Shown here: positions 1-64,000 of the stretch, one piece after another
Position numbering within the stretch: the stretch's first letter is position 1
Layout of the letters: each line of letters opens with the position of its first letter
Assembly: GCA_036229005.1 (NCBI GenBank)
Contig: JAZAMN010000004.1
Span: 96,001 to 160,000, forward strand
DNA length: 64,000 nucleotides
Reading direction: 5' to 3'
Source: Myxococcota bacterium
GTDB lineage: Bacteria; Myxococcota_A; UBA796; CAJQPC01
The notes under the pieces: model-generated
The model's input: the letters and a program-made list of their open reading frames with translations, nothing else
What the model was told of the DNA's origin: nothing
Database searches by the model: none
Program-made: the position numbers and the translations under genes

Positions 1-738
1 CAGGGGCGCATCAACCCCGCGGACCTGCGCTTGGCGCTCGCCCAGGACTTCATGGTGCTGTGGACCGGGTCCAAGTTCTACGGCGGCCCGCCTTTCTCGG
101 GCCTGCTGGTGCTCCCGCCGGCGCTCGCGTCGGACCCCGGACCGCTCCCGCCGGGGATGGCCGCCTGGTTCTCCCGCGCCGACCTGCCGGCCCACTGGAG
201 CAGCGCCCGCGCCAGCCTGCCCACCGAGTCCAACCCCGGACTGCTGCTGCGCTGGATCCTGGCCCTGGCCGAGATGGAGGCCTACCACGAGGTCCCGGTG
301 GTGCGCCGCAGCCGCGTCTACCACACCTTCGCGGGGGCGGTGGTCGAGTGCTTCGGGGCCACCCCGGTGCTCCGGCTGAACCTGCAGCGGCCCCCCGGAC
401 ACCGGCTCGCGGGCGGCCTGGGGGCCTACCCCAGCGTGTTCTCCTTCGCGGTGCTGGGTCCTCAGGGGCGCCTGGACAGCCAGCAGCTCCGGGCGCTCTA
501 CGTGGACCTGGATCGGGACCTCTCCGGGCGGGACCCGCGCCTGCGCACCCGCTTCCACCTGGGACAGCCGGTCTCGCTGGGGCCGCCCGATGTGGACAAC
601 GCCTCGGTGCTGCGGGTGGCGCTGGGAGCGCGCCTGGTCACCGAGCACCACGCTGAGCCCGACGCCGGCGCGGCCTGGTTCCGCCACCGCTTCACCGAGC
701 TGCGCACGCAGATCGAGCTGCTGGTGGAGGGCGTATGA
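1..738 (+). CDS. PLP-dependent transferase-like protein, 5'-truncated by window edge
   Basis: Frame open from base 1; TGSKFYGGPPFSG resembles a fold-type-I PLP lysine motif; stop overlaps the next ATG (ATGA). Confidence 0.6.
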   Translation, partial: QGRINPADLRLALAQDFMVLWTGSKFYGGPPFSGLLVLPPALASDPGPLPPGMAAWFSRADLPAHWSSARASLPTESNPGLLLRWILALAEMEAYHEVPVVRRSRVYHTFAGAVVECFGATPVLRLNLQRPPGHRLAGGLGAYPSVFSFAVLGPQGRLDSQQLRALYVDLDRDLSGRDPRLRTRFHLGQPVSLGPPDVDNASVLRVALGARLVTEHHAEPDAGAAWFRHRFTELRTQIELLVEGV

Positions 739-1982
739 GCTGGGGTGAGCCGGTCTCGCTGGAGCGCGTGCAGCAGGGGCTGGAGCTGGCCCGCAGCCTG
801 GGGTGGTGGGGGCCTGAGCACCGCCGCCTGCTCTTCCACGACCTGCAGCGGGTGACCGCGCACATCGGGGAGTTGCGCGCCGCCTTCCCGGACGACGCGG
901 TGCACGGCGTCGCCATCAAGGCCAACCCCCTGGTGGAGCTCCTGCGCGTGATGGTGGAGGCGGGCGCCGGCCTGGAGGCCGCCTCCTGGGAGGAGGTCCA
1001 GTGCGCCGTGGCGGCGGGCTGCCCCGGGGACCGCATCATCTTCGACTCCCCCGCCAAGTCCACCGCCGAGCTGGAGCAGGCGCTGGAGCTGGGCGTGTGG
1101 CTGAACACCGACAACGAGGCCGAGCTGCAGCGGGTGGCGGCGTTGGGCCCCAGGTCGGCGCGGATCGGCCTGCGGGTGAACCCCCAGATCGGGGCGGGCC
1201 GAATCGGCATCACCTCCACCGTGGGCAAGGGCTCCAAGTTCGGGGAGCCGCTGCAGCGCGCGGGTGAGCTGGCTCAGCGCTATCCATTCCTCACTGGGCT
1301 GCACGTGCACACGGGGTCGCAGGGCTGCGGGTTGGAGTTGTTGGGCAAGGCAGCCCAGGCCACCGACCAAGCCGTCTCGGACCTGGGCCTGCAGTGGCTG
1401 GACGTGGGTGGCGGGCTCCCCGTTCGCTACACGGCGGCGGATCCGGAGCCCCCGACGGTGCAGGACTGGGCGGATGCGCTCAGCGGGCTGGACTCCTGGG
1501 GCAAGCGACCCATCCTGACGGAGCTGGGGCGCTCGCTGCAGGCGGGCTCGGGCTGGGCGGTCTCCCGCATCGAGGCGGTCAAGGAGGTCGCCGGGCGCCC
1601 GCTCTATGTGGTGCACCTGGGCGCGGACTTCCTGCTGCGGCGGGTCTACCGGCCGGACGACTGGGATCACCGGATGGTGGTGCTGGATCCCCAGGGCCGC
1701 CCCAAGTCCGGGCGCGTCCAGGCCGACGTGGGCGGGCCGCTGTGCTTCTCCGGTGACCTGCTGGCGCGGGATCGGAGCCTGGCCCCCGCCGAGCCGGGCG
1801 ACCTGCTGCTGATCCGCGACACCGGCGCCTACACGCTGTCCATGTGGTCTCGGCACTGCAGCCGCGCCCAGCCCCCCGTGTTGGGTCTGTGGTCGGACCG
1901 CGCGCAGCCGCTCTTTGCCGGAGAGAGCGTCCAGGACGTGGTGCGGGCGTGGTCACTGCAGCCGGGGACGCCCGCTCCCTGA
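735..1982 (+). CDS. Orn/DAP/Arg (group IV) PLP decarboxylase, diaminopimelate decarboxylase-like
   Basis: AIKANP (PLP Lys), FDSPAK, SKFG, HVHTGSQ, LDVGGG, GPLCFSGD, DTGAY motifs. Confidence 0.85.
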   Translation: MSWGEPVSLERVQQGLELARSLGWWGPEHRRLLFHDLQRVTAHIGELRAAFPDDAVHGVAIKANPLVELLRVMVEAGAGLEAASWEEVQCAVAAGCPGDRIIFDSPAKSTAELEQALELGVWLNTDNEAELQRVAALGPRSARIGLRVNPQIGAGRIGITSTVGKGSKFGEPLQRAGELAQRYPFLTGLHVHTGSQGCGLELLGKAAQATDQAVSDLGLQWLDVGGGLPVRYTAADPEPPTVQDWADALSGLDSWGKRPILTELGRSLQAGSGWAVSRIEAVKEVAGRPLYVVHLGADFLLRRVYRPDDWDHRMVVLDPQGRPKSGRVQADVGGPLCFSGDLLARDRSLAPAEPGDLLLIRDTGAYTLSMWSRHCSRAQPPVLGLWSDRAQPLFAGESVQDVVRAWSLQPGTPAP

Positions 1983-2909
1983 TCAGGGCTCCAGGGCGAC
2001 AAATCCCTCCCGGGTGGTCTCCAGGGCCAGGGTGCGCATCCAGCGGTGGCCCGGGTCCCGGTGGCTGCGCTCGTGCCAGATCATGCGGATGGGCAGCATC
2101 GGGAGGGGCAAGGGGGGCGGGAGGGCCACCAGCCCGGGGACCTGCGCGGCCGCCCACTGGGCCAGGGAGCCGCTCATGAGCATGACCAGGTCCGAGCGCG
2201 CGATGATGTGGGGGGCCGCCAGGAAGTGCCCCACCCGGACGGCGATGCGGCGCTCCAGCCCCAGCTCTCTGAGGTGGAGGTCGATGGGGTTCGGTCCGTG
2301 CTCGCCGGTGCTCACCACCATGTGTCGGGACCGCACCCACACCCCGAAGGGATCCTCGGCATCGACGAGGTCATGCTGGCGGGAACAGAGCAGCCCCCAG
2401 GGCTCCTGACCCACCAGCCGCGTCCGGTAGCCGGCCTGCGCGGGGAGCTGCGGGCCGCCCACCCAGAGGTCCAGAGCGCCCGTGGCCAGGTCCTGGAGGT
2501 TCTGCTCGGTGCGGAGGCCGGGGCGGTGGAAGCTGATCTGGAGTCCGGGGGCCTGCTCCTGCACCCGGGCCATCAGGTGGGGGAGCACAAAGAGCTCGCC
2601 CATGTCGACGCTGGCCACCCGAAAGTGGCGCTGGGTCTGGGCGGGGACGAACTCCTGGCCCACCAGCAGGGCCTGCTCGAGCTGCTCCAGGGCGGTGCGC
2701 AGCGGCGTCTGCAGGGCCCGGGCGCGCTCCGAGAGGTCCAGGCCGCCGCCCGCGGGGACCAGGAGCGGGTCCCCCAGGGTGTCCCGCAGCTTCTTGAGGC
2801 GCTGGCTCATGGCCGACTGGGAGACGTGCTGCTCGCGGGCGGCGGCGGTGACGCTCTTGAGGCGCAGCAGGGCCTCCAGGCTGGGGAGCAGGGCGGGGTC
2901 GACCTTCAT
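1983..2909 (-). CDS. LysR-family transcriptional regulator
   Basis: N-terminal HTH SVTAAA...VSQSAMSQRLKKLRDTLGDPLL; C-terminal WHERSHRDPGHRW. Confidence 0.9.
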   Translation of the reverse strand: MKVDPALLPSLEALLRLKSVTAAAREQHVSQSAMSQRLKKLRDTLGDPLLVPAGGGLDLSERARALQTPLRTALEQLEQALLVGQEFVPAQTQRHFRVASVDMGELFVLPHLMARVQEQAPGLQISFHRPGLRTEQNLQDLATGALDLWVGGPQLPAQAGYRTRLVGQEPWGLLCSRQHDLVDAEDPFGVWVRSRHMVVSTGEHGPNPIDLHLRELGLERRIAVRVGHFLAAPHIIARSDLVMLMSGSLAQWAAAQVPGLVALPPPLPLPMLPIRMIWHERSHRDPGHRWMRTLALETTREGFVALEP

Positions 2910-2934
2910 GGTGGGGCCTGGGGTGCGAGGGGGT

Positions 2935-2949
2935 ATCAGCAAGGCTGAT
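2935..2949. promoter_or_regulatory. Putative LysR binding box
   Basis: ATCAGC-AAG-GCTGAT dyad containing T-N11-A, between the LysR gene and a divergent operon. Confidence 0.6.
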
Positions 2950-3021
2950 GTTGAAGTGTAGATGAAGTAGTAGCGCTTTTTGTGCTGGGCGGGTTCCAAT
3001 GGGATGCGAGCTGGAGAGAGC

Positions 3022-3348
3022 GTGCCCATCTGGATCCTGACGGCCTGCCTGGGGCAACAGAAGCCCCGTGAGAGCGCGCCTTTCGAGCGTATGGCGCCGG
3101 CCTGCGAGGCGGGGGTGGTGACCCAGGTGCTGGACGCCGGGAGCTATCGCTACCTGGCCTACGAGACCCCGGCTGGAGAGGCGCGCTGGATCGCCACCCT
3201 GGCGCTGGGGGCCGAGCCCGCGCTGGGCAGCGCCCATGACTTTGTGCGCTACGGCCAGGAGCAGGGGTTCCACTCCGCTCGCCTGGACCGGAGCTTCAAC
3301 CTGCTGTTCTTCGGATTCTCCGGAGACTGTGAGACCCTGGAGGGATGA
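3022..3348 (+). CDS. Hypothetical lipoprotein
   Basis: GTG after GGAGAG; MPIWILTAC lipobox-like start. Confidence 0.55.
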   Translation: MPIWILTACLGQQKPRESAPFERMAPACEAGVVTQVLDAGSYRYLAYETPAGEARWIATLALGAEPALGSAHDFVRYGQEQGFHSARLDRSFNLLFFGFSGDCETLEG

Positions 3349-3349
3349 G

Positions 3350-3856
3350 ATGAGAGCGACCCTTGGCCTGCTGGCCCTGAGCACCCTGAGCGCCTGCGCG
3401 TACACCGAGGACGGCTGGGTCTTCCAGCCCTTCCAGGGCCCCGGATACACCCTGGAGGAGGGCCTGGTCCTGGAGACCGACGCCGACACCACCTACATCG
3501 CGGCGGCCACCTACCTGCCCGTGGCGCGCGACCAGCTCTCCCTCTTCGATGACCGCATGGCGCCCATCATCGACGAGATGGAGGCCGGCCCCGAGGGGCT
3601 GGTGGGCTACAGCCTGGGGCAGAAGATGGTGGGCAAGGAGTACCGCACCCTCACGGTCTGGGAGGACGAGGAGGCGATGGTCCAGTGGGCCATGAGCGAG
3701 CACCACCTGGCCGCCATCGGCGACGCGGGGCGGATCCGGGACCCGGACAAGACGCCGCTGATCGTGGTCTGGGAGGTCTCGCCGGATGCGCTGCCCGTGG
3801 ACTGGGCGGAGGTCATGGAGCGCACCGACAGCGACGGCGAGTCCCGGGGCTACTGA
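3350..3856 (+). CDS. Lipoprotein with ABM/DUF3291-like dimeric alpha-beta barrel domain
   Basis: LSAC lipobox; GLVGYSL...YRTLTVWEDEEAM..WA.SEHH motif. Confidence 0.65.
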   Translation: MRATLGLLALSTLSACAYTEDGWVFQPFQGPGYTLEEGLVLETDADTTYIAAATYLPVARDQLSLFDDRMAPIIDEMEAGPEGLVGYSLGQKMVGKEYRTLTVWEDEEAMVQWAMSEHHLAAIGDAGRIRDPDKTPLIVVWEVSPDALPVDWAEVMERTDSDGESRGY

Positions 3857-3865
3857 GGGGCTCGG

Positions 3866-4795
3866 CTACTCCACCCGCTCGCGCTCGGGGGTCGGGGCCA
3901 GGCCCTCCCGCGCTCGCCATGCCGCCTGGATCTGCTCGGTGGTCTGGCGGGAGCCGTCGTGGGACCAGCCGGGGGGGCCGAACACGTAGCCCAGGCGCTG
4001 GCCCAGGCTCAGGCCAGGCTGCAGGGCGTCCTGGGTGAGGGCGATGAGCTCGTGGAAGGCGATGCGCAGCGGGTTGTAGGTCGCGATGTTCTTGACCAGC
4101 CCGTAGCGCACCGGCTCGCTGTCTTGCTCGGCCACGAAGGTGCCCAGCAGGCGGTCCCAGATGATGAAGGTGCCGCCGTAGTTGGCGTCCAGGTAGCGGG
4201 GGTTGGCCCCGTGGTGGACGCGGTGGTGGCTGGGGGTGTTGAAGATGAACTCGATGGGGGCGGGCAGCCGGCGGATGGTCTCGGTGTGGATCCAGTACTG
4301 GTAGACCAGGTTGATGCCGCCCAGGAACACCAGCATGGTGGGGTGCATGCCAAAGAGCAGCACCAGGGGGGCGCGCAGCAGGAAGGAGCCGTTGAAGGGG
4401 CCGTTCCACTCCTGGCGCAGGGCGGTGCTCAGGTTGTAGTGCTGGCTGGAGTGGTGCGTGACGTGGCCCCACCACCACCAGCGCATGCGGTGGGCCATGC
4501 GGTGGAAGATGTAGTAGCGGAGGTCGTCGATCACAAAGGCCAGCGCGAACCAGGGCCAGCTCCAGCCCCAGTCCATCAGGCGGTAGGGGTAGAGCGCGAC
4601 CAGCACGCCGTAGGAGATGAACCCGAACCCGATGCCGATGGCCAGGTTGCCCGCGCCCATGGCCAGGGAGGCGGCGGTGTCCCGGGTGTCGTAGCGGGCG
4701 CGGCCAGTGCGCACGCCGACCAGGATCTCCAGGGCCATGCTCAGGATGAAGAAGGGGACGGCCAGCGCGACGACGTCGGGGAGCTCAGGCGGCAT
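3866..4795 (-). CDS. Sterol desaturase/fatty acid hydroxylase family (alkylglycerol monooxygenase-like)
   Basis: His boxes HRMAH, HVTHHSS, WIHTE, TPSHHRVHH; NYGG..IIWDRLLGTF. Confidence 0.9.
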   Translation of the reverse strand: MPPELPDVVALAVPFFILSMALEILVGVRTGRARYDTRDTAASLAMGAGNLAIGIGFGFISYGVLVALYPYRLMDWGWSWPWFALAFVIDDLRYYIFHRMAHRMRWWWWGHVTHHSSQHYNLSTALRQEWNGPFNGSFLLRAPLVLLFGMHPTMLVFLGGINLVYQYWIHTETIRRLPAPIEFIFNTPSHHRVHHGANPRYLDANYGGTFIIWDRLLGTFVAEQDSEPVRYGLVKNIATYNPLRIAFHELIALTQDALQPGLSLGQRLGYVFGPPGWSHDGSRQTTEQIQAAWRAREGLAPTPERERVE

Positions 4796-5207
4796 GGCGG
4801 CCTCCGAGCTGCTGGAGGCGGGCGTGCCAGGGGGCGAGGGTCTCCGGGGGAGCGGTGATCTGTCGGGGGGCCCAGGCGGGGTCCTGCATGCGGATCGTCA
4901 GGGTGTCGCCGGCCAGCTCCAGGCGGGCCAGGGGACCGAGCTCCCGGGCGGCGGCGTGGCGCTCCATGGACCAGGCGATGCCCAGGCTGCCGTCCTGGAA
5001 GCGCAGCAGCGCGGTGTGGCGGTCGGCGGAGATCAGGGACTCGGCCAGCGCCTTGCCGGGGAGCTGCTCGGCCAGGGTGTGGTCCAGGGTGGGATCGTCC
5101 AGGGTGACCTGCGCGCTGCCGCCGTGGAGGTGGGCCAGCAGGATGGCGAGCGGCACACCAGTGGCCACAAGTCCCAGCAACCACTCCAGGGGCATCTCCA
5201 GGGCCAC
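4785..5207 (-). CDS. Hypothetical membrane-anchored protein
   Basis: N-terminal TM helix; overlaps the desaturase start; start uncertain. Confidence 0.55.
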   Translation of the reverse strand: MALEMPLEWLLGLVATGVPLAILLAHLHGGSAQVTLDDPTLDHTLAEQLPGKALAESLISADRHTALLRFQDGSLGIAWSMERHAAARELGPLARLELAGDTLTIRMQDPAWAPRQITAPPETLAPWHARLQQLGGRHAA

Positions 5208-5272
5208 GCCGCACCTCGCCTGCGGACCCAGTGTAGCGGGGGGAAGGGGCTATCGTGTCCGAGAGGTGAACC

Positions 5273-6184
5273 ATGTTGCTGCTGCTGGCCTGCTCTTCTG
5301 CTCCTGTCCCGCCCCCTGTCGTAGCCCCAGCGCCGGTTCTGGAGGTCGAGGCCGGTGGGTTCCAGGAGCTCATGGCCTTCTCCACCTCCGTCAAGGACAA
5401 TGACGCGACGGAGCTCTTGAAGGCGGGGCTCGCGAGCGAGGACACCAGCGGCTGGAAGCTGCGGCTCAACCACGAGCCCATCGCGCCGCTGCTGGAGCTG
5501 TCGGGGGTGCAGGCGCCGGTGCTGGCCTTCGACGAGCTGGGCCCGGATTGGAGCGGGCTGGTGGACTACGCGACCTATGCGGCGATGCGCAGTCGGCTGC
5601 TGCGCTCGGAGGGGCAGGGGGAGCAGGCGGCGGAGCTGCTGGAGGGGGCGCTGCACCTGGGGCTGCTGATGCAGTACGCGGGGGGCGGCGTGCTCAACGA
5701 GATGGTGGGCATCGCGATGCAGGAGCTGGTGCTCACGGAGCTGGCCGAGGGGGACAAGTACGGGCCCCTGGGGCTGGAGGCGGAGCAGCGCATCCGGGCG
5801 ACGCTGGTGGAGCAGAACGCGCTGCCGATGTCTTCGCCGGGGGCGGTGTACGGGGAGTGCGAGAGCCTGGAGGCGGTGCTGGACAGCCCGGAGCTGGAGG
5901 CCTTCCTCTACGACCAGGAGGAGACCGTGGCGGTGCACTGGGCGCTCTGCGCGGACGTGATCACCCAGGCGGCGCTGCCCCCCGGAGCCCGGGAGTTCGC
6001 GGACCCGCTGGCGCTGATGGACGAGCAGCTCGGCCTGTTGAATCCCATCGGCCGGGAGGTGCTGGAGCTGGGCGGGCCGGACTACCGCAGCTTCGTGGAC
6101 AAGGAGGACGCGCTGCGGGCGCGTCGGCAGGAGGTGATCCAGGCGCTGGAGGCCCGGATCCTGGCGGCGACGGGGCCGCAGTAG
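5273..6184 (+). CDS. Hypothetical lipoprotein
   Basis: RBS GAGGTG, MLLLLAC start, high-GC3 codon usage. Confidence 0.7.
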   Translation: MLLLLACSSAPVPPPVVAPAPVLEVEAGGFQELMAFSTSVKDNDATELLKAGLASEDTSGWKLRLNHEPIAPLLELSGVQAPVLAFDELGPDWSGLVDYATYAAMRSRLLRSEGQGEQAAELLEGALHLGLLMQYAGGGVLNEMVGIAMQELVLTELAEGDKYGPLGLEAEQRIRATLVEQNALPMSSPGAVYGECESLEAVLDSPELEAFLYDQEETVAVHWALCADVITQAALPPGAREFADPLALMDEQLGLLNPIGREVLELGGPDYRSFVDKEDALRARRQEVIQALEARILAATGPQ

Positions 6185-6220
6185 GCGCGCTGCGGTCTGG
6201 GGGGGGCAGCTCTGGCGGAC

Positions 6221-7441
6221 TCAGCTCTGGGTGGCTGCGACCGAGGCGAGCTGGGCGGTGGCGAAGGCGGCCTGGAAGTTGAAGCCGCCGATGGGGCCGG
6301 TGAGGTCCAGCAGCTCGCCGACCACGAAGAGGCCGGGGTGGGCGTGCACCTGCATGCTGCGGCGGTCGAGCTGGTCCAGGCCCAGGCCGCCGGCGCTGAC
6401 CTCGGCCTTGGAGAAGCCCAGGGTGCCGGAGATGGGGATGCGCCAGCCCTTGACGTTCTCGACCAGGCGGTTGCGGGCCTTGCGGGAGATCTGGTTGAGC
6501 TGGGGGTTGTCGTCGGGCAGGCCGGACTGCTGGGCCAAGGTGGCCAGCACGCGCTTGGGCAGGGGGAGCAGGGTGCGCAGGCGGGGGCTGCCGGGGGCGC
6601 TGGCGCCGTCGATGAGCTGGGCGCGCAGGGTCTCCATGGGGAGCTCGGGGAGCAGGTCCAGGCGGGCCTCGTCGGCCAGGCGGCGGGCGAAGGGCTCGGA
6701 CAGGTCCATGGCCCCGGGCCCGGAGAGGCCCTTGTGGGTGAACAGGACCGGGCGGCGGCGGCGCAGCTTGCCCACCCGCAGCTCCCCGTCGATGGCGATG
6801 CCCGAGAGCGCGTGGACCCAGGGCGCGGGGGACTCCAGGGGCACCAGGGCGGGGACGGGGTCGACGACGTGCAGGCCCAGGGCGCGCAGCCACACCCAGC
6901 CGTCGCCGGTGGTGCCGGTCTTGGGGTAGGACTTGCCGCCGGTGGCCAGGATCAGGCGCCGGCAGTGGACCCGGCGGTTGCCGCAGTGGACCGTCCAGCC
7001 GGCCGCGGTCGGCTCCAGGGAGGTCACGGGCTGGGAGAGCAGGAACTGGGCGCCGGCCTGGCGGGCGTGGCGCTCCAGGGCGTTGCGCACCTGCAGGGCG
7101 GAGTCGGAGGCGGGGAAGACCTTGTCGAAGTCGGCCTCGGTCTTGGTCTTCACGCCGATGCGCTCGAAGTGGGCGCGCACCATCTGGGGGCTCAGGGCCT
7201 GCAGCGCGGGGCGGATGAAGTCGTGGCCCTGACCGAAGGCGCGGGCGGTGTCGCGCGCGTCCAGGGTGGTGGTCAGGTTGCAGCGCGTGCCCCCGCTGGA
7301 GAGCACCTTGGTGCCCGTGCGGCGGGTCTTCTCCAGGACCAGGACGCTGGCCCCGCGGCGGGCACACTCGGCGGCGGCCCACAGGCCCGCGGCGCCGGCG
7401 CCGACGATGCAGATCTCGGTCTGCGGCTCTTGTTCACTCAT
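6221..7441 (-). CDS. HI0933/BaiN-family NAD(P)/FAD-dependent oxidoreductase
   Basis: GAGAAG, KVLSSGGTRCNLT, ATGGKSYPKTGTTGDG, LFTHKGLSGP, GPIGGFNFQAAF. Confidence 0.9.
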   Translation of the reverse strand: MSEQEPQTEICIVGAGAAGLWAAAECARRGASVLVLEKTRRTGTKVLSSGGTRCNLTTTLDARDTARAFGQGHDFIRPALQALSPQMVRAHFERIGVKTKTEADFDKVFPASDSALQVRNALERHARQAGAQFLLSQPVTSLEPTAAGWTVHCGNRRVHCRRLILATGGKSYPKTGTTGDGWVWLRALGLHVVDPVPALVPLESPAPWVHALSGIAIDGELRVGKLRRRRPVLFTHKGLSGPGAMDLSEPFARRLADEARLDLLPELPMETLRAQLIDGASAPGSPRLRTLLPLPKRVLATLAQQSGLPDDNPQLNQISRKARNRLVENVKGWRIPISGTLGFSKAEVSAGGLGLDQLDRRSMQVHAHPGLFVVGELLDLTGPIGGFNFQAAFATAQLASVAATQS

Positions 7442-7493
7442 GCCGGGGGCTTATCGTGGTGCTCCCAGACAGGACGGCCCCTTGAGCGACTTC

Positions 7494-8303
7494 ATGCACA
7501 GCACCCTCCTCGGCAAGCGCGTCCACCGCATGGGCATCAGCACGCACTTTGGGCTGGGGCCCGACGGGGTGCAGGCAGCGATGGACCGCGGGCTCAACTA
7601 CTTCTGGTACGTGAAGTCCAACATGGAGGCGATGACCGCCCCTCTGAGGCAGCGGGCTCAGACGGATCGGGACAGCCTGTTCATCGCCGGTGGGCCCAGC
7701 TTCGGGTTCACCGGGGGGCAGGTCAAGCGGGGCGCCGAGCGCATGCTCAAGCAGCTCGGGACCGACCACCTGGACCTGCTGCAGATCTTCTGGGTGGGCA
7801 AGATGTCCCGCGCCAGCGACGGGGTGCTGCGCGCGATGGAGGATCTCAAGGCCGAGGGCAAGTGCCGGGGCATCGGCTGCAGCATCCACGACCGCGAGCT
7901 GGCGGGGGAGCTGGCTCGGGAGAGGAAGGTGGACGTCCTCATGGTCCGGTACAACGCCGGACACCCTGGGGCCGAAGCGGACATCTTCCCGCACCTGGGC
8001 ACCGGCGAGGACAAGGTGGGCGTCGTGACCTACACCTCGACCCGGTGGGGCACGCTGCTGCAGGCCCCGAAGGGCTGGGACGACCGCCCGGCCAAGGCCT
8101 CGGAGTGCTACCGCTTCGCGCTCACCCGCCCCGAGGTGGACGTGGTGCTCACCGGCCCGGCGTCGGTGGCCGAGCTGGACGAGAACCTGCAGGACATGGC
8201 GCAGGGGGCGCTGGACGGGCAGCGGCAGGAGTGGATGCGCGGGCTGGGACGCCAGGCGCGGCAGAGCAAGGCGCTTCAGGCGTTCGCGTTTGACGGGTTT
8301 TGA
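7494..8303 (+). CDS. Aldo/keto reductase
   Basis: LKQLGTDHLDLLQI, LKAEGKCRGIGCS, VVLTGPASVAELDENL; start may be TTG 7482. Confidence 0.8.
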   Translation: MHSTLLGKRVHRMGISTHFGLGPDGVQAAMDRGLNYFWYVKSNMEAMTAPLRQRAQTDRDSLFIAGGPSFGFTGGQVKRGAERMLKQLGTDHLDLLQIFWVGKMSRASDGVLRAMEDLKAEGKCRGIGCSIHDRELAGELARERKVDVLMVRYNAGHPGAEADIFPHLGTGEDKVGVVTYTSTRWGTLLQAPKGWDDRPAKASECYRFALTRPEVDVVLTGPASVAELDENLQDMAQGALDGQRQEWMRGLGRQARQSKALQAFAFDGF

Positions 8304-8315
8304 GGTCCTCTGGGT

Positions 8316-8582
8316 GGCTACGCCCCCTGAATGAGCACTCCCCCGTGGCTACGGCCTCCCAGTGAGCGCCTCTTTGAGGCTACGGGGACTCAGTGAGCGG
8401 GGGGCGGACCGGAACGGTGCTCGGTTCGACAGAATTGGGTCTGATTTTGCTCAGGTGTGGACCAGTACGGGGTCGGGGTGTTGCCTGAGCCCAAAGCCGC
8501 AACAATGCTCCGCCGATCGGTGGCCCAAGCGCTCACTGAGTGCCCGTAGCCTCTCAGGACCGCTCATTCAGGCGCGCTAGCC
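8316..8582. repeat. 31-bp-phased opposed repeat element, family B (GGCTACG-N7-A(G/A)TGAGC), 3 forward + 2 reverse copies
   Basis: Forward copies at 8316, 8347, 8378; reverse copies at 8531, 8562. Confidence 0.8.
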
Positions 8583-8713
8583 TCCGCCGGCGGCTGTGTC
8601 TGAGGCTCTCGCATGGCGCGGGCGCAACAGTTCCTCGCCTGCGGAGGGCAGTGTTCCAGAATCTGACCGGAGCTTCCCAGCCCAAGGCGGTGAGCCGGGA
8701 ATAGAGTGGTGCC

Positions 8714-9727
8714 ATGACCAAGCTCGCTTCCCCCGTCCTCAAGACCGTGCCTCTCCGGATGCACTGGCCCACCCTCGACCCCTTCCTGTTCTGCGCGCAC
8801 CACCGGGACGCCTACCCGGCCGGTGACGAGAAGATGGGGGTCACCGTGCCCCTGACCGGCCGCAACGTCGGCTCGGACTTCTCGGGGCTGAACGGCTTCT
8901 CGATGTACCACGGCGACCACGTGCCGGGCTTCCCGCAGCACCCCCACCGCGGCTTCGAGACCATCACCCTGGCGCGCAGCGGCTACATCGACCACAGCGA
9001 CTCGATGGGCGCCACCGCGCGCTTTGGCAACGGCGACCTGCAGTGGATGACCGCGGGCAAGGGCATCGTGCACGCCGAGATGTTCCCCCTGGTCCACCAG
9101 GACCAGGACAACCCGGCCGAGCTCTTCCAGATCTGGCTGAACCTGCCGGCGGCCTCCAAGATGGTGGAGCCCTACTTCTCCATGTTCTGGTCGGACGAGA
9201 TCCCGCGCCTCAAGGCCCCGGGCTTCGAGCTGATCCAGTACGTCGGCCCCCTGGAGGGACAAGCCCCCGCGCCGCCGCCGGACTCCTGGGCCTCCAACCC
9301 GCAGGCGGACATCGTCGTGTGGCGCGGGCTGATGGAGCCGGGCGCCAAGTGGACCCTGCCGGCGGGACCGGGCGGCGTGCACCGCGTGCTGTACTTCTAC
9401 CAGGGCGACACCCTGCGCGTGGCCGACGGTGTGCTCCCCGTGCAGCACGGCGCGCAGCTCGACCCCACCCAGTCCGTGGAGTTGGAGGCCGGCGCCGAGC
9501 CCGTGGAGTGGGTGCTCCTGCAGGGGCGGCCCATCGGTGAGCCGGTGGTGCAGCACGGCCCCTTCGTCATGAACAGCCGGCTGGAGATCCAGCAGACCAT
9601 GATGGAGTACCGGCAGACCCGCTTTGGCGGCTGGCCCTGGGACCGCGACGACCCGGTGCACCCGCGGGAGCAGGGGCGCTTCGCCATCCACGCCGACGGC
9701 CGCCGCGAGACGCCCAAGGTGGGCTGA
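8714..9727 (+). CDS. Pirin-family protein
   Basis: DPFLFCAHH, GFPQHPHRGFETIT, HSDSMG, QWMTAGKGIVHAEM, QIWLNLP, GPFVMN. Confidence 0.95.
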   Translation: MTKLASPVLKTVPLRMHWPTLDPFLFCAHHRDAYPAGDEKMGVTVPLTGRNVGSDFSGLNGFSMYHGDHVPGFPQHPHRGFETITLARSGYIDHSDSMGATARFGNGDLQWMTAGKGIVHAEMFPLVHQDQDNPAELFQIWLNLPAASKMVEPYFSMFWSDEIPRLKAPGFELIQYVGPLEGQAPAPPPDSWASNPQADIVVWRGLMEPGAKWTLPAGPGGVHRVLYFYQGDTLRVADGVLPVQHGAQLDPTQSVELEAGAEPVEWVLLQGRPIGEPVVQHGPFVMNSRLEIQQTMMEYRQTRFGGWPWDRDDPVHPREQGRFAIHADGRRETPKVG

Positions 9728-9760
9728 GGCCGCGCGCCACAGAGCAGGTAGGATGCGGCC

Positions 9761-10534
9761 ATGATCTGGCTGCTCCTGTCCTGCTCCACCCCCGCCGACC
9801 CCAGCCCCACGTCCGCGTGTGAGGGGCTCTACGGGGACCCCAACGAGAACACCGGCCTCAGCGACGCGGAGTGCTGGCCCAGCGTGGGGGAGGGGGAGGG
9901 GGACTGGTCACCTCGCCGATGGGACGATGCGTCACTGCGTGCGCTCGAGCGCTGGTCTCTGGAGGTGGACCCAGAGCCCCTGAGCACCGATCCCTACCTC
10001 TCCGACCCGCCGGCGGCCGAGGGCGTGGTCTGCGCTCTGAGCTTCGGCGAGGACACCTACAGCATGGCCAGCTACCCGAGCGTCGCGGCGGCCCATGAGG
10101 CGGGGGCGGTGATCACCCACGGGGGCGCGTGCGGGCTGTGCTCCAGCCTGGAGGACCTGGCGGTGTACGCGGGCACGCCCGACCTGACCCAGCCGGTGCG
10201 GCAGTGCGGCCTGCAGTCGATGGCCGACGGCGTGGAGGCGGGGCAGGCCTGCCTGGAGGGGCTGGGCTTCACCCCGGCCTGCGCGAGCATCTGGGCGTAC
10301 AACGTGGAGCACACCCGGCAGGAGTGCCAGGACATCTGCCTGTCGCTGCTCTCGGACCCCTACCACCAGGAGGACGGGAGCCTGAACGCCTGCCTGCAGT
10401 GCGACGAGGACGAGTCGGGGCCTGTGTTCAAGGCGGTCGCGGGGCGCACGCGGCGGAACTCGGGGCTGGCCAGCGCGCTGTGCCGACCCTGTGACACAGT
10501 GTGGAGGATCGACCACGACTATCCGGAGCTCTGA
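9761..10534 (+). CDS. Cys-rich hypothetical lipoprotein
   Basis: MIWLLLSC start; THGGACGLCS, CLQCDE..SGPVFK.VAGRTRRNSG. Confidence 0.75.
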   Translation: MIWLLLSCSTPADPSPTSACEGLYGDPNENTGLSDAECWPSVGEGEGDWSPRRWDDASLRALERWSLEVDPEPLSTDPYLSDPPAAEGVVCALSFGEDTYSMASYPSVAAAHEAGAVITHGGACGLCSSLEDLAVYAGTPDLTQPVRQCGLQSMADGVEAGQACLEGLGFTPACASIWAYNVEHTRQECQDICLSLLSDPYHQEDGSLNACLQCDEDESGPVFKAVAGRTRRNSGLASALCRPCDTVWRIDHDYPEL

Positions 10535-10609
10535 GGGGAGGGGGATCGGGGTCCTCAAAAACCTATACAAAGCTTGCACAAGCTGTGTTCGGGGTGTACA
10601 ACCCTCAGC

Positions 10610-13120
10610 ATGCTCCCCCTGCTGCTCAGCGCTGCATTCGCCCAGGAGGCCCCCGCCGATCGGAGCCGCCTGCCCAGCGTGGCCGTCGCGGTCCAGCCGG
10701 TGCATCCGGCCCAGGCGCTGGAGCAGGGGATCTCCTCGCAGGTGCTGCTGGCGCTGCAGATCGACGCCACTGGGCGGGTGCTGGCGGCGGAGGTCGTGGA
10801 GTCCGGGGGCCCTGACTTCGACGACGCGGCCGTGCAGGCGCTGCTGGCCACCACCTTTGTGCCCGCGCTGGACGCCCAGGGGGAGCCGGCGGCTGCGGCG
10901 ATCTACTACCGGGTGGTGTTCGACGTGCAGGCCGCCCCGCCGCTGAGGATGCAGGGGCAGGCCACGCTGGGGCAGCTCCCCTTGAGCGGCGTGCGGATCC
11001 GCGGGGTGGGGCCGGAGGGCGCGCAGGCGCGGGCGGTCACGGACTCGGAGGGCCGCTACGCGCTGGTGGGCCTGGAGCCGGGCCCCTGGGTGCTGTTGGT
11101 CGAGGCCGAGGGTATGGAGCCCATCGTGCGCCAGGTGGAGATCGACGCCGAGTCGGTGGTGGCGCTGGATCTGGCCTTTCAGCCGCAGCTCGCCGCGGAG
11201 CTGGGGGACGAGCCCGGCGAGGTGCTGGTGGTGCAAGCGGCCCGGCTGACCCCGGACATCACGGAGCGGCGGCTCAGCGCCGAGGAGATCGCCTACCTGC
11301 CGGGCAGCTCGGGGGACGTGGTCAAGGCGGTCCAGAACCTGCCGGGCATCGCGCGGGCGCCCCTGGGCATCGGGCAGCTCATCGTGCGCGGGAACGACGC
11401 GGGGGACACGACCTACACGCTGGACGGCTCGCCGATCCCGCTGGTGTTCCACTTCGCGGGGCTGACCTCGGTGGTGCCGGGCCAAGCGCTGGACGAGGTC
11501 GCCTACCTGCCCGGCAACTACGGCGTGCGCTACGGCCGCACCCTGGGCGGCGTGGTGGACCTGCGCACGACCCGGCAGCTCCCGCTGGAGCCCAACCGCA
11601 GCATCAGCGTGGACCTGTACCAGTCCGCCGCGTTCATCCAGCAGCCCATCGGGGACCGCGCCGCCGTGACCGTGGCCGCCCGGCGCTCCTACGCCGACGC
11701 CGTGCTCGGCCCGCTGCTGAACAACGTGGACGGCCTCAAGGTCCAGGCCCCCCGCTACTACGACGCCCAGCTCCGCTTCCAGTACCAGGGGGACGAGGGC
11801 GACTGGGACGTGCTGCTCTTCGCCTCCGACGACCGCTTCCGCTTCCTGGGCCTGAGCGAGGAGGAGGAGGACGAGCTCACCCTGGCGGCCTTCGCGGACC
11901 AGTTCCAGCGGGTGCGGGTGCGCCACCTGTCCACCGTGCGCGGCTGGGAGCTGGAGAACACCGTGGCCTTCGGGCCCGAGAAGCGCTTCTTCGAGTTCGG
12001 CGAGGACTCCGACGCGCTGGAGGAGCGGCTCACCGTCTCCGCCCGCCAGGAGTGGGTGCGCCCGCTGACCCCCGACCGCAGCCTGGGCGCGCGCGTGGGC
12101 CTGGATCTCTTGGGCGGCCAGGAGGGCTTCAACTTCTACGTCCAGGACTTCGGCCCCCGGGAGAAGGACAGCGCCCGCTTCGTCGCCCCCGCGCTCTACG
12201 GGGAGCTGAGCTGGCGCGTGGGCCCGCTGACCCTCATCCCCGGCCTGCGCGCGGACCTGCTGGCCTACGACTCCGGCTACACCGCGACCGCGATCGACCC
12301 CCGGATCGCCGCCCGCGTGCGCATCAGCGACGGCGCCGCCCTCAAGGCCAGCTACGGCCGCTACTCCGCCTTCCCCACCCTGCGCGAGGTCTCCGGGCGC
12401 GCCGACGGGAACCCCGAGCTGGGCCCCCAGCAGTCTCTGCAGGCTTCAGTGGGTTGGGAGCAGCAGCTCCCCTGGGACCTCACCCTCGAGACCACCTTGT
12501 TCTACAACCAGCTCAGCCAGCTCGTGGTCGGCCGCGAGGACAGGCTGGAGTTCTTCACCGGCCCGCCCCCCGTGGGCCCCTTCGACACGGACGCCTACGC
12601 CAACGACGGCGTGGGCCTGGCCTGCGGCGCCGAGCTCATGCTGCGCTACGACGGCCCCAAGACCGTGGGCCTGCTCACCGGCACCTTCTCCCACAGCCAG
12701 CGCCAGGACCGCCCGGACGAGGAGGTCGAGCTCTTCGCCTTCGACCAGCCCATCGTGCTCAACGCCCTGGTCTCCCGCCAGCTCCCCCGCGGTTGGCGCC
12801 TGGGCGCCCGCTACCGCTTCGGCTCGGGCAACCCCTACACCCCCGTGGTCAACCGCTACTACGACGCCAGCTTCCGGGCCTACATCCCCGTCTATGGCGA
12901 GCGCAGCAGCGGCCGGCTCCCCTACTTCACCAGCCTGGATCTGCGGGTGGACAAGGAGTTCACCCTGCGCACGGTTCAGATGACTGCCTTCCTGGAGCTG
13001 CAGAACGCCACCAACCGCGCGAACGTCGAGGTCGTGGGCTGGAACGCCGACTACTCCGCCCAGGACAACATCACCGGCTACCCCACGCTGCCGGTCTTTG
13101 GCTTCAAGGGGGCCTGGTGA
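10610..13120 (+). CDS. TonB-dependent receptor with N-terminal TonB-C and carboxypeptidase-regulatory-like domains
   Basis: TonB-C (LQIDATGRV...FDDAAVQA), plug (VQNLPGI..LIVRG..FHFAG..YGRTLGGVV), C-terminal LDLRVDK...FGFKGAW. Confidence 0.9.
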   Translation: MLPLLLSAAFAQEAPADRSRLPSVAVAVQPVHPAQALEQGISSQVLLALQIDATGRVLAAEVVESGGPDFDDAAVQALLATTFVPALDAQGEPAAAAIYYRVVFDVQAAPPLRMQGQATLGQLPLSGVRIRGVGPEGAQARAVTDSEGRYALVGLEPGPWVLLVEAEGMEPIVRQVEIDAESVVALDLAFQPQLAAELGDEPGEVLVVQAARLTPDITERRLSAEEIAYLPGSSGDVVKAVQNLPGIARAPLGIGQLIVRGNDAGDTTYTLDGSPIPLVFHFAGLTSVVPGQALDEVAYLPGNYGVRYGRTLGGVVDLRTTRQLPLEPNRSISVDLYQSAAFIQQPIGDRAAVTVAARRSYADAVLGPLLNNVDGLKVQAPRYYDAQLRFQYQGDEGDWDVLLFASDDRFRFLGLSEEEEDELTLAAFADQFQRVRVRHLSTVRGWELENTVAFGPEKRFFEFGEDSDALEERLTVSARQEWVRPLTPDRSLGARVGLDLLGGQEGFNFYVQDFGPREKDSARFVAPALYGELSWRVGPLTLIPGLRADLLAYDSGYTATAIDPRIAARVRISDGAALKASYGRYSAFPTLREVSGRADGNPELGPQQSLQASVGWEQQLPWDLTLETTLFYNQLSQLVVGREDRLEFFTGPPPVGPFDTDAYANDGVGLACGAELMLRYDGPKTVGLLTGTFSHSQRQDRPDEEVELFAFDQPIVLNALVSRQLPRGWRLGARYRFGSGNPYTPVVNRYYDASFRAYIPVYGERSSGRLPYFTSLDLRVDKEFTLRTVQMTAFLELQNATNRANVEVVGWNADYSAQDNITGYPTLPVFGFKGAW

Positions 13121-13911
13121 TGCTGCTGTGGCTGCTGGCCTGTGGCGGGATGGGCGACCCCGCGACCACCCTGCGGGACGTGCAGGTTCTGACCATCGCG
13201 TCGGACCCGGGCGTGCTGGGGCCCGGCTCGGTGGGGACCCTGGACACCTTCGTCGCGGATCCGGTGGGCGAGGGGATCGAGCTGCTCCAGTGGCCCTGCA
13301 CCCCAACGTCTGACGGGGAGTGCGCCGAGCACGCCGCCATCCTGGACGGCACCAGCGAGGACTGGCTGGGCCTGACCCGCAGCGACCAGACCACCCTGTC
13401 CGTGGACATCGCCACCCCCGCTGCGCTGCAGCCCCTGCTGGGCCCCGATCCGCTGCCCCTCTGGTCGGTGTGGACGTTGGCCTGTGCCCCCGGCCTGTGC
13501 CCCCTGATGGAGGCCCAAGGGGACACCCTGGTGGAGGGGCTCGCGGACCCCACGGAGCTGCTGGTGGACCTGCCCATCGACGGCGTGAGCCTCACGCGCG
13601 GCTGGGTGTACGGCGCCGCGGAGTCCTCGCCGGCACCCGGGGTGTCGTGCAGTGCGCCGGAGACCGCAGCCCCAGAGGGTGAGGTCCTGGTGTCGTGCAC
13701 CCTGGATGCCCTCCTCGACGACGACTCCGCGCTCTACGGCTACGCGACGGCCGGCGGCTGGGAGGCCCCCTTCGTGGAGACGGGCCTGAGCGGGCCGGTG
13801 GAGTACGCCTGGTACGCCCCGGAGGACCCCGGGACCGTGACGCTCTACGTGGTGGTGGTCGATGCGCGGGGCGGGCAGGGGATCTGGAGCGGCAGCCTGC
13901 GCGTCGAGTAG
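13120..13911 (+). CDS. Lipoprotein partner of the TonB-dependent receptor
   Basis: TGATG coupling; MLLWLLAC; C-terminal LYVVVVDARGGQG. Confidence 0.75.
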   Translation: MLLWLLACGGMGDPATTLRDVQVLTIASDPGVLGPGSVGTLDTFVADPVGEGIELLQWPCTPTSDGECAEHAAILDGTSEDWLGLTRSDQTTLSVDIATPAALQPLLGPDPLPLWSVWTLACAPGLCPLMEAQGDTLVEGLADPTELLVDLPIDGVSLTRGWVYGAAESSPAPGVSCSAPETAAPEGEVLVSCTLDALLDDDSALYGYATAGGWEAPFVETGLSGPVEYAWYAPEDPGTVTLYVVVVDARGGQGIWSGSLRVE

Positions 13912-13915
13912 GGGC

Positions 13916-15655
13916 TCAGGGCCAGGGGAGGGTGGCGCTGAGGGTGGTGCCCACGCCGCGCTCGGACTCCAGGTGGAGCACACCGCCCAGCTCGTGGATC
14001 GCCGCGCCCAGGGCCGCCATGCCGACGCCGCGGCCGGAGGTGTGGGTGATCTCCTCGCGGGTGGAGAAGCCGTCGCTGAGCAGCAGGGCCTCCAGCTCCT
14101 CGGGGGTCTCCGCCGGCAGCCCGTGGGCCTGGGCCTTGGTCCGCACGCGCTCCCAGTCCACGCCGGCGCCGTCGTCGCGTACCCAGATCCGCAGGGCGCC
14201 GGGCTGCCGCGCGACCCCCAGCTCCAGGGTGGGGGGGCCCTTGTCGCCGCGATCCTGGGGCAGCTCGATGCCGTGGTCGACGGCGTTTCGGATGGCGTGG
14301 GACCAGGCGCTCCAGAAGCGCCCCAGGCGGGCGGGGTCGACGCGCAGGCTGTCGCCCTGGGTCTGGAGCTTCAGCGCGCCCTTGCCCAGGCGGTGGGCCA
14401 GGCTCTGGGCCTGCCTTCCCATGCGCTCCAGGCGGCTGCGCAGCGGCTCGTGCTCCCAGGTGTCCAGCAGGGCCAGCAGGGTGTCCGCGGAGGCGCCGGA
14501 CTGGAGCTGGGCGCGCAGGGCCTGGACGTCGGCCGGGGAGACCTGGAGGCGGCGTTGGCTGGAGTTGACCAGCGGCTGCACGCGCTCGCTCAGGCGCTCC
14601 AGGTGGGTGAGGGCGTCGCTGAGCTCCTGGGCGCTGGGGGCCTCGCCGCTGGCGTCGATGAAGCTCTCCAGTTCGTGCAGGTGGTGGGCCAGCACCCCGC
14701 AGCCCATCAGCCCGGCGCTGCCCTTGAGGGTGTGCAGGTCCCGCCGCAGGGTGGGCAGGTCGGGCGGTGCCTGGATGGCGGCGCTGAGGCGCTCGGCCTC
14801 GTCCAGGAAGTCCAGCACGCCGCTGCGGTCGCTCAGGACGTGGTCGACCAGGGCCAGCACCTCCTCCTGGAGGGCCTTGGCGGCGCGGGCCTGCTCGGCG
14901 TCGGTCACGTCGGTCACGACGACCAGCATGCGCTCCCAGTCCTCCCCGCCGATGGGCTGCCAGGCGAACTCCAGGCTGCGGCCGCGCACCTGGGCGCGCT
15001 TGGGGAGCTGCTCCAGCGCGAGCTCCAGGGGCAGCCAGCCGTCGCAGAGGTTCTCCCAGCCCAGCTCCAGCGCGACGCTGAACGCGGGGTCCTGGTCGCT
15101 GAGCCACTCGGGCAGGCGGGTGTCCTCGCTGGGGACCCCCAGCAGCGCATCGGTGGAGACGGACCGGGCTCCGGTGATCTGGGCGGATCGGTCCAGGGTG
15201 AACAGCCCCTGCTCCACCTTGCTCAGGATGCGGGACATCTCCTGGTGGGAGCGGGCCAGGTGGCGCTCGGCCTTCCGCTGCTCGCTGACGTCCATCAGGT
15301 AGGTGTAGAGCACGGGGCGGCCGCTGATGGGGATCGGGACCATCGAGGCCACGAAGTCGCCGACGCTGCCGTCAAAGCGCCGCACCCGCAGGGGGTACTC
15401 GTGCACGTAGCCTTGCTCCCGGATCTTCATGAGCAGGGCCGTCCGGTCCTCGGGGTGCTCATAGAAGTCCAGGGCGGCCTCGCCCTCCATGTTCTCGCCG
15501 CCGCCAAAGACCTGATCCGTCGCGTCGTTGGTGAAGATGACGTGGCTGGTGCTCAGGTCGGTCAGCAGGACGGGGATCGGCGCCTTCACCGCCAGGGTGC
15601 GGTACAGCAGCAGCTCGTCGGGCTCGGGGGGCAGGGCGCGGGCGGCGTTGGACAT
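13916..15655 (-). CDS. PAS-Hpt-HATPase CheA-like histidine kinase, no CheW domain apparent
   Basis: PAS region, LHTLKGSAG (Hpt), HAIRNAVDHGIE, DDGAG, GFST...SGRGVGM. Confidence 0.85.
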   Translation of the reverse strand: MSNAARALPPEPDELLLYRTLAVKAPIPVLLTDLSTSHVIFTNDATDQVFGGGENMEGEAALDFYEHPEDRTALLMKIREQGYVHEYPLRVRRFDGSVGDFVASMVPIPISGRPVLYTYLMDVSEQRKAERHLARSHQEMSRILSKVEQGLFTLDRSAQITGARSVSTDALLGVPSEDTRLPEWLSDQDPAFSVALELGWENLCDGWLPLELALEQLPKRAQVRGRSLEFAWQPIGGEDWERMLVVVTDVTDAEQARAAKALQEEVLALVDHVLSDRSGVLDFLDEAERLSAAIQAPPDLPTLRRDLHTLKGSAGLMGCGVLAHHLHELESFIDASGEAPSAQELSDALTHLERLSERVQPLVNSSQRRLQVSPADVQALRAQLQSGASADTLLALLDTWEHEPLRSRLERMGRQAQSLAHRLGKGALKLQTQGDSLRVDPARLGRFWSAWSHAIRNAVDHGIELPQDRGDKGPPTLELGVARQPGALRIWVRDDGAGVDWERVRTKAQAHGLPAETPEELEALLLSDGFSTREEITHTSGRGVGMAALGAAIHELGGVLHLESERGVGTTLSATLPWP

Positions 15656-15751
15656 GGGATGGCACTCCTCCTGGCCTCCCCAATCGGAACGAACGCGCCA
15701 GAGCGTGAATCCTGTTCACCTGGGCAGGCTGGCGCTGCGCCGCTCAACACG

Positions 15752-15767
15752 GTAACCGATCGGTCAC
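15752..15767. promoter_or_regulatory. Putative TetR operator
   Basis: GTAACCGATCGGTCAC near-perfect palindrome just upstream of the TetR gene. Confidence 0.65.
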
Positions 15768-15792
15768 TGAACCTTCCTTCCCCGGAATCCCG

Positions 15793-16392
15793 GTGCCCCG
15801 CAGCCCTGCCGACAACGCCCGCATGCGGGCCCAGACCCGCCGCGCCCTCTTGGATGCAGCGCTCGAGGTGGCCGCCGAGCGGGGCTTCCACGGCGCCAGC
15901 ATCGCGCGCATCGCGGAGCGGGCGGGGGTCTCCAAGGCCCTGGTCTTCAAGCACTTCGCCAGCAAGGACAAGCTGCTGGAGGCGCTGCTGGAGGCCGGAC
16001 TCCAGGGGGTGGGCCAAGCCTTCTCCAGCGCCCAACAGGCCACCTCTCCCCAGCAGCGGCTGCGGGCGCTGATCGCCCCGGGCTTTGCGTTCGTGCGGGA
16101 GCACCCCCGCTTCTGGCGGCTGATCTCCCAGCTCCGCATGCAGGACGGGGTCCAGCGGGGACTCGGGGCGGCGCTGCCGGCCACCACGCAGGGCATCACC
16201 CGCCAGATCGAGGCGGAGCTGCGGGCCCTGGGCACCCCGGACCCGGAGCTGGACGCGCGGGTGCTCTGGGCCGCCATCGACGGCGCCACCCAGCACTACC
16301 TGCTGGACCCCCAGGGCTACCCCCTGGAGGCCGTCCAGGAGCGCCTGATCGCCATGTACCTGGAGCTGGGCTCCACAGGAGGGACGCAGTGA
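15793..16392 (+). CDS. TetR/AcrR-family regulator
   Basis: GFHGASIARIAERAGVSKALVFKHFASKDKL HTH. Confidence 0.9.
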   Translation: MPRSPADNARMRAQTRRALLDAALEVAAERGFHGASIARIAERAGVSKALVFKHFASKDKLLEALLEAGLQGVGQAFSSAQQATSPQQRLRALIAPGFAFVREHPRFWRLISQLRMQDGVQRGLGAALPATTQGITRQIEAELRALGTPDPELDARVLWAAIDGATQHYLLDPQGYPLEAVQERLIAMYLELGSTGGTQ

Positions 16393-17543
16393 AGCCGATC
16401 ATCGTCGTCGGAGGGGGAATCGGGGGACTGAGCGCCGCGCTGGCGCTGCACCAGGCCGGGCTGCCCGTGCGGGTCTTCGAGCGCACCGCGGAGCTGCGGG
16501 AGGTGGGCGCCGGCCTGGGCGTCTGGATGAACGCCATGCGCGTGCTGGACCGCCTGGGGGTGGGCGCGCGGGTCCGGGAGCTGGCCCGGCCGCTGCAGAT
16601 CGCCGAGTTCGCCTCGTCCACCGGGCGCGTGATCTCGCGCACCAGCATCCAGGAGGCCGTCGGGGACCCCCACGCCGCGAACTTCATCCTGCACCGGGCC
16701 GACCTGCACCGCGTGCTGTTGGAGGCCCTGCCGCTGGGCACCCTCCAGCTCGACGCCCCCTGCGAGTCGGTGGAGCAGGACAACGAGGGCGTGACCCTGA
16801 AGCTCTCCGGCGGCCGGCGGGTCTGGGGCAGCCTCTGCATCGGCGCGGACGGCCTGCACTCCGTGGTCCGCCGCCAGCTCTTCGGCCCCGAGCCCCTGCG
16901 CTACTCCGGCCAGACCTGCTACCGCGGCATCTCGCCCATCGCGCCCCCCGACCCCCAGCTCATCCGCGAGATCCAGGGCCCCGGCCTGCGCGCCGCCATC
17001 TGCCCCATGGACGACCACCGCGTCTACTGGTGGGCCGCCATCAACGCGCCCCAGGGGGAGCAGGAGGCCGAGGAGCAGCGCCGGGATCGCCTGCTCACCA
17101 CCTTCGCGGACTGGCCCTTCTCCCTCCCCAACGTCATCGGCGCCAGCGAGGGCAGGATCCTGCGGAACGATCTGGTGGACCGCAGCCCCCGCAGCCAATG
17201 GGGGAGGGGCCGGGTGAGCCTGCTGGGGGACGCCGCGCACCCCATGCTGCCCAACCTGGGTCAGGGGGCCTGCAGCGCCATCGAGGACGCCCAGGTCCTG
17301 GCCCGCTGCCTGCTCCAGGGGGGCGTGAACGCCACCGCCCTGCGGCGCTACGAGGCCGAGCGGGCGCCGCGGGCCAACGATTTTGTCCGCAAGTCCTGGG
17401 CCTTCGGGATCCCCGTGCGCTGGCGCCGTCCGGGGGCCGTGTGGCTGCGGGAGGCCCTGATGGGGGCGCTGCCCAAGGCCGCGCTGCACCGACAGATCCG
17501 CGACCAGACCGACTTCGACGTGGGCCCGCTGCGCCCGGAGTGA
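16389..17543 (+). CDS. FAD-dependent monooxygenase (salicylate hydroxylase-like)
   Basis: GGGIGG, GADGLHS, LLGDAAHPMLPNLGQGACSAIEDA. Confidence 0.9.
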   Translation: MKPIIVVGGGIGGLSAALALHQAGLPVRVFERTAELREVGAGLGVWMNAMRVLDRLGVGARVRELARPLQIAEFASSTGRVISRTSIQEAVGDPHAANFILHRADLHRVLLEALPLGTLQLDAPCESVEQDNEGVTLKLSGGRRVWGSLCIGADGLHSVVRRQLFGPEPLRYSGQTCYRGISPIAPPDPQLIREIQGPGLRAAICPMDDHRVYWWAAINAPQGEQEAEEQRRDRLLTTFADWPFSLPNVIGASEGRILRNDLVDRSPRSQWGRGRVSLLGDAAHPMLPNLGQGACSAIEDAQVLARCLLQGGVNATALRRYEAERAPRANDFVRKSWAFGIPVRWRRPGAVWLREALMGALPKAALHRQIRDQTDFDVGPLRPE

Positions 17544-17598
17544 GTGGGGCGCTCAGCCCGCCTGGGACCCGGTTAGGGGGCCTCGACCGGAGGCTCCC

Positions 17599-18033
17599 AT
17601 GATCACCTGCACCCGCCGTCTCGAGTGGGACGCCATGCACCGCATCCCCCTGCACGAGTCCAAGTGCCGGGCCTTCCACGGGCACCGCTACGTGGCCGAG
17701 ATCTCCTGCCTGGCCGAGTCCCTGGACCACCTGGGCCGCGTGGTCGACTTTGGCGTGATCAGGGAGAAGGTGGGCGGCTGGATCGACCAGCACTGGGACC
17801 ACACCGCCATCCTGATGGAGGGCGACCCCGAGGCCGGCCCAATCGCTGACGCCAACCTGCGCCTGGGCCGCCCGGTCTACTGGATGAAGACCCACCCCAC
17901 CGCCGAGAACATCGTCCAGGAGCTGGCCGTCAAGGCCCAGGAGCTGCTGGCCGACACCGGCGTCGAGGTCGTGTCCATCCGCCTCTGGGAGACCCCAAAC
18001 GGCTCCGCTGAGTGGCGCAAGCCCGGCGTTTGA
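17599..18033 (+). CDS. queD: 6-carboxytetrahydropterin synthase / 6-pyruvoyl-tetrahydropterin synthase
   Basis: HRI...CRAFHGHRY, VDFG, WDH, PTAENI, LWETP. Confidence 0.85.
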   Translation: MITCTRRLEWDAMHRIPLHESKCRAFHGHRYVAEISCLAESLDHLGRVVDFGVIREKVGGWIDQHWDHTAILMEGDPEAGPIADANLRLGRPVYWMKTHPTAENIVQELAVKAQELLADTGVEVVSIRLWETPNGSAEWRKPGV

Positions 18034-18072
18034 GGCTGGGTTTGCTTTTGATTGTGTTCGCTGGGGCCGCGC

Positions 18073-18987
18073 TCAGCGGGCCAGGCTCAGCAGGCGCCGC
18101 AGGGTCTTGTGCAGCGCCCAGGCGGGCCGCGGGCTGAAGCTCTGCAGGTCGCCGTGGTCCAGCAGGGGCGTCACGCACAGGTGGCTGTCCGGCCAGGCCT
18201 GGTGCAGCGAGCGCGACTGCTCCCAGGGGATCACGCGGTCCCCGGCGCCGTGGAGCAGCAGCACCGGGCAGTCCGGCCGGGCGTGATCCAGGTCCAGCGC
18301 GTCCATGTGCAAGCCGTCGTCGGCCTGGATGCGCTCGGACCAGTGTCGGGAGGGGGCGCAGGTGAGGGCTGCGTAGCGCGCGCGCTGCCCGGGGCTCAAC
18401 GCCTGGAGTGCCTGGTGGAGCTGCGGCCTGCGCTGCAACCCCTCGTCCATCAGCGAGGTCAACAGGGCGGTCATCAGCAGGGTGTCCTCGCCGGTGGAGC
18501 GCAGGTGGTTCACCAGCAGCACGCGGCGCCCATAGCTGTCGGCGGTGGGGTCCTCCATGAGGAAGCGGGCGACCTCCCTCACCCGATGAAAGCCCCCGAT
18601 GGAGACCGCGCAGGCCAGGGTGTTCGGGGTGCGGGCGGCGGCCTGGAGGGCCAGGCCCCCTGAGAAGGACACGGACATCAGCGCGCGCGGGCGCAGGGCC
18701 CGGAGCCAGGCGGCCATGCGGTCCACGCTGCGGGGGTGGATGTGGAAGGCGGCGATGTCGGGCAGGTGGGGCAGCCAGACCTGTAGGCCCTGGGCGGCCA
18801 GGGCGCGGGCCAGGTCCAGCATCCGGGGGTCCTGGTGGGCGCGGGGGGACATGCCGTGGAAGAGCAGCAGGCGCGGCCCCTGACCGAGCCTGAGCGCGGG
18901 GCCCAGGGGGTGGGCGACCGGCGTGGGGGTGCCCGCCGGGGGGCGGGGCAGGTCGAGCATCAGCTTGGTGGCGGCGCGGTGCGTCAT
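18073..18987 (-). CDS. Alpha/beta hydrolase fold protein (start uncertain)
   Basis: LLFHG, SVSFSGG nucleophile-like elbow, VLLLHGAGDRVIP, late His. Confidence 0.6.
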   Translation of the reverse strand: MTHRAATKLMLDLPRPPAGTPTPVAHPLGPALRLGQGPRLLLFHGMSPRAHQDPRMLDLARALAAQGLQVWLPHLPDIAAFHIHPRSVDRMAAWLRALRPRALMSVSFSGGLALQAAARTPNTLACAVSIGGFHRVREVARFLMEDPTADSYGRRVLLVNHLRSTGEDTLLMTALLTSLMDEGLQRRPQLHQALQALSPGQRARYAALTCAPSRHWSERIQADDGLHMDALDLDHARPDCPVLLLHGAGDRVIPWEQSRSLHQAWPDSHLCVTPLLDHGDLQSFSPRPAWALHKTLRRLLSLAR

Positions 18988-19130
18988 GTGTGCATCTACC
19001 CGCGCGCGCGTGACGCCCCGGTGGCTGCAGTGGGACCTTCGACGCCGATGTCCTCGCTGTCGTCGCGGCGTCAACGCGGTGTTTCAGGGCGGGGTGATGA
19101 CGGGGGTGAACCCGCCGCTGGAGCTGTGCC

Positions 19131-20027
19131 ATGAAGCCCATCGCCTCCCCTGTCCCCCCCTCCCTCATCCAAGACGAGCTGGCGCGGCTGCGCCCCGACC
19201 AGATCCTGCTCGAGGACGGCCCGCGGGTCGTCGCCTCCTTCAAGGGCACCGAGCTCCCGCAGCTCATGTACGCCATCGGGCGCATGCGGGAGATCTGCTT
19301 CCGCGCGGTCGGCGAGGGCAGCGGAGAGAGCCTGGACGTGGACCGCTTCGACGCCAGCTACGCGCAGATCGCGGGCTTTGACCGGGAGACCGGCGCGCTG
19401 ATCGGCGGCTACCGGGCCGGCAAGGCGGACGAGCAGATCTCTCGGCACGGGCTGGAGGGGCTCTACACGCACAGCCTCTTCGAGTTCTCGCCGCACTTTG
19501 CGCCCACGCTGCTGCCGAGCGTGGAGCTGGGGCGCAGTTTCGTGGCCCCGGAGTACCAGCGCAGCCTGCACGGCCTGCCGATGCTGTGGCGGGCGCTGGG
19601 CACCTGGTGGGGGCGGCAGCGGGGCTACGGCGGCCTGATGGGGCCGGTGTCGATCGACCGCGGCTACAGCGACGAGAGCATCGAGATGATCCTGGGCTTT
19701 CTGTGGGCCCGCCACCGGCTCCCTGGCGCGGAGACCATGGTGAAGCCGCGCACCCCTTTTGTCCCGCGGGGCGGGCCCTTCCTGGTGGGCGGCAACATGC
19801 CGGACCTGCGCACCCTGGAGAAGCACCTCAAGGCCACCGAGGGGCGGGGCATGCCCGTGCTGCTGCGGCAGTACCTCAAGCTGGGGGCCCGGGTGCTGGC
19901 GTTCAACGTGGATCCGGACTTCCAGGACTGCGTGGACGCGCTGATCCTGGTGGAGATGGACCGCATCCACCCCACCCGCCGGGCGCGCTTTGCGCCCAGC
20001 TACAGCGAGCAGCAGGCGATGTTCTGA
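19131..20027 (+). CDS. GNAT-family lipid N-acyltransferase (OlsB/putative hemolysin-like)
   Basis: IGRMREICFRAVGEG..DVDRFD, ELGRSFV.PEYQ, PVLLRQYLKLG..FNVDPDF..VDALI. Confidence 0.85.
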   Translation: MKPIASPVPPSLIQDELARLRPDQILLEDGPRVVASFKGTELPQLMYAIGRMREICFRAVGEGSGESLDVDRFDASYAQIAGFDRETGALIGGYRAGKADEQISRHGLEGLYTHSLFEFSPHFAPTLLPSVELGRSFVAPEYQRSLHGLPMLWRALGTWWGRQRGYGGLMGPVSIDRGYSDESIEMILGFLWARHRLPGAETMVKPRTPFVPRGGPFLVGGNMPDLRTLEKHLKATEGRGMPVLLRQYLKLGARVLAFNVDPDFQDCVDALILVEMDRIHPTRRARFAPSYSEQQAMF

Positions 20028-20042
20028 GGGGGCGCTCGGGGC

Positions 20043-20456
20043 TCAGGCCTCGAGCTGCTCGACCGCCAGGCGCACCAGGTCGGTGGCGCTGAGCATGCCC
20101 ACCAGCTCGCCGTCGGGGTCGACGACGGGCAGGGCGCCCACGCGCAGCTCGAGCAGCTTGCGGGCGGCCTTGGACAGCTCCTGGGCGGAGTCCACGGTGA
20201 TGACGTTGGGCGTCATGAACCAGTCGACGCTGCCCTCGAGCTGCCGGGGATCGATGTCCTCGACCCGCATGGAGCGGGCGTCGGGGCCCAGGGCCATCTT
20301 GATGTCCCGATCGGTGAGGATGCCGGCCAGGCTGCCGTCCTCCAGCACGGGGAGCTCGCGGAAGCCGTGCCGAGACATCAGCTCGACGGCCTGCTCGAGG
20401 GTGGCATCGCTCGCGATGGAGACGGGGTTCTCGCTCATGAGATCGCGGACCAGCAT
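20043..20456 (-). CDS. CBS-domain protein
   Basis: Tandem CBS motifs LPVLE..LAGILTDRDI and LPVVD..LVGMLSATDL; RBS GGAGG. Confidence 0.9.
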   Translation of the reverse strand: MLVRDLMSENPVSIASDATLEQAVELMSRHGFRELPVLEDGSLAGILTDRDIKMALGPDARSMRVEDIDPRQLEGSVDWFMTPNVITVDSAQELSKAARKLLELRVGALPVVDPDGELVGMLSATDLVRLAVEQLEA

Positions 20457-20522
20457 GGGGGCCTCCTGTTTGAGGGAAACGTATTGCGGGCGGGGGCGGG
20501 AGGCGACCGGAGGAGGGCCCGG

Positions 20523-22061
20523 GGGTATCCGAGGTCGGGTATCAGGTCTCGGTCGTCAGGCTGGGGCGGGGTCCGGCGGGGTCTCTGGGGCGATCGTGGA
20601 GCTGCATTTGGATGCCCGGAGGCTCCGCGGCCCGGCCGCAGGCCTGGGCCCTCCCCGAGGCGCTTCCCCAAGTCGGCTGCCACCACCGCCGGCCCCAACT
20701 CCTACGTCATCGGCGGTCGCCGGTCGCCGGTGGCCGGTCGCCGCGCCCACCCCGATACCCGATACCTGACTCCTGATACCCCCGCGGCCTCCGAGCCCGG
20801 AGCCGGGGCGGGGTGTCAGGTATCGGGTATCAGGTCTCAGTCATCGCGCTGGTGCGGGCTCCGGTGGGGTCTCTGGGGCGAGCCTGGAGCTGCATTTGGA
20901 TGCCCGGAGCCGCGTGGCCCGGCCGCAGGCCTGGGCCCTCCCCGAGGCGCCTCCCCGAGTCGGGTGCCACCACCGCCGGCACCCACGCCTACGTTATCGG
21001 CGGTCGCCGGTCGCCTGTGGCCGGCCGCCGCGCCCACCCCGATACCCGCTACCGGACTCCGGATACCCCCCCCGGCCCCCGAGCCCGGAGCCGGGGCGGG
21101 GTGTCAGGTCTCGGGTATCAGGTCTCGGTCATCACGCTGGTGCGGGCTCCGGCGGGGTCACCCGGGCGCTCCGTGGCCCGGCCGTAGGCCTGGGCCCTCC
21201 CCGAGGCGTCTCCCCAAGTCGGCTGCCACCACCGCCGGCCCCCACGCCTACGTCATCGGCGGTCGCCGGTCGCCGGTGGCCGGTCGCCGCGCCCACCCCA
21301 ATACCCGATACCTGACTCCTGATACCCCCCGCGGCCTCCGAGTCCGGAGCCGGGGCGGGGTGTCAGGTATCGGGTATCAGGTCTCAGTCCTCACGCTGGT
21401 GCGGGCTCCGGCGGGGTCTCTGGGGCGAGCCTGGAGCTGCATTTGGATGCTCCGGGGGCCGCGTGGCCCGGCCGCAGGCCTGGGCCCTCCCCGAGGCGCC
21501 TCCCCAAGTCGGCCGCCACCACCGCCGACCCCAACGCCTACGTCATCGCCGGTCGCCGGTCGCCGGTGGCCGGTCGCCGCGCCCACCCCGATACCTGACT
21601 CCTGATACCCCCGCGGCCTTGGAGCCCGGAGCCGGGGCGGGGTGTCAGGTATCGGGTCTCAGGTCTCGGTCATCACGCTGGTGCGGGCTCCGGCGGTGGC
21701 TTTGGGGCGAGCCTGGAGCTGCATTTGGACACCCGCAGGCTCCGTGGCCCGGCCGCAGGCCTGGGCCCTCCCCGAGGCGCCTCCCCAAGTCGGCTGCCAC
21801 CACCGCCGGCCCCCACGGCTACGTCATCGGCGGTCGCCGGTCGCCGGTGGCCGGTCGCCGCCCCCACCCCGATACCCGATACCTGACTCCTGATACCCCC
21901 GCGGCGTTCGAGCCCGGAGCCGGGGCGCCCCTCCCCGAGGCGCCTCCCCAAGTCGGCTGCCACCACCGCCGGCACCCACTCAGACGTCATCGGCGGTCGC
22001 CGGTCGCCGGTCGCCGCGCCCACCCCGATACCCGATACCCGATACCCGACCTCCGATACCC
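20523..22061. repeat. Non-coding tandem array of ~260-290-bp units (~5.3 copies) with terminal inverted repeats
   Basis: CGGGT(A/C)TCAGGTCTC recurs at 20536, 20824, 21112, 21371, 21653; 21-bp terminal IR at 20523-20543 and 22041-22061. Confidence 0.9.
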
Positions 22062-22068
22062 GGCCTCG

Positions 22069-22986
22069 CTACTCCGCCTGCGTCTGAAGCTGATGCACCT
22101 GTCCTCGCTCGCGGGCCAGGTTGATCTGCTTCTGTCGCTCACGGAAGGAGGCGCGTTGGTGATCCGACAAGCTCCGAGCGCAGTGGGCGCAGCTCACCCC
22201 CTCCTCGTAGTCCGGGTGCAGACGGTCCTGGGCGCCCAGCGGCCAGCGACAGCCACCGCAGAGGCACCAGTCACCGGGCTCCAGGTCGTGGTTCAGGGCG
22301 ATGCGCCGGTCAAAGACGAAGCACTCGCCCTCCCAGTTGCTCTGTTGGGCCGGGGTCTGCTCCAGGTAGCGCAGGATGCCGCCCTCCAGGTGGAACACCT
22401 TCTCGAAGCCCTGGGCCTTCATCCAGGCGGTCGCGCGCTCGCAGCGGATGCCGCCGGTGCAGAACATGGCGATGTTCTTGCCCTCGAGCTGCTCGCGGTG
22501 GTCCTGGATCCACTGGGGGAAGGCGCGGAAGCTCTCGATGTCCGGGTCGATTGCGCCCTTGAAGGTGCCGATGGCGACCTCGTAGTCGTTGCGCGTGTCG
22601 ATCAGCACGGTGTCGGGGTCGGCCAGCAGGGCGTCCCACTCCCGCGGCGGCAGGTAGGTGCCCACGCCCTGGAGCGGGTCGGCGTCGGGCACGCCCATGG
22701 TCACGATCTCCTGCTTGATGCGCACCTTCATGCGGGCAAAGGGGGCCTGGTGTGCGTGGCTCTCCTTGTGCTGCAGGTCGGCGAACCCGGGGATCGCGCG
22801 CAGCCAGTCCAGCACGGCCTGGATCCCCTCTGGCGGACCGGAGATGGTGCCGTTGAGGCCCTCGCGCGCGAGCAGGAGGATCCCCCGCACGCCCTGCGCC
22901 TGACAGTGCGCCAGCAAGGGCGCCCGCAGGGCCTCGGGGTCGGGGATGGGGTGGAACTTGTAGAGGGCGGCGACCAGATGCGACAT
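22069..22986 (-). CDS. trhO: tRNA U34 hydroxylase, rhodanese-domain (YceA/UPF0176)
   Basis: LYKF, EGLNGT, EIVTMG, DTRNDYE..IGTF, MFCTGGIRCE, LEGGILRY, CFVFDRR. Confidence 0.9.
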   Translation of the reverse strand: MSHLVAALYKFHPIPDPEALRAPLLAHCQAQGVRGILLLAREGLNGTISGPPEGIQAVLDWLRAIPGFADLQHKESHAHQAPFARMKVRIKQEIVTMGVPDADPLQGVGTYLPPREWDALLADPDTVLIDTRNDYEVAIGTFKGAIDPDIESFRAFPQWIQDHREQLEGKNIAMFCTGGIRCERATAWMKAQGFEKVFHLEGGILRYLEQTPAQQSNWEGECFVFDRRIALNHDLEPGDWCLCGGCRWPLGAQDRLHPDYEEGVSCAHCARSLSDHQRASFRERQKQINLARERGQVHQLQTQAE

Positions 22987-23008
22987 GCTCGCGGGATAAA
23001 CGGATCCC

Positions 23009-23536
23009 ATGCCTCCGACCACACCCGATGGCGACGATCGCGCCTACACAGATGCCGTGGACTTCCCCGAGTCCGTGACCCTGCACCCGGTGGCCGTGGT
23101 GCGCTCGCCCTTCGCCCAGCGCCACGGGACCCCGCGCCAGCCCGGCTTTGACGGCCCCAAGGAGTTCGGCGAGGGCCTGGGCCAGGTGGAGCTGCTCCCC
23201 AGCGTGAACCCCCTGGTGCTGCAGGATCTCGCCGGCTTCGACCGCATCTGGCTGCTGACCTGGCTGCACCTGAACGGCCCCGGCGGCCGCCCCCTGGTGC
23301 GCCCCCCTCGCGGTGGCCCCAAGCGCGGCCTCTTCGCCACCCGAGCGCCCCACCGCCCCAACCCCCTGGCCCTGTCCTGCGTCGAGCTGCTCGGCGTCGA
23401 GGGCCGCATCCTGCAGGTCCGCGGCCTGGACCTGCTCGACGGGACCCCGGTGCTGGACATCAAGCCCTACATCCCCACGTTCGACGCCCACCCCGACGCG
23501 AGCTCCGGCTGGCTCGCGGACTCGCTGGAGGACTGA
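23009..23536 (+). CDS. trmO: tRNA (t6A37) N6-methyltransferase TrmO/TsaA
   Basis: TPRQP, VRPPRG..GLFATRAPHRPNPLALS, GLDLLDGTPVLDIKPY; start may be GTG 23057. Confidence 0.9.
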   Translation: MPPTTPDGDDRAYTDAVDFPESVTLHPVAVVRSPFAQRHGTPRQPGFDGPKEFGEGLGQVELLPSVNPLVLQDLAGFDRIWLLTWLHLNGPGGRPLVRPPRGGPKRGLFATRAPHRPNPLALSCVELLGVEGRILQVRGLDLLDGTPVLDIKPYIPTFDAHPDASSGWLADSLED

Positions 23537-24124
23537 GTGCGCGCCCAAGCCAAGGCCCAGACCCGCGCCCGCATCCTGGCCCATGCCCGCAGCCTCTTCG
23601 CCGAGCGTGGCTTCCAGGGCACCACCATCTCGGCCATCGCCAAGGCCGCGCAGGTGTCGGTGGGCAGCGTGCACGCCCACTTCGAGGACAAGGACACCCT
23701 GCTGGCCTTCGCCTTCCACGCCGACCTGGACGAGCGGATCGCCCAGGGCTGGCTGCGGGCAGAGGACCTCGCCGACCCCATCGAGCGGCTGCTGGCTCCG
23801 GTCACCGCGCTGCTGGAGTGGTATGCCCAGGACCCCGAGCTGGCCCGGGATCTCGTCTCCCGGAGCCTCTTCGTGAAGGGGGAGGCGCGGGCCGCGTTCG
23901 ACGCGCAGATCGCCGGGTTCACCGCCCGGGTCGCGGGGGAGCTCCACACCGCGCAGGACTGCGGCCACATCGGCGAGGACATCCCGGTGCAGCTCGCCGC
24001 CCACGGCTTCATGGCCGACTACTTCGCCACGCTGCTGGGCGGACTCCGCGAGGATGAGCTCCTGGTCCAAGAGCTCGTGGGCCAGCTCCGGGCGCTCACC
24101 CGGCTGCGCTGCGGGCTGCGCTAG
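23537..24124 (+). CDS. TetR/AcrR-family regulator
   Basis: GFQGTTISAIAKAAQVSVGSVHAHFEDKDTL. Confidence 0.9.
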   Translation: MRAQAKAQTRARILAHARSLFAERGFQGTTISAIAKAAQVSVGSVHAHFEDKDTLLAFAFHADLDERIAQGWLRAEDLADPIERLLAPVTALLEWYAQDPELARDLVSRSLFVKGEARAAFDAQIAGFTARVAGELHTAQDCGHIGEDIPVQLAAHGFMADYFATLLGGLREDELLVQELVGQLRALTRLRCGLR

Positions 24125-24183
24125 GGCCCCAGACAGGGTTTCGGGGGGCGGCGCCTTGATGGGGAGGGGAGCTCGGATTAGAA

Positions 24184-24211
24184 AATGAATGTATTCATTG
24201 AATAGATTCAA
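24184..24211. promoter_or_regulatory. Two overlapping TGAAT-N2-ATTCA palindromes (probable TetR operators)
   Basis: AATGAATGTATTCATT and TTGAATAGATTCAA in an AT-rich patch before the monooxygenase. Confidence 0.7.
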
Positions 24212-24223
24212 GAGGGAGCCATC

Positions 24224-25318
24224 ATGCACGCCTTGGTCTCAGGAGCCGGCATCGCCGGACTCAGCTTCGCCGCCGCCATGCTTCGTCTGGGCCACCGGGT
24301 CACGCTGGTGGAGCAGGCCCCGGAGCTCCGGGCGGTGGGGGCGGGGATCGTGCTGGCGGCCAACGCGACCGCTTGCCTCTCCTGGGCGGGGATCCCGCTG
24401 GAGGGCCTGGGACGGCCGGTCGGGGGCTTCCGGATCCAGGACCTGCAGGGCCGCAGCCTGGGGGAGACGCTGGAGCTGCCGGGCGGGCACCCGACGCTCT
24501 CGGTGGACCGGGGCGTGCTGCTCGCGCACCTGGCGGCCCACGCAGCGGGTGCAGAGCTGCGCTTTGGACAGCGGATCGTGGACCTCGCTGGGGCCCAGGT
24601 GACGCTGGAGGATGGGAGCACCCTGACGCCGGATGTTGTGGTCGGCGCGGACGGACTGCGCTCCGGCCTCCGCTCCCTGGTCCTGCCCCCGGGGACGGGC
24701 CCGCAGGTGGTGGACTCGGGGCAGGTCTGTTGGCGCGGGCTCTTCCCCACGCAGCCCTCCACGCCGCCGGATCCGGTCGAGTACTGGGGGCGGGGCTCCC
24801 GGGCCGGGCTGGTCCCGCTGGGCCAGGGGCGGGGCTACCTCTACCTGGTCGAGAACGGCGACGGGGAGGGGATGGACGGCCGATTTGGCGACTACCCTGT
24901 GGCCGTGCGGGAGGCCATCGCGGCGGTCTCCAGCTTCCACAAGGACGCGCTGATGGCCGTCGAGCCCCACTGCTTTGTGCGCGACGGGGTGTTCTTCCTG
25001 GGGGACGCGGCCCACGCCCTGACGCCGAACATGGGCCAGGGGGCCTGCATGGCGATCGAGGACGCGGTGCTGCTCGCGGCGCTCCTGGACCAAGACGCCA
25101 CGACGGCTGCGCAGCGCTACCCCAGCCTACGGCGGGAGCGGGTGCGCTGGGTGGCGGACAGCTCGGAACGCATCGGGCGGGTGGGGCAGTGGGAGGGCGG
25201 GCTGGCTTGTGGGCTGCGGGACCTGGTCATGCGCACGACGCCCAAGCGGGTGGGGCAGCAGGTAGCGGCGCGGCTGTGGACCGGCTCGCCGGTAGCCAAG
25301 GGGGAGCTGGGCTCATAG
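24224..25318 (+). CDS. FAD-dependent monooxygenase
   Basis: GAGIAG, GADGLRS, FLGDAAHALTPNMGQGACMAIEDA. Confidence 0.9.
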   Translation: MHALVSGAGIAGLSFAAAMLRLGHRVTLVEQAPELRAVGAGIVLAANATACLSWAGIPLEGLGRPVGGFRIQDLQGRSLGETLELPGGHPTLSVDRGVLLAHLAAHAAGAELRFGQRIVDLAGAQVTLEDGSTLTPDVVVGADGLRSGLRSLVLPPGTGPQVVDSGQVCWRGLFPTQPSTPPDPVEYWGRGSRAGLVPLGQGRGYLYLVENGDGEGMDGRFGDYPVAVREAIAAVSSFHKDALMAVEPHCFVRDGVFFLGDAAHALTPNMGQGACMAIEDAVLLAALLDQDATTAAQRYPSLRRERVRWVADSSERIGRVGQWEGGLACGLRDLVMRTTPKRVGQQVAARLWTGSPVAKGELGS

Positions 25319-25328
25319 GATCCGGGCG

Positions 25329-25997
25329 TTGACCTTGGAGTCTTGGATGAGTGAGCAGCCTTCCTTTGAGCACCTGGAGCGCCACCAGCGCGACCTGGAC
25401 GCGTACCGCAGCAACGTCCGGAACAGCGCGGAGGTCCGCTTCGGCCCCGGCTGGTGGGGCCCCTGGGACCAGTACGTCGACCTGCCCGAGGGCGGCCACA
25501 TCGTCGATCTGGGCTGCGGCCCGGGCACCCTGTTGGGCCGGCTGCGCGCCCGAAACCCCAAGGCCCGGCTCACGGGCGTGGAGCTCCACCCCGCGCTGCT
25601 GGAGGAGGCCCAGCAGCACCTCGCCGACGCCCAGGTCAGCTTGATCCAGGGCGATCTGGCGGTCCCGGTGGTGATCCCCGATGCCTCGGTGGACGTGGTG
25701 GTCTCCTCCCTCTCCTTCCACGAGCTCCCGCACCCCCCGCACCTGCTGGAGAACGCCGCGCGCATCCTCAAGCCGGGCGGCACGCTGGTGCTCTTCGACA
25801 TCGTGAAGTGGCCGCTGTCCGCGTACATGCAGGGCAAGGAGCTCACCCCGGACACGTTGGACCACTACCGCGAGCACTGCCTGTTCTCGCCCGAAGATCT
25901 GGCCTGGCTGGTGCAGGCCCACGGGCTGGAGGTGCAGGAGGTGTTCACGCGGCACTCGGGCAGGTTCGCCTACCTCTTCGCCCAGAAGCCCGCGTAG
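25329..25997 (+). CDS. Class I SAM-dependent methyltransferase
   Basis: VDLGCGPG, SVDVVVSSLSFHE, LKPGG; start TTG 25329 or ATG 25347. Confidence 0.85.
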   Translation: MTLESWMSEQPSFEHLERHQRDLDAYRSNVRNSAEVRFGPGWWGPWDQYVDLPEGGHIVDLGCGPGTLLGRLRARNPKARLTGVELHPALLEEAQQHLADAQVSLIQGDLAVPVVIPDASVDVVVSSLSFHELPHPPHLLENAARILKPGGTLVLFDIVKWPLSAYMQGKELTPDTLDHYREHCLFSPEDLAWLVQAHGLEVQEVFTRHSGRFAYLFAQKPA

Positions 25998-26039
25998 ATC
26001 CCGGCCCACCGTCCATCGACGAGGACAGGCTGAGCGCGC

Positions 26040-26699
26040 TCACCCGAAGCGCGCCCGGGCGCCCGCCCACAGGGTCTCGAGCTGGCTGCGGTACATGGGC
26101 CCGATGGCCTGGGGGCTGCTCTGGGCCAGCAGCAGGGGCACCCCAAAGAAGATGGACGCGGCCGCCAAGGTCAGCTCCATCACGGGGGTGTCCGGGGGGA
26201 GCTCGCCGGCCTGGATGGCCTGGGTGATCCACAGGGGGAGCAGCTCGCCGAGGCCCTGGTCGGACACGGTGGCGGCCTTGGGGTGGTCGTCCAGCCAGAG
26301 CAGGCGCTCGACCAGCTCTACGGGGGGCGTCTGCGTGCCCTGGGTCCACCGGGCCTGGTGGGCGATCAGGCTGAGCATGACGCGCGGGTGCTCCTGGACC
26401 TGCTCGGCGCTGGCCGCGTAGAAGGCGTGGATGCTCTCCAGGGGCCCGAGCTGGGCGCTCTGGAGGGCCACGACCCCCATGCGCAGGCTCCAGAGCTGCA
26501 CAAAGTGTGTGAGCAGGTCCGGCTTGGTGGGGAAGTAGTTGAAGAAGGTGGGCTGGGAGATCTCGGCGGCCTCGCAGAGCTCGCGGACGGGGATGTCCTC
26601 CAGCTCGCGCTCGCTCAGGCGGGGCACCAGGGCCTCCACCAGAGCGACGCGGGTCTTGGCGCGGTTTCGGTCGCGGAGGCCGTGGTCCATGAATCGCAT
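26040..26699 (-). CDS. TetR/AcrR-family regulator
   Basis: IPVRELCEAAEISQPTFFNYFPTKPDL; TACATT-N6-ATG. Confidence 0.85.
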   Translation of the reverse strand: MRFMDHGLRDRNRAKTRVALVEALVPRLSERELEDIPVRELCEAAEISQPTFFNYFPTKPDLLTHFVQLWSLRMGVVALQSAQLGPLESIHAFYAASAEQVQEHPRVMLSLIAHQARWTQGTQTPPVELVERLLWLDDHPKAATVSDQGLGELLPLWITQAIQAGELPPDTPVMELTLAAASIFFGVPLLLAQSSPQAIGPMYRSQLETLWAGARARFG

Positions 26700-26715
26700 T
26701 CCGGCAATGTAGGGC

Positions 26716-27351
26716 TCAGAGCCAGAGGGTGCACCCCACCCCGAAGAACATCGGGGCGGTCCGGCTCCCGCCGCGCCAGGGGGTGTCCAGTCCGGCCCGG
26801 GCGCTGAGCTCCACGCCGTCGCTGACCCGGCGCGCGCCCTGCACGGCCACGGACGCGAGGCCCCCGCTGGGCCCGTACCAGGCGGCGCTGGCGTCCGGGT
26901 GGTCCCGCACCCAGGCCTCCTGCGGGCGGAGCTGGCTGACCAGGTTGGCCGAGCCGCCCAGCTCCAGGGCCACAAAGCCCCGCTCCCACCGCGCCCCGGC
27001 GATGGCCTGGGCGTGCAGCGAGAGGGTCTCCCCGGCGATCAGCGTCCCCGACAGGTGCTGCTCCCGAGCGGCCACGCGCCCGTCCACAAAGAAGCGCTCG
27101 CCCCGGGCGATGGGGGTGCGCGCGGACAGCTCCAGGCGGTGGTCGGCGCCCTCCAGCAGGAACACGGGCACCGTGAGGGTGGCGCCCAGGCTCAGGGGCC
27201 GGCTGGGCAGGCTGCGGGTGTGCAGGACGCCCGCGCTGGCGGTGGCCAGCGGCTCGCCGCCGACGCTGAGCAGGGCGCGGGTTCCGGGGTCGGTGGGCGG
27301 AAGGGTGACCTCGACGGCGGAGGCCATTGCGACCAGGGCGAGCCACATCAC
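26716..27351 (-). CDS. Hypothetical exported, beta-strand-rich protein
   Basis: Short signal MMWLALVAMASA; overlaps the hydrolase stop. Confidence 0.6.
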   Translation of the reverse strand: MMWLALVAMASAVEVTLPPTDPGTRALLSVGGEPLATASAGVLHTRSLPSRPLSLGATLTVPVFLLEGADHRLELSARTPIARGERFFVDGRVAAREQHLSGTLIAGETLSLHAQAIAGARWERGFVALELGGSANLVSQLRPQEAWVRDHPDASAAWYGPSGGLASVAVQGARRVSDGVELSARAGLDTPWRGGSRTAPMFFGVGCTLWL

Positions 27352-28247
27352 AGCACCCCCAGGAGGTGAGCCACGACGGCGTCGGCGGCCACCCAGACCG
27401 CATCGTGCCCGACCCCCTCCAGCGTGAGGACCTGCGGGTCCGAGAAGGGGGCGGCCTGCTCGGCGCGATAGTCGGCGTCCATGATCTCGTTGTCGTCGCC
27501 CCAGATCAGGTGGACGGGGGCGGGCAGCGTGTCCAGGCCCTCGCGGAAGTCCCAGCCGCTGGCCTGCGCGGCGCCGATGGTGTCGACGTAGCCCTGGTAG
27601 CCCATGCGCACGAAGGGCATGGGGTCGTCGGGAGAGAAGTTGTAGCCGGGGAGCTGGTCGCTCATGAGCTGGGCGAAGTTGAGGTCCAGGTGGGCGTGCC
27701 GGTCCGGGGTCAGCATCTGCTCCTGCCAGAACAGGGAGTTGAGGTGATCGGAGCGCATGTCGATCTCGGTCAACCCCATGGTCATGAACAGGGCGTCCGT
27801 GAACGGGCCGGGATCGAGCAGCACCAGCGAGGACACCGTGTCCGGGTGGGCCTGGGCGCTGGCGACGGCGAGCTGACCACCCCAGGAGTGGCCGATCAGC
27901 ACGGCCTGGCCATCGGGGCTGTACGCCGCGATGAGGTCCTGGAGGTCCTGCACGTGGAGCTCGGCGTCCACGCTGCCGGCGTCGTGGCGCTCGGACAGGC
28001 CGGCCCCGCGCTGGTCGTAGATCAGGACCTGGAAGCCGTGCTCGCTCAGGGCGCCCAGGCGCGCCATCCCGAACTGGTCCATGCCGGGACCGCCGTGGAG
28101 CAGCACGACCAGCGGGTCGGCGGGGTCGCCCAGGAGCTGGCCGTGGAGGGTGGTGTCGGCGAGGGTCAGGCGGGGGAGGGTGGGGTCCTCTGCGACGGTG
28201 GGCGGGACCAGGGTCTGGGTGCTTGTGCAGGCCATCAGGAGCAGCAT
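27348..28247 (-). CDS. Alpha/beta hydrolase lipoprotein (proline iminopeptidase-like)
   Basis: LHGGPG, YDQRGAGLS, GHSWGG, GVGH; MLLLMAC. Confidence 0.85.
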   Translation of the reverse strand: MLLLMACTSTQTLVPPTVAEDPTLPRLTLADTTLHGQLLGDPADPLVVLLHGGPGMDQFGMARLGALSEHGFQVLIYDQRGAGLSERHDAGSVDAELHVQDLQDLIAAYSPDGQAVLIGHSWGGQLAVASAQAHPDTVSSLVLLDPGPFTDALFMTMGLTEIDMRSDHLNSLFWQEQMLTPDRHAHLDLNFAQLMSDQLPGYNFSPDDPMPFVRMGYQGYVDTIGAAQASGWDFREGLDTLPAPVHLIWGDDNEIMDADYRAEQAAPFSDPQVLTLEGVGHDAVWVAADAVVAHLLGVL

Positions 28248-28324
28248 GGTGAGAATCCTTGGGTGGACTCTAAATATAGTGAGCATAAAAAATATAGCAA
28301 GGTACAAAATTGGGAGAGATCGGG

Positions 28325-28593
28325 GCGCAAGTGGGGGCGAACGCACGCGCTCGCTGCGCAAGTGGGGTCGAACGCACACACTCGCTGCGCAAGTGGGCGC
28401 CAACGCACACACTCGCTGCGCAAGTGAGCTCCAACGCAACAGAGCGACCCCCAAAGCTGCGTGGAAGGGGCGGCGCTGTTGCGTTCAGCCCAACTTGCGC
28501 GCGGCGCTGTTGCGTTCAGCCCGACTTGCGCACGGGCCTGTTGCGTTCAGCCCGACTTGCGCGCGGGTCTGTTGCGTTCAGCCTGACTTGCGC
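28325..28593. repeat. 31-bp-phased opposed repeat element, family A (GCGCAAGT-N7-AACGCA), 4 forward + 4 reverse copies
   Basis: Forward at 28325, 28356, 28387, 28418; reverse at 28480, 28511, 28542, 28573. Confidence 0.9.
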
Positions 28594-28615
28594 GCGGCCT
28601 CCCCCCAAAGGGAGC

Positions 28616-29662
28616 TCAGAAGCGCAGCTTGTACCGAAGCTGGGCGCCCCAGTTGTCGCGCCCCCCGGCCCGCTCTTCACCGAATGCCTCGATGTTCCAG
28701 GAGCCGCCGTCGCTCTCGTTGCCGAAGCTGGTGCCTGCGGTGGCGCGCCAGGTGTCGTCCGAGTTGTACTGGCCGGTGGCGTAGTAGGAGGCGTTGCCGC
28801 CGTCGCCGTACTTGCCGCGCACCTCGGCGCCCAGGGAGTTCAGGGTCTTGTCGTCCTCCGTGACGCTCTGGCCAAAGAGCCGGGCGCTCAGGGAGTCGTT
28901 CTGGTAGGTCGCGGCCAGGGCGGCGGCGGTGCGCTCGTCGGAGTGGCTGTAGCTGCCCTCCAGGCCGTAGATCCCGCTGTCGGCGGTGTGCCTGATGTTG
29001 CCGTCCACCGAGTAGCTGCCGTCATCGACCGTGTAGGCGCCGTTGAGGGCCGCGGTCGTGTTGCCGCCCTGGTATCGGTAGCCCGCGGTGACCTCGCGGA
29101 CGGCGATGTCCAGGGTGCTGCCCAGGTCCAGGCCGGCCAGGATCGCGTGGCCTCCGCCCAGCCCCATCTTGTGCTCGACGGTGGGGATGTCCTGGTTGGT
29201 CAGGATGTAGGTGGCCACGCCCGCCAGGGCGGCCGCCAGCATGGAGTAGGGGGACCCCATGGCGTAGTCGGAGATCGCGTCGGTCACGCCGGTGTCGGCG
29301 ATCAGCTCGTTGACGCGAGGCTCCAGGGCCTGCTTGAGGGCGTCGCCGAACTGCCTGGCGATCGCCTGCTCGGAGGGCTCGGCCTGGGAGACCAGCCAGT
29401 CGCGCACGGAGCCGAAGGCGTCGTCGACCGCGCCCTGGGCCAGCTTCTCCAGCTTGTCGCGAGAGAGCTCCTTGTTGACCACCTTGAAGAGCTCGCCGCC
29501 CAGGAAGCTGCCCAGGGCCTGCTCGTAGGTCTGCTTGGCGCTCTGCAGCTTGAGCTGCTCGGCGTTGAAGGCGTTGTCACCCACCTGCGTGGGGGTGGCG
29601 GTCTCCACCACGGGCGTGGCGGTGGCCTGGGTTGTGCTCTGGCGCTGGGTCTGGGCGGGCAT
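28616..29662 (-). CDS. Hypothetical protein with C-terminal beta-barrel-like region
   Basis: Clean codon usage; alternating G/Y beta-strand pattern; ends AQLRYKLRF. Confidence 0.7.
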   Translation of the reverse strand: MPAQTQRQSTTQATATPVVETATPTQVGDNAFNAEQLKLQSAKQTYEQALGSFLGGELFKVVNKELSRDKLEKLAQGAVDDAFGSVRDWLVSQAEPSEQAIARQFGDALKQALEPRVNELIADTGVTDAISDYAMGSPYSMLAAALAGVATYILTNQDIPTVEHKMGLGGGHAILAGLDLGSTLDIAVREVTAGYRYQGGNTTAALNGAYTVDDGSYSVDGNIRHTADSGIYGLEGSYSHSDERTAAALAATYQNDSLSARLFGQSVTEDDKTLNSLGAEVRGKYGDGGNASYYATGQYNSDDTWRATAGTSFGNESDGGSWNIEAFGEERAGGRDNWGAQLRYKLRF

Positions 29663-29768
29663 GCGCGTTCCCTTCGGTGCTTCGCCCTAATATAGCGGCC
29701 CGGAGCCCCCTGCCGAGCAGGGAATCTGCCCGAGGCCCTTTCGGGGGCCTCTCACATCTGGGTTTCAT

Positions 29769-30266
29769 TCAGCCGTAGGGGGTGGGCTCCGGCTCCGCCT
29801 GGCGCGCGCGGTGGGCGCTCAGGACCTCCTGCACGTCGGAGCCCTCGGGCACGAACACCACCGCGTACCCGTTGACGCAGTGGCGCGTCCCGGTGGGCGT
29901 CTGCGGGGCGTCCTGGAAGATGTGGCCCAGGTGTCCGTCGCAGCGGCTGCAGCGCATCTCCGTGCGGATCCGGCCGTGGCTGGTGTCGCGGTAGGTGCGG
30001 ACCGCGCCCGGGGTGACCTCGTCGAAGAAGCTGGGCCAGCCGCAGCCCGAGTGGAACTTGTGCTGGGCGGTGTAGAGCGCCTGCCCGCAGCCGGCGCAGT
30101 GGTACATCCCGGCCTCCTCGTTGTCCAGGTAGCGGCCGGTCCCGGCGGGCTCCGTCGCGGCGTGGCGCAGGATGCGGTACTCGGTGGGGCTCAGAAGCTG
30201 CTGCCAGGTGGCGTCCTGGATGGCGGTGGCGTCGAGCTTGGGGTCCTGGGCGGGATCTTGGGCCAT
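29769..30266 (-). CDS. msrB: Peptide-methionine (R)-S-oxide reductase
   Basis: TE..GTG.Y, YHCAGC, KFHSGCGWPSF, RTEMRCSRCDGHLGHIF, RHCVN. Confidence 0.92.
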   Translation of the reverse strand: MAQDPAQDPKLDATAIQDATWQQLLSPTEYRILRHAATEPAGTGRYLDNEEAGMYHCAGCGQALYTAQHKFHSGCGWPSFFDEVTPGAVRTYRDTSHGRIRTEMRCSRCDGHLGHIFQDAPQTPTGTRHCVNGYAVVFVPEGSDVQEVLSAHRARQAEPEPTPYG

Positions 30267-30357
30267 GCAAACACTCCTGCGAATGTGGGCCATGAGCGCT
30301 TCGGGTTTGCGCCGGGCGGTCTCAACGATAGCCCCGATGCAGCGCCTGGAGCCGCCC

Positions 30358-31026
30358 ATGCCCGAGATCGTCCTTCACCACCTGGAATACTCCCGCTCGA
30401 CCCGCATCCTCTGGCTGCTGGAGGAGCTGGGGCTGGACTACACAATCCAGCGCTACGAGCGCGACGCGAACTTCCGGGCCGATCCCGCCCTCAAGCAGGT
30501 CCACCCCCTGGGCAAGGCCCCCGTGCTGGTGGTCGACGGCCTGGCCTTGGCCGAGTCGGGCGCCATCATGGAGTACGTCACCGCGCACCTGGCCGACGGT
30601 CGCCTGCGCCCCAGCGACCCCGTGGCCCTCCACCAGTTCCACTACTGGCTGCACTTTGCCGAGGGCACGCTGATGCCCACCCTGCTCATGAGCTTGGTGC
30701 ACACCAAGGCCCTGGGGGCCGTGCCCTTCTTCATCAAGTCGGTCGCCAAGGCCGTGCTCGGGGCCATCGGCAAGAACTTCTCGGACCCCGAGATCCGCAA
30801 GAACATGGGCTTCCTGGATCAGACCCTGGCCCAGGGGGGCCCTTGGATCCTGGGGGAGGAGCTGACCGCGGCCGACATGCAGCTCTGCTATCCCGCCGAG
30901 GCCGGCCTCTCCCGTGCACCACGGGGCAGCAGCTTCCCCGCGGTCGAGGACTGGCTGGGCCGAATCCGCGCCCGCCCCGCCTACCAGCGCGCCCTCGAGA
31001 AGGGCGGCCCCACCATGCCGGGCTAG
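30358..31026 (+). CDS. Glutathione S-transferase
   Basis: HHLEYSRS.RILWLLEEL, HPLGKAPVL, AESGAI, LTAAD. Confidence 0.92.
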   Translation: MPEIVLHHLEYSRSTRILWLLEELGLDYTIQRYERDANFRADPALKQVHPLGKAPVLVVDGLALAESGAIMEYVTAHLADGRLRPSDPVALHQFHYWLHFAEGTLMPTLLMSLVHTKALGAVPFFIKSVAKAVLGAIGKNFSDPEIRKNMGFLDQTLAQGGPWILGEELTAADMQLCYPAEAGLSRAPRGSSFPAVEDWLGRIRARPAYQRALEKGGPTMPG

Positions 31027-31055
31027 GCGGGGCCGCGGTCCTCAGACCCAGGGCC

Positions 31056-32279
31056 TCAGATCAGGCCCTTGAGCACCGCCAGCACCTGGTCGATGTCGGC
31101 CTCGGTGTGGGCGGCGTTGATCTGGAAGCGGATGCACTGATCGCCCTGGGGCACCACCGGGAAGTTCAGGCCCACCACCAGCACGCCGCCGTCCGTGAAG
31201 CCTTGGACCATGGCCCGGGTCTTCTCGGTGTCGCGCACCATCAGGGGCACCACGGGGTGCTCGCCGGGGATGCTCTCCAGGCCCAGGTCGGCCAGCCCCT
31301 GACGGAACTGGGCGATGCGGGCCTGCACGTTCTCCAGCCGCTCGATGCCCTCGGGCGAGTCCGCGATGTCCACGGCGGCCTTGGCGGCGGCGCAGTCGGC
31401 CACGGACAGGGGGTTGGTGTAGATGTAGGTGTCGGCCTTCTGGCGCACGGCCTCGACCACGGCCTCGCTGGCGGCCACGAAGCCGCCGTTCACGCCGAAG
31501 GCCTTGCCGAAGGTGCCGACCACGATGTCCACCTGCTCGCCGCAGATCTCCTCGGTGCCGCGGCCGGTGGCCCCGTAGGCGCCGATGCCGTGGGAGTCGT
31601 CGACCACGGTGACCAGGCCCTCGGCGAAGCGCTCGCGGTGGGGGGCCAGGATGCGGTTGATCTCCGCGATGGGGGCGTGGTCGCCGCGCATGGAGAACAC
31701 GCCGTCAAAGATGACGACCACGCGCTCGATGCCCTCGGGCACGGACTCGATGGCGGCCTTCAGCTCGGCCATGTCGTTGTGCTTGAAGATGGCCTTGTTG
31801 GCCCGGGGCACGCCGGCGATGCGCATCGCGCGGATGATGCAGTTGTGGTTCAGCTCGTCCCCGATCCAGAAGGTCTTCTTGTTCTGGAGGGCCAGGGCCA
31901 GCCCCAGGTTGGTCGTGTACGCCGAGTTGAAGATCTTGGCGGCGGGCCTCCCGCAGAAGGCCGCGATGCGGTCCTCCAGCTCCACGTGCGCGGAGAAGGT
32001 GCCGTCGATGAAGCGCACCGCGCCGGGGCCTGCCCCGAACTTGTGGGTCGCGTCGTCTGCAGCCCGGGTCACCTGGGGGTGGTGGCTCAGGGAGAGGTAG
32101 GAGTTGGAGTTCATGCGGATGAACTCCTGGTCGTACCCGGCCAGCTTGTAGCGGGGGCCGAAGGCGCCCTGGGGGGGCTTGTAGTCCACGATGACCCGCT
32201 CGGGGGCCTTGGCGCGGCCCTCCTCTTGAAGGCGGGCGACTTCCTTGCGCAGACCGGCGTCCAGCAGCTCGATGCTCAT
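31056..32279 (-). CDS. Class II aminotransferase, 2-amino-3-ketobutyrate CoA ligase/AONS family
   Basis: SNSYLSL, GAVRFIDGT, DELNHNCII, DGVFSMRGD, DDSHGIG, GTFGKAFG. Confidence 0.9.
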   Translation of the reverse strand: MSIELLDAGLRKEVARLQEEGRAKAPERVIVDYKPPQGAFGPRYKLAGYDQEFIRMNSNSYLSLSHHPQVTRAADDATHKFGAGPGAVRFIDGTFSAHVELEDRIAAFCGRPAAKIFNSAYTTNLGLALALQNKKTFWIGDELNHNCIIRAMRIAGVPRANKAIFKHNDMAELKAAIESVPEGIERVVVIFDGVFSMRGDHAPIAEINRILAPHRERFAEGLVTVVDDSHGIGAYGATGRGTEEICGEQVDIVVGTFGKAFGVNGGFVAASEAVVEAVRQKADTYIYTNPLSVADCAAAKAAVDIADSPEGIERLENVQARIAQFRQGLADLGLESIPGEHPVVPLMVRDTEKTRAMVQGFTDGGVLVVGLNFPVVPQGDQCIRFQINAAHTEADIDQVLAVLKGLI

Positions 32280-32362
32280 GCGGCTCTCCTGTGCTCGATG
32301 GGAGCGAAGCCTATCGGGTTGGCCTGGGTGTGTGGGGCGGCCCTGGCGGATATGCACAGGGC

Positions 32363-32839
32363 ATGGACAAGTCGGAGCTGATCGCGGCCTGGAAGCAGGT
32401 CCTGGAAGAGCGCCTGGCGCGCGCGGAGCGTGGACAGGCAGAGGCCACCGCGGGCACTCGGGTGGACGGATCTCACCGGCCCGCCAACCGGGGCGAGCGA
32501 GGCGCGGTCACGGCCCAGGGCTACCTGGCGCATGGTCTGGGCCAGCGGGCGCTGGAGCTGGCCGAGGCCCTGCGCATCCTGGACGAGGTGGGCAGCGAGC
32601 CCCGCGAGCGCGTCGTGGTCGGCGCCCTGGTGGAGCTGGCTGAAGACGACCAGCCCTTCTGGATCGCCGTGCTCCCTGGGGGGGACGCGAGCGAGGTGGC
32701 TCTGGGTGCCCACAGCATCAAGGTCCTCAGCGCCCAGGCGCCGCTTGTACGCGCCTTGTCTGGACGGGAGCCCGACGACGAGGTCACCCTGGCGCTGACC
32801 GGCCGGCAGCGCGTGCTGGAGATCCTGCAGGTGCTCTGA
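32363..32839 (+). CDS. GreA/GreB C-terminal-domain family protein
   Basis: N-terminal coiled coil; VVVGALVEL, LSAQAPLVRALSGREPDDEV. Confidence 0.7.
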   Translation: MDKSELIAAWKQVLEERLARAERGQAEATAGTRVDGSHRPANRGERGAVTAQGYLAHGLGQRALELAEALRILDEVGSEPRERVVVGALVELAEDDQPFWIAVLPGGDASEVALGAHSIKVLSAQAPLVRALSGREPDDEVTLALTGRQRVLEILQVL

Positions 32840-32900
32840 GCCCTGGGCACTGGGCGCTGAGCCGTGGGGACTGGGCGCGGGGGACTGGGTCCCCGAGCGC

Positions 32901-34247
32901 TCAGTCCCGGCGGCGCCGGATCTCGACCACCGTGGGGGTGGAGGCCTTGTTGCGGGGCTTGCGCCTCCGGCGCTGCTTGGGTGGGCTGCTGTTGTCCTCG
33001 CTGGCGCTGCGGGGCTTGCGGGTGCTCTGGCGGGGTTTGGATGCCGAGGCGGTGGGCCCCGAAGTGTCCGGACGGCCACCGCTCCGCTTCTTCCGCCGAC
33101 CCTCGCTGGTGCGTTCATTGCGCCCCTGATTGGGGCTGTCGCTGCGCCGGTCGTCGTGGGTGTCGTTGCCGCGCCGCTTGCGCTGCTGACCCTGGGACTG
33201 GGCGGCCTGATCCTCGGAGCGGGGGCCCCGACGCTTGCGATTTCGGCTGCGCTTGTTGTTGTCGCCCTGGCGCTCGGAGCGGGGCTTGGCGTCGCCGCCA
33301 GAGCTGTCTTTGCCGGGGGCGGACTTCTGCTGGCTGCGCTTGTCGCTGCGGCGCTTGAAGCGGGCCACCTGGGCCTGACGCTCGCGCTCGTCATCGTCGG
33401 GCTCTTCGAGGCCCAGAGCGACGCGGCGCTGGAAGTCGGCGCGGGCGGCCGCCGCGATCTCGTCGAGCACGGACTGGACGTTGGCCTTGTGGTCGCTGCC
33501 GCGGAACTTGCCGGTGAGCTCGGTGTACGGGGTGAGGTCGTTCTTCTCGTAGAGGTCCCACATCTCTTCGGCGTAGCGGGTCTTGCGCAGGCGCGGCTCC
33601 CAGCGGGAGAGGAAGAGGGTGAGGTTCTTGACGTCCCGGATCAGCAGCTTCTTGGCGTTCCGGTTGTGGGCCGGGTCCACCGCCTGGGGGAAGTCGATGA
33701 TGACGGGCTCTTCGGGGCTGAGCAGGACGTTGAAGTCCGAGAGGTCCCCGTGCACCACGCCAGCGCAGAGCATGCGCTGCACATCCTTGAGCAGGATGTG
33801 GAAGAGCTCGCGGGCCTGCTTCTTGGAGAGCTCCACGTCGCAGAGTCGCGGCGCGGGGCCACCATCGGCGCCCTTGATGAGCTCCATGATGAGCACGCCC
33901 TCCACAAAGTCGTAGGGCTCGGGGACGCGCACGCCGGCGGCGTTCAGGCGGTAGATGGTGTCGACCTCGGCGTTGCGCCAGGCCTCCTCCTCCTGCTCGC
34001 GGCCGAACCTGGAGCGCCGGCTCATGGCCCGTTGGCTGCGGGTGTTCCGAGTCTTTCGGCCCTCGGTGTATTCAGCCCGGTGTTTGAAGCTGCGGTGGTT
34101 GGCGCTCTTGTAGAGCTTGGCCACGCGCAGCTCATCGTCGGAGACGACCAGGTAGACCTCGGCCTCTTTGCCGGCCATCAGGGGGCGGACCACCTCTTGG
34201 ATGGCTCCCTGGTCCAGCAGCAGCCCGAGCCGCTCATTTGCCCGCAT
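32901..34247 (-). CDS. RIO1-family protein kinase (PA4780-like) with long basic C-terminal tail
   Basis: LMAGKEAEVY, VAKLYK, VVHGDLSDFNVL, IIDFPQAVD. Confidence 0.9.
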   Translation of the reverse strand: MRANERLGLLLDQGAIQEVVRPLMAGKEAEVYLVVSDDELRVAKLYKSANHRSFKHRAEYTEGRKTRNTRSQRAMSRRSRFGREQEEEAWRNAEVDTIYRLNAAGVRVPEPYDFVEGVLIMELIKGADGGPAPRLCDVELSKKQARELFHILLKDVQRMLCAGVVHGDLSDFNVLLSPEEPVIIDFPQAVDPAHNRNAKKLLIRDVKNLTLFLSRWEPRLRKTRYAEEMWDLYEKNDLTPYTELTGKFRGSDHKANVQSVLDEIAAAARADFQRRVALGLEEPDDDERERQAQVARFKRRSDKRSQQKSAPGKDSSGGDAKPRSERQGDNNKRSRNRKRRGPRSEDQAAQSQGQQRKRRGNDTHDDRRSDSPNQGRNERTSEGRRKKRSGGRPDTSGPTASASKPRQSTRKPRSASEDNSSPPKQRRRRKPRNKASTPTVVEIRRRRD

Positions 34248-34276
34248 TCAGCGTCCTCTCCCGGTGGGGGGTTTGC

Positions 34277-35536
34277 TCAGGGGATCGGACCCAGGGTGAT
34301 GGTCCCTTGATCCTGGGGTTCACTACTAACCAGAGCGTAGGTGCCTGCGCCCGCGCCAAGGAGCGCGAGGCCACCGACGCCCGCCCACAGACCCCAGCGG
34401 GGGCCCTCCTTGGACACCGAGGGGCCGGTCTCCTGGGGCGTGGTCGCGACCGCGGCTGCGGAGGGGGTCAGGAGCATCTCGCTGAGCAGCGCGTTGTCGT
34501 TGGGGGCCAGGGCCGGCACGTCGAAGGCCACGCGATCGGGGCGGATGTCGCCGGTGCCGGTGACGTAGCTGCCCATGGCGGGGACCAGGCTCTGGAGCGC
34601 CAGCACGGGGTCTTCGCCGGCGGGGGCGCTCAGGGACTGTGAGAAGTTGCCCGAGCGGCTGCTGTAGAGCGCGAGCACGACCTGATCGCCGACCTGACCG
34701 CCCAGGAAGACCAGGGGGGTCTGCGCGTAGGCGCCCACGGCCCGGTAGAGGCTGTCGGTCTGGCGCATGTGCAGGTTGGCGTCGTCGCTGGCCTCCGCGA
34801 GGCTCATGCCCAGCTTGACGTTGACGGTGGTGGAGCGGCCGGCGCTGACCTCGGTCGCTTCGACGTAGCGAGCGCCTTCGGTGCCCTCGACGTAGACGTA
34901 GTGGCGCCCGGGGGGGAGCCCGGTGACCATCTCCGCGTCTGCGGGGAGGCCATCCACGAGCACCTTGCTGCCCTTGGGGGCGCGGATGGCCAGAGTGCCG
35001 GTGCCCGCCTCGACCTGTGCGGCCTTGGCGGCCTCGAAGGCCTCGATCACGTCGGGGGGGTAGGTCAGGGTGTCGAGCTCGCGGCGGGGGGCCAGCACGG
35101 CGGCCTTGGCGAGCGCCTCCTGGGCCTGGGCGGTCTCCCCCAGGCCGGAGAGGGCGAGCCCCAAGGTCAGGTAGGCCTCGACCAGCTCGCTGGGATCGCC
35201 GGAGATGGAGGCGCCCCCCTCCAGGACCTCGACCGCGCCCTGGAGCATGCCCAAGGCGGCGTCGGGATCGGCGTTGGCGTAGAGCACGCGGCCCTGGTCA
35301 AGCAGATCGCGCCCCTCGCTCAGGGCGAAGGCCTCCAGGACGAGATCCTCACGACCGGCCAGGCGGGTGGAGATGGTGTCCGGGCCGACGCCCTCCATGT
35401 TCCCGGTCGCGCTCAGGGCCTGGGCGAGATCGACGCTGACCTCACGGGACGCGGCTGCGTCCAGACCGGGGATGTGGAGGCCGACGACCGCGACCTCGGG
35501 AGATGCGAAGGCGGCAGGCGCCAACAAGAGCCACAT
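34277..35536 (-). CDS. Exported TPR/PEGA-domain protein with C-terminal TM
   Basis: MWLLLAPAAFA signal; PKGSKVLVDG..GLPPGRHYV PEGA-like motif. Confidence 0.7.
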   Translation of the reverse strand: MWLLLAPAAFASPEVAVVGLHIPGLDAAASREVSVDLAQALSATGNMEGVGPDTISTRLAGREDLVLEAFALSEGRDLLDQGRVLYANADPDAALGMLQGAVEVLEGGASISGDPSELVEAYLTLGLALSGLGETAQAQEALAKAAVLAPRRELDTLTYPPDVIEAFEAAKAAQVEAGTGTLAIRAPKGSKVLVDGLPADAEMVTGLPPGRHYVYVEGTEGARYVEATEVSAGRSTTVNVKLGMSLAEASDDANLHMRQTDSLYRAVGAYAQTPLVFLGGQVGDQVVLALYSSRSGNFSQSLSAPAGEDPVLALQSLVPAMGSYVTGTGDIRPDRVAFDVPALAPNDNALLSEMLLTPSAAAVATTPQETGPSVSKEGPRWGLWAGVGGLALLGAGAGTYALVSSEPQDQGTITLGPIP

Positions 35537-35632
35537 AGAGCCCCTCCATTGCGCTCAGTGTAGCTCGGACGACGGGGTGGACGGAAGCGAGCTTCTGGAA
35601 GGCTTGCGCAGGGGAGGGGTTATCTGGTGTCG

Positions 35633-37054
35633 ATGAAGCTCTTGTTGCTGTTGGCCTCGCTGGCCTGGTCCGCCGATCCCGAGCAGCTCATGCGCGAAGG
35701 ACGCCCCGTCCAGGCGCTGGAGGCTGCCCAGGCGCAGGTTCGCGAGACCCCCGACGATGTCGAGGACCACGAGCTGCTGATCGACCTGATGTTCTCGCTG
35801 GGGCTGGGGATCCAGGGGGAGCTCGCCTACCTGCAGTTCGCGGACGACAACCCAGGCAACCCCATGGCCTGGTACCTGCTCGGGCGCGCCGCGCTGGATC
35901 CGGTGCGGGCGAACACGGCGTACGCAAAGGCCCTGAGCCTGGACCCGACCTATGCGCGGGCGATGATGGGGCTCGCGGCCCTCCAGCGGGCGCAGGGGAA
36001 CACCGCCGATGCCGAGAAGCTGTACCGACAGGCGCTGGAGCTGGACAAGTCCCTGAGCGAGGCCTGGTCGGGCCTGGGGGCCTGTCTGGTGCAGCAGGAG
36101 CGCCACGCGGAGGCTCTGGACAACGCGCTCGCGGCGATGGCGGCGATCCCCTACGATCGCGAGGGCTACCTGGCGGCCGCTGTGCTGGAGCCCGACATGG
36201 CCCTGCAGCACCTGCAGCGGGGCGTGAAGGCCAACCCCAATGACCCCGAGCTGCTGGCGGCGCTGGGCAAGCTGCAGATCGGCGCGGGTGAATACAAGGC
36301 GGCCCGCGAGAGCCTGGACAAGGCCCTGGCTGCCAGCCCCGCGGACCCGCAAGCGAACTACGACCGAGCGGTCGTGGGGGAGCTGGAGAGGGGCACCCTG
36401 GACGCCGCGGGACTCTCCCGCCTGATGCGCGCGCGGGCCCTGGGGGAGAAGGCCCCCGTCGCCGCGCAGATCGAGGTCGACGCCCTGATCCAGGACTACC
36501 CCGACTGCTACCTGGTCTTCCTGCTCGACGGGATGATGAAGGTGGAGGCCGGCCGCAAGACGGAGGCCCTGGACTCCCTCAACAAGGCGCTGGAGCTGGC
36601 CCCGGAGAGCCCGGATGTGCTGGGCACGATGGGGCTGCTGCTGCTGGCGCTGAACGACCCCCAGCGGGCCTATCCCTTGCTGGACAAGGCCTACAAGGCG
36701 CGGTCCTGGGACGTCGAGCTGGGGGTCTCCGCCGGGATGGCGGCCGCCGGGGCGCTCGGGGCCAACGCCGGGGTGACCTACCTGGGGCAGGTCGCCGAGG
36801 CGCACCCCACCGAGCTCTCCCCGATCATGGCGCTGGTGAGCCTGCTCACGCAGGTGGGCCGGACGGACGCCGCGTACCATGTGCTGGCGCGCGCCACCGA
36901 GCGCTTCCCGCACCCCACGCTGCTGCTCTCCAAGGCGGCGGCGGCTCAGGATCTGGGCAGGCGGGAGGAGGCGGCCGCCATCCTCGAGGAGCTCTTCCAG
37001 TTGACCGGCGATCCCAAGTACGAGCAGATGGCCCAGGAGCTGCGGGCTCAGTGA
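35633..37054 (+). CDS. Tetratricopeptide-repeat protein
   Basis: Repeated AW.LLG..A...Y.KAL.LDP helical motifs. Confidence 0.85.
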   Translation: MKLLLLLASLAWSADPEQLMREGRPVQALEAAQAQVRETPDDVEDHELLIDLMFSLGLGIQGELAYLQFADDNPGNPMAWYLLGRAALDPVRANTAYAKALSLDPTYARAMMGLAALQRAQGNTADAEKLYRQALELDKSLSEAWSGLGACLVQQERHAEALDNALAAMAAIPYDREGYLAAAVLEPDMALQHLQRGVKANPNDPELLAALGKLQIGAGEYKAARESLDKALAASPADPQANYDRAVVGELERGTLDAAGLSRLMRARALGEKAPVAAQIEVDALIQDYPDCYLVFLLDGMMKVEAGRKTEALDSLNKALELAPESPDVLGTMGLLLLALNDPQRAYPLLDKAYKARSWDVELGVSAGMAAAGALGANAGVTYLGQVAEAHPTELSPIMALVSLLTQVGRTDAAYHVLARATERFPHPTLLLSKAAAAQDLGRREEAAAILEELFQLTGDPKYEQMAQELRAQ

Positions 37055-37434
37055 GCGCCGACTCCGACTGTGCGCTGCGGCTGATGGAGGTGGTGGTCCC
37101 CTGCGTCCGCTACCGCAGCACCCGCTTCTTCTACGAGCACGTGTTGGGGCTGGAGCCCGCCAGCGAGGGCCGGAACCACGTGTTCTTTGCCTGCGGCGGC
37201 GCCCAGCTCGCCCTGGTCAACGCCTCCGGGGGAGACCCCATGGTCAAGCCTAGCGGCCACGGGATCTACCTGGACCTTGAGGCCCGGGACCTGCAGAGCC
37301 TCAAGCGGCGCTGTCAGCGGGAGGGCATCCAGCTCCTGGATGAGCGCCGGGACGAGCACGGTCGGGCCATCACGCTGCGGGACCCGGAGGGCAACCTGCT
37401 CAACGTCTTCCAGGCCGGCACGGTGGGCGCGTGA
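37051..37434 (+). CDS. VOC/glyoxalase-family protein
   Basis: FFYEHVLGL, LRDPEGNLL. Confidence 0.85.
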   Translation: MSADSDCALRLMEVVVPCVRYRSTRFFYEHVLGLEPASEGRNHVFFACGGAQLALVNASGGDPMVKPSGHGIYLDLEARDLQSLKRRCQREGIQLLDERRDEHGRAITLRDPEGNLLNVFQAGTVGA

Positions 37435-37844
37435 GCTCCCTGGCGCTGGCCCTGGTCCTCTCGGGTCTGTCCCGGGCGGACACCGGCCTGGCCCCGGACC
37501 CGCCCACCGACCCGCTGCCCATCCACGGTGAGGACAGCGACGACGACGGCTGGATCGACGACGTCGACTGCAACCCCCTGAACGCCTCGATCTACCCAGG
37601 CGCGCCCGAGGTCTGCAACGGCCACGACTCCGACTGCAACGGCTTGGTCGACGACATCGACGAGGTCTGCGGGGACCGCTCCGACAACGACTGCGACGCC
37701 CAGGTCGACGAGGGCTGCGGGCTCTGCAACGCGCCGCCAGACACCGGGCTGCAGTCCGGAGTTGGCTGGATCTTCGCCGTGCTGCTGATCTCCGGCGCAT
37801 TGAGCCGCCGTTCGGTGGCTCGCCGCGGGCCGCCGCTATACTGA
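37431..37844 (+). CDS. Putative metal-binding-motif (MopE-like) surface protein with C-terminal anchor
   Basis: DSDDDG..DCN...IYPGAPEVCNGHDSDCNG.VDD; TM followed by RR tail. Confidence 0.75.
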   Translation: MSSLALALVLSGLSRADTGLAPDPPTDPLPIHGEDSDDDGWIDDVDCNPLNASIYPGAPEVCNGHDSDCNGLVDDIDEVCGDRSDNDCDAQVDEGCGLCNAPPDTGLQSGVGWIFAVLLISGALSRRSVARRGPPLY

Positions 37845-37854
37845 ACAGGCCTCC

Positions 37855-38352
37855 ATGTTGGTCTTGGGTATCGATCCTGGCTCCACGGTCACCGGCTACG
37901 GGCTGGTGCGGCGGGAGCGTGGGCGCTACCGGCTGGTGCACGCTGGCGCGGTGAAGACCCGCAGCAAGGACCCCATCCCCCAGCGCCTGCACGAGATCCA
38001 CGGGGAGCTGGTCGCTGTGATCCAGGCCTGGAGCCCCGACACCGTGGCCATCGAGGCCATCTTCCGGCACAAGTCCAGCGAGTCCGCGCTGCGCCTGGGG
38101 CAGGCCCGCGGGGTCGCCCTGCTCGCCGCCGCCTCCGCCCAGCGACCCATCTTCGAGTACAACGCCATGACAGTGAAGAAGTCGGTGACCGGCTCCGGTC
38201 GGGCTGACAAGAAGCAGATCCGCCGGGTGGTGGGGATGCTCACCGGGGCCGACTTCAGCGGGCTGCCCGACGACGCCGCGGACGCGGTGGCCATCGCCAT
38301 CACGCACCTCGCGCATGCCCCCCACCACGCTGCTGTAGAGAGGCTGCGATGA
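37855..38352 (+). CDS. ruvC: Holliday junction resolvase RuvC
   Basis: LGIDPG, LGQARGV, VKKSVTGSGRADK, DAADAVAIAITH. Confidence 0.97.
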   Translation: MLVLGIDPGSTVTGYGLVRRERGRYRLVHAGAVKTRSKDPIPQRLHEIHGELVAVIQAWSPDTVAIEAIFRHKSSESALRLGQARGVALLAAASAQRPIFEYNAMTVKKSVTGSGRADKKQIRRVVGMLTGADFSGLPDDAADAVAIAITHLAHAPHHAAVERLR

Positions 38353-38951
38353 TCGCGATGTTGAGAGGCGAGGTTGTCGAGAAGGACGAGAGCCTCCTCA
38401 TCCTGGACGTCTCCGGTGTGGGCTACGCGGTGTCCGTGGGCAGCGCCATGGCCGCTCGAACGGGGCTCGGGGAGACTCTCACCTTCTCGATCAGCACCCA
38501 GGTCCGCGAGGACTCCATCACCCTCTACGGCTTCGAGGACAGCCACGGCCGGCGCCTCTTCGAGCAGCTCCTGAGCGTGTCCGGCGTCGGGCCCAAGATG
38601 GGCATGGCGCTCATCGACACCCTGGGCTTCAAGGGCCTGATCCGCGCCCTCCAGGAGGAGGACGCCCGCGCCCTCACCGCGGTCTCCGGTGTCGGCAAGA
38701 AGACCGCCCAGCGCCTGCTGCTGGAGATGCGCGGCAAGGTCAGCATGCCCTTCATCCCGGGCCCCGCTGCGGGCGTCACCACCGCCCCGGCTGCCGCTGA
38801 AGACCCCCTGCGCCTGGCGCTGGCCCGCCTGGGCTACCGCAAGTCCGAGATCGACCGCGCCGTCTCCGGGGTGGAAGAGGCCGGCGAAGGCAACCACAAC
38901 CTGCAGGCCCGCCTCTCCGCGGCGCTGCGCGTCCTCTCGGGGAGGACCTGA
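38349..38951 (+). CDS. ruvA: Holliday junction DNA-binding protein RuvA
   Basis: [35 protein letters not shown]. Confidence 0.97.
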
Positions 38952-39979
38952 TGAGTCGACTGGTGGACCCCAGCGAGGCCGCCTACGGCGACGAGTCGGC
39001 CTTCGACCCCGCCCTGCGCCCCCGCTCGCTCGAAGAGTACGTCGGCCAGGAGCGCATCAAGGCCAACCTGCGCGTCTACATCCGCGCGGCCCTCCAGCGC
39101 GGCGAGGCCCTGGACCACGTCCTGTTCGCGGGGCCTCCCGGCCTGGGCAAGACCTCGCTGGCCTACATCCTGGGCGAGGAGCTCGGCGTCGAGGTGCGCA
39201 CCACCTCGGGCCCGGTCATCGAGCGGGGAGGGGACCTGGCCGCCCTGCTCAACAACCTCCAGGAGCGGGAGATCCTCTTCATCGACGAGATCCACCGCCT
39301 CAACCGCGCGGTCGAGGAGGTCCTCTACCCGGCCATGGAGGACTACGAGATCGACGTCGTGCTCGGCACCGGCCCCGGCGCCCAGTCCGTCAAGCTGCCC
39401 CTGCAGCGCTTCACCCTGGTCGGCGCCACCACCCGCGCCGGGCTGCTGACCTCGCCCCTGCGCGCCCGCTTCGGCATCCAGTGCAGCATGGACTTCTACA
39501 CCCCCCAGGAGCTCGTGCGCATCGTCAAGCGCAGCGCCAGCCGCCTGGAGGTGGAGATCACCGATGAGGGCGCCGACGAGCTGGGCTCCCGCTGCCGAGG
39601 CACCCCGCGCGTGGCCAACCGGCTGCTCAAGCGCGTGCGGGACTTCGCCCAGGTCGAGGGCAGCGGCGTGATCGACCGGCCCCTGGCCAAGCTCGCGCTG
39701 GAGCGCCTCGGCGTGGACCCCGTGGGCCTGGACGAGATGGACCGCCGCATCCTGGGCACCATCGCCGACAAGTTCGACGGGGGGCCCGTGGGCCTCACCA
39801 ACCTCGCCGCCGCCATCGGCGAAGAGGCCGACACCATCGAGACCGTCTACGAGCCCTTCCTCATCCAGCAGGGCCTGCTGCAGCGCACCCCTCGGGGCCG
39901 CGTGCTGACCCGCCACGGATGGGGGCACCTTGGGCACACCCCTCCCGCCAACGCGCGGGAGCAGGAGGAGCTGTTCTGA
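38951..39979 (+). CDS. ruvB: Holliday junction branch-migration helicase RuvB
   Basis: [42 protein letters not shown]. Confidence 0.98.
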
Positions 39980-40398
39980 TGATCTGGACCCTGCTGTCCC
40001 TGGCCTGCGGCGCCAAGAAGTCCACCCTGCCCACCCAGGAGATCCAGGTCGCCGAGCTCGAGATCGAGGTCGAGATCGCCGACGATCCCGCCGAGCGCCA
40101 CCAGGGCCTCATGTACCGCCAGAAGCTCGACAAGGACGCCGGCATGCTCTTTGTCTACCCCGAGGCCTCGCCGCGCAGCTTCTGGATGGAGAACACCTCG
40201 ATCCCCCTGTCCATCGCGTTCATGGACGAGACCGGGCGGGTCCTCAACATCGAGGACATGACCCCCTACGACCGCAGCTCGGTGCCCTCCGCCGGCCCGG
40301 CCATGTACGCCCTGGAGATGAACCAGGGCTGGTTCAAGGCGCACCAGGTGGGCGTCGGCTCCGTCGTGGTCGGCCTCCCCGGTCCCTCGGAGAGCTGA
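39979..40398 (+). CDS. DUF192-family lipoprotein
   Basis: EIAD...R..GLMYR...GMLF..FWMENT.IPLSIAF, YALEMNQG. Confidence 0.85.
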   Translation: MIWTLLSLACGAKKSTLPTQEIQVAELEIEVEIADDPAERHQGLMYRQKLDKDAGMLFVYPEASPRSFWMENTSIPLSIAFMDETGRVLNIEDMTPYDRSSVPSAGPAMYALEMNQGWFKAHQVGVGSVVVGLPGPSES

Positions 40399-41229
40399 GT
40401 GCCGCTCCAGGCCACCCTGGCCGAGCCCGTCGACATCGAGGGCGTGGGCCTCCACTCCGGCCAGCCCGCGCGCCTGCGCCTGCTCCCTGCCCCGGCCGGA
40501 CACGGGCGCCGCTTCCAGCGCATGGATCTCCCCGGCCAGCCCGAGATCCCCGCCCACATCGACCAGGTGCGAGACACCTTCCTGGCCACCACCCTCGGCC
40601 AGGGCCCGGCCAGCGTCTCCACCGTCGAACACCTGCTGGCCGCCTGCGTCATCTGCGGCGTGGACAACCTCCAGGTCCAGGTCTGGGGGAGCGAGCTGCC
40701 GGTGCTGGACGGGAGCGCGGCTCCCTTCATGGACAGGTTCACCTCGCTGACACCCCAGAGTGCTGCGCCGGTGTTGGAGATCCTGGCCCCCGTCGAGGTG
40801 CGGCTGGATGCGCGCGCGGCCCGGATCCTCCCCTCCCCGGAGCTGCGCCTGGAGCTGGCGATCGACTTTGAGCACCCCGCCATCGGCCGGCAGTCCCTGA
40901 GCCTGGGGCCTCAAGACTTCGCGTCGGTGGCGACGGCCCGCACCTTTGGGTTCGCGGAGCAGATCCAGGCGCTGCATCAGGCCGGCAGGGCGCTGGGGGG
41001 CAGCCTGGACAACGCGCTGGTCTTTGACGCCGCTGGACCGGTCAACGCGCCGCGCATGGCCGATGAGCCGGTGCGCCACAAGGCCTTGGATCTGCTGGGG
41101 GATCTCGCCTTGGTGGGCGCGCGCCTGCAGGGGAGGGTGGTGACCGAGCGGCCGGGGCACGCGCTGACGCAGGCGCTGCTGACCGAGCTGATGCGGCGGC
41201 CGGAGTGCTGGCGGCTCAACACGCCCTGA
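40399..41229 (+). CDS. lpxC: UDP-3-O-acyl-GlcNAc deacetylase
   Basis: GVGLHSG, STVEHLLAA, ELPVLDGSA, ARTFGF, GGSLDNA, RHKALDLLGDL, GH. Confidence 0.95.
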   Translation: MPLQATLAEPVDIEGVGLHSGQPARLRLLPAPAGHGRRFQRMDLPGQPEIPAHIDQVRDTFLATTLGQGPASVSTVEHLLAACVICGVDNLQVQVWGSELPVLDGSAAPFMDRFTSLTPQSAAPVLEILAPVEVRLDARAARILPSPELRLELAIDFEHPAIGRQSLSLGPQDFASVATARTFGFAEQIQALHQAGRALGGSLDNALVFDAAGPVNAPRMADEPVRHKALDLLGDLALVGARLQGRVVTERPGHALTQALLTELMRRPECWRLNTP

Positions 41230-41275
41230 GCGGTGGGCCCAACGGTGGGCTCAGCGGGCGCGGAGCCAGGCCCCG

Positions 41276-41319
41276 AAAAGAAGAAACCCGCCGTCCCATG
41301 ATTGGGCTGGCGGGCTCTT
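41276..41319 (-). terminator. Intrinsic terminator downstream of the small ORF
   Basis: Minus strand CCCGCC-AGCCCA..TGGGAC-GGCGGG hairpin followed by TTTCTTCTTTT. Confidence 0.75.
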
Positions 41320-41343
41320 GCAAAGGTTGAAAACGGCTCAGCC

Positions 41344-41391
41344 CTACTTCTTGGGACCGGGCTTGGGGCGGGGGGAAGGACGCCACTTCAT
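41344..41391 (-). CDS. Putative 15-aa Pro/Lys/Arg-rich small peptide MKWRPSPRPKPGPKK
   Basis: GGAGG RBS 5 nt before ATG, own promoter and terminator; below the ORF-track cutoff. Confidence 0.6.
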   Translation of the reverse strand: MKWRPSPRPKPGPKK

Positions 41392-41439
41392 GATTGCCTC
41401 CAGAGCGATAGGTTCCCTGGGCTGGCCCAGGCATCGTCA

Positions 41440-41468
41440 AGATTGCTCGTTTCCTCCGGTCGTGTCAA
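41440..41468 (-). promoter_or_regulatory. Sigma70-type promoter for the small-ORF transcript
   Basis: TTGACA (41468-41463), 17-nt spacer, CAATCT (41445-41440). Confidence 0.65.
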
Positions 41469-41494
41469 GTGCTTTGGCAACTCAGGAGTGTTCT

Positions 41495-42430
41495 TTGGCC
41501 CTCGCCGATGCCTGGATCCCCGGTGGAGACACCCCCGCCCTGCCCAAGGGCCCCCCCTACGCCGCCACCGAGCTCACGGAGTGGGCGGGCGCGGCCTTCG
41601 AGATGCCGCCTGGAGACCCGATCCTCGCGGACATCCACGTCGGCGGGCCGGCGCCAGAGGGGCCGCTGTGCAACCTGGTCGGGCTGGTGAAGGCCTGGGA
41701 CGACCACCCCGAGTGGCTGGACTTCCTGGACCCCAGCGCCCCCAGCCACGTCCAGAAGATGCTGGAGCGGGGGATCTACGAGCACCACTGGGGCGAGCTG
41801 CTGCCCGAACGCGGGCGCGTGCTGGATCTGGGCGGGGGCTGCGGTCGCTTCGCCGCCTGGCTGCTGGACCGGGGCCTGGACGTCGAGGTCGTGGATCCCG
41901 ATCTGCGCTCGCTGTGGCGCTGTCTGCAGCACGCCGCGGGCCGCCCGGGGCGCGTGGATCTCCACTGGAGCACCGGCGAGCACCTGCCCGATCTGGCGCC
42001 CGTCGACGCGGTGATCATGCCGGAGGTCCTCAACTATGTGAGCGACCCCGATCGCATCCTGGACGGCGTGGCGCGCATCCTCAAGCCAGGGGGCAAGCTC
42101 TTTGTCTCGGTGGAGGCGCGCTGGGGCTGGGCCGCCGCCCTGGATGTGCCGCCCGGGACCCTGCAGGCGCTGCTGGAGGACGGAGAGGTCCACAAGCCCG
42201 GGGACGTCTGGGTCCACACCTACGAGGGCGATGAGCTGCGCGAGCTCCTCTCCAATCACTTTGCCGTCGAGGTGCTGCTGCCCACGCACTACATCCCCTC
42301 GGGTCCCTTCGAGCTGGCCGCCGGAGAGGTGGACCTGCCGGAGGTGCTGGAGCTGGAGGCCCAGCTTCGGGAGCACCCCCGGACCGCGCACCTCAATCGC
42401 GCCTGGATGGCCGTCGCGACCCGCAAGTAG
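41495..42430 (+). CDS. Class I SAM-dependent methyltransferase
   Basis: VLDLGGGCGRF, ILKPGG; TTG start after AGGAG. Confidence 0.8.
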   Translation: MALADAWIPGGDTPALPKGPPYAATELTEWAGAAFEMPPGDPILADIHVGGPAPEGPLCNLVGLVKAWDDHPEWLDFLDPSAPSHVQKMLERGIYEHHWGELLPERGRVLDLGGGCGRFAAWLLDRGLDVEVVDPDLRSLWRCLQHAAGRPGRVDLHWSTGEHLPDLAPVDAVIMPEVLNYVSDPDRILDGVARILKPGGKLFVSVEARWGWAAALDVPPGTLQALLEDGEVHKPGDVWVHTYEGDELRELLSNHFAVEVLLPTHYIPSGPFELAAGEVDLPEVLELEAQLREHPRTAHLNRAWMAVATRK

Positions 42431-42507
42431 GCGGGGACTTCTCGCGCCTTTTCTCGCACGGCGGGGCAAGACGCGGCACACTAAGGGAGATCAGCCTTGG
42501 AGTCTTC

Positions 42508-44049
42508 ATGCGGGTGATGCTCGTCCAGCCGCCGCGCCGCTACTGGCCCTACACCTCGGAAGGGGACAACTTCCTGCTCCAGCAGGCGCTCCCCGCGCTG
42601 GCCGCCGTGGCCATCGAGGAGGGACACGAGGTCGAGGTGGTCGACTGCATGCCGGCCCACATCGGCTGGCGCAGCCTCCACGACAAGGTCCGGGACTTCA
42701 AGCCCCACGTCATCGGCTGCGGTGAGAACCACGCGCTCTACTCCAAGGAGGCCATGCGCTTCTTCCGGCTGTGTCGGGAGGCGGCCCCCGAGGCCGTGAC
42801 CGTCGCGGGCGGTGGCCACTTCACCAACCTGGCTGAGCGCTACGCTGCGCACCCCGACATCGACCTGATCGTCGTGGGCGAGGGCGAGCTCACCTTCGCC
42901 CAGGTCCTGCGCGAGATCGACGGCGGCCGGCACCCCAACGACGGGGACTGGGACGACGTCGACGGCATCGCCTTCGGGCGCGACGGCGGGGCCGTGAAGA
43001 CCAAGCCCGCCCGCCTGGTCAAGCACCTGGATGACCTGCCCATCCCGGCCTACGACCGCATGCCCATGCACCTGTATGGGACCAGCCGCTACCTGTTCTC
43101 GCCCGGCGGCAGCACCCTGCACCACTCCCGCGGCTGCGTGTCCAAGTGCAGCTTCTGCGCCTGGTGGACCACCATGGCCGACCGCCGGGTGGACAAGGAC
43201 GGCAACGAGCGCCTCAGCCCCCGCTGGCGCTCCAAGTCGGCCGACCGCATGATGGAGGAGGTCGAGCTCCTCTACTACAAGTTCGGCAAGCGCAGCTTTG
43301 TCTGGGTGGACGAGAGCTGGAACATCGACCCCCGCTTCAACCACGAGTTCAGCACCAAGATGCTGGAGTCGGGCATGAAGACCAAGTGGATGACCTTCAT
43401 GCGCGCCGACTGCATCGTGCGCGACCACGAGAAGGGCATCCTGGAGGAGCAGGTCCGGGCCGGCCTCTCCCACATCCTGATCGGCGTCGAGCGGGCCGAA
43501 GACGACAACCTCACCGAGCTCGACAAGCGCTTCTACACCGGCGGCATCGCCGAGCGCGCCATCGCCATCTTCAAGGAGCACTACCCGGAGGTCTTCATCC
43601 AGGCGACCTTCATCGTGGGCGTGAAGAACGAGAACCAGGAGAGCCTCAAGCGCCAGGTCGAGCTCGCCCAGCGCCTGGACGTGGACTTCCCGGCCTTCCA
43701 CCCCATCACCCCGGTCCCCGGGACGCCCATCTTCGATGACGCGCTCAAGAACGGGCACATCACGATGGACGACTTCGACGACTTCGACTGGCTGTCTCCG
43801 GTGCTGGACACCGACTACATGACCCGCCACGAGATCGCCGAAGAGATCTACAAGATGAACAAGAAGTTCGTGAACCCCAAGTGGATCCTGCGAGGCCTGA
43901 CCTCAAAGGTCGACTACAAGCGGGACATGTACATCTGGTTCGCCAAGGTCTCCGCGATGATGGCCGCCGGCACCATCAAGGAGAAGCTCAACCCCTTTGA
44001 TGTGGGCCACTACCAGGCGCTGGTCAAGCCGCACTGGTACGACGGCTGA
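42508..44049 (+). CDS. Cobalamin-binding radical SAM enzyme (class B-type)
   Basis: N-terminal B12 domain (VAGGGHFT, IVVGEGELTF); SRGCVSKCSFC; IGVE; ITPVPGTPIF. Confidence 0.9.
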   Translation: MRVMLVQPPRRYWPYTSEGDNFLLQQALPALAAVAIEEGHEVEVVDCMPAHIGWRSLHDKVRDFKPHVIGCGENHALYSKEAMRFFRLCREAAPEAVTVAGGGHFTNLAERYAAHPDIDLIVVGEGELTFAQVLREIDGGRHPNDGDWDDVDGIAFGRDGGAVKTKPARLVKHLDDLPIPAYDRMPMHLYGTSRYLFSPGGSTLHHSRGCVSKCSFCAWWTTMADRRVDKDGNERLSPRWRSKSADRMMEEVELLYYKFGKRSFVWVDESWNIDPRFNHEFSTKMLESGMKTKWMTFMRADCIVRDHEKGILEEQVRAGLSHILIGVERAEDDNLTELDKRFYTGGIAERAIAIFKEHYPEVFIQATFIVGVKNENQESLKRQVELAQRLDVDFPAFHPITPVPGTPIFDDALKNGHITMDDFDDFDWLSPVLDTDYMTRHEIAEEIYKMNKKFVNPKWILRGLTSKVDYKRDMYIWFAKVSAMMAAGTIKEKLNPFDVGHYQALVKPHWYDG

Positions 44050-45754
44050 TCCACAGCTCAGGGGGCACCACGGCCTGCAGCGCTCGGGTGAGCTCAGCGG
44101 GCTGCAGGGGCTTGCTCAGGTGGCCGTCCATCCCGGCCTGCTCCCCGGCCTCCACGTCCTCGGGCAGCACGGAGGCCGTGACGCCGATGATGGGCAGGGT
44201 GAAGCCTCGCGCGCGGGCCTGCAGGGTGGCCTCCAGGCCGCCCATCGCGGGCATGTGGTGGTCCATGAGGACCGCGGTGAAGCGGACCCCTGACTCCAGC
44301 GCCGCCAGGGCCTCCAGGCCGTCTTTTGCGATCACCACCTGCAGCCCCAGCGCCTCGCACATGCGCCGGATGACCACCTGATTGACGGGGTTGTCCTCGG
44401 CCAGGAGGATGGGGGCGAGCGTGTTGGACACCATGAGCCTGGACTCACAGCGCTCTGGCTCGGTGAGCTCCGCGCGCTCCACGGGGGCCCGGATCACGAA
44501 GGCCGAGCCGCCCTGGGGCCGGCGTGAGGCGCTCAGGGTGCCCGCCATGGAGGACACGATCTGCTTGGAGATGGCCAGCCCCAGGCCTGTGCCTCCGAAG
44601 CGCCGGGTCACCGAGCCGTCGCCCTGTTGGAAGGGGTCGAACAGCCGCGCGCTGTCCTCCGGGATCCCGATGCCGGTGTCCAGCACGGAGAGCTCCAGCG
44701 CCCCATCCCAGCGCGCGCGGACCAGGACCTGCCCCTCGCTGGTGAACTTGAGCGCGTTGCCCACCAGGTTGAACAAGAGCTGCCGCATGCGGGAGGGATC
44801 GAGCATGAGGCCCTCGGGCACCTGCTCCCCAACCTCCAGCCTCAGGGCCACTCCAGGTTGCGCCCGGCTCCGCATTGTGTCGAGGACATCGACGAGCAGA
44901 GCGCGCAGGTCGCAAGGGATGGGGTCCATGGGCAGCCGGGTCTGCTCGCCGCGGGAGAAGTCCAGCACGTCGTTGACCAGCGCCAGCAGGAGCTGGCCGG
45001 AGCTGCGGGCGGTCTTGAGGCTGCGGGTCTGCTCCGGGGTGAGCGGGCCGTCGCCTTCGATGAGCGCCAGCATGCCCAGCACACCGTTGAGCGGCGTGCG
45101 GATCTCGTGGGACATGCGGGCCAGGAACTCCCGACGCACCTGCGCCGCCTCGGCCGCTCGCTCCGCCGCTGTGGCCGCCGCTGTCGCCGCCGCGGTGGCC
45201 TGCTCACTGCGCTGGGACAGGCCCAGGTTGGCCTGCCACAGGCCCCGCTGTCCCGCCAGCCGCATGTGGACCAGCAGCGCGGCCACGATGAGCGCGACGC
45301 CGACGGACACGGCCTGGTCGGTCGTGACGGGGTGCTCTCCGCCCTGCAGCCACAGCAGGGTCTGGAGCGCGTGCGCAGTGACGATCCCGTAGGCCAGCCG
45401 GGGAGAGAAGGGGAAGGAGGTCAGCGCCATCATCACCAGGATGCTCAGGAGCAGCGAGCGCGCCTCTCCAAAGAGCGGCACGTTCACCCACAGCACCATG
45501 GTGCCGGCCATCACCGCCGCCGCTGCGAGCAGAGCTTCCCGAAGCCTGGGGGTCTGCATGTGCGCCAGGATGTAGAGCAGCAGGGGGCCGACCAGCTCAA
45601 GGGTGCGCTCCGGCCAGGGGACCCCGGCCAGACCGACGCGGGCGATGTCCGCCCCCACGGCCACGAGCACGGTCGCGCAGTAGGCCGCGGCCACGGCCCT
45701 CCCGGTCTGCGACTGGACCTCGCGGAGGTATTCACCGAAGCCGTGGAGGCTCAT
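44024..45754 (-). CDS. Membrane hybrid sensor histidine kinase/response regulator
   Basis: TM helices, FLARMSHEIRTPLNG, NLVGNALKFT, DTGIGI, GGTGLGL; REC AEDNPVN..LMDHHMP. Confidence 0.9.
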   Translation of the reverse strand: MSLHGFGEYLREVQSQTGRAVAAAYCATVLVAVGADIARVGLAGVPWPERTLELVGPLLLYILAHMQTPRLREALLAAAAVMAGTMVLWVNVPLFGEARSLLLSILVMMALTSFPFSPRLAYGIVTAHALQTLLWLQGGEHPVTTDQAVSVGVALIVAALLVHMRLAGQRGLWQANLGLSQRSEQATAAATAAATAAERAAEAAQVRREFLARMSHEIRTPLNGVLGMLALIEGDGPLTPEQTRSLKTARSSGQLLLALVNDVLDFSRGEQTRLPMDPIPCDLRALLVDVLDTMRSRAQPGVALRLEVGEQVPEGLMLDPSRMRQLLFNLVGNALKFTSEGQVLVRARWDGALELSVLDTGIGIPEDSARLFDPFQQGDGSVTRRFGGTGLGLAISKQIVSSMAGTLSASRRPQGGSAFVIRAPVERAELTEPERCESRLMVSNTLAPILLAEDNPVNQVVIRRMCEALGLQVVIAKDGLEALAALESGVRFTAVLMDHHMPAMGGLEATLQARARGFTLPIIGVTASVLPEDVEAGEQAGMDGHLSKPLQPAELTRALQAVVPPELWISRRTSAA

Positions 45755-45920
45755 GTGCTGACCTGCTCGGGGCTGGCGCCGAGCGCCCGGATCCGCGTCC
45801 TGAACAGGCTGCTTCCGGCGGGCTTGCGGGGGCCGCGGACGTACTGGCGCACCCTGGAGGCCAGGCTCTGCTGCAGGCTCGGGCGAGGGACAGCGCTCAC
45901 CCCCCCTGTATCGGAATCGC

Positions 45921-46589
45921 CTAGTCCTTCTTGACCCGCAGGCGCGTGTGGATGCCGCACTCCGTCTTGCCACCGGCGAAGATCCGGCCGGCCCGCTCGT
46001 CCTCTCCGGCCTTGAGCTTCCGGGTGCAGGGGGCGCAGCCCACCGACCCGTATCCCTGCTCAAGCAGCGGGTTGAAGGGGATGCCGTTCTCCCGCATGTA
46101 GGCGTTCACCCAGGCGCGGTCCTTCCGGGCCAGGGGGTTGATCTTGACGAAGCCGTCCTCGTCTCGCTGGATGTGCGCGAGGCCGGCCCGCATGCCGCCC
46201 TGATCTCCGCGTCGGGCGTTGACCCAGGCGCGCTTGCCCTCGAGCGCCGCGGCCAGCGGTGCGACCTTGCGGTGGTCACAGCAGGCCAGCCGGTCCTCTC
46301 GCCAGGTGGGACCGAAGGGCTCGGGGTGGAAGGGGGTGATCTCCACGTCCAGGAAGGCGGCGACGTCCTGCGCGTACTGCAGGGTCTCGGGGAAGTGGAA
46401 GCCGGTGTCCAGGAAGATGCAGCGCACCTTCGCGCTGTGCTTGCGGGCCATGTGCAGCAGGATGATGCCGCCCGGCCCGAGGCCGGTGGTGAAGGCGAGG
46501 TCGTCGCCGTAGACATCCATGGCCCAGTGCAACAGGGGCTCGGGCTCGAGATCGGGGCGGCCCAGGGGGCGGGCGAGTGCAGCGCTCAT
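45921..46589 (-). CDS. cysH: Phosphoadenosine phosphosulfate / APS reductase
   Basis: FLDTGFHFPET, CCDHRKV.PL, GYGSVGCAPCT, ERAGR, KTECGIH. Confidence 0.9.
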   Translation of the reverse strand: MSAALARPLGRPDLEPEPLLHWAMDVYGDDLAFTTGLGPGGIILLHMARKHSAKVRCIFLDTGFHFPETLQYAQDVAAFLDVEITPFHPEPFGPTWREDRLACCDHRKVAPLAAALEGKRAWVNARRGDQGGMRAGLAHIQRDEDGFVKINPLARKDRAWVNAYMRENGIPFNPLLEQGYGSVGCAPCTRKLKAGEDERAGRIFAGGKTECGIHTRLRVKKD

Positions 46590-46611
46590 TGAGGCCGCAT
46601 AACGCGCGCAC

Positions 46612-48378
46612 TCAGCGCAGGGGGGCCAGGACCTTGGCGGTCTCCCCGGCCTTGACCTGCACGCTGCTGCTGTAGTCCAGCCCGATCTGCTCGTTGACCA
46701 CGCGCACGGTGTGGGGGCCAGCGGGCAGCTCGTAGTTGAACTTGGGGGTGCGGCCGATGTTCTTGCCGTCCACGAAGACGTTGCCCCAGCCCTTGCCGCC
46801 GCTGATGTTGATGCTCAGCTTGCCCGTCTTCACGGCCTCGGGCTCCGGAGTGGGATCGGGCTTGGGAGCCGGCGTCGCCTGGGGCTTGGGGGTGGGCTCA
46901 GGCTCCGGGGTGGTGTCGCGGCCCTGGGCGCTCGGTCGGCTGGGCTCAGGCTCAGGCTCGGGCTCGGGCTCGGCCTCCAGGCGCAGGGACATCACGACGC
47001 GCTCGCCGGCGACGATGTCGACGATCTCCTCCAGGGGGAGGTGTCCATCGGCTTCGATCCGCAGGGCCAGGTCGCCGGGGGACAGGTGCTCCAGAGCCAC
47101 TTGGGTGCCCTCGCCCAGGAGCTTCTCGCCCTGGTAGACCTTGGCGGGCACGTTCAGGCGGAGCTGGAGCGCGCCCTCGGTGGGGAGGACCTTGACCTCT
47201 TCGATCACCACCTCTGGGGCGGGCTTGTCGCGGGTCAGCAGCACGCCGACCACGCCCAGGAGCAGGAGCACGGAGACCAGCGCCACCACCAGGGGCAGGC
47301 GGCTTGGGGGGGCGCTGTCCTGCTGCATGGTGGTGCCGGAGCCGGGGCCCTCCTCCCAGTCGGGGGAGAGGGTCAGGTCGGGCTCGGCCTTGTGGAGCTC
47401 CTCGGCGATCCGGGAGCCGTAGGCCAGGCGGTCCCGCTCTTCGGCGCGCTCCTCGGCGAAGAGCTCGCTGATGAAGGCGGACAGGGAGCGCTGCACAGCG
47501 GAGGCGGGCTGCGGGTACAGGTACTCGATCAGCGCCTGCTGGAACTCCGCGGCGTCCTGGTAGCGCTCGTCGAGATCCGCGCAGAGCGCCTTCATGACGA
47601 CCGCGTCCAGGCGCTTGTCGATCAGGGAGTTCACCGAGCTGGGGGGCCCGATGTCGACGCTCTTGATCTTCTCCAGGGTCTTGAGCTCGGAGTCCGTCTT
47701 GAACAGGCGCCGGCCGGTCAGCATCTCGTAGAGGATGATGCCCACGGAGAAGATGTCGGACTGCTGGGAGAGGTCCTTTCCGTGCGCCTGCTCGGGGCTC
47801 ATGTACTCGAACTTGCCCTTGAGCACACCGTCCTTGGTGTTGTACTGGGACATCTCCGCCTTGGCGATGCCAAAGTCCGCGACCTTGACCTCGCCCTCGA
47901 AGCTGACCAGCACGTTGCTGGGGCTCATGTCGCGGTGGATGATGTTCAGGCTCTCGCCGTGCAGGGTCTTCTTGCAGTGGGCGAAGTGCAGGCCCTTGCA
48001 GGCCTCGTGGGCGATGTAGACCGCGAACTCCTCTGGCAGGAGCTTGCGGCGCTTGGCCAGCTTGCGCAGGATCTGCTTGACGTCCTTGCCGTCGACCCAC
48101 TCCATCGAGATGAAGTAGTTGTCGCGGATCTTGCCGAAGTCGTAGATCTGCACGATGTTGGCGTGCTGCAGGGACACGGAGATCTTGGCTTCGTCGATGA
48201 ACATGTCGACGAACTCTTCGTTGTCCGAGAGGTGCGCCAGGATCCGCTTGATGACCTGGAGCTTCTCGAAGCCCGCGGTGGAGTAGCTCTTGGCCTTGAA
48301 GATCTCGGCCATGCCGCCCGTCGCGATGCGGTCGATCAAGTAGTACTTGCCGAAGACTTCGGGCTCGAAATGGGCCAA
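46612..48378 (-). CDS. Hanks-type Ser/Thr kinase with TM and PEGA domains
   Basis: IATGGMAEIF, HRDMSPSN, DFGIAK, GKFEYMSPEQ, C-terminal PEGA. Confidence 0.93.
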   Translation of the reverse strand: MAHFEPEVFGKYYLIDRIATGGMAEIFKAKSYSTAGFEKLQVIKRILAHLSDNEEFVDMFIDEAKISVSLQHANIVQIYDFGKIRDNYFISMEWVDGKDVKQILRKLAKRRKLLPEEFAVYIAHEACKGLHFAHCKKTLHGESLNIIHRDMSPSNVLVSFEGEVKVADFGIAKAEMSQYNTKDGVLKGKFEYMSPEQAHGKDLSQQSDIFSVGIILYEMLTGRRLFKTDSELKTLEKIKSVDIGPPSSVNSLIDKRLDAVVMKALCADLDERYQDAAEFQQALIEYLYPQPASAVQRSLSAFISELFAEERAEERDRLAYGSRIAEELHKAEPDLTLSPDWEEGPGSGTTMQQDSAPPSRLPLVVALVSVLLLLGVVGVLLTRDKPAPEVVIEEVKVLPTEGALQLRLNVPAKVYQGEKLLGEGTQVALEHLSPGDLALRIEADGHLPLEEIVDIVAGERVVMSLRLEAEPEPEPEPEPSRPSAQGRDTTPEPEPTPKPQATPAPKPDPTPEPEAVKTGKLSINISGGKGWGNVFVDGKNIGRTPKFNYELPAGPHTVRVVNEQIGLDYSSSVQVKAGETAKVLAPLR

Positions 48379-48438
48379 GGGCGACTCGTCGTTGAACTCA
48401 GGCGGGAAGCTTACCCGATGTTGACGCGGAATTGGGGG

Positions 48439-48711
48439 CTACTCCAGCCCCATGTAGCGCGCAGCGTCTTCGCAGGTCCACTCCGCCTGGATGGTCTCCA
48501 GGTCCCCGTTCTCCGCGCAGACCTGGCGCTGGTCACGGGTGGTGCTGCGCCGGTTGTGGTCGGAGATGCAGGTCTTGGTGGCGTCAGCCGGCACGGTGTA
48601 GCCGCACTCGGTGGCGTAGTCCTCGAGCTCCACGCAGATCTGCTGACAGCTATTGCGGCAGCCGGTCGCGGCCAGAGCGAGCAGCGCGGCGGCGGTGAGG
48701 GCCCGGGTCAT
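48439..48711 (-). CDS. Small Cys-rich lipoprotein
   Basis: LAATGC lipobox, six further Cys; RBS AGGAG. Confidence 0.7.
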   Translation of the reverse strand: MTRALTAAALLALAATGCRNSCQQICVELEDYATECGYTVPADATKTCISDHNRRSTTRDQRQVCAENGDLETIQAEWTCEDAARYMGLE

Positions 48712-48770
48712 TTGCGCTCCTGTGGGTTGTGCACCCGCTCAGGCTAACCTGTGGCCCAGCGGATGGCCCC

Positions 48771-49850
48771 ATGGACCGACTCCCCCAGCACATGGGGGTG
48801 CTGCAGATCGAACTCACCGATCTCTGCAACCTGAGCTGCAGCATGTGTGCCCCTCACCACGAGGGGTGGGCCACCGTGCACGGGATCCCGAAAGGCAAGA
48901 TGGACTTCGCCGTCTACGAGGCGATCGTGGGGCGTCTGGCCGCCGAGGACTGTCGCTTCGACCACATCATCTTCCAGTGGCTGGGGGATCCCTCGCTGCA
49001 CAGCCGGCTGGAGGACATGCTGGCCCTGGCCCAGGAGCGGCTGGGGGACCGGGTGGGCTACCTGCGGGTGGACACCAACGCCATCACCCTGACGCCCGCC
49101 CGGATGGATCGGCTGGTGGAGCTCTACGCCCGGCACCCCCAGGTCCCGCTGCTGCTGGTGTTCACCCTGGACGCGGCGACGCCGGAGACCTACCGCCGCG
49201 TGAAGGGGCAGGATGCGCTGGAGCGGGTGCGCCGCAACGTCCGCCGCCTCCTGATGCAGCGCGCCCGCCTGGACCTTGAGGACGTGCGCCTGAACGTGGA
49301 GCTGCAGTTCGTCCTGCAGGAGGGGAACGCCCATGAGCTGGGGCAGTTCGTCCGCTACTGGGAGCGCACGCTGGCTTGCTACGGGGGCAAGGGGCACAGC
49401 GATCTGATGATCAAGCGCCTGTCGGTGGGGGCAGGGGGTGCGGGGCAGCAGGCCGCCGACGCGCTCTATCAGCGCCGGGTGGCCGAAGAGGGGCTCCGAG
49501 CCTTCCGCTCCGACCACCTGGAGCTCAAGCTCTGGGAGTCCTCCCCCTGGGAGAAGGCGGAGCCGGGCCCCCGGCAGGCCTGTCCGGGGCTCTGGCTCAC
49601 GCCGGTGATCCGCCACGACGGGCACCTGTTGATGTGCTGCGCCGACCTGTCCTCGCAGATGGACCTGGGGCCGGTACACGAGTCCGGGTTCCGCGCTCTC
49701 TGGGAAGGTGAGCAAGCCGATGGATACCGGACAGCGCACCTCCAAGGCCGCTTCGAGGAGCTTGAGGCCTGCCGCGACTGTGGCGGAATTCAGTGGTATG
49801 ACCTGCCCATGACCCTTGTGGACGCGACCCTGGAGCGGACGGGAGCCTGA
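48771..49850 (+). CDS. Radical SAM protein with SPASM/twitch domain
   Basis: ELTDLCNLSCSMC, WLGDPSLH, DTN; C-terminal CPGLW..DG..MCCAD..CRDC. Confidence 0.9.
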   Translation: MDRLPQHMGVLQIELTDLCNLSCSMCAPHHEGWATVHGIPKGKMDFAVYEAIVGRLAAEDCRFDHIIFQWLGDPSLHSRLEDMLALAQERLGDRVGYLRVDTNAITLTPARMDRLVELYARHPQVPLLLVFTLDAATPETYRRVKGQDALERVRRNVRRLLMQRARLDLEDVRLNVELQFVLQEGNAHELGQFVRYWERTLACYGGKGHSDLMIKRLSVGAGGAGQQAADALYQRRVAEEGLRAFRSDHLELKLWESSPWEKAEPGPRQACPGLWLTPVIRHDGHLLMCCADLSSQMDLGPVHESGFRALWEGEQADGYRTAHLQGRFEELEACRDCGGIQWYDLPMTLVDATLERTGA

Positions 49851-49851
49851 G

Positions 49852-51345
49852 TTGCCTTGGCTGACCCTGGGAGTCCTGGCCGCCTGCACGGACCCTGTCG
49901 CCGGGGAGTCCGGGGACAGCGCGCTCGACCCGAGGCTCGAACTGGGCCCGGTTCAGCGCTGTGAGCAGCCGGGGGAGCTCGCCTATGCCGAGGTCGGACA
50001 GGCGCAGGGATTGGTGCCGCCGGGTGTGGTGCCCGAGCACATGGAGGACGCCGGCACGCTGCTGTTGACCGACCTGGACGGGGATGGGCACCCGGAGCTG
50101 CTGCACGGCTGGTTCGACGAGTTCCTGCTTGTGCATGGGCTGGGCGGGCCGGAGCCATGGAGCGAGCGGCTGCCCTTTGGAGTGGCCGGGCTGGTGGTGC
50201 TGCCGGAGACCGGACACCTGGCCTTCCTCTCGGAGGGGCTGTTCATGGTGGATCCCGGTTCGTGGACCGTGAAGGGGCTCGTGGAGGGCGAGATCGACGG
50301 GCGGCTGCGCAGCCCCTCGGTGGGCGACTTCGATGGGGACGGGGTGCCGGACCTCTTTGTCCCCCGGGGTCACCCCGAGGACCCGGCGCAGCGCACCGAT
50401 CTGGTGTTGTGGGGGCGCGGCGGCGATGCGTTCGTGCTGGAGGAGCTGCCTGTGAGCCTGAGCGGAGAGGCCTTCGACAGCCAGGCGCTGGACTGGAACG
50501 GTGACGGCCTGCTGGACGTCTACGTGGACAACGATCGCGGGGAGACCCGGGGGCACAACCAGCTCTTTGTGGGCGGCGCGCACGGTCTGGAGGCGGCGAC
50601 CGACCAGTGCGGCGCCTGCAACCTGGCGCACAGCGGGATGGGGGCCCACGCGGGGGACGTGAACGGCGACGGCGCCCCCGATCTGCTGTTGGCGGGCACG
50701 CGCTACGCCGAGCTGCTGCTCAGCACCGGGCCTGGCGCTCCGCTCGTGCAGCAGCCCTCCAGTGTGCTGCCGGACCTGGGCTCCGCCGGCATGTATTGGG
50801 GGGGCGTCATCACCGACGTGGACAACGATGGGCGCCCCGACCTCTGGCTGGCCACGGGCCCGCAGAGCTACCCCGAGTTGGGGACCGGGGTGGTGGTCGG
50901 CGACCCTACGCCCCCGGTCCTGGCCCTCCAACAGGCCGACGGTGGGTTCGTGGACGCGGCCGCCAGCTTGGGGCTCGCCGAGCCGGGGGTGTGGCGCGCC
51001 ACCCTCGCCTGGGACCTGAACGGGGACGGGGTGCTCGACCTGCTGCTGGGCTCAGCCACCGAGCGGCCGCTGCTGTTCATGAGTCAGGGCTGCACGGAGA
51101 ACGCCTGGCTCCAGGTCGACGGCCCCGAGGGCACCCGGGTCGAGGTGGAGACCGCGGCCGGCGTACAGGTGGGCTGGGTGAGCGCCGAGCAGGGCTATGA
51201 GTCCCGCGCTCCGGCGCGGCTGCACCTGGGCCTGGGCCCGCACGAGGAGATCCTCTCTCTGCGCGTGCGGGTCCCTGGAGAGGCCCAGAGCCACAGCGCC
51301 GGCCCCCTGGAGGCCCGGCGCGTGATCACGGTGCAGACGGACTGA
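49852..51345 (+). CDS. FG-GAP repeat / ASPIC-UnbV (CRTAC1-like) lipoprotein
   Basis: Multiple D-x-D/N-G-D-G-x-x-D-L repeats; LHLGLG near the C-terminus; LAAC. Confidence 0.85.
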   Translation: MPWLTLGVLAACTDPVAGESGDSALDPRLELGPVQRCEQPGELAYAEVGQAQGLVPPGVVPEHMEDAGTLLLTDLDGDGHPELLHGWFDEFLLVHGLGGPEPWSERLPFGVAGLVVLPETGHLAFLSEGLFMVDPGSWTVKGLVEGEIDGRLRSPSVGDFDGDGVPDLFVPRGHPEDPAQRTDLVLWGRGGDAFVLEELPVSLSGEAFDSQALDWNGDGLLDVYVDNDRGETRGHNQLFVGGAHGLEAATDQCGACNLAHSGMGAHAGDVNGDGAPDLLLAGTRYAELLLSTGPGAPLVQQPSSVLPDLGSAGMYWGGVITDVDNDGRPDLWLATGPQSYPELGTGVVVGDPTPPVLALQQADGGFVDAAASLGLAEPGVWRATLAWDLNGDGVLDLLLGSATERPLLFMSQGCTENAWLQVDGPEGTRVEVETAAGVQVGWVSAEQGYESRAPARLHLGLGPHEEILSLRVRVPGEAQSHSAGPLEARRVITVQTD

Positions 51346-51359
51346 GCGTTGTATGACCT

Positions 51360-51640
51360 CCACCAGGGCCAGGAACGTCTCCTGACCCTCACCATGGAGG
51401 TCTCCAGGAGAGTCGGGCCGAGCGAGCGCAAGCGAGCGAGGCCCTCCTCGACCGATGGCGTACCCTGCTGGGCATGGTCATCAGGAGAGGGTCGCCGCGA
51501 CTGAGCGAGGGCGTTGTGCCCGTTTCTGAGATTGGCGCCTTCGACCTGGCGATGAGAGCTCGGACGGTATCTCGGGGCCCGCGACGTGCGCGGTGTCCCC
51601 GCATGCACAAGTGCGGGTGCTCGCCAGTCGTCGAGGCTCC
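51360..51640 (+). ncRNA. Predicted IS110 bridge RNA (boundaries approximate)
   Basis: Two hairpins with internal loops carrying GACTGAGCG/TTCTGAG (target) and CGGTATCT/CATGCACAAG (donor) matches. Confidence 0.8.
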
Positions 51641-51664
51641 TGGAGGCTTCCTTCGGAGGACGTG

Positions 51665-52840
51665 ATGAAGCACTACGCCGGCATCGATGTGGGCAAGGGC
51701 AAGCACTGGCTTGCCATCGTCGACGAGGACGACAAGGTCGTCTTCAAGTCCAAGGGCTTCCCGGAGACGCGGGAGGGCTTTGAAGCCATGAACGAGGTGC
51801 TGGAGCAGCATTCAATTGCGCTCCTCGCGCTCGAGGCCACCGGTCACTACTGGAAGAACCTCTTCGTCGAGCTGGTGGCCGTCGCGGGCTTGCAGGTCGC
51901 CTTGGTCAACCCTCGGCGCACGGCGGCCTTCGCCAAGGAGGAGCAGACACGCGTCAAGACGGACGCGGCGGACGCACTCGCCATCGCCCGCTTCTGCCGT
52001 CAGAAGCGTCCTGAGGCGACCGGCCTCGGTGACCTGGCCCTGGAGACCCTGCGCGAGCTCGTCCGCCTGCGGGATCGACTCGTCCAGGACCGCAGCGACC
52101 GTCTCCGGCAGCTCCATCGCGCCATGGATCTCGCCTTCCCGGAGTTCCCCAAGCTGGTCACCCTCGACAGCCAGCTCGCCTGGACGCTGCTGCAGAAGTG
52201 GCCGACTGCGCTCGCCTTCCAAAAGGCAAAGCGCGCAAGGATCTCCGCGACCGTCTACGACGGCCGGCACCACGTCGGGCGCGAGCGCGCCGAGGCCATC
52301 CAGAGAGCGGCCAAGCGCACCGTCGGCGCCCACCAGGGCGAGGTCTGGGCGATGCAGATCCGCATGTATGCCGAAGACCTGGAGCTCTTCACCAAGCGCA
52401 TCCGGCAGCTGGATCAGGACATCGAGACCTTCCTGGATGGCCACGACGTGGGCAAGCGCATCACCACAATTCCAGGTCTGGGGCCAAACAGCGCAGCCCG
52501 CATCCTGGCGGCCGCTGACCCGACGCAGTTCCGCAGCGCGAAAGCCTTCACCGCCTACTTCGGCGTCACGCCCTATACCCGCAAGAGCGGCTCTTCCAAG
52601 ACCTCCGACCGGGCCGCCATCTCACGCATCGGCAACGCTGAGCTCCGACGCAAGCTCTGGATGCCGACCCTGACCGCCATTCAGAAGAACCCCGCCATCA
52701 AGCCCTTCTACGAGCGGCTCCGGGAGCGGGGCAAGCCACCCAAGGTCGCCTTGGTGGCCTCCATGCGGAAGCTGCTCACCGTCGTCTACGCAGTCGCGAA
52801 CCAGGGTCATGGTTTCGTCGTGAGATCAGAAACCGGTTGA
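51665..52840 (+). CDS. IS110-family transposase/recombinase
   Basis: YAGIDVGK, LEATG, KTDAADA (DEDD); RKSG catalytic Ser; SRIGNAELR; RBS GGAGG. Confidence 0.95.
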   Translation: MKHYAGIDVGKGKHWLAIVDEDDKVVFKSKGFPETREGFEAMNEVLEQHSIALLALEATGHYWKNLFVELVAVAGLQVALVNPRRTAAFAKEEQTRVKTDAADALAIARFCRQKRPEATGLGDLALETLRELVRLRDRLVQDRSDRLRQLHRAMDLAFPEFPKLVTLDSQLAWTLLQKWPTALAFQKAKRARISATVYDGRHHVGRERAEAIQRAAKRTVGAHQGEVWAMQIRMYAEDLELFTKRIRQLDQDIETFLDGHDVGKRITTIPGLGPNSAARILAAADPTQFRSAKAFTAYFGVTPYTRKSGSSKTSDRAAISRIGNAELRRKLWMPTLTAIQKNPAIKPFYERLRERGKPPKVALVASMRKLLTVVYAVANQGHGFVVRSETG

Positions 52841-52857
52841 CTGGACCAGCCGGTATC

Positions 52858-54447
52858 TCAGAATCGCCCGAAGTCCAGGTCGTCCAGGCGGATGACCGAG
52901 TTGCTCCCGTTGTCACCGACCGCGCGCTTCATGGGGACCTCCGCCTCTTCGCCGCCGCCCGCGGCCAGGTAGGCCTTGATGGCGTTGAGCATCTCCGGGT
53001 CCAGGGTGCTGGGGTCGAAGCCCTGGCCCTGCACCTCGGGGGGCTTGAGCGTGAAGCGCTTGAGGGTCTGCCGCAGGCGGTCGGTCTGTGCGGACAACTG
53101 CTCGCTCGAGGCCGCCCGCTCCTCGGCGCTCGCGGTGTTCCGCTGGGTCACGCCGTCCACCTGGCGCAGGCCGGCCTCGATCTGGGCGATGCCCTGGGCC
53201 TGCTCGTTCGACGCCACGCTGATCTCCGCGACCAGCTCGCCGACCTTGCCGACGCTCTCGACGATCTCGGCCAGCGCCTTTGCGGTCTCCCGGGCGATCG
53301 AGGTGCCCTGGTCCACGCGCTTGATGCTGCCCTCGATCATCTCGGTGGTCTCCCGGGCAGCCTTGGCGCTGCGAGCGGCCAGGTTCCGGACCTCCTCGGC
53401 GACCACCGCGAAGCCCTTGCCGTGCACACCGGCGCGCGCGGCCTCGACCGCGGCGTTCAGGGCCAGCAGGTTGGTCTGGAAGGCGATCTCGTCGATGACC
53501 TTGATGATCTTGGAGATGTTGTTGCTGGCCTCTTCGATGGAGCCCATCGCGCTGACCATGGCGTTCATGCGCTCGTCGCCGGTCGAGGCCAGATCGCCCG
53601 CCAGCGAAGCCAGCTCATTGGCCATGCTCGCGTTGCCGGCGCTCTGCTTGGTCTGCTGCGCGATCTCGGAGACCGACGCGGTGATCTCCTCCACCGCGGC
53701 CGCCTGCTGCGCTGCGCCATCGGAGAGCGCCACGGAGCTGGCCGCCACCTCCATCGCGCCGCCAGCGATCTCGTCCACCGCGACGGAGACCTGGCTGAGG
53801 ATCTCGTTCAGTCCGTCCAGGCTCCCGTTCAGCCCGTCGGCCAGCGCCGCGTGGTCTCCCTCGTACTCCTGGTCGATGTACGCCGTCAGGTCCCCCTCGG
53901 CGACGCGGCCCAGCTTCTCGCGCAGGTCGTGGATGGGCTGGATGCAGGTGTCCAGGATCTGGTTCACCTGGTCCATCATCACGCGCGCTTCGCCCTCCAG
54001 GACCGAGCTGTCCCCGCGCACGGAGAGGTCGCCGACCGAAGCCGCGTGGTGCACCCGCTCCAACTGGCCCTTGAAGCCCGACAGGAGGTTCAGATCCTCC
54101 CACTCGACCACGTTCCCGGCGTAGTTGCCGTCGGCGTCCCAGACCATCTGCACGTGCAGCCCAAAGCGCAGCTCACCCACCGGGACGGCCGCCTTCCAGG
54201 GCATTTGCGAGGCGTCGGAGAGGATGGCCTGCTGCTTGTGGCTCTGCTTGTGGAACACCGCCACCGGCTTGCCGACGATGTCCTCCGGGGAGAAGTCCGG
54301 GAACATGCTCCGCAGGTAGTCCGCGTAGCGATGGAACATCTCCAGCATCGCGGGCGAGGCGTAGGTGATCACCTGATCGGCGTCGCAGATGAGCATGCAG
54401 CTACTGGAGTGCTCCAGAGCGGCCAAGTAAGGGCTGGGGGATGCCAC
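52858..54447 (-). CDS. Soluble PAS/HAMP methyl-accepting chemotaxis protein
   Basis: [38 protein letters not shown]; no TM; GTG after GGAGG. Confidence 0.93.
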
Positions 54448-54505
54448 GGGACCTCCTGTGCAAGGGAACAACGGCACCGGAATCCCAAGGTTGAGCCAAA
54501 GTCTT

Positions 54506-56050
54506 TCAGCCTGATCCCCGTCCTCCGCGGATGCTCCGCGCGAGCGCATCCAGCCGCGCCCCAAGTCCACTGGCCCGCAGCTCGGCCTCCTGGGCCCGCA
54601 GCTCCGCCTCCGCCAGCAGCCCCCGAAGCTGATCCCGATCACGGTCCCCCGCGCGCAGCTCCGCGTTCTTCTTGGCCAGCTCCGCCCGCGCCTCGGCCAG
54701 CAGCCGCTCCAGGCCCTGGACCTCCCTCGCTAGCCCCTGCCCCTGCGCACCCATCACCGCGATGGCCTCGCGCTTGAACCCAGCCACCTCCTCCAGTCCG
54801 CGGGCCATGTCCGCGATCGTGGTGGTCAGCTCAGCCACTTGCGCGCTCAGCCCCTCGACCTCCTGGCGCTTCTGGACCACCTCGCGCTCCGCCCGACCCT
54901 GGGCCGCCGCCGCTGCCTCCAGCTTTCCGAGGAGGGATCCCACCTGTACGGACAGCTCGGCTGCACCTCCCAGAGCCGGAGCCCCCTTCTCCCGGGGCCT
55001 GGGATCCTGGGCCCAAGCGAGGAGACCCGCAGCCACCCGGTCCCAGGCCATCTCCCCGGCCAGCGCCCGCGCCGCCTCCGAGCGCGCCTGCAGCTCCGGA
55101 CCGCCCTCCAGCACCGCGTCCAGCGCGTCCTCGAGCGAGCCACCCACCCAGCCTGCGCCCGCCGCGTCCACCCGAGCGCTCAGGGGGTGGAAGTCGCCTG
55201 TGATCAGCGGAAGACCGCACCCCAGGCTGTCCACGTGCCGGAAGGCCAGCGCCAGCTCCCGCTCAAAGTGCGGCTGCATCCAGTCCAGCGCCGCCCAGCC
55301 CTGGCTGTAGCGCGCCAGGAGCTGGTGGTAGGGCAGGCGGGCGTCCTCGATGACCAGGCGCTTGCTCTGGGGCAGCCGGGGGGCGTCCACCCCGTGCCCC
55401 ACGCCGGGCTGACCGCCCAGCACCACGATCCGCCCCTTGCGCCGCTTCTCCAGGTGCGCCACGGCGCGCTCCAGCCCGGGGAGGGGGTCGATCCACGGCC
55501 AGGCCACCCCGCCCATCAGGATCTCGGGGTGTCGGCTGCGCTTGCCGGGGGCCACCTGCGGCGCGGCCAGAGGGACCACCGCACCCAGCGCCGGGTCCAT
55601 GCCGGCGAGCACCATCAAGCCCAGGTTGAACCAGCGCTGTCGCTCGTTGGAGAAGAGCACGAAGTCGGCCGCGTGTAGGGCCGTCAGGGTGTGCTCAGCG
55701 GCCTTGGCGGTCGCCCCCTGAAAGTGCGCCTCCAGCAGCCGCGGCGCGTAGAGATCCACGCACAGCGGCGCGATCCCGGCGAGCGCGTGGGCCTCCTCGG
55801 GCTGCACGCACAGGATGGCCCCCGGCTGGATCGCCTGCGCCATGCGCCGGAGCTGGTCGGCGTCCTGGAAGCCCGGCGGGTCCCCCGGCAGCGTGTCCTG
55901 CGCCCGGGTCAGCGGGATCACCTGATGCCCGGCGGCCTCCAGGGCCCGCTTGTGGTTCCCCGCCCGGATCGCCCCGCCGGAGCCCGGTCGCGTGGAGGCC
56001 GGGCCCTGCTCGGCGGGCAGGACGCCATGAAACACCATCAGGATGCGCAT
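54506..56050 (-). CDS. GT-B-like glycosyltransferase with long C-terminal coiled coil
   Basis: MRILMV start, [28 protein letters not shown]; heptad-rich tail. Confidence 0.7.
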
Positions 56051-56092
56051 GGGGCAAGGGTACAGCACCCGCGCGCGGGCTACCCTGCCAGC

Positions 56093-58183
56093 GTGTCCTC
56101 GCCTTCACCACCGGTGCAACAGAGTGCTGCGCGCCGCGAGCTTTCGCGGAATGTGCGCATGTATCTGTCGCGGGCCCTCAACCGCTCTCTCGCCCCCCCT
56201 GACTGGCTCAGCGTCAACCTGACCCTGCGCTGCAACCTGTCCTGCACCATGTGCACGACCTGCTACGACGTGCCCGACGAGCTGAGCACGCGCGAGATCA
56301 AGGACCTGATCGACCAGGCCCAGGCCATGGGCGTGCAGGTCTTCAACCCCCTGGGCGGCGAGCTCTTCATGCGCGGCGACCTGGAGGAGATCCTGGCCCA
56401 CGCCGCGGGCGCCGGCTTCTACGTGACCATCACGACCAACGGCACGCTGATCAACACGCGCCGCGCCGAGATGCTGGCCACCATCCCTCCCAGCCGCCTG
56501 CACCTGAACATCAGCCTGGACGGGCCGGAGGCCATCCACGACAGCATCCGCGGCGAGGGTATGTACCGCCGCGCGCTCAAGGGCTACCACCGCCTGCGCG
56601 AGGCCGACCAGACCGCCGGGAACCCCCACCGCAAGGTGCTCGCCAACACCATCGTCCACCGGCGCAACCTGGAGCAGCTCCCGGAGTTTCTGGACCATTT
56701 GGCGGACATCGGCTTTGACGGCGTGCAGCTCCTCAACCTCTTCCGCCACGGAAAGGACACGCCCAAAGAGGGCCGCGACCTGTGGATCCGGCCAGAAGAC
56801 CTGCCGCGCCTGGAGCCCCTGGTGGAGACCCTGGTGGGCCGCCTCAACGCGCCCCGTCCGGGCTTCGTCATCTTGAATACAGAGCAGGATCTTCGCCTGA
56901 TCTCCCGCTACTACACCCAGGACCTGAGCCCGCTGGAGGCCCCCTGCTGGGCCGGCTGGAAGGAGCTCTACATCAACGCCGACGGTCAGGCCGTGATGTG
57001 CGATGGGAACCTGGACTTCCTCAGCGGCGCCTTCGGGAGCGTGCGCCAGCGGACCCTGCGCGAGCTGTGGGACTCGCCGGCCTTGCGCGAGCGCCGTCAG
57101 GTGGTGAAGACCTGCACCACCCCTTGCATCCAGAGCTGCTACTTGCGCCGCGACTCCGACGATCCCCAGTCCCTGGCCCGCACCGCCCTGTCCCTGGCCG
57201 CCAAGGCCGCCCGAAAGCGCGCGGAGAAGGTGGTCCAGCGCCTGCGCCCCCGAGCCACCGAGCGCGTCGACGGCGGTGTGCTCACCCTGGAGCTCTCGGA
57301 CCTGGCCCCCTGGGAGAGCCCCTGGGATCCCAACACCTTGCAGCGCTGGCGCGCCTTCTCCGCCGGCTGCCCCACCCCCATCGAGCAGGCCTGGACCGAC
57401 GAGCCCGCCTGGGATGGACTGCGCGACCGCGGCTACCTGGACTTCGGCCGCGGCTTCATGGGGCGCGAGCTGGTGCAGGCCATCCTCGACGACCTGCGCA
57501 GCGCCCGCCTGGTCTTCCCGACCCTCCAGCTCTCCTGGCGCGGTGAGCCCCTGCTGCACCCCGAGCGCGAGCCCATCCTGCGCGCGGTGCTCTCCGCCAT
57601 CGCCGACGACGGGGTGTTCGAGCGCCTCCAGGTGGTGACCGACGGGCGGCTCTTGGGCGAATCGCTCCAGCATGTCCTCGCCGACTACGCGCATGTCCCT
57701 CAGACGTGGATCCTGCACGGCAATGGCATGGGGTTGGAGGAGGATGTGTGTAGGGAGCACTTCCTCGCTCACCTCTCCCAAGACCGGCCCGCGACCCAGC
57801 TCCTCGCCGCCTGGACCGCAGACGAGGACATCGATCCCTTCTCCGTGGTCGAGCCCTGGCTGGAGCGCGGCTTTGACGCTCCGGTGGTCATCGGCAGGCA
57901 GCCCAGCGCGGGCAACGCCATCTGGATCCGGCCGCCCCAGACCGGCCACTTCGAGCAGGACACGGTGGCCCGCGAGCGCCTGCTGGAGTGGGCGGAGCTG
58001 CTGGACGTGACCCCCGACCTGGCCCCCCTCAGCCCACCGGACTTCTCTCGGCGGCGCCCCCTCACGCCCACGGTCACCTGGGACGGCAAGCTGGTCGGCA
58101 GCCTGGCCGACGTCACCCTGCGCGGCCGCCTGGGCGAGGTCACGCACCAGCCCCTCTCCGAGATCTGGCGCGGGCTGCCCTGA
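56093..58183 (+). CDS. Radical SAM/SPASM protein fused to a second, degenerate radical SAM/SPASM module
   Basis: LTLRCNLSCTMC, GGE, TTNG, ISLDG, CWAGW..C..C...C; second half lacks CxxxCxxC; start from TACCCT-N6-GTG (alternative ATG 56159). Confidence 0.85.
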   Translation: MSSPSPPVQQSAARRELSRNVRMYLSRALNRSLAPPDWLSVNLTLRCNLSCTMCTTCYDVPDELSTREIKDLIDQAQAMGVQVFNPLGGELFMRGDLEEILAHAAGAGFYVTITTNGTLINTRRAEMLATIPPSRLHLNISLDGPEAIHDSIRGEGMYRRALKGYHRLREADQTAGNPHRKVLANTIVHRRNLEQLPEFLDHLADIGFDGVQLLNLFRHGKDTPKEGRDLWIRPEDLPRLEPLVETLVGRLNAPRPGFVILNTEQDLRLISRYYTQDLSPLEAPCWAGWKELYINADGQAVMCDGNLDFLSGAFGSVRQRTLRELWDSPALRERRQVVKTCTTPCIQSCYLRRDSDDPQSLARTALSLAAKAARKRAEKVVQRLRPRATERVDGGVLTLELSDLAPWESPWDPNTLQRWRAFSAGCPTPIEQAWTDEPAWDGLRDRGYLDFGRGFMGRELVQAILDDLRSARLVFPTLQLSWRGEPLLHPEREPILRAVLSAIADDGVFERLQVVTDGRLLGESLQHVLADYAHVPQTWILHGNGMGLEEDVCREHFLAHLSQDRPATQLLAAWTADEDIDPFSVVEPWLERGFDAPVVIGRQPSAGNAIWIRPPQTGHFEQDTVARERLLEWAELLDVTPDLAPLSPPDFSRRRPLTPTVTWDGKLVGSLADVTLRGRLGEVTHQPLSEIWRGLP

Positions 58184-58189
58184 GCGCGT

Positions 58190-59212
58190 ATGAGCGCCCC
58201 GATGACCGCCTCCAAGACGCCCAGTCCGAAGATGCCCTGTCCCAAGATGACCGTCGCGCCCATGATGGAGCGCACGGACCGGCACTTCCGCACGCTGATC
58301 CGCCTGCTCAGCCGGCGCACGCTGCTGGTCACGGAGATGGTGACCACCCACGCGCTGATCCACGGCGACGTGCCGCACCACCTGTACTTCGGCGCGCAGG
58401 AGCACCCCCTGAGCCTGCAGCTCGGCGGCGATGACCCCCAGGAGCTCGCCCACTGCGTCCGCCTGGCCCACGAGTGGGGCTACGACGAGGTGGATCTGAA
58501 CGTGGGCTGCCCCAGCTCCCGGGTGCAGCGCGGCAGCTTCGGCGTGGTGCTCATGGGCCGGCCTGAGCGGGTGAGGGACTGTGTGGTGGCCATGCGCGAG
58601 GCCTCACCGCTCCCGGTGACTGTGAAGCACCGCATCGGCTTTGACGACCGCGACGCCTACGAGGACATGCTGAACTTTGTCGACGTGGTCTCCGAAGCGC
58701 AGCCCGCGCGCTTTCAGGTCCACGCCCGCAAGGCCTGGCTGCAGGGGCTCTCTCCCAAGGAGAACCGGAACGTCCCGCCCTTGCGCTACGCCGAGGTCCG
58801 GCGCCTCAAGGCCGAGCGGCCGGAGCTGGACATCGTCATCAACGGCGGCATCAAGACCCTGGCCGAGTGCCAGGCGCACCTGGAGCACGTCGACGGCGTC
58901 AGCCTGGGGCGCGCGGCCTGGGATACGCCCTATCTGTACGCCGGGGTCGACGCGGCGCTGTACGGGGATGATTGGACGGCACCCACCCGCCACGAGCTGG
59001 TGCGCCAGATGGCCGAATACGCGGAAGGCGAGCTGACCCGCAGCCCCCGCACGCGGCTGGGCCACATCGCCAAGGGGATGCTGAACCTCTTCCACGGGAT
59101 CCCCGGGGGTCGGCGTTGGCGGCGGATCCTGACGGAGAAGGGGCACCTCCCGGGGGCCGGTCCGGGGCTGTTGCTGGAGGCGCTGGAGGCCATCCCCGAG
59201 GGGTCAGTGTAG
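58190..59212 (+). CDS. dusA: tRNA dihydrouridine(20/20a) synthase
   Basis: APMM.RTDRHFR, LQLGG, LNVGCPSSRVQ, VTVKHRIG, VHARKAWLQGLSPKENRNVPPL. Confidence 0.93.
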   Translation: MSAPMTASKTPSPKMPCPKMTVAPMMERTDRHFRTLIRLLSRRTLLVTEMVTTHALIHGDVPHHLYFGAQEHPLSLQLGGDDPQELAHCVRLAHEWGYDEVDLNVGCPSSRVQRGSFGVVLMGRPERVRDCVVAMREASPLPVTVKHRIGFDDRDAYEDMLNFVDVVSEAQPARFQVHARKAWLQGLSPKENRNVPPLRYAEVRRLKAERPELDIVINGGIKTLAECQAHLEHVDGVSLGRAAWDTPYLYAGVDAALYGDDWTAPTRHELVRQMAEYAEGELTRSPRTRLGHIAKGMLNLFHGIPGGRRWRRILTEKGHLPGAGPGLLLEALEAIPEGSV

Positions 59213-59275
59213 GACCGCTGTAGGGTCCCGAGCCCGCTAGCATGGGGCATCTACAGGCTCTGATTGGAGACCTTG

Positions 59276-60043
59276 ATGCTCGCGCTCGTCGCCCTCTTTG
59301 CCTGCACCTCTGACCCTGCGGTCGATGACACCTCGACCGCCGACACCTCGACCGCCGACACGGGCGATGAGGTCCTGGAGGTCTGCGAGCAGGCCCAGCG
59401 CTTCTACGCCGGCTGTGAGGGCAGCTCCGTGGACAGCCGGGGCATCAGCGGGACCTACCGCTACGACGACCAGGGGCGCCTTGTGGAGTACAACTCCCAG
59501 GGCCTTGGGTTCGTCTACAGCTACGGCGAGCACGGCATCAGCGAGCTCCGGACCAGCCAGGACGGCGTGCAGACCGGCGTCAGCACCTACGTCTACGAAG
59601 ACGGCCTGCTGGTGGAGATCCAGGGCGACTTTGGCGAGTACCAGGAGCTGCAGACCCGCGCCTACGACGACCAGCGGCGCCTGGTGCGCACCGAATGGGA
59701 CTATGACCACGACGGCAGCGTCGAGCTGGTCGTGGAGCGCGCCTACGTGGAGGGCGGCTACATCGACACCAGCAGCCACGGACCCGTCACCGAGTTCACC
59801 CTGCACGACAGCTTCCCCGACCGCGTGGTCAAGCAGGTCGTCACCATCGACGACGTGGTCCACACCACCACCACCACCGAGTGGCGCGAGGACTGCCAGC
59901 GCGGCAGCGTCCGCGGCGAGCACAAGGACCCGCGCAGCGACTACACCCTGTACTTCGACTATGACGCCGCCAGCCGCGTGGAGCTGGAGGACGGGGTCTC
60001 CGAGAACCCCTGGTCGACGTCCTGGACGTGGAGCTGCGAGTAG
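59276..60043 (+). CDS. Hypothetical lipoprotein with YD-like repeats
   Basis: LFAC lipobox; YRYDDQGRLV, YDDQRRLV, YDAASRV. Confidence 0.7.
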   Translation: MLALVALFACTSDPAVDDTSTADTSTADTGDEVLEVCEQAQRFYAGCEGSSVDSRGISGTYRYDDQGRLVEYNSQGLGFVYSYGEHGISELRTSQDGVQTGVSTYVYEDGLLVEIQGDFGEYQELQTRAYDDQRRLVRTEWDYDHDGSVELVVERAYVEGGYIDTSSHGPVTEFTLHDSFPDRVVKQVVTIDDVVHTTTTTEWREDCQRGSVRGEHKDPRSDYTLYFDYDAASRVELEDGVSENPWSTSWTWSCE

Positions 60044-60069
60044 GGGCCTCGGGGAGGGGGGGCCTGGGC

Positions 60070-60307
60070 GCGCAAGTGGGGGTGAACGCAACGACTCGGC
60101 GCGCAAGTAGGGGTGAACGCAACGGCTGGGCGCGCAAGTTGGGGTGAACGCAACGGCTGGGCGCGCAAGTTGGGGTGAACGCAACGGCTGGGCGCGCAGG
60201 TTGGGGTGAACGCAACGGCTGGGCACGGAAGGACCCGCGATCTCGCTGGAGATGTTGCATTCGGGGGGACTTGCGCCGGCGCTTGTTGCGTTCGCGGGGA
60301 CTTACGC
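60070..60307. repeat. 31-bp-phased opposed repeat element, family A, 5 forward + 2 reverse copies
   Basis: Forward at 60070, 60101, 60132, 60163, 60194; reverse (degenerate) at 60256, 60287. Confidence 0.9.
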
Positions 60308-60331
60308 AGCCCTGGCGGGTACAGTCTGCCC

Positions 60332-61246
60332 ATGCTCCTGCTCGTCGCCCCCGCCATCGCCGGATTCTCGTGGTCCATCGAGGGCAACCCCGACTCCATG
60401 ACCCCCGAGACCTTTCAGGCCGAGGTCGCTGCCGGCGTCGCCATGTGGACCTTGCCCGACAGCGCGTGTGGCAGCGTCCCCTTCTTCGACCCCGAGCCCA
60501 GCGACGGCGGCCAGCTCCAGGTGCGCGTGGTCGACGCCCCCACCACCACCCGCTGTGATGACGCCGGCTGCGTGTTGGAGCTCAGCGCCGAGCAGCCCTG
60601 GGGCACCTTGCAGCAGGCCGTCGCCACCGAGTGCCTCGACGTCCTGCCCACCAGCATCGTCGTCGGCCGCGCTGCCGGCCTGACCTTGGGACTCGAGCCA
60701 TTCGGAGAGGGCGAGCTGCTCACCGACCCAGACCTCCTGAGCGCGCTCATGTACTGGGTGCCCCCTTGCAGTGAAGACGTCACCGCCGGCGCCCACGACC
60801 TGGAGCGCCTGGGCTACCAGCAGCTCCTGCCCACCCTCAGCGTGCCCGGCCGCACCATCGCTCTGGAGGAGGGGGAGACCTTGGCCCTCAGCGTCGTCGG
60901 CCCACCCCTTCACAGCGTCGCCTGGTACGCCAACTCCGAGCTTCTCGGCACCAGCGAGGACATGCTGCTGGGGCCCCTCCACGGCCAGGACCTGGAGCTG
61001 CGCGTGGAGACCACCTACGAGCACGCCCTCTGCGGCCCACTGGACACCGAACTGGAGACCCGCCTGGTACAGCGGGACGCGCCTGCCGAGACCACCGACA
61101 CGGGGCAGGCCCAGGGGCGGGGGTGTTCGACGGTGTCGGGGGGAGGGGTGGTGGTGGTGGTGGTGCTGTTGGTGTTCTGGAGGAGAACCCGCCGTCACTC
61201 GGGTTGCGTAGCTGGGAGGGGAGGGACGCCGACGCTGTGGCGTTGA
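60332..61246 (+). CDS. Exported hypothetical protein with MYXO-CTERM-like C-terminus
   Basis: TACAGT-N6-ATG; MLLLVAPAIA; GCSTVSGGG + hydrophobic run + RRTRR. Confidence 0.65.
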   Translation: MLLLVAPAIAGFSWSIEGNPDSMTPETFQAEVAAGVAMWTLPDSACGSVPFFDPEPSDGGQLQVRVVDAPTTTRCDDAGCVLELSAEQPWGTLQQAVATECLDVLPTSIVVGRAAGLTLGLEPFGEGELLTDPDLLSALMYWVPPCSEDVTAGAHDLERLGYQQLLPTLSVPGRTIALEEGETLALSVVGPPLHSVAWYANSELLGTSEDMLLGPLHGQDLELRVETTYEHALCGPLDTELETRLVQRDAPAETTDTGQAQGRGCSTVSGGGVVVVVVLLVFWRRTRRHSGCVAGRGGTPTLWR

Positions 61247-61436
61247 GCCTTCGCAGGTCCTCGCTGGCGCCGAGGTGGACCCTTGGTGGTGTGGGTTGCA
61301 AGGATCCGGGAGGTGGGGGGATCGGCGCTGATCCCCACCAGCCGCACCTCCTTTGACCCTTGGCGCCTGCGGAATCTTGGAGCCGCCTCCACCGGCGAGG
61401 ACACTGAGGGCACAACTCAAGCCCCTGGGGGGAGAC

Positions 61437-62744
61437 ATGGATCGGATGCAGATGGAGGCGAAGGCGCGGGGAAGGCGCGTGCAGTACATGGTGCTGCAGT
61501 TCCTCCTTGGGGTGCTCGGTGTTCTGGCGCTGTGCGCGGGGATTTGGACGGCGAGCACGGCTCTTGAGGAGGAGCTCGGCGTGAGGAGCCTGGCCTTTGC
61601 CTTGGCGTACGGGGCGGTGCCTTGGGCGCTGGCGGCGACCTTTCTGGCGCCGGTGGTGGGCATTCAGCTCCGGGCGGCGTGGGGCTGGAACGCGGCGCTG
61701 GTGGTCAGCATCCTGCTGGTGACGGTGGCGATTCCGATCGGCTTGTTGGGCCTGATGCTGGTGATGATGGGCGGAGGAAAGGCCGGCTACCTGAAGATGT
61801 GGGAGGTGCTCGGGGGCGGCATGGTTCCCTCGGGCCCCATCAAGCCCATGAAGCCGGCACAGCGACAGGGGCTGTACCAAGGCGTGGCCGTGGTGGTCGG
61901 TCTGGGCATGCTGCTTGGCTGCACCTCGGCCTTTCAGGCGCTGGTCGACCACGGCTGGCCGACCGATGAGCTGGGCTACATCTACTGGGGCCTGGTGACG
62001 CTCACCTGGGGGCTGTTCGAGGGGGCCTGCGCGGCCTTGGTGGTGGTGCTGCTCCGGCGCTGGGGCTGGGGGCTGGGGGTGGCCCTGAGCGGGCTGATGC
62101 TGCTGGTGATCGTCGCCGCTCCGCTGGGGATCCTGGGGCTGTGGGCGCTGCTGGGGAACGGGGGGCGAGAGGGCTTTGAGGGGAAGCTGGACCTGCCGCC
62201 CTCACCTCCTGAGATCGACGCGCCCACGCAGATCCTTCGACCCTTCTCCGCAGCCGAGGCCCCCACGGAGCGCTTTGACGCCGCTCGCCACGCCGCCGTG
62301 CTGGAGGCCACCCAGAAGCCCGCCCCGGAGCCGACCGCTGACCCCCCAGCCGCTACGGAGAGCCCGGACGGCCTGGACCGGGCGGCTGTGGGACTGATGA
62401 TCGCGCAGGCGGTCTTCGCTGGGTTGTTCGTCCTGGTGGGGCTGTTGGGCATGGGAGTCGGCTTTGTGGCGGACCGGATCGGTTCTGGGTTCCAGTGGCA
62501 GGGCTTCGGGGGCCTGGCGTTGGTCGCTCTCCTGGGCGCAGCGCTCTTTGGGGGGCTGGCCAGGGGCATGAAGCGTCGCAAGGGCTGGGCCTGGACGGCG
62601 GGGATGGTACTGCTGCTGCCGCAGCTCCTGGTGGGAAACCTGCTGGTCGCGGTCCCGCTGGTTCACCTGCTCCGCCCCAAGGGGCGCAAGGAGTACGGGG
62701 TGGATTGGGAGGCGCCCGCCTGGTTCGACCACGCGCTGAGCTGA
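61437..62744 (+). CDS. Multi-pass membrane protein with internally repeated TM modules
   Basis: RBS GGAG; three similar helix bundles each containing a W(G/A)W motif. Confidence 0.7.
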   Translation: MDRMQMEAKARGRRVQYMVLQFLLGVLGVLALCAGIWTASTALEEELGVRSLAFALAYGAVPWALAATFLAPVVGIQLRAAWGWNAALVVSILLVTVAIPIGLLGLMLVMMGGGKAGYLKMWEVLGGGMVPSGPIKPMKPAQRQGLYQGVAVVVGLGMLLGCTSAFQALVDHGWPTDELGYIYWGLVTLTWGLFEGACAALVVVLLRRWGWGLGVALSGLMLLVIVAAPLGILGLWALLGNGGREGFEGKLDLPPSPPEIDAPTQILRPFSAAEAPTERFDAARHAAVLEATQKPAPEPTADPPAATESPDGLDRAAVGLMIAQAVFAGLFVLVGLLGMGVGFVADRIGSGFQWQGFGGLALVALLGAALFGGLARGMKRRKGWAWTAGMVLLLPQLLVGNLLVAVPLVHLLRPKGRKEYGVDWEAPAWFDHALS

Positions 62745-62746
62745 AC

Positions 62747-63442
62747 TCAGCGGGGGGGCAGCTCGATTGTGAGCAGCCCCTCTTGGTCCTCCAGGCTGGC
62801 CAGCAGGCTGCCGTTCGGGCCCCAGACGGCGCTGCGGCCGGCGCAGACAAAGTCCTCGGTGGGGCCGACCGCGTTGACCGCGAGCACGAAGATCCCTCCC
62901 CGTTGAGCCAACTCCGCGTAGTGAGCCCAGGCACGCTCCATGCCCGCGCGGTCCTTGGCGAGGCTGACCAGCAAGACGCTGGCGCCGCGGTCGAGCGCGG
63001 CCTGGTTGTGGTCGGGCTGCATGGACTCGAAGCAGATCGCGGGGGCCAGGTGGTGTCCGCCAAGGACCAGGTCCAAGCTCCGCTCTCCGGGGACGAAGCG
63101 CGCGCTCTCGTCGGCGTGCAGGAGCTGCTTGGCGTAGCTGCGGGGCGGCGTGTTTGGGGAGAGCAGCACCTGGGCGATCTCGACGCCGGCTGGGGCCTGG
63201 AGGGGGACCCCGACGCTCAGGTGCATGTCGGCGCCGTCGGCGGCGAGCTGGAGCACGCCGAGGCCCCGGTGTTCCAGGGGCATGGGGTGCGCGCTGGCGT
63301 AGCGGGGGTTGTAGCCGCAGAAGGAGAGCTCGGGGAAGAGCAGCAGGTCGGCGTCCACGGCCTCGGCGCTGCGGAACATGGAGATGTGCCGCAGGGCACC
63401 GGCTCTGGGCGCGCAGCGGAGCTGGCCCAGGGCGATGCGCAG
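62747..63442 (-). CDS. Carbon-nitrogen hydrolase (nitrilase family); start codon uncertain
   Basis: RIALGQ, LLLFPELS (E), YAKQLL (K), AICFES (C), NAVG, GRS. Confidence 0.8.
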   Translation of the reverse strand: MRIALGQLRCAPRAGALRHISMFRSAEAVDADLLLFPELSFCGYNPRYASAHPMPLEHRGLGVLQLAADGADMHLSVGVPLQAPAGVEIAQVLLSPNTPPRSYAKQLLHADESARFVPGERSLDLVLGGHHLAPAICFESMQPDHNQAALDRGASVLLVSLAKDRAGMERAWAHYAELAQRGGIFVLAVNAVGPTEDFVCAGRSAVWGPNGSLLASLEDQEGLLTIELPPR

Positions 63443-63449
63443 GCCGCGC

Positions 63450-64000
63450 TCAGAGATCGAGCACCTGGGCCATGGTGTAGGTGCCGGGCTCTTGGTCGGC
63501 GAGCCAGCGGGCTGCGCGCACGGCTCCCTTGGCAAAGGCCATGCGGCTGGTGGCCAGGTGTCCGAGCTGGACGCGCTCGCCGGGCCCCGCCAGGTAGACG
63601 GTGTGCTCGCCGGCTACGTCTCCTCCGCGCAGGGCGTGCATGCCGATCTCCTGGGCGGTGCGAGTGCCAGTGTGGCCCTGGCGGCCGTGCCGGATCTGCT
63701 GCTCCAGCTCCACGCCTCGGGCCTTTGCGGCGTACTCCGCGAGGGAGATGGCGCTGCCGGAGGGGGCGTCCTTCTTGAAGCCGTGGTGCATCTCCACGAC
63801 CTCCAGGTGGTAGTCGGGCAGGGCTCGGGCGGCCTGGGCGACCAGGTCGAAGAGCAGGTTCATCCCCGAGGAGAAGTTGCTGGCGTGCAAGAGGGGCCCG
63901 CGGGTGCCCCAGGCGCGAAGTGCACGGAGCTGCTGGGCGTCCAGGCCGGTGCTGCCGGTGACCAGGGCCTGGCCGGGCTGCAGGTGCTCGACGAGGCAGA
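63450..64000 (-). CDS. dapB: 4-hydroxy-tetrahydrodipicolinate reductase, 5' part outside window
   Basis: GSTG, ASNFSSG, EMHHGFKKDAPSG, LRGGDVAGEHTV, FAKGAVRAA. Confidence 0.93.
   Translation of the reverse strand, partial: CLVEHLQPGQALVTGSTGLDAQQLRALRAWGTRGPLLHASNFSSGMNLLFDLVAQAARALPDYHLEVVEMHHGFKKDAPSGSAISLAEYAAKARGVELEQQIRHGRQGHTGTRTAQEIGMHALRGGDVAGEHTVYLAGPGERVQLGHLATSRMAFAKGAVRAARWLADQEPGTYTMAQVLDL

Follow-up and report, generated by a model that had tools for sequence, protein, structure and literature searches.

A proline-rich micropeptide gene coupled to two B12-binding radical SAM enzymes and a methyltransferase in Myxococcota

Comparative analysis of a 64,000-nucleotide stretch of DNA from a Myxococcota bacterium (contig JAZAMN010000004.1, positions 96,001 to 160,000; hereafter the window) confirmed, at the level of sequence, a real small-protein gene under protein-level purifying selection, with a predicted sigma70-type promoter and a strong ribosome-binding site (RBS). 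The gene encodes a 15-residue peptide, and comparison of relatives showed, within the sequenced genomes, that it is coupled genomically and phylogenetically to two B12-binding radical SAM enzymes (rSAM-A and rSAM-B) and, less strictly, to a class I SAM-dependent methyltransferase (MT). We consider it probable, from gene context and enzyme class, that the peptide is a leaderless precursor that would be C-methylated by A and B and N- or O-methylated by MT. The system is apparently undescribed so far; our literature searches, with most subscription journals outside their coverage, found no description of the motif or of the enzyme combination.

The peptide gene, its family and its expression signals

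The sequence-only reading of the window had proposed a stand-alone transcription unit here, and the promoter, hairpin, RBS, ORF and terminator-like parts were all located on the minus strand as it had described them. These features and the enzyme genes discussed below are as follows.

41468-41463, minus strand: -35 box TTGACA (sequence; conserved in homologues)
41445-41440, minus strand: -10 box CAATCT, 17-nt spacer from the -35 box (A2 and T6 conserved in homologues)
41431-41416, minus strand: 5' UTR hairpin CCTGGG/CCCAGG, -11.3 kcal/mol; local, not family-wide
41401-41397, minus strand: RBS GGAGG, 5 nt ahead of the ATG (sequence; GGAG in homologues)
41391-41344, minus strand: 15-aa peptide gene with an ATG start, MKWRPSPRPKPGPKK-TAG (sequence and homologues)
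41276..41319, minus strand: intrinsic-terminator-like element, a GC hairpin (41314-41287) with a U-tract (41286-41276)
40399..41229, plus strand: lpxC, given for context only
41495..42430, plus strand: MT, 311 aa, TTG start (Pfam, fold model, adjacency)
42508..44049, plus strand: rSAM-A, a B12-binding radical SAM protein of 513 aa with CxxxCxxC (Pfam, alignment, model)
G000:C4:33975-35384 (L420:3976-5385), minus strand, outside the window: rSAM-B, a B12 radical SAM protein encoded on the same contig as the peptide

The -10 box agrees with TATAAT at A2 and T6 only, and a simple consensus scan of the window called neither the peptide promoter nor the downstream terminator. Sites of the form TTGACA-17-nAnnnT number only 28 in the whole 6.4-Mb genome, and TTGAC was found 30-100 nt upstream of the gene in 92 of 94 distinct homologous copies versus 4.5% of random windows, which bears out the earlier claim that the signals exceed chance. 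The terminator-like element gave -23.6 kcal/mol for a 50-nt stretch. The gene is single-copy in a host genome of 70% GC; blastn found no paralogues there, and among that genome's 956 short RBS-led ORFs the 28 others rich in proline and basic residues all lacked the motif.

A 601-nt query found matches in 20 of 41 genomes; with growing distance, conservation was confined to an island made up of the RBS and ORF. In 16 relatives the translation read M-x-WRPSPRP(K/Q)P.... An exact codon pattern matched 81 of the 154 genomes of the host order, versus 11 for a reversed control. The 70 loci that we inspected, from 69 of those 81 genomes, comprised 67 ATG-started ORFs of 14-41 aa, one without an ATG and two chance matches; looser pattern searches brought in further variants. 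The family core is W-R-P-[SAT]-P-x-P-x-P. The W, R and P were invariant in all 94 distinct copies, an invariance that is partly built in because the copies were picked by motif. The synonymous excess and the promoter conservation are not a product of that selection. Codon entropy across the 94 copies was 1.39 bits at the third position versus 0.31 and 0.23 at the other positions, and pairwise comparison of differing codons gave 18231 synonymous versus 3775 replacement differences, in pairs that are not independent. This is the synonymous-biased conservation in relatives that had been proposed as a check on coding, and together with the conserved promoter and RBS it strongly supports a coding transcription unit. 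One copy (L051, genome G033) lacks an in-frame ATG and has a Leu codon at the start position, representing either a non-ATG start or an assembly error.

In eleven copies, each of 41 aa, a 13-residue unit is triplicated, and a further copy is a duplication; repeat units within one gene showed 131 synonymous versus 2 replacement differences. The W is preceded by 1-9 variable residues and the tails are short and variable, and an architecture of leader (or follower) plus core was not found in the peptide. At the 17-nt spacing the -10 box kept A2 in 81 and T6 in 86 of 92 copies, and GGAG was present ahead of the start in 82 of 94. Downstream hairpins were enriched (mean z -2.1), with a U-rich tail in 47 of 94 copies. 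Conservation of the 5' hairpin was not found, a hairpin of any kind at or below -5 kcal/mol occurring in 32 of 92 UTRs. The CGT share of Arg codons was 0.44 in the peptide, 0.30 in its own ribosomal-protein-operon genes and 0.06 genome-wide, a comparison weakened by start-proximal codons and by pooling across genomes; this codon use hints at high peptide expression. Contigs assembled from two RNA runs covered parts of rSAM-A, with 0 and 4-15 differences per piece. The peptide gene lies outside their coverage, and since such contigs drop short transcripts they are uninformative about it either way.

The system escapes gene callers and RiPP mining because the 15-aa form falls under the usual ORF cut-offs. 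NCBIfam models assigned the 41-aa and 23-aa forms to 0 families, the ESM Atlas gave a best score of 0.77 and no family, and a 41-aa query against 5.8 billion called proteins returned only one relative, of 29 aa. A weak search for the motif fused to larger proteins found none at E 0.01. Among 65 matches to longer repeat forms in metagenomes, seven were the triplicated form, every one beside MT, and the rest were chance-like or out of frame. The 46 pattern matches in viral contigs included none with both an RBS and an upstream TTGAC, and there is therefore no sign of phage carriage.

Gene neighborhood and co-inheritance

Among 110 peptide copies, a few of which may be one genome present in two collections, 88 lay within 500 nt of MT, rSAM-A or rSAM-B, one lay farther away and 21 had none of the three in the fetched flanks. 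The description of the gene as stand-alone is thus apt for its own promoter and RBS but not for its function. By layout, 52 copies directly preceded MT, 25 were divergent from it and one was downstream of it; five directly preceded rSAM-A without an intervening MT, and five directly followed rSAM-B. MT adjoined the peptide gene in 66 of the 67 loci of the order. The usual family layout is peptide, MT and rSAM-A in one direction; the divergence noted earlier is real in the window but represents an inversion common to the host family and not a general arrangement. The gene is flanked there by ruvC-ruvA-ruvB-DUF192-lpxC on one side and by MT and rSAM-A on the other. As lpxC was inside the fetched flanks in only 30 of 67 loci, a functional linkage to lpxC was rejected.

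The linkage changes in form between lineages. Outside the host order, the peptide gene is directly upstream of rSAM-A with MT absent between them. In family f8, it is directly downstream of rSAM-B in 5 of 5 loci; MT and rSAM-A have mostly kept their place near ruvB/lpxC in f8 loci, and the peptide gene follows B to another contig. Compact cassettes were observed as peptide-MT-B-A (L288) and as peptide-A-B (L284, L224, L219, L223 and L217/L270). In family f2, the relocated peptide gene keeps its promoter and is itself sometimes doubled, and in the window genome rSAM-B lies 102 kb off on the same contig. Adjacency to some B12 radical SAM gene is easier by chance in these bacteria because their genomes hold ~23-30 B12-binding genes, often clustered. 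Both a ribosomally encoded precursor peptide gene and co-encoded or co-inherited tailoring enzymes, two hallmarks of RiPP systems, were found. Among the neighbors inspected at the loci, no exporter or protease was recognized.

Some variations were local. In those genomes of genus g15 that carry the triplicated peptide (L053-L061, L405-L410, L414), MT mostly lacks the first ~55 residues, and in many of them an unrelated gene of ~450 aa is inserted between MT and rSAM-A. At one locus (L149) the peptide gene is 6.5 kb from a gene for A', a paralogue of rSAM-A.

The phylogenetic profile, in which kin genomes are not independent, showed a similar association. In the host order outside family f3, rSAM-A was present in 99 of 104 genomes and rSAM-B in 96 of 104. 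In f3, the peptide, rSAM-A and rSAM-B were each present in 0 of 49 genomes, and MT was kept in 38 of 49. Family f3 forms one clade in the MT tree, and its lack of the system is one loss amid a broad loss of B12 enzymes: hits to the B12-binding family PF02310 numbered 23-30 in genomes of other families (G000, G007, G031, G119, G022) versus 5-16 in f3 (G047, G063, G040, G062, G072). An HMM search for the peptide in five f3 genomes returned four matches, each of which was in a different frame or part of a larger ORF. One f3 locus (L183, genome G076) has a 25-aa ORF with an M-x-WRPVP start, an RBS and a TTGAC 46 nt upstream, without the x-P run, and is possibly a degenerate relative. The f3 MTs (L159-L178) share changes at 15 alignment columns that are conserved elsewhere (e.g., N60->Y, G114->C, E162->H, S269->D), which may represent a substrate shift or plain divergence. 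More generally, the number of B12 enzymes has undergone a large expansion in the host order, with 23-30 B12-binding hits in most families.

In a sample of 401 genomes from the phylum, 66 had an rSAM-A-like gene, four of them at 37-38% identity only. The peptide pattern matched in 54 genomes. In 46 of these the match was judged, from the matched strings, to be an in-frame gene, and all 46 were among the 66 rSAM-A-positive genomes. The eight matches that were dropped comprised one out-of-frame match in an rSAM-positive genome and seven in the 335 rSAM-A-negative genomes (four were out of frame, one contained a stop and two lay in a different reading frame of a real gene; the loci of four of these seven were checked). 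Other searches added 13 peptide-positive genomes, bringing the total to 59 of the 66. No peptide was found in G177, G231 and G399, which carry A' only, or in G039, G137, G359 and G472, which carry orthologous A and are incomplete MAGs (in G137, MT is at a contig end). In a blind test, five of five genomes picked by the peptide pattern alone, with the peptide gene not beside a radical SAM gene, carried rSAM-A at 46-50% identity and B-like genes at 33-38%. A scan of 22 of the 64 parts of GTDB gave 119 loci, of which 26 were judged members. These were mostly Myxococcota/Deltaproteobacteria MAGs, together with a UBP15-labelled bin, ADurb.Bin236 and entries with generic or implausible submitter labels; there was no cultured strain among them. 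The peptide is kept in many uncultured myxobacteria-like lineages, possibly as part of a housekeeping peptide-modification system.

The enzymes, the proposed modification and its alternatives

By Pfam, rSAM-A has B12-binding and Radical_SAM domains only, with no PqqD/RRE. Its cysteines C207, C211 and C214 are invariant in the alignment and form the CxxxCxxC motif, so that it has the N-terminal B12-binding domain and CxxxCxxC radical SAM domain of class B (cobalamin-dependent) radical SAM enzymes; the Cx7Cx2C motif of bottromycin and proteusin methylases is absent. The rSAM-A model (pLDDT 89) had as its nearest structures AprD4, CysS, MgmA, TsrM, OxsB and TokK, at 14-19% identity, and its best matches mix methylases and non-methylases. 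Scores against NCBIfam were far under cut-off (BchE 169 vs 481, HpnJ 101 vs 578, rSAM_ocin_1 75 vs 282, ApyD 71 vs 750), as were those of the B-type enzymes; for both A and B-type enzymes the best-scoring families were BchE and HpnJ, both non-methylating. The MT model shows a class I fold that is extended at the N-terminus, and its top matches were the tRNA methyltransferase CmoM and uncharacterized methyltransferases. MT has a net charge of -25, and MT, rSAM-A and rSAM-B are all acidic whereas the peptide is strongly basic. Across the order, identity was 57-90% for rSAM-A and 63-95% for rSAM-B versus 38-58% for LpxC.

The sequence-only reading had offered, as one idea, that the peptide is a substrate for modification. 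This idea gained strong genomic support and would now extend to a second B12 radical SAM enzyme encoded elsewhere. We hypothesize that the peptide gene is transcribed from its sigma70-type promoter, translated via its strong RBS and, judging from its ribosomal-protein-like codon use, made in large amounts. The peptide would then be the substrate of the co-inherited rSAM-A, rSAM-B and MT. Judging from the reactions of class B radical SAM enzymes, both A and B would C-methylate unactivated carbons within the W-R-P-x-P-x-P-x-P unit, the candidate sites being the Pro ring, Arg or Trp, and MT would add an N- or O-methyl group. The target is likely to be this unit and not the N-terminus, because 1-9 variable residues precede the W and the double and triple forms repeat the unit. 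The last step is the least certain: the methylated, polyproline-II-like cationic product may serve as an intracellular housekeeping factor, in full length or after trimming by peptidases of general function. Because no exporter or protease was seen at the loci and the enzymes are better conserved than LpxC, an intracellular core role for the product is likely, and it is the weakest step of the proposal.

A broader form of this proposal, which we put forward tentatively, is that the micropeptide is multiply C-methylated by two dedicated B12 radical SAM enzymes, and modified by MT, into a polyproline-type molecule for use inside the cell, and would represent a new RiPP class of core physiology and not of defense. 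Under the same tentative reading, the modified product might bind ribosomes or nucleic acids, or might be a new cofactor derived from a peptide, and the system would be conserved across the classes of the phylum and beyond.

The explanation that competes best, although we think it unlikely, is that the peptide assists or controls A, B and MT, whether as accessory subunit, activator or competitive regulator, the true substrate being a lipid, an envelope glycan, a cofactor or a tRNA. The same peptide-enzyme linkage data fit such a role, as does the position of the MT-rSAM-A module beside ruvCAB-DUF192-lpxC in many lineages. The top families (BchE and HpnJ) and top fold (AprD4) all have small-molecule substrates, MT persists without the peptide in f3, and a cationic peptide could suit three acidic enzymes. 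A'/B' paralogue pairs also exist without the peptide. No WRP peptide was found near A' paralogues (33-38% identity) at 17 of 17 loci, and from these loci and the A'-only genomes it follows that close relatives of A apparently function without it. However, because the peptide gene adjoins each of the three enzyme genes in one lineage or another, a single accessory peptide would need to work with all three, and we know of no precedent for this. The selected double and triple repeats of the unit and the separate strong promoter and terminator also suit a stoichiometric substrate better. As a separate observation, A'/B'-like B12 radical SAM genes were clustered together with no WRP peptide nearby at L451, L452, L453, L458 and L465.

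Less probable still is that the peptide remains unmodified and binds ribosomes or nucleic acids, in the manner of proline-rich exit-tunnel peptides (a likeness raised in the sequence-only reading) or of tiny lineage-specific ribosomal proteins, and that its link to the enzymes reflects inherited gene order only. It resembles animal proline-rich antimicrobial peptides in its cationic x-P periodicity with PRP, it is single-copy and vertically inherited with ribosomal-protein-like codon use, and its promoter is kept after the move away from the enzymes in f2. Such a protein would not be expected to be missing both from f3 and from every one of the 335 sampled genomes without rSAM-A, nor to stay beside A, B or MT through rearrangements and follow B to another contig in f8. 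The remaining explanation, a cis-acting leader or arrest peptide or a structured sRNA controlling MT-rSAM expression, would suit a Pro/Arg-rich peptide whose gene precedes a co-directional MT or A gene in 57 of 110 loci and often has a hairpin after it, but it is very improbable and largely refuted, as the peptide is fully conserved when inverted (25 loci, the window included), downstream of B (five) or relocated (21), its codons change in a synonymous-biased manner, and the UTR and 5' hairpin are not conserved. The dual-function sRNA suggested earlier fails with it: the 160-nt transcript folded no better than shuffled sequences (z -1.24), and the best Rfam covariance model, P37, gave 21 bits against a 50-bit cut-off (E 1.4), with none at its gathering score.

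Methylation of the peptide thus remains the reading that we prefer. It would give two orphan B12 radical SAM families of a large uncultured lineage a candidate substrate of 15 residues that is easily synthesized, with chemistry that is directly testable. If true, it would add a leaderless, probably intracellular peptide-modification system to those known, and peptide engineering may gain new ways to C-methylate Pro, Arg or Trp.

Comparison with known systems and other genes of the window

PqqA/PQQ and MftA/mycofactocin are vertically inherited peptide-derived factors. Like the system described here, they combine a tiny precursor gene and a radical SAM enzyme with a housekeeping-like distribution and extra copies of the precursor unit. 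They use SPASM radical SAM enzymes, an RRE or chaperone and dedicated proteases, whereas the peptide system has B12 enzymes and, by Pfam, no RRE in A. Apidaecin, drosocin and oncocin are short, cationic and PRP-containing, and tandem-repeat precursors occur among such peptides. These are secreted animal peptides, whereas the WRP peptide is bacterial, lacks a signal peptide and is associated with B12 enzymes. MgmA, Mmp10 and TsrM belong to the same enzyme class as rSAM-A, and MgmA and Mmp10 are protein Gln/Arg C-methylases; together with TsrM they show that enzymes of this class can methylate carbons of Trp, Arg and Gln. They share 11-17% identity with rSAM-A, and the substrates of these three are a large enzyme or free Trp and not a dedicated micropeptide. 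One published paper (PMC5682303) describes TsrM as a Trp C-methylase and also names PqqA/PQQ and MftA/mycofactocin.

According to the same paper (PMC5682303), bottromycin is methylated by B12 radical SAM enzymes at Val, Phe and Pro and polytheonamide at several residues, and many radical SAM enzymes act without a leader or RRE. The bottromycin pathway, with three such B12 enzymes (PMC5682303), resembles the present system in having a short ribosomal peptide, several B12 radical SAM enzymes and a class I methyltransferase, with Pro as a candidate target here. The bottromycin and Poy enzymes are given there as having Cx7Cx2C (PMC5682303), in contrast to the canonical CxxxCxxC of rSAM-A. The polytheonamide/proteusin enzymes PoyB and PoyC offer a further likeness, in that two B12 radical SAM enzymes are predicted in that source to methylate one peptide at repeated sites (PMC5682303). 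Unlike bottromycin, the peptide system has no follower, leader or compact antibiotic cluster, and its inheritance is vertical and near-universal in its lineages. Proteusin precursors carry a nitrile-hydratase-like leader. In contrast to polytheonamide, the precursor here is 14-41 aa without such a leader, and no epimerase or exporter was seen at the loci.

Three other genes of the window were observed during this work. Just upstream of ruvC, at 37431-37844 on the plus strand, is a gene for a protein of 137 aa whose N-terminus is signal-like, which has a putative metal-binding motif (PF11617) and whose C-terminus carries a hydrophobic segment. The minus-strand gene at 32901-34247 encodes a RIO1-type kinase; its C-terminal tail is long, very basic and of low complexity. 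A radical SAM/SPASM protein, scoring under all NCBIfam cut-offs, is encoded at 48729-49850 on the plus strand.

Follow-up and report, generated by a model that had tools for sequence, protein, structure and literature searches.

TGA stop codons in both target guides of a predicted bridge RNA: an IS110 element of a Myxococcota bacterium

The element and its neighbouring genes

The window analysed here is a stretch of 64,000 nt of contig JAZAMN010000004.1 (assembly GCA_036229005.1, Myxococcota bacterium), and all coordinates are positions in it. Two host genes and an IS110 element occupy the locus as follows.

49816-51345, + strand: host gene with FG-GAP repeats and ASPIC/UnbV; the left target includes its TGA stop (51343-51345)
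51350-52858, + strand: IS110 element of 1509 bp, the right CT core included; its ends are common to the three other copies, and empty-site contigs skip exactly 1509 nt
51365-51444, + strand: 5' hairpins in the left end, one of which (51415-51444) is REP-like
51665-52840, + strand: recombinase, 391 aa; D8, E57, D100, D103, S308; wedge W332, M333, L336
52858-54642, - strand: host gene for methyl-accepting chemotaxis, the core T forming part of its TGA stop (52860-52858)

The recombinase combines an N-terminal DEDD RuvC-like domain (PF01548, E 9.8e-35) with a C-terminal Tnp domain (PF02371, E 8.5e-22), and D8, E57, D100, D103 and S308-G309 are invariant in an alignment of 54 sequences. Its similarity to the IS621 and ISCro4 (IS622) recombinases (phmmer E 2e-34 and 6e-37, 27-28% identity), which are also the best fold matches, is interrupted by approximately 70-80 additional helical residues between the coiled-coil helices relative to IS621. 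The non-coding left end measures 315 nt (51350-51664) and the right end 18 nt, so that the guide RNA lies 5' of the gene, which fits the IS110 group rather than IS1111; this left end is about 78 nt longer, against a usual spacing of 61 nt in relatives. The other end pieces in the genome are 99-100% identical to this element. The open DEDD/Ser frame retains every catalytic residue, and by its sequence the element is, as the preliminary description of this DNA had proposed, an intact IS110 with an IS621-type bridge RNA.

Empty sites are found in two other studies (runs X6 and X7), and the strains differ both in occupied sites and in empty alleles. In the empty-site contigs the point of insertion is a short core, the core T being the sole shared base and no long target duplication being present.

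Fold and guides of the bridge RNA

The features that relate the left end to the donor and target sequences are listed below; numbering of the guides follows IS621.

51340-51349, + strand: left target and GT core of this copy (51348-51349); 51340-51347 match the left target guide at 8/8 positions
51478-51641, + strand: two-loop core of the bridge RNA, with approximate ends
51499-51508, + strand: left target guide, containing TGA (51502-51504) and followed by GA, where relatives mostly have TT, TG or TC
51509-51521, + strand: inner stem-loop of the target loop, one base out of register with relatives
51524-51532, + strand: right target guide (7 nt, containing TGA) and handshake guide AT (51531-51532)
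51564-51572, + strand: left donor guide, its first base mismatched to its own donor
51603-51613, + strand: right donor guide with a 2-nt bulge (51605-51606) and handshake guide TG (51612-51613)
52850-52863, + strand: left donor half (52850-52856), CT core (52857-52858) and right target (52859-52863)
51350-51357, + strand: right donor half (51350-51354) and -10-like hexamer (51352-51357) of the expected circle-junction promoter, a role suggested by IS621 (PMC11208160)
52837-52842, + strand: -35-like hexamer, 22 nt ahead of the cut

The preliminary description proposed a bridge RNA with guides for both the donor junction and the insertion site, and all of the matches that it quoted are present. 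Stop codons within the guides are absent from that description. Its two-hairpin fold is supported by covariation in about 100 relatives and less by single-sequence folding, which gives both loops only with a 332-nt stretch (z -3.3) and does not form the donor loop in a 176-nt stretch (z -1.8). In the alignment of 100 relatives, 97.6% of cells are paired under the two-loop fold and compensatory changes occur in 19 of 26 pairs, a level reached in 0 of 500 shuffles; because the aligned sequences had themselves served to predict the structure, the shuffle controls lean in its favour. An Rfam search with the bridge RNA region returned no family at or above threshold.

In loop 1, the 9-mer at 51499 is identical to 51340-51348, its ninth base being the G of the GT core specific to this copy, and 51524-51530 is the reverse complement of 52857-52863. 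Pairing of 51531-51532 (AT) with the donor, like that of the IS621 handshake guide, lengthens the latter match to 9 nt. When the bases of the non-coding end were shuffled 20,000 times, the three guide matches recurred at frequencies of 0.0022, 0.012 and 0.003, and all three jointly in no shuffle. Both target guides contain TGA, the left guide reading it on the top strand and the right guide on the bottom strand. The flanks of the other copies also match the loop-1 guides, the opposite of the outcome that the preliminary description had named as refuting it. The core is CT in three of the four left junctions of this genome and in 92 of 103 in the clade, and among the four copies GT occurs only in the present one (51348-51349). 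Interpretation of this GT as a programmed core mismatch was dropped, given CT in three of four copies and the tolerance of GT cores by IS621.

The left guide of this element matches its target at 0/8 positions at offset 0 and at 8/8 at offset +1, and all of its left junctions, including those in other sequencing runs, are displaced from the clade register by +1 or +2. Relatives' left guides match best at offset 0 in 60 of 86 cases, a register that predicts a 2-nt gap for this element. The comparison points to a peculiarity of this element that the clade does not share, and the one-base shift of the inner stem could account for the +1 offset. The putative target-loop handshake guide reads AT here and in 87 of 106 relatives. 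For the donor-loop handshake base, pairing with target position 7 is seen in 75 relatives out of 94; here it places T against C at three of four sites.

In loop 2, 51565-51572 is identical to the right end of the element (52851-52858), as previously proposed. For the right donor guide, two earlier readings, CATGCA and CACAAG, both seem improbable and give way to a better one, AT-GC-ACAAG with the GC bulged: in 98 of 98 elements the first guide base forms a pair with donor position 14 (A:T 75, T:A 22, G:T 1), and the bulged dinucleotide varies freely across elements, with one strain variant altering 51606. Donor position 5 pairs with the guide in 86 of 91, a count that is partly circular, the guide having been used to locate the end. 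The resemblance of the rejoined ends to the IS621 donor extends to identity at donor positions 6-14 as given in the structure paper. By analogy with IS621, a promoter is expected to be rebuilt at the circle junction, where the spacer between the -35-like and -10-like hexamers would be 18 nt; in the clade the -35-like hexamer lies 21 nt from the cut in 84 of 91 elements and at a fixed distance in 87 of 91.

Insertion sites in the genome and a proposed mechanism

Every junction of the four copies (8/8) adjoins the TGA of a gene oriented towards the element, with open frames of 119-1040 codons and Pfam domains in the TGA-ending frame at 7/8; these four insertions are all that the genome contains, and the pairing of left and right ends is established just for the 51350-52858 copy. 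Four further junctions in two other sequencing runs (X4 and X7) have TGA at the same place in all, and three of them look like in-frame ends of genes when 30 letters are translated by hand. Against the set of 5,418 called genes, the common 11-nt pattern has 12 empty sites, of which six are convergent stop pairs and eight are non-disruptive, compared with 9.8% for any T. Its 8-nt version ranks 252 of 22,704 motifs (top 1.1%) for non-disruptive sites. The commonest gap between convergent stops in the genome is 3 nt.

We consider it highly probable that this is an active IS110 element using IS621-type bridge-RNA recombination, with a double-TGA target loop that corresponds to convergent stop junctions. 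As in IS621, the donor loop would recognise the rejoined ends of the element by base pairing and the target loop a site of 14-15 nt, after which the top strands would be cut behind the core T and exchanged; since the core T is present on both sides after insertion, both stop codons would survive. In a TGA-rich genome of 70% GC, a TGA/TGA guide pattern would mostly denote the junction of two convergent genes with stops 3-4 nt apart, and insertion into so small a gap breaks neither gene. Site choice would require base pairing and codon bias, with no sensing of the stop codon, and host selection probably purges the remaining disruptive insertions. The host gene that ends 4-5 nt ahead of the left end probably supplies read-through transcription of the bridge RNA and recombinase. 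Excision of IS621 is described as requiring read-through (PMC13626964), and target choice would thereby be tied to a known need of IS110 elements.

Relatives, alternatives and known systems

Relatives were gathered by an alignment-based scan of genome contigs, a single-protein scan having given none; 165 loci have a protein match, of which 48 are unparsed. An order-wide search matched 2 of 154 genomes at E 1e-60 (the source genome and G020), a plasmid search gave two records at 49% identity, and neither these 154 genomes nor the plasmids yielded a relative above 60% identity with DNA context. At positions 12-14 the right target guide matches its own flank at 214 of 234 bases (shuffled mean 75) in 78 of 89 loci, six misparsed loci and short flanks being excluded, and the left guide at 315 of 602 (shuffled 204). 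This natural covariation of guide and flank suggests that the present ortholog is reprogrammable.

Among 96 distinct target loops, 80 have a right guide ending in TGAG, with variation at positions 12-14; the other 16 loops use different bases, several of which match their own flanks. In gene tests, from which sites with less than 190 nt of flank were excluded and in which frames shorter than 30 codons were scored as misses, Pfam genes end on the guide TGA at 15 of 52 relative sites, compared with 4 of 150 control CTCA sites. Twelve loops have TGA in both guides, and only L071, L118, L155 and this element have TGA in the left flank; as far as the sequences indicate, double-TGA targeting is not a general feature of the clade. 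Convergent pairs were also rejected as a clade rule, Pfam hits occurring in only 4 of 21 left-side (+ strand) frames, all 10-32 nt away.

An in-frame start codon occupies left-end positions 16-18 in 29 of 32 relatives with ATGAG guides and 15 of 21 with GTGAG, compared with 4 of 22 with CTGAG, and this element has no left-end start codon. A Shine-Dalgarno sequence of at least 4 nt is found at the left end of 36 of 52 relatives (7.7% when shuffled), no stop falls within the added codons (0/53), and a Pfam gene continues in the start frame at 15 of 38 sites with a start and 1 of 36 without. The link between guide class and start codon is largely inherited, with approximately five independent pairs agreeing and 0-1 disagreeing (p ~0.06) on a tree that includes mistranslated long rows. 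Self-pairing of the right guide with left-end positions 14-18 was rejected as its cause, because ATG and GTG are interchanged among the starts and the matching triplet occurs in 0 of 22 CTGAG elements. Many relatives thus seem aimed at ATGA or GTGA start or stop-start sites, where the outward Shine-Dalgarno sequence and in-frame start could restart the cut gene, as after insertion into an operon.

We are inclined to think that this widespread clade uses gene punctuation as a safe harbour, with the right guide committed to a TGA stop and the remainder of the element tuned to the other side: by a Shine-Dalgarno sequence and start for stop-start overlaps (adding about six residues, M-S-G-x-H/V-T), or by a second TGA guide in a shifted register fitted to the 3-nt convergent gap. 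Such elements would pass almost unnoticed by translation, with host read-through as the source of their expression.

The strongest alternative is survivorship only, in which an arbitrary guide holding two TGAs by chance strikes all of its matches and the host purges genic insertions. Of the empty sites with the pattern, half are something other than convergent pairs (6/12 for the consensus), which gives convergent occupancy of 4/4 a chance of about 6% from the guide alone; no site of the other kind is occupied, and on these counts survivorship and targeting cannot be separated. Survivorship also agrees with the guides that kin have in common and with the 37 of 52 relative sites without a Pfam-confirmed stop. 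It is nevertheless unlikely, given that the guide itself falls in the top 1.1% of motifs for non-disruptive sites, that TGAG is kept in 80/96 loops despite free change of neighbouring guide bases, and that relatives have a matching start codon and Shine-Dalgarno sequence; survivorship at the level of guide lineages is the adaptive model itself.

It is rather doubtful that the right guide owes its TGAG to constraints of protein or RNA, or to REP-like targets of an ancestor, instead of to stop codons. The AG is invariant and does pair with the CT core, and a second IS110 in this genome, also with a TGAG guide, lands in REP-like repeats, with a called gene end at one of five right flanks. The 16 loops with other bases imply that TG is not required, however, and all nine non-core positions are reported as programmable in IS621 (PMC11208160); such a constraint leaves the left-guide TGA and the 8/8 gene ends unaccounted for.

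Less probable still is a target hairpin as second determinant, as described for the target stem-loop of ISPpu10 (10.64898/2026.03.19.712850). A 4-bp stem formed by CTGA-N3-4-TCAG would explain the 3-4 nt gap, with the stops incidental to the palindrome, and every left junction is offset from the clade register; but so short a stem overlaps the guide-paired bases, most relatives' targets are non-palindromic, and the shifted inner stem of the element could itself explain the +1. That the element is a dead remnant whose matches are copies of its own flanks is very improbable in view of its open frame with all catalytic residues, the 99-100% identical end pieces and the strain differences, even though the contigs of four runs, a form of data that loses rare forms, contain no circle junction.

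The IS110 family and the bridge-RNA mechanism are already known; the new part is the target, in that the guide RNA spells a stop codon on both arms. A guide that encodes stop codons would explain, in concrete terms, how short RNA guides can reach sites where insertion does no harm when genes are densely packed and REP repeats are lacking. Gene punctuation is also the target of another IS110-family element, IS900 of Mycobacterium avium subsp. paratuberculosis, but that element is described as targeting translation initiation signals, and carries an antisense hed frame across its length (PMC8141618, which has Doran et al. 1997 among its references). An IS900-like antisense frame was rejected here, at least four stops interrupting every antisense frame of this element and none being open in 46 start-carrying relatives. 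ISPpu9 and ISPpu10 are described as bridge-RNA IS110 elements limited to non-disruptive intergenic sites (PMC12288879; 10.64898/2026.03.19.712850); they use REP or one conserved intergenic sequence, whereas the flanking genes here are unrelated and only the stop-codon pattern is common. The literature searched, which lay outside most subscription papers, ISfinder notes and supplements, yielded no IS110 described as targeting stop codons or convergent pairs.

With IS621 and ISCro4/IS622 the element has in common a DEDD and Ser recombinase, a left-end two-loop RNA and a CT core, as these are described in PMC11208160, PMC11208158, PMC13626964 and 10.1101/2025.05.14.653916, and with IS621 also donor positions 6-14, the putative handshake AT, the bulged right donor guide and a predicted split promoter. 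It differs from IS621 in its length (391 aa with a helical insert, compared with 326 aa, at 27-28% identity), in the +1/+2 offset of its left guide and in its targets, convergent stop pairs here and REP elements as the example of an IS110 target in PMC11208160. A distant and apparently mobile ortholog from a host of 70% GC, with a shifted left-guide register, may be of use in engineering, and relatives may supply ends that restart a downstream gene. The natural right target guide has the full 7 nt and the pair at position 161 is canonical, both of which are described as having been engineered into IS621.

The element, its copies and its recombinase

The preliminary description presented this stretch as carrying a bridge-RNA IS110 element, and such an element is indeed there: a two-loop RNA and covariation of guides with flanks support it, and every guide-DNA match that was quoted lies at its assigned position, a combination that arose in 0 of 20,000 shuffles. 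The features concerned are:

51350-52858, + strand: the IS110 element, whose upstream non-coding end carries the bridge RNA
51415-51444: a REP-like hairpin in the left end, within approximately 78 bases that are extra relative to most relatives
52837-52864: a consensus-like promoter, made up of the -35 hexamer of the element together with flanking sequence, directed outward from the right end and antisense to the chemotaxis gene

The recombinase (391 aa) matches PF01548 and PF02371, and its residues D8, E57, D100, D103 and S308 show no variation across 54 relatives. ISCro4 and IS621 are its sole sequence relatives in the PDB and also the top fold matches of its model (pLDDT 88.6). Unlike these two, the recombinase is predicted to have approximately 70-80 extra helical residues between the coiled-coil helices; the insert (residues ~160-225) is confidently modelled and conserved in the clade, and is absent from both IS621 and ISCro4.

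The host genome (GC 70%) contains six more end pieces (three left, three right) at contig breaks, with 99-100% identity; counted with these, there are four copies, all with the same ends. In two other studies, contigs have the site unoccupied, with exactly 1509 nt missing, and element-bearing runs are marine metagenomes. Judged from sequence, the element is probably active. In sequencing run X6, an abundant strain with the empty site has TAA in place of TGA as the stop of the chemotaxis gene (window 52859), a mismatch to the right guide; the element is nevertheless present in X6.

Guide register and proposed strand exchange

RNAs were parsed at 117 of 165 loci with a protein match. An alignment of 100 RNAs yields the same architecture as had been described from the window alone, two hairpins with internal loops, with compensatory change in 19 of 26 pairs. 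Parts of the window RNA were assigned by the IS621 numbering (available portion of PMC11208158). It has a GT linker; the target side has a right target guide of 7 nt and an AT handshake, and the donor side has a left donor guide of 8 nt and a right donor guide from which two bases are flipped out. This bulged register is confirmed by the pairing of donor position 14 (98 of 98 elements). Guides of relatives covary with the flanks of their own element. The core is CT at 92 of 103 left junctions in the clade; it is GT at the empty site in sequencing run X7, and IS621 tolerates a GT core (same portion of PMC11208158).

In the relatives' register, the left guide predicts a 2-nt gap between stops; at the window site it matches 0 of 8 positions in that register versus 8 of 8 when moved outward by one base, and the remaining left junctions are offset by +1 or +2, one being ambiguous. 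The inner stem of the window element is shifted by one base, which may account for the offset. In a subgroup of relatives (L021-L023, L062, L070, L133, L172), the right guide is of the CTAG type and the left end measures approximately 255 nt; for several of them no right end lies close to the gene, and these may be longer elements.

By analogy with IS621 (PMC11208158, in part), the top strands would be cut after the core T and exchanged with the assistance of handshake pairing. The left junction retains the target core and the right junction the donor core, consistent with cuts and exchange of this type. For excision, cut-and-paste and single-strand copy-out are in dispute (10.64898/2026.08.31.748434; 10.1101/2025.10.25.684509, each in part), and excision of IS621 requires upstream read-through (PMC13626964, in part). 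A host gene ends 4-5 nt ahead of the left end of every copy, and no terminator-like sites were found in 51300-52900; read-through is therefore likely a by-product of target choice.

Gene ends as probable target sites in the host genome

The IS110 bridge-RNA class is already known; the novelty of the window element lies in its target logic. IS900 is a precedent for an element targeting translation signals (PMC8141618, available portion), and a literature search of incomplete coverage, over main texts, found no stop-codon-targeting IS110 elements. At all eight junctions of the four copies, the TGA read by the guide ends an open frame pointing toward the element; seven frames have Pfam domains, and the eighth has 119 codons and a GC3 of 0.94.

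Junction genes in the host genome, by Pfam
Flanking the window copy: FG-GAP/ASPIC; MCP
Other copies: MopE-like; HDOD; CorA; TPR/winged helix; CheX

In other strains the TGA is in place at 4 of 4 new junctions, three of which look like gene ends in a hand translation of 30 letters.

The choice of occupied sites may reflect targeting, survivorship under host selection, or both. With host genes annotated by a codon model (5,418 genes, 78% with TGA stops), the shared target pattern occurs at 12 empty sites in the host genome, of which eight are non-disruptive (versus 9.8% for any T) and six are convergent stop pairs; the guide alone therefore hits such pairs about half the time, and the location of all four insertions (few, n = 4) at convergent pairs suggests that host selection or a further preference is added to the guide. 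The commonest gap between convergent stops is 3 nt (33 cases), with 11 cases of 2 nt. Genome-wide, the distribution of these gaps has peaks at 0, 3, 6, 9, 12 and 15 nt (multiples of three), which may in part be a gene-caller artefact.

Counting against a stop-codon reading is a second, multi-copy IS110-family element of the host, known from its ends alone: its target loop matches 5 of 5 right flanks, and its insertion sites are an intergenic REP-like repeat family despite a TGAG guide.

Ends of the second IS110 element, at host contig ends
Left: C22, C29, C58, C71
Right: C15, C27, C29, C48, C50

A distant IS110-like frame (23% identity; host contig C52, 176238-177404) lies amid tandem intergenic repeats, and its end pieces recur at several contig breaks.

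Stop and start codons across the clade

The right guide ends in TGAG in 80 of 96 distinct loops, and TCA occupies positions 9-11 in 76 of 89 right junctions. The guide-read TGA is the end of a Pfam gene at 15 of 52 relative sites versus 4 of 150 controls sampled from 602 (Fisher p 4e-7, overstated since kin are non-independent); the majority of relative sites are not confirmed stops, and convergent-pair targeting, sought in the relatives, was not shown clade-wide.

Left-end positions 16-18 hold an opposite-strand, in-frame start codon in most elements with ATGAG (29/32) and GTGAG (15/21) guides, and in 4 of 22 with CTGAG guides. A Shine-Dalgarno-like motif accompanies 36 of 52 such starts, versus 7.7% in shuffles and 10 of 47 elements without the start, and no stop codons were found in the added codons. 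Where the start is present, 15 of 38 sites have a Pfam gene in its frame, versus 1 of 36 where it is absent, although for four of these 15 genes the true start is unsure, their domain beginning at least 25 residues in. Six sites are flanked by Pfam genes on both sides, and five or six of these are stop-start overlaps; ribBA-ribH and oppB-oppC, as named from their Pfam families, are examples. In the tree, the association of guide class with start codon is mostly inherited, with about five independent pairs in agreement (p ~0.06), and the window element occupies a long branch amid CTGAG-type elements that have no left-end start.
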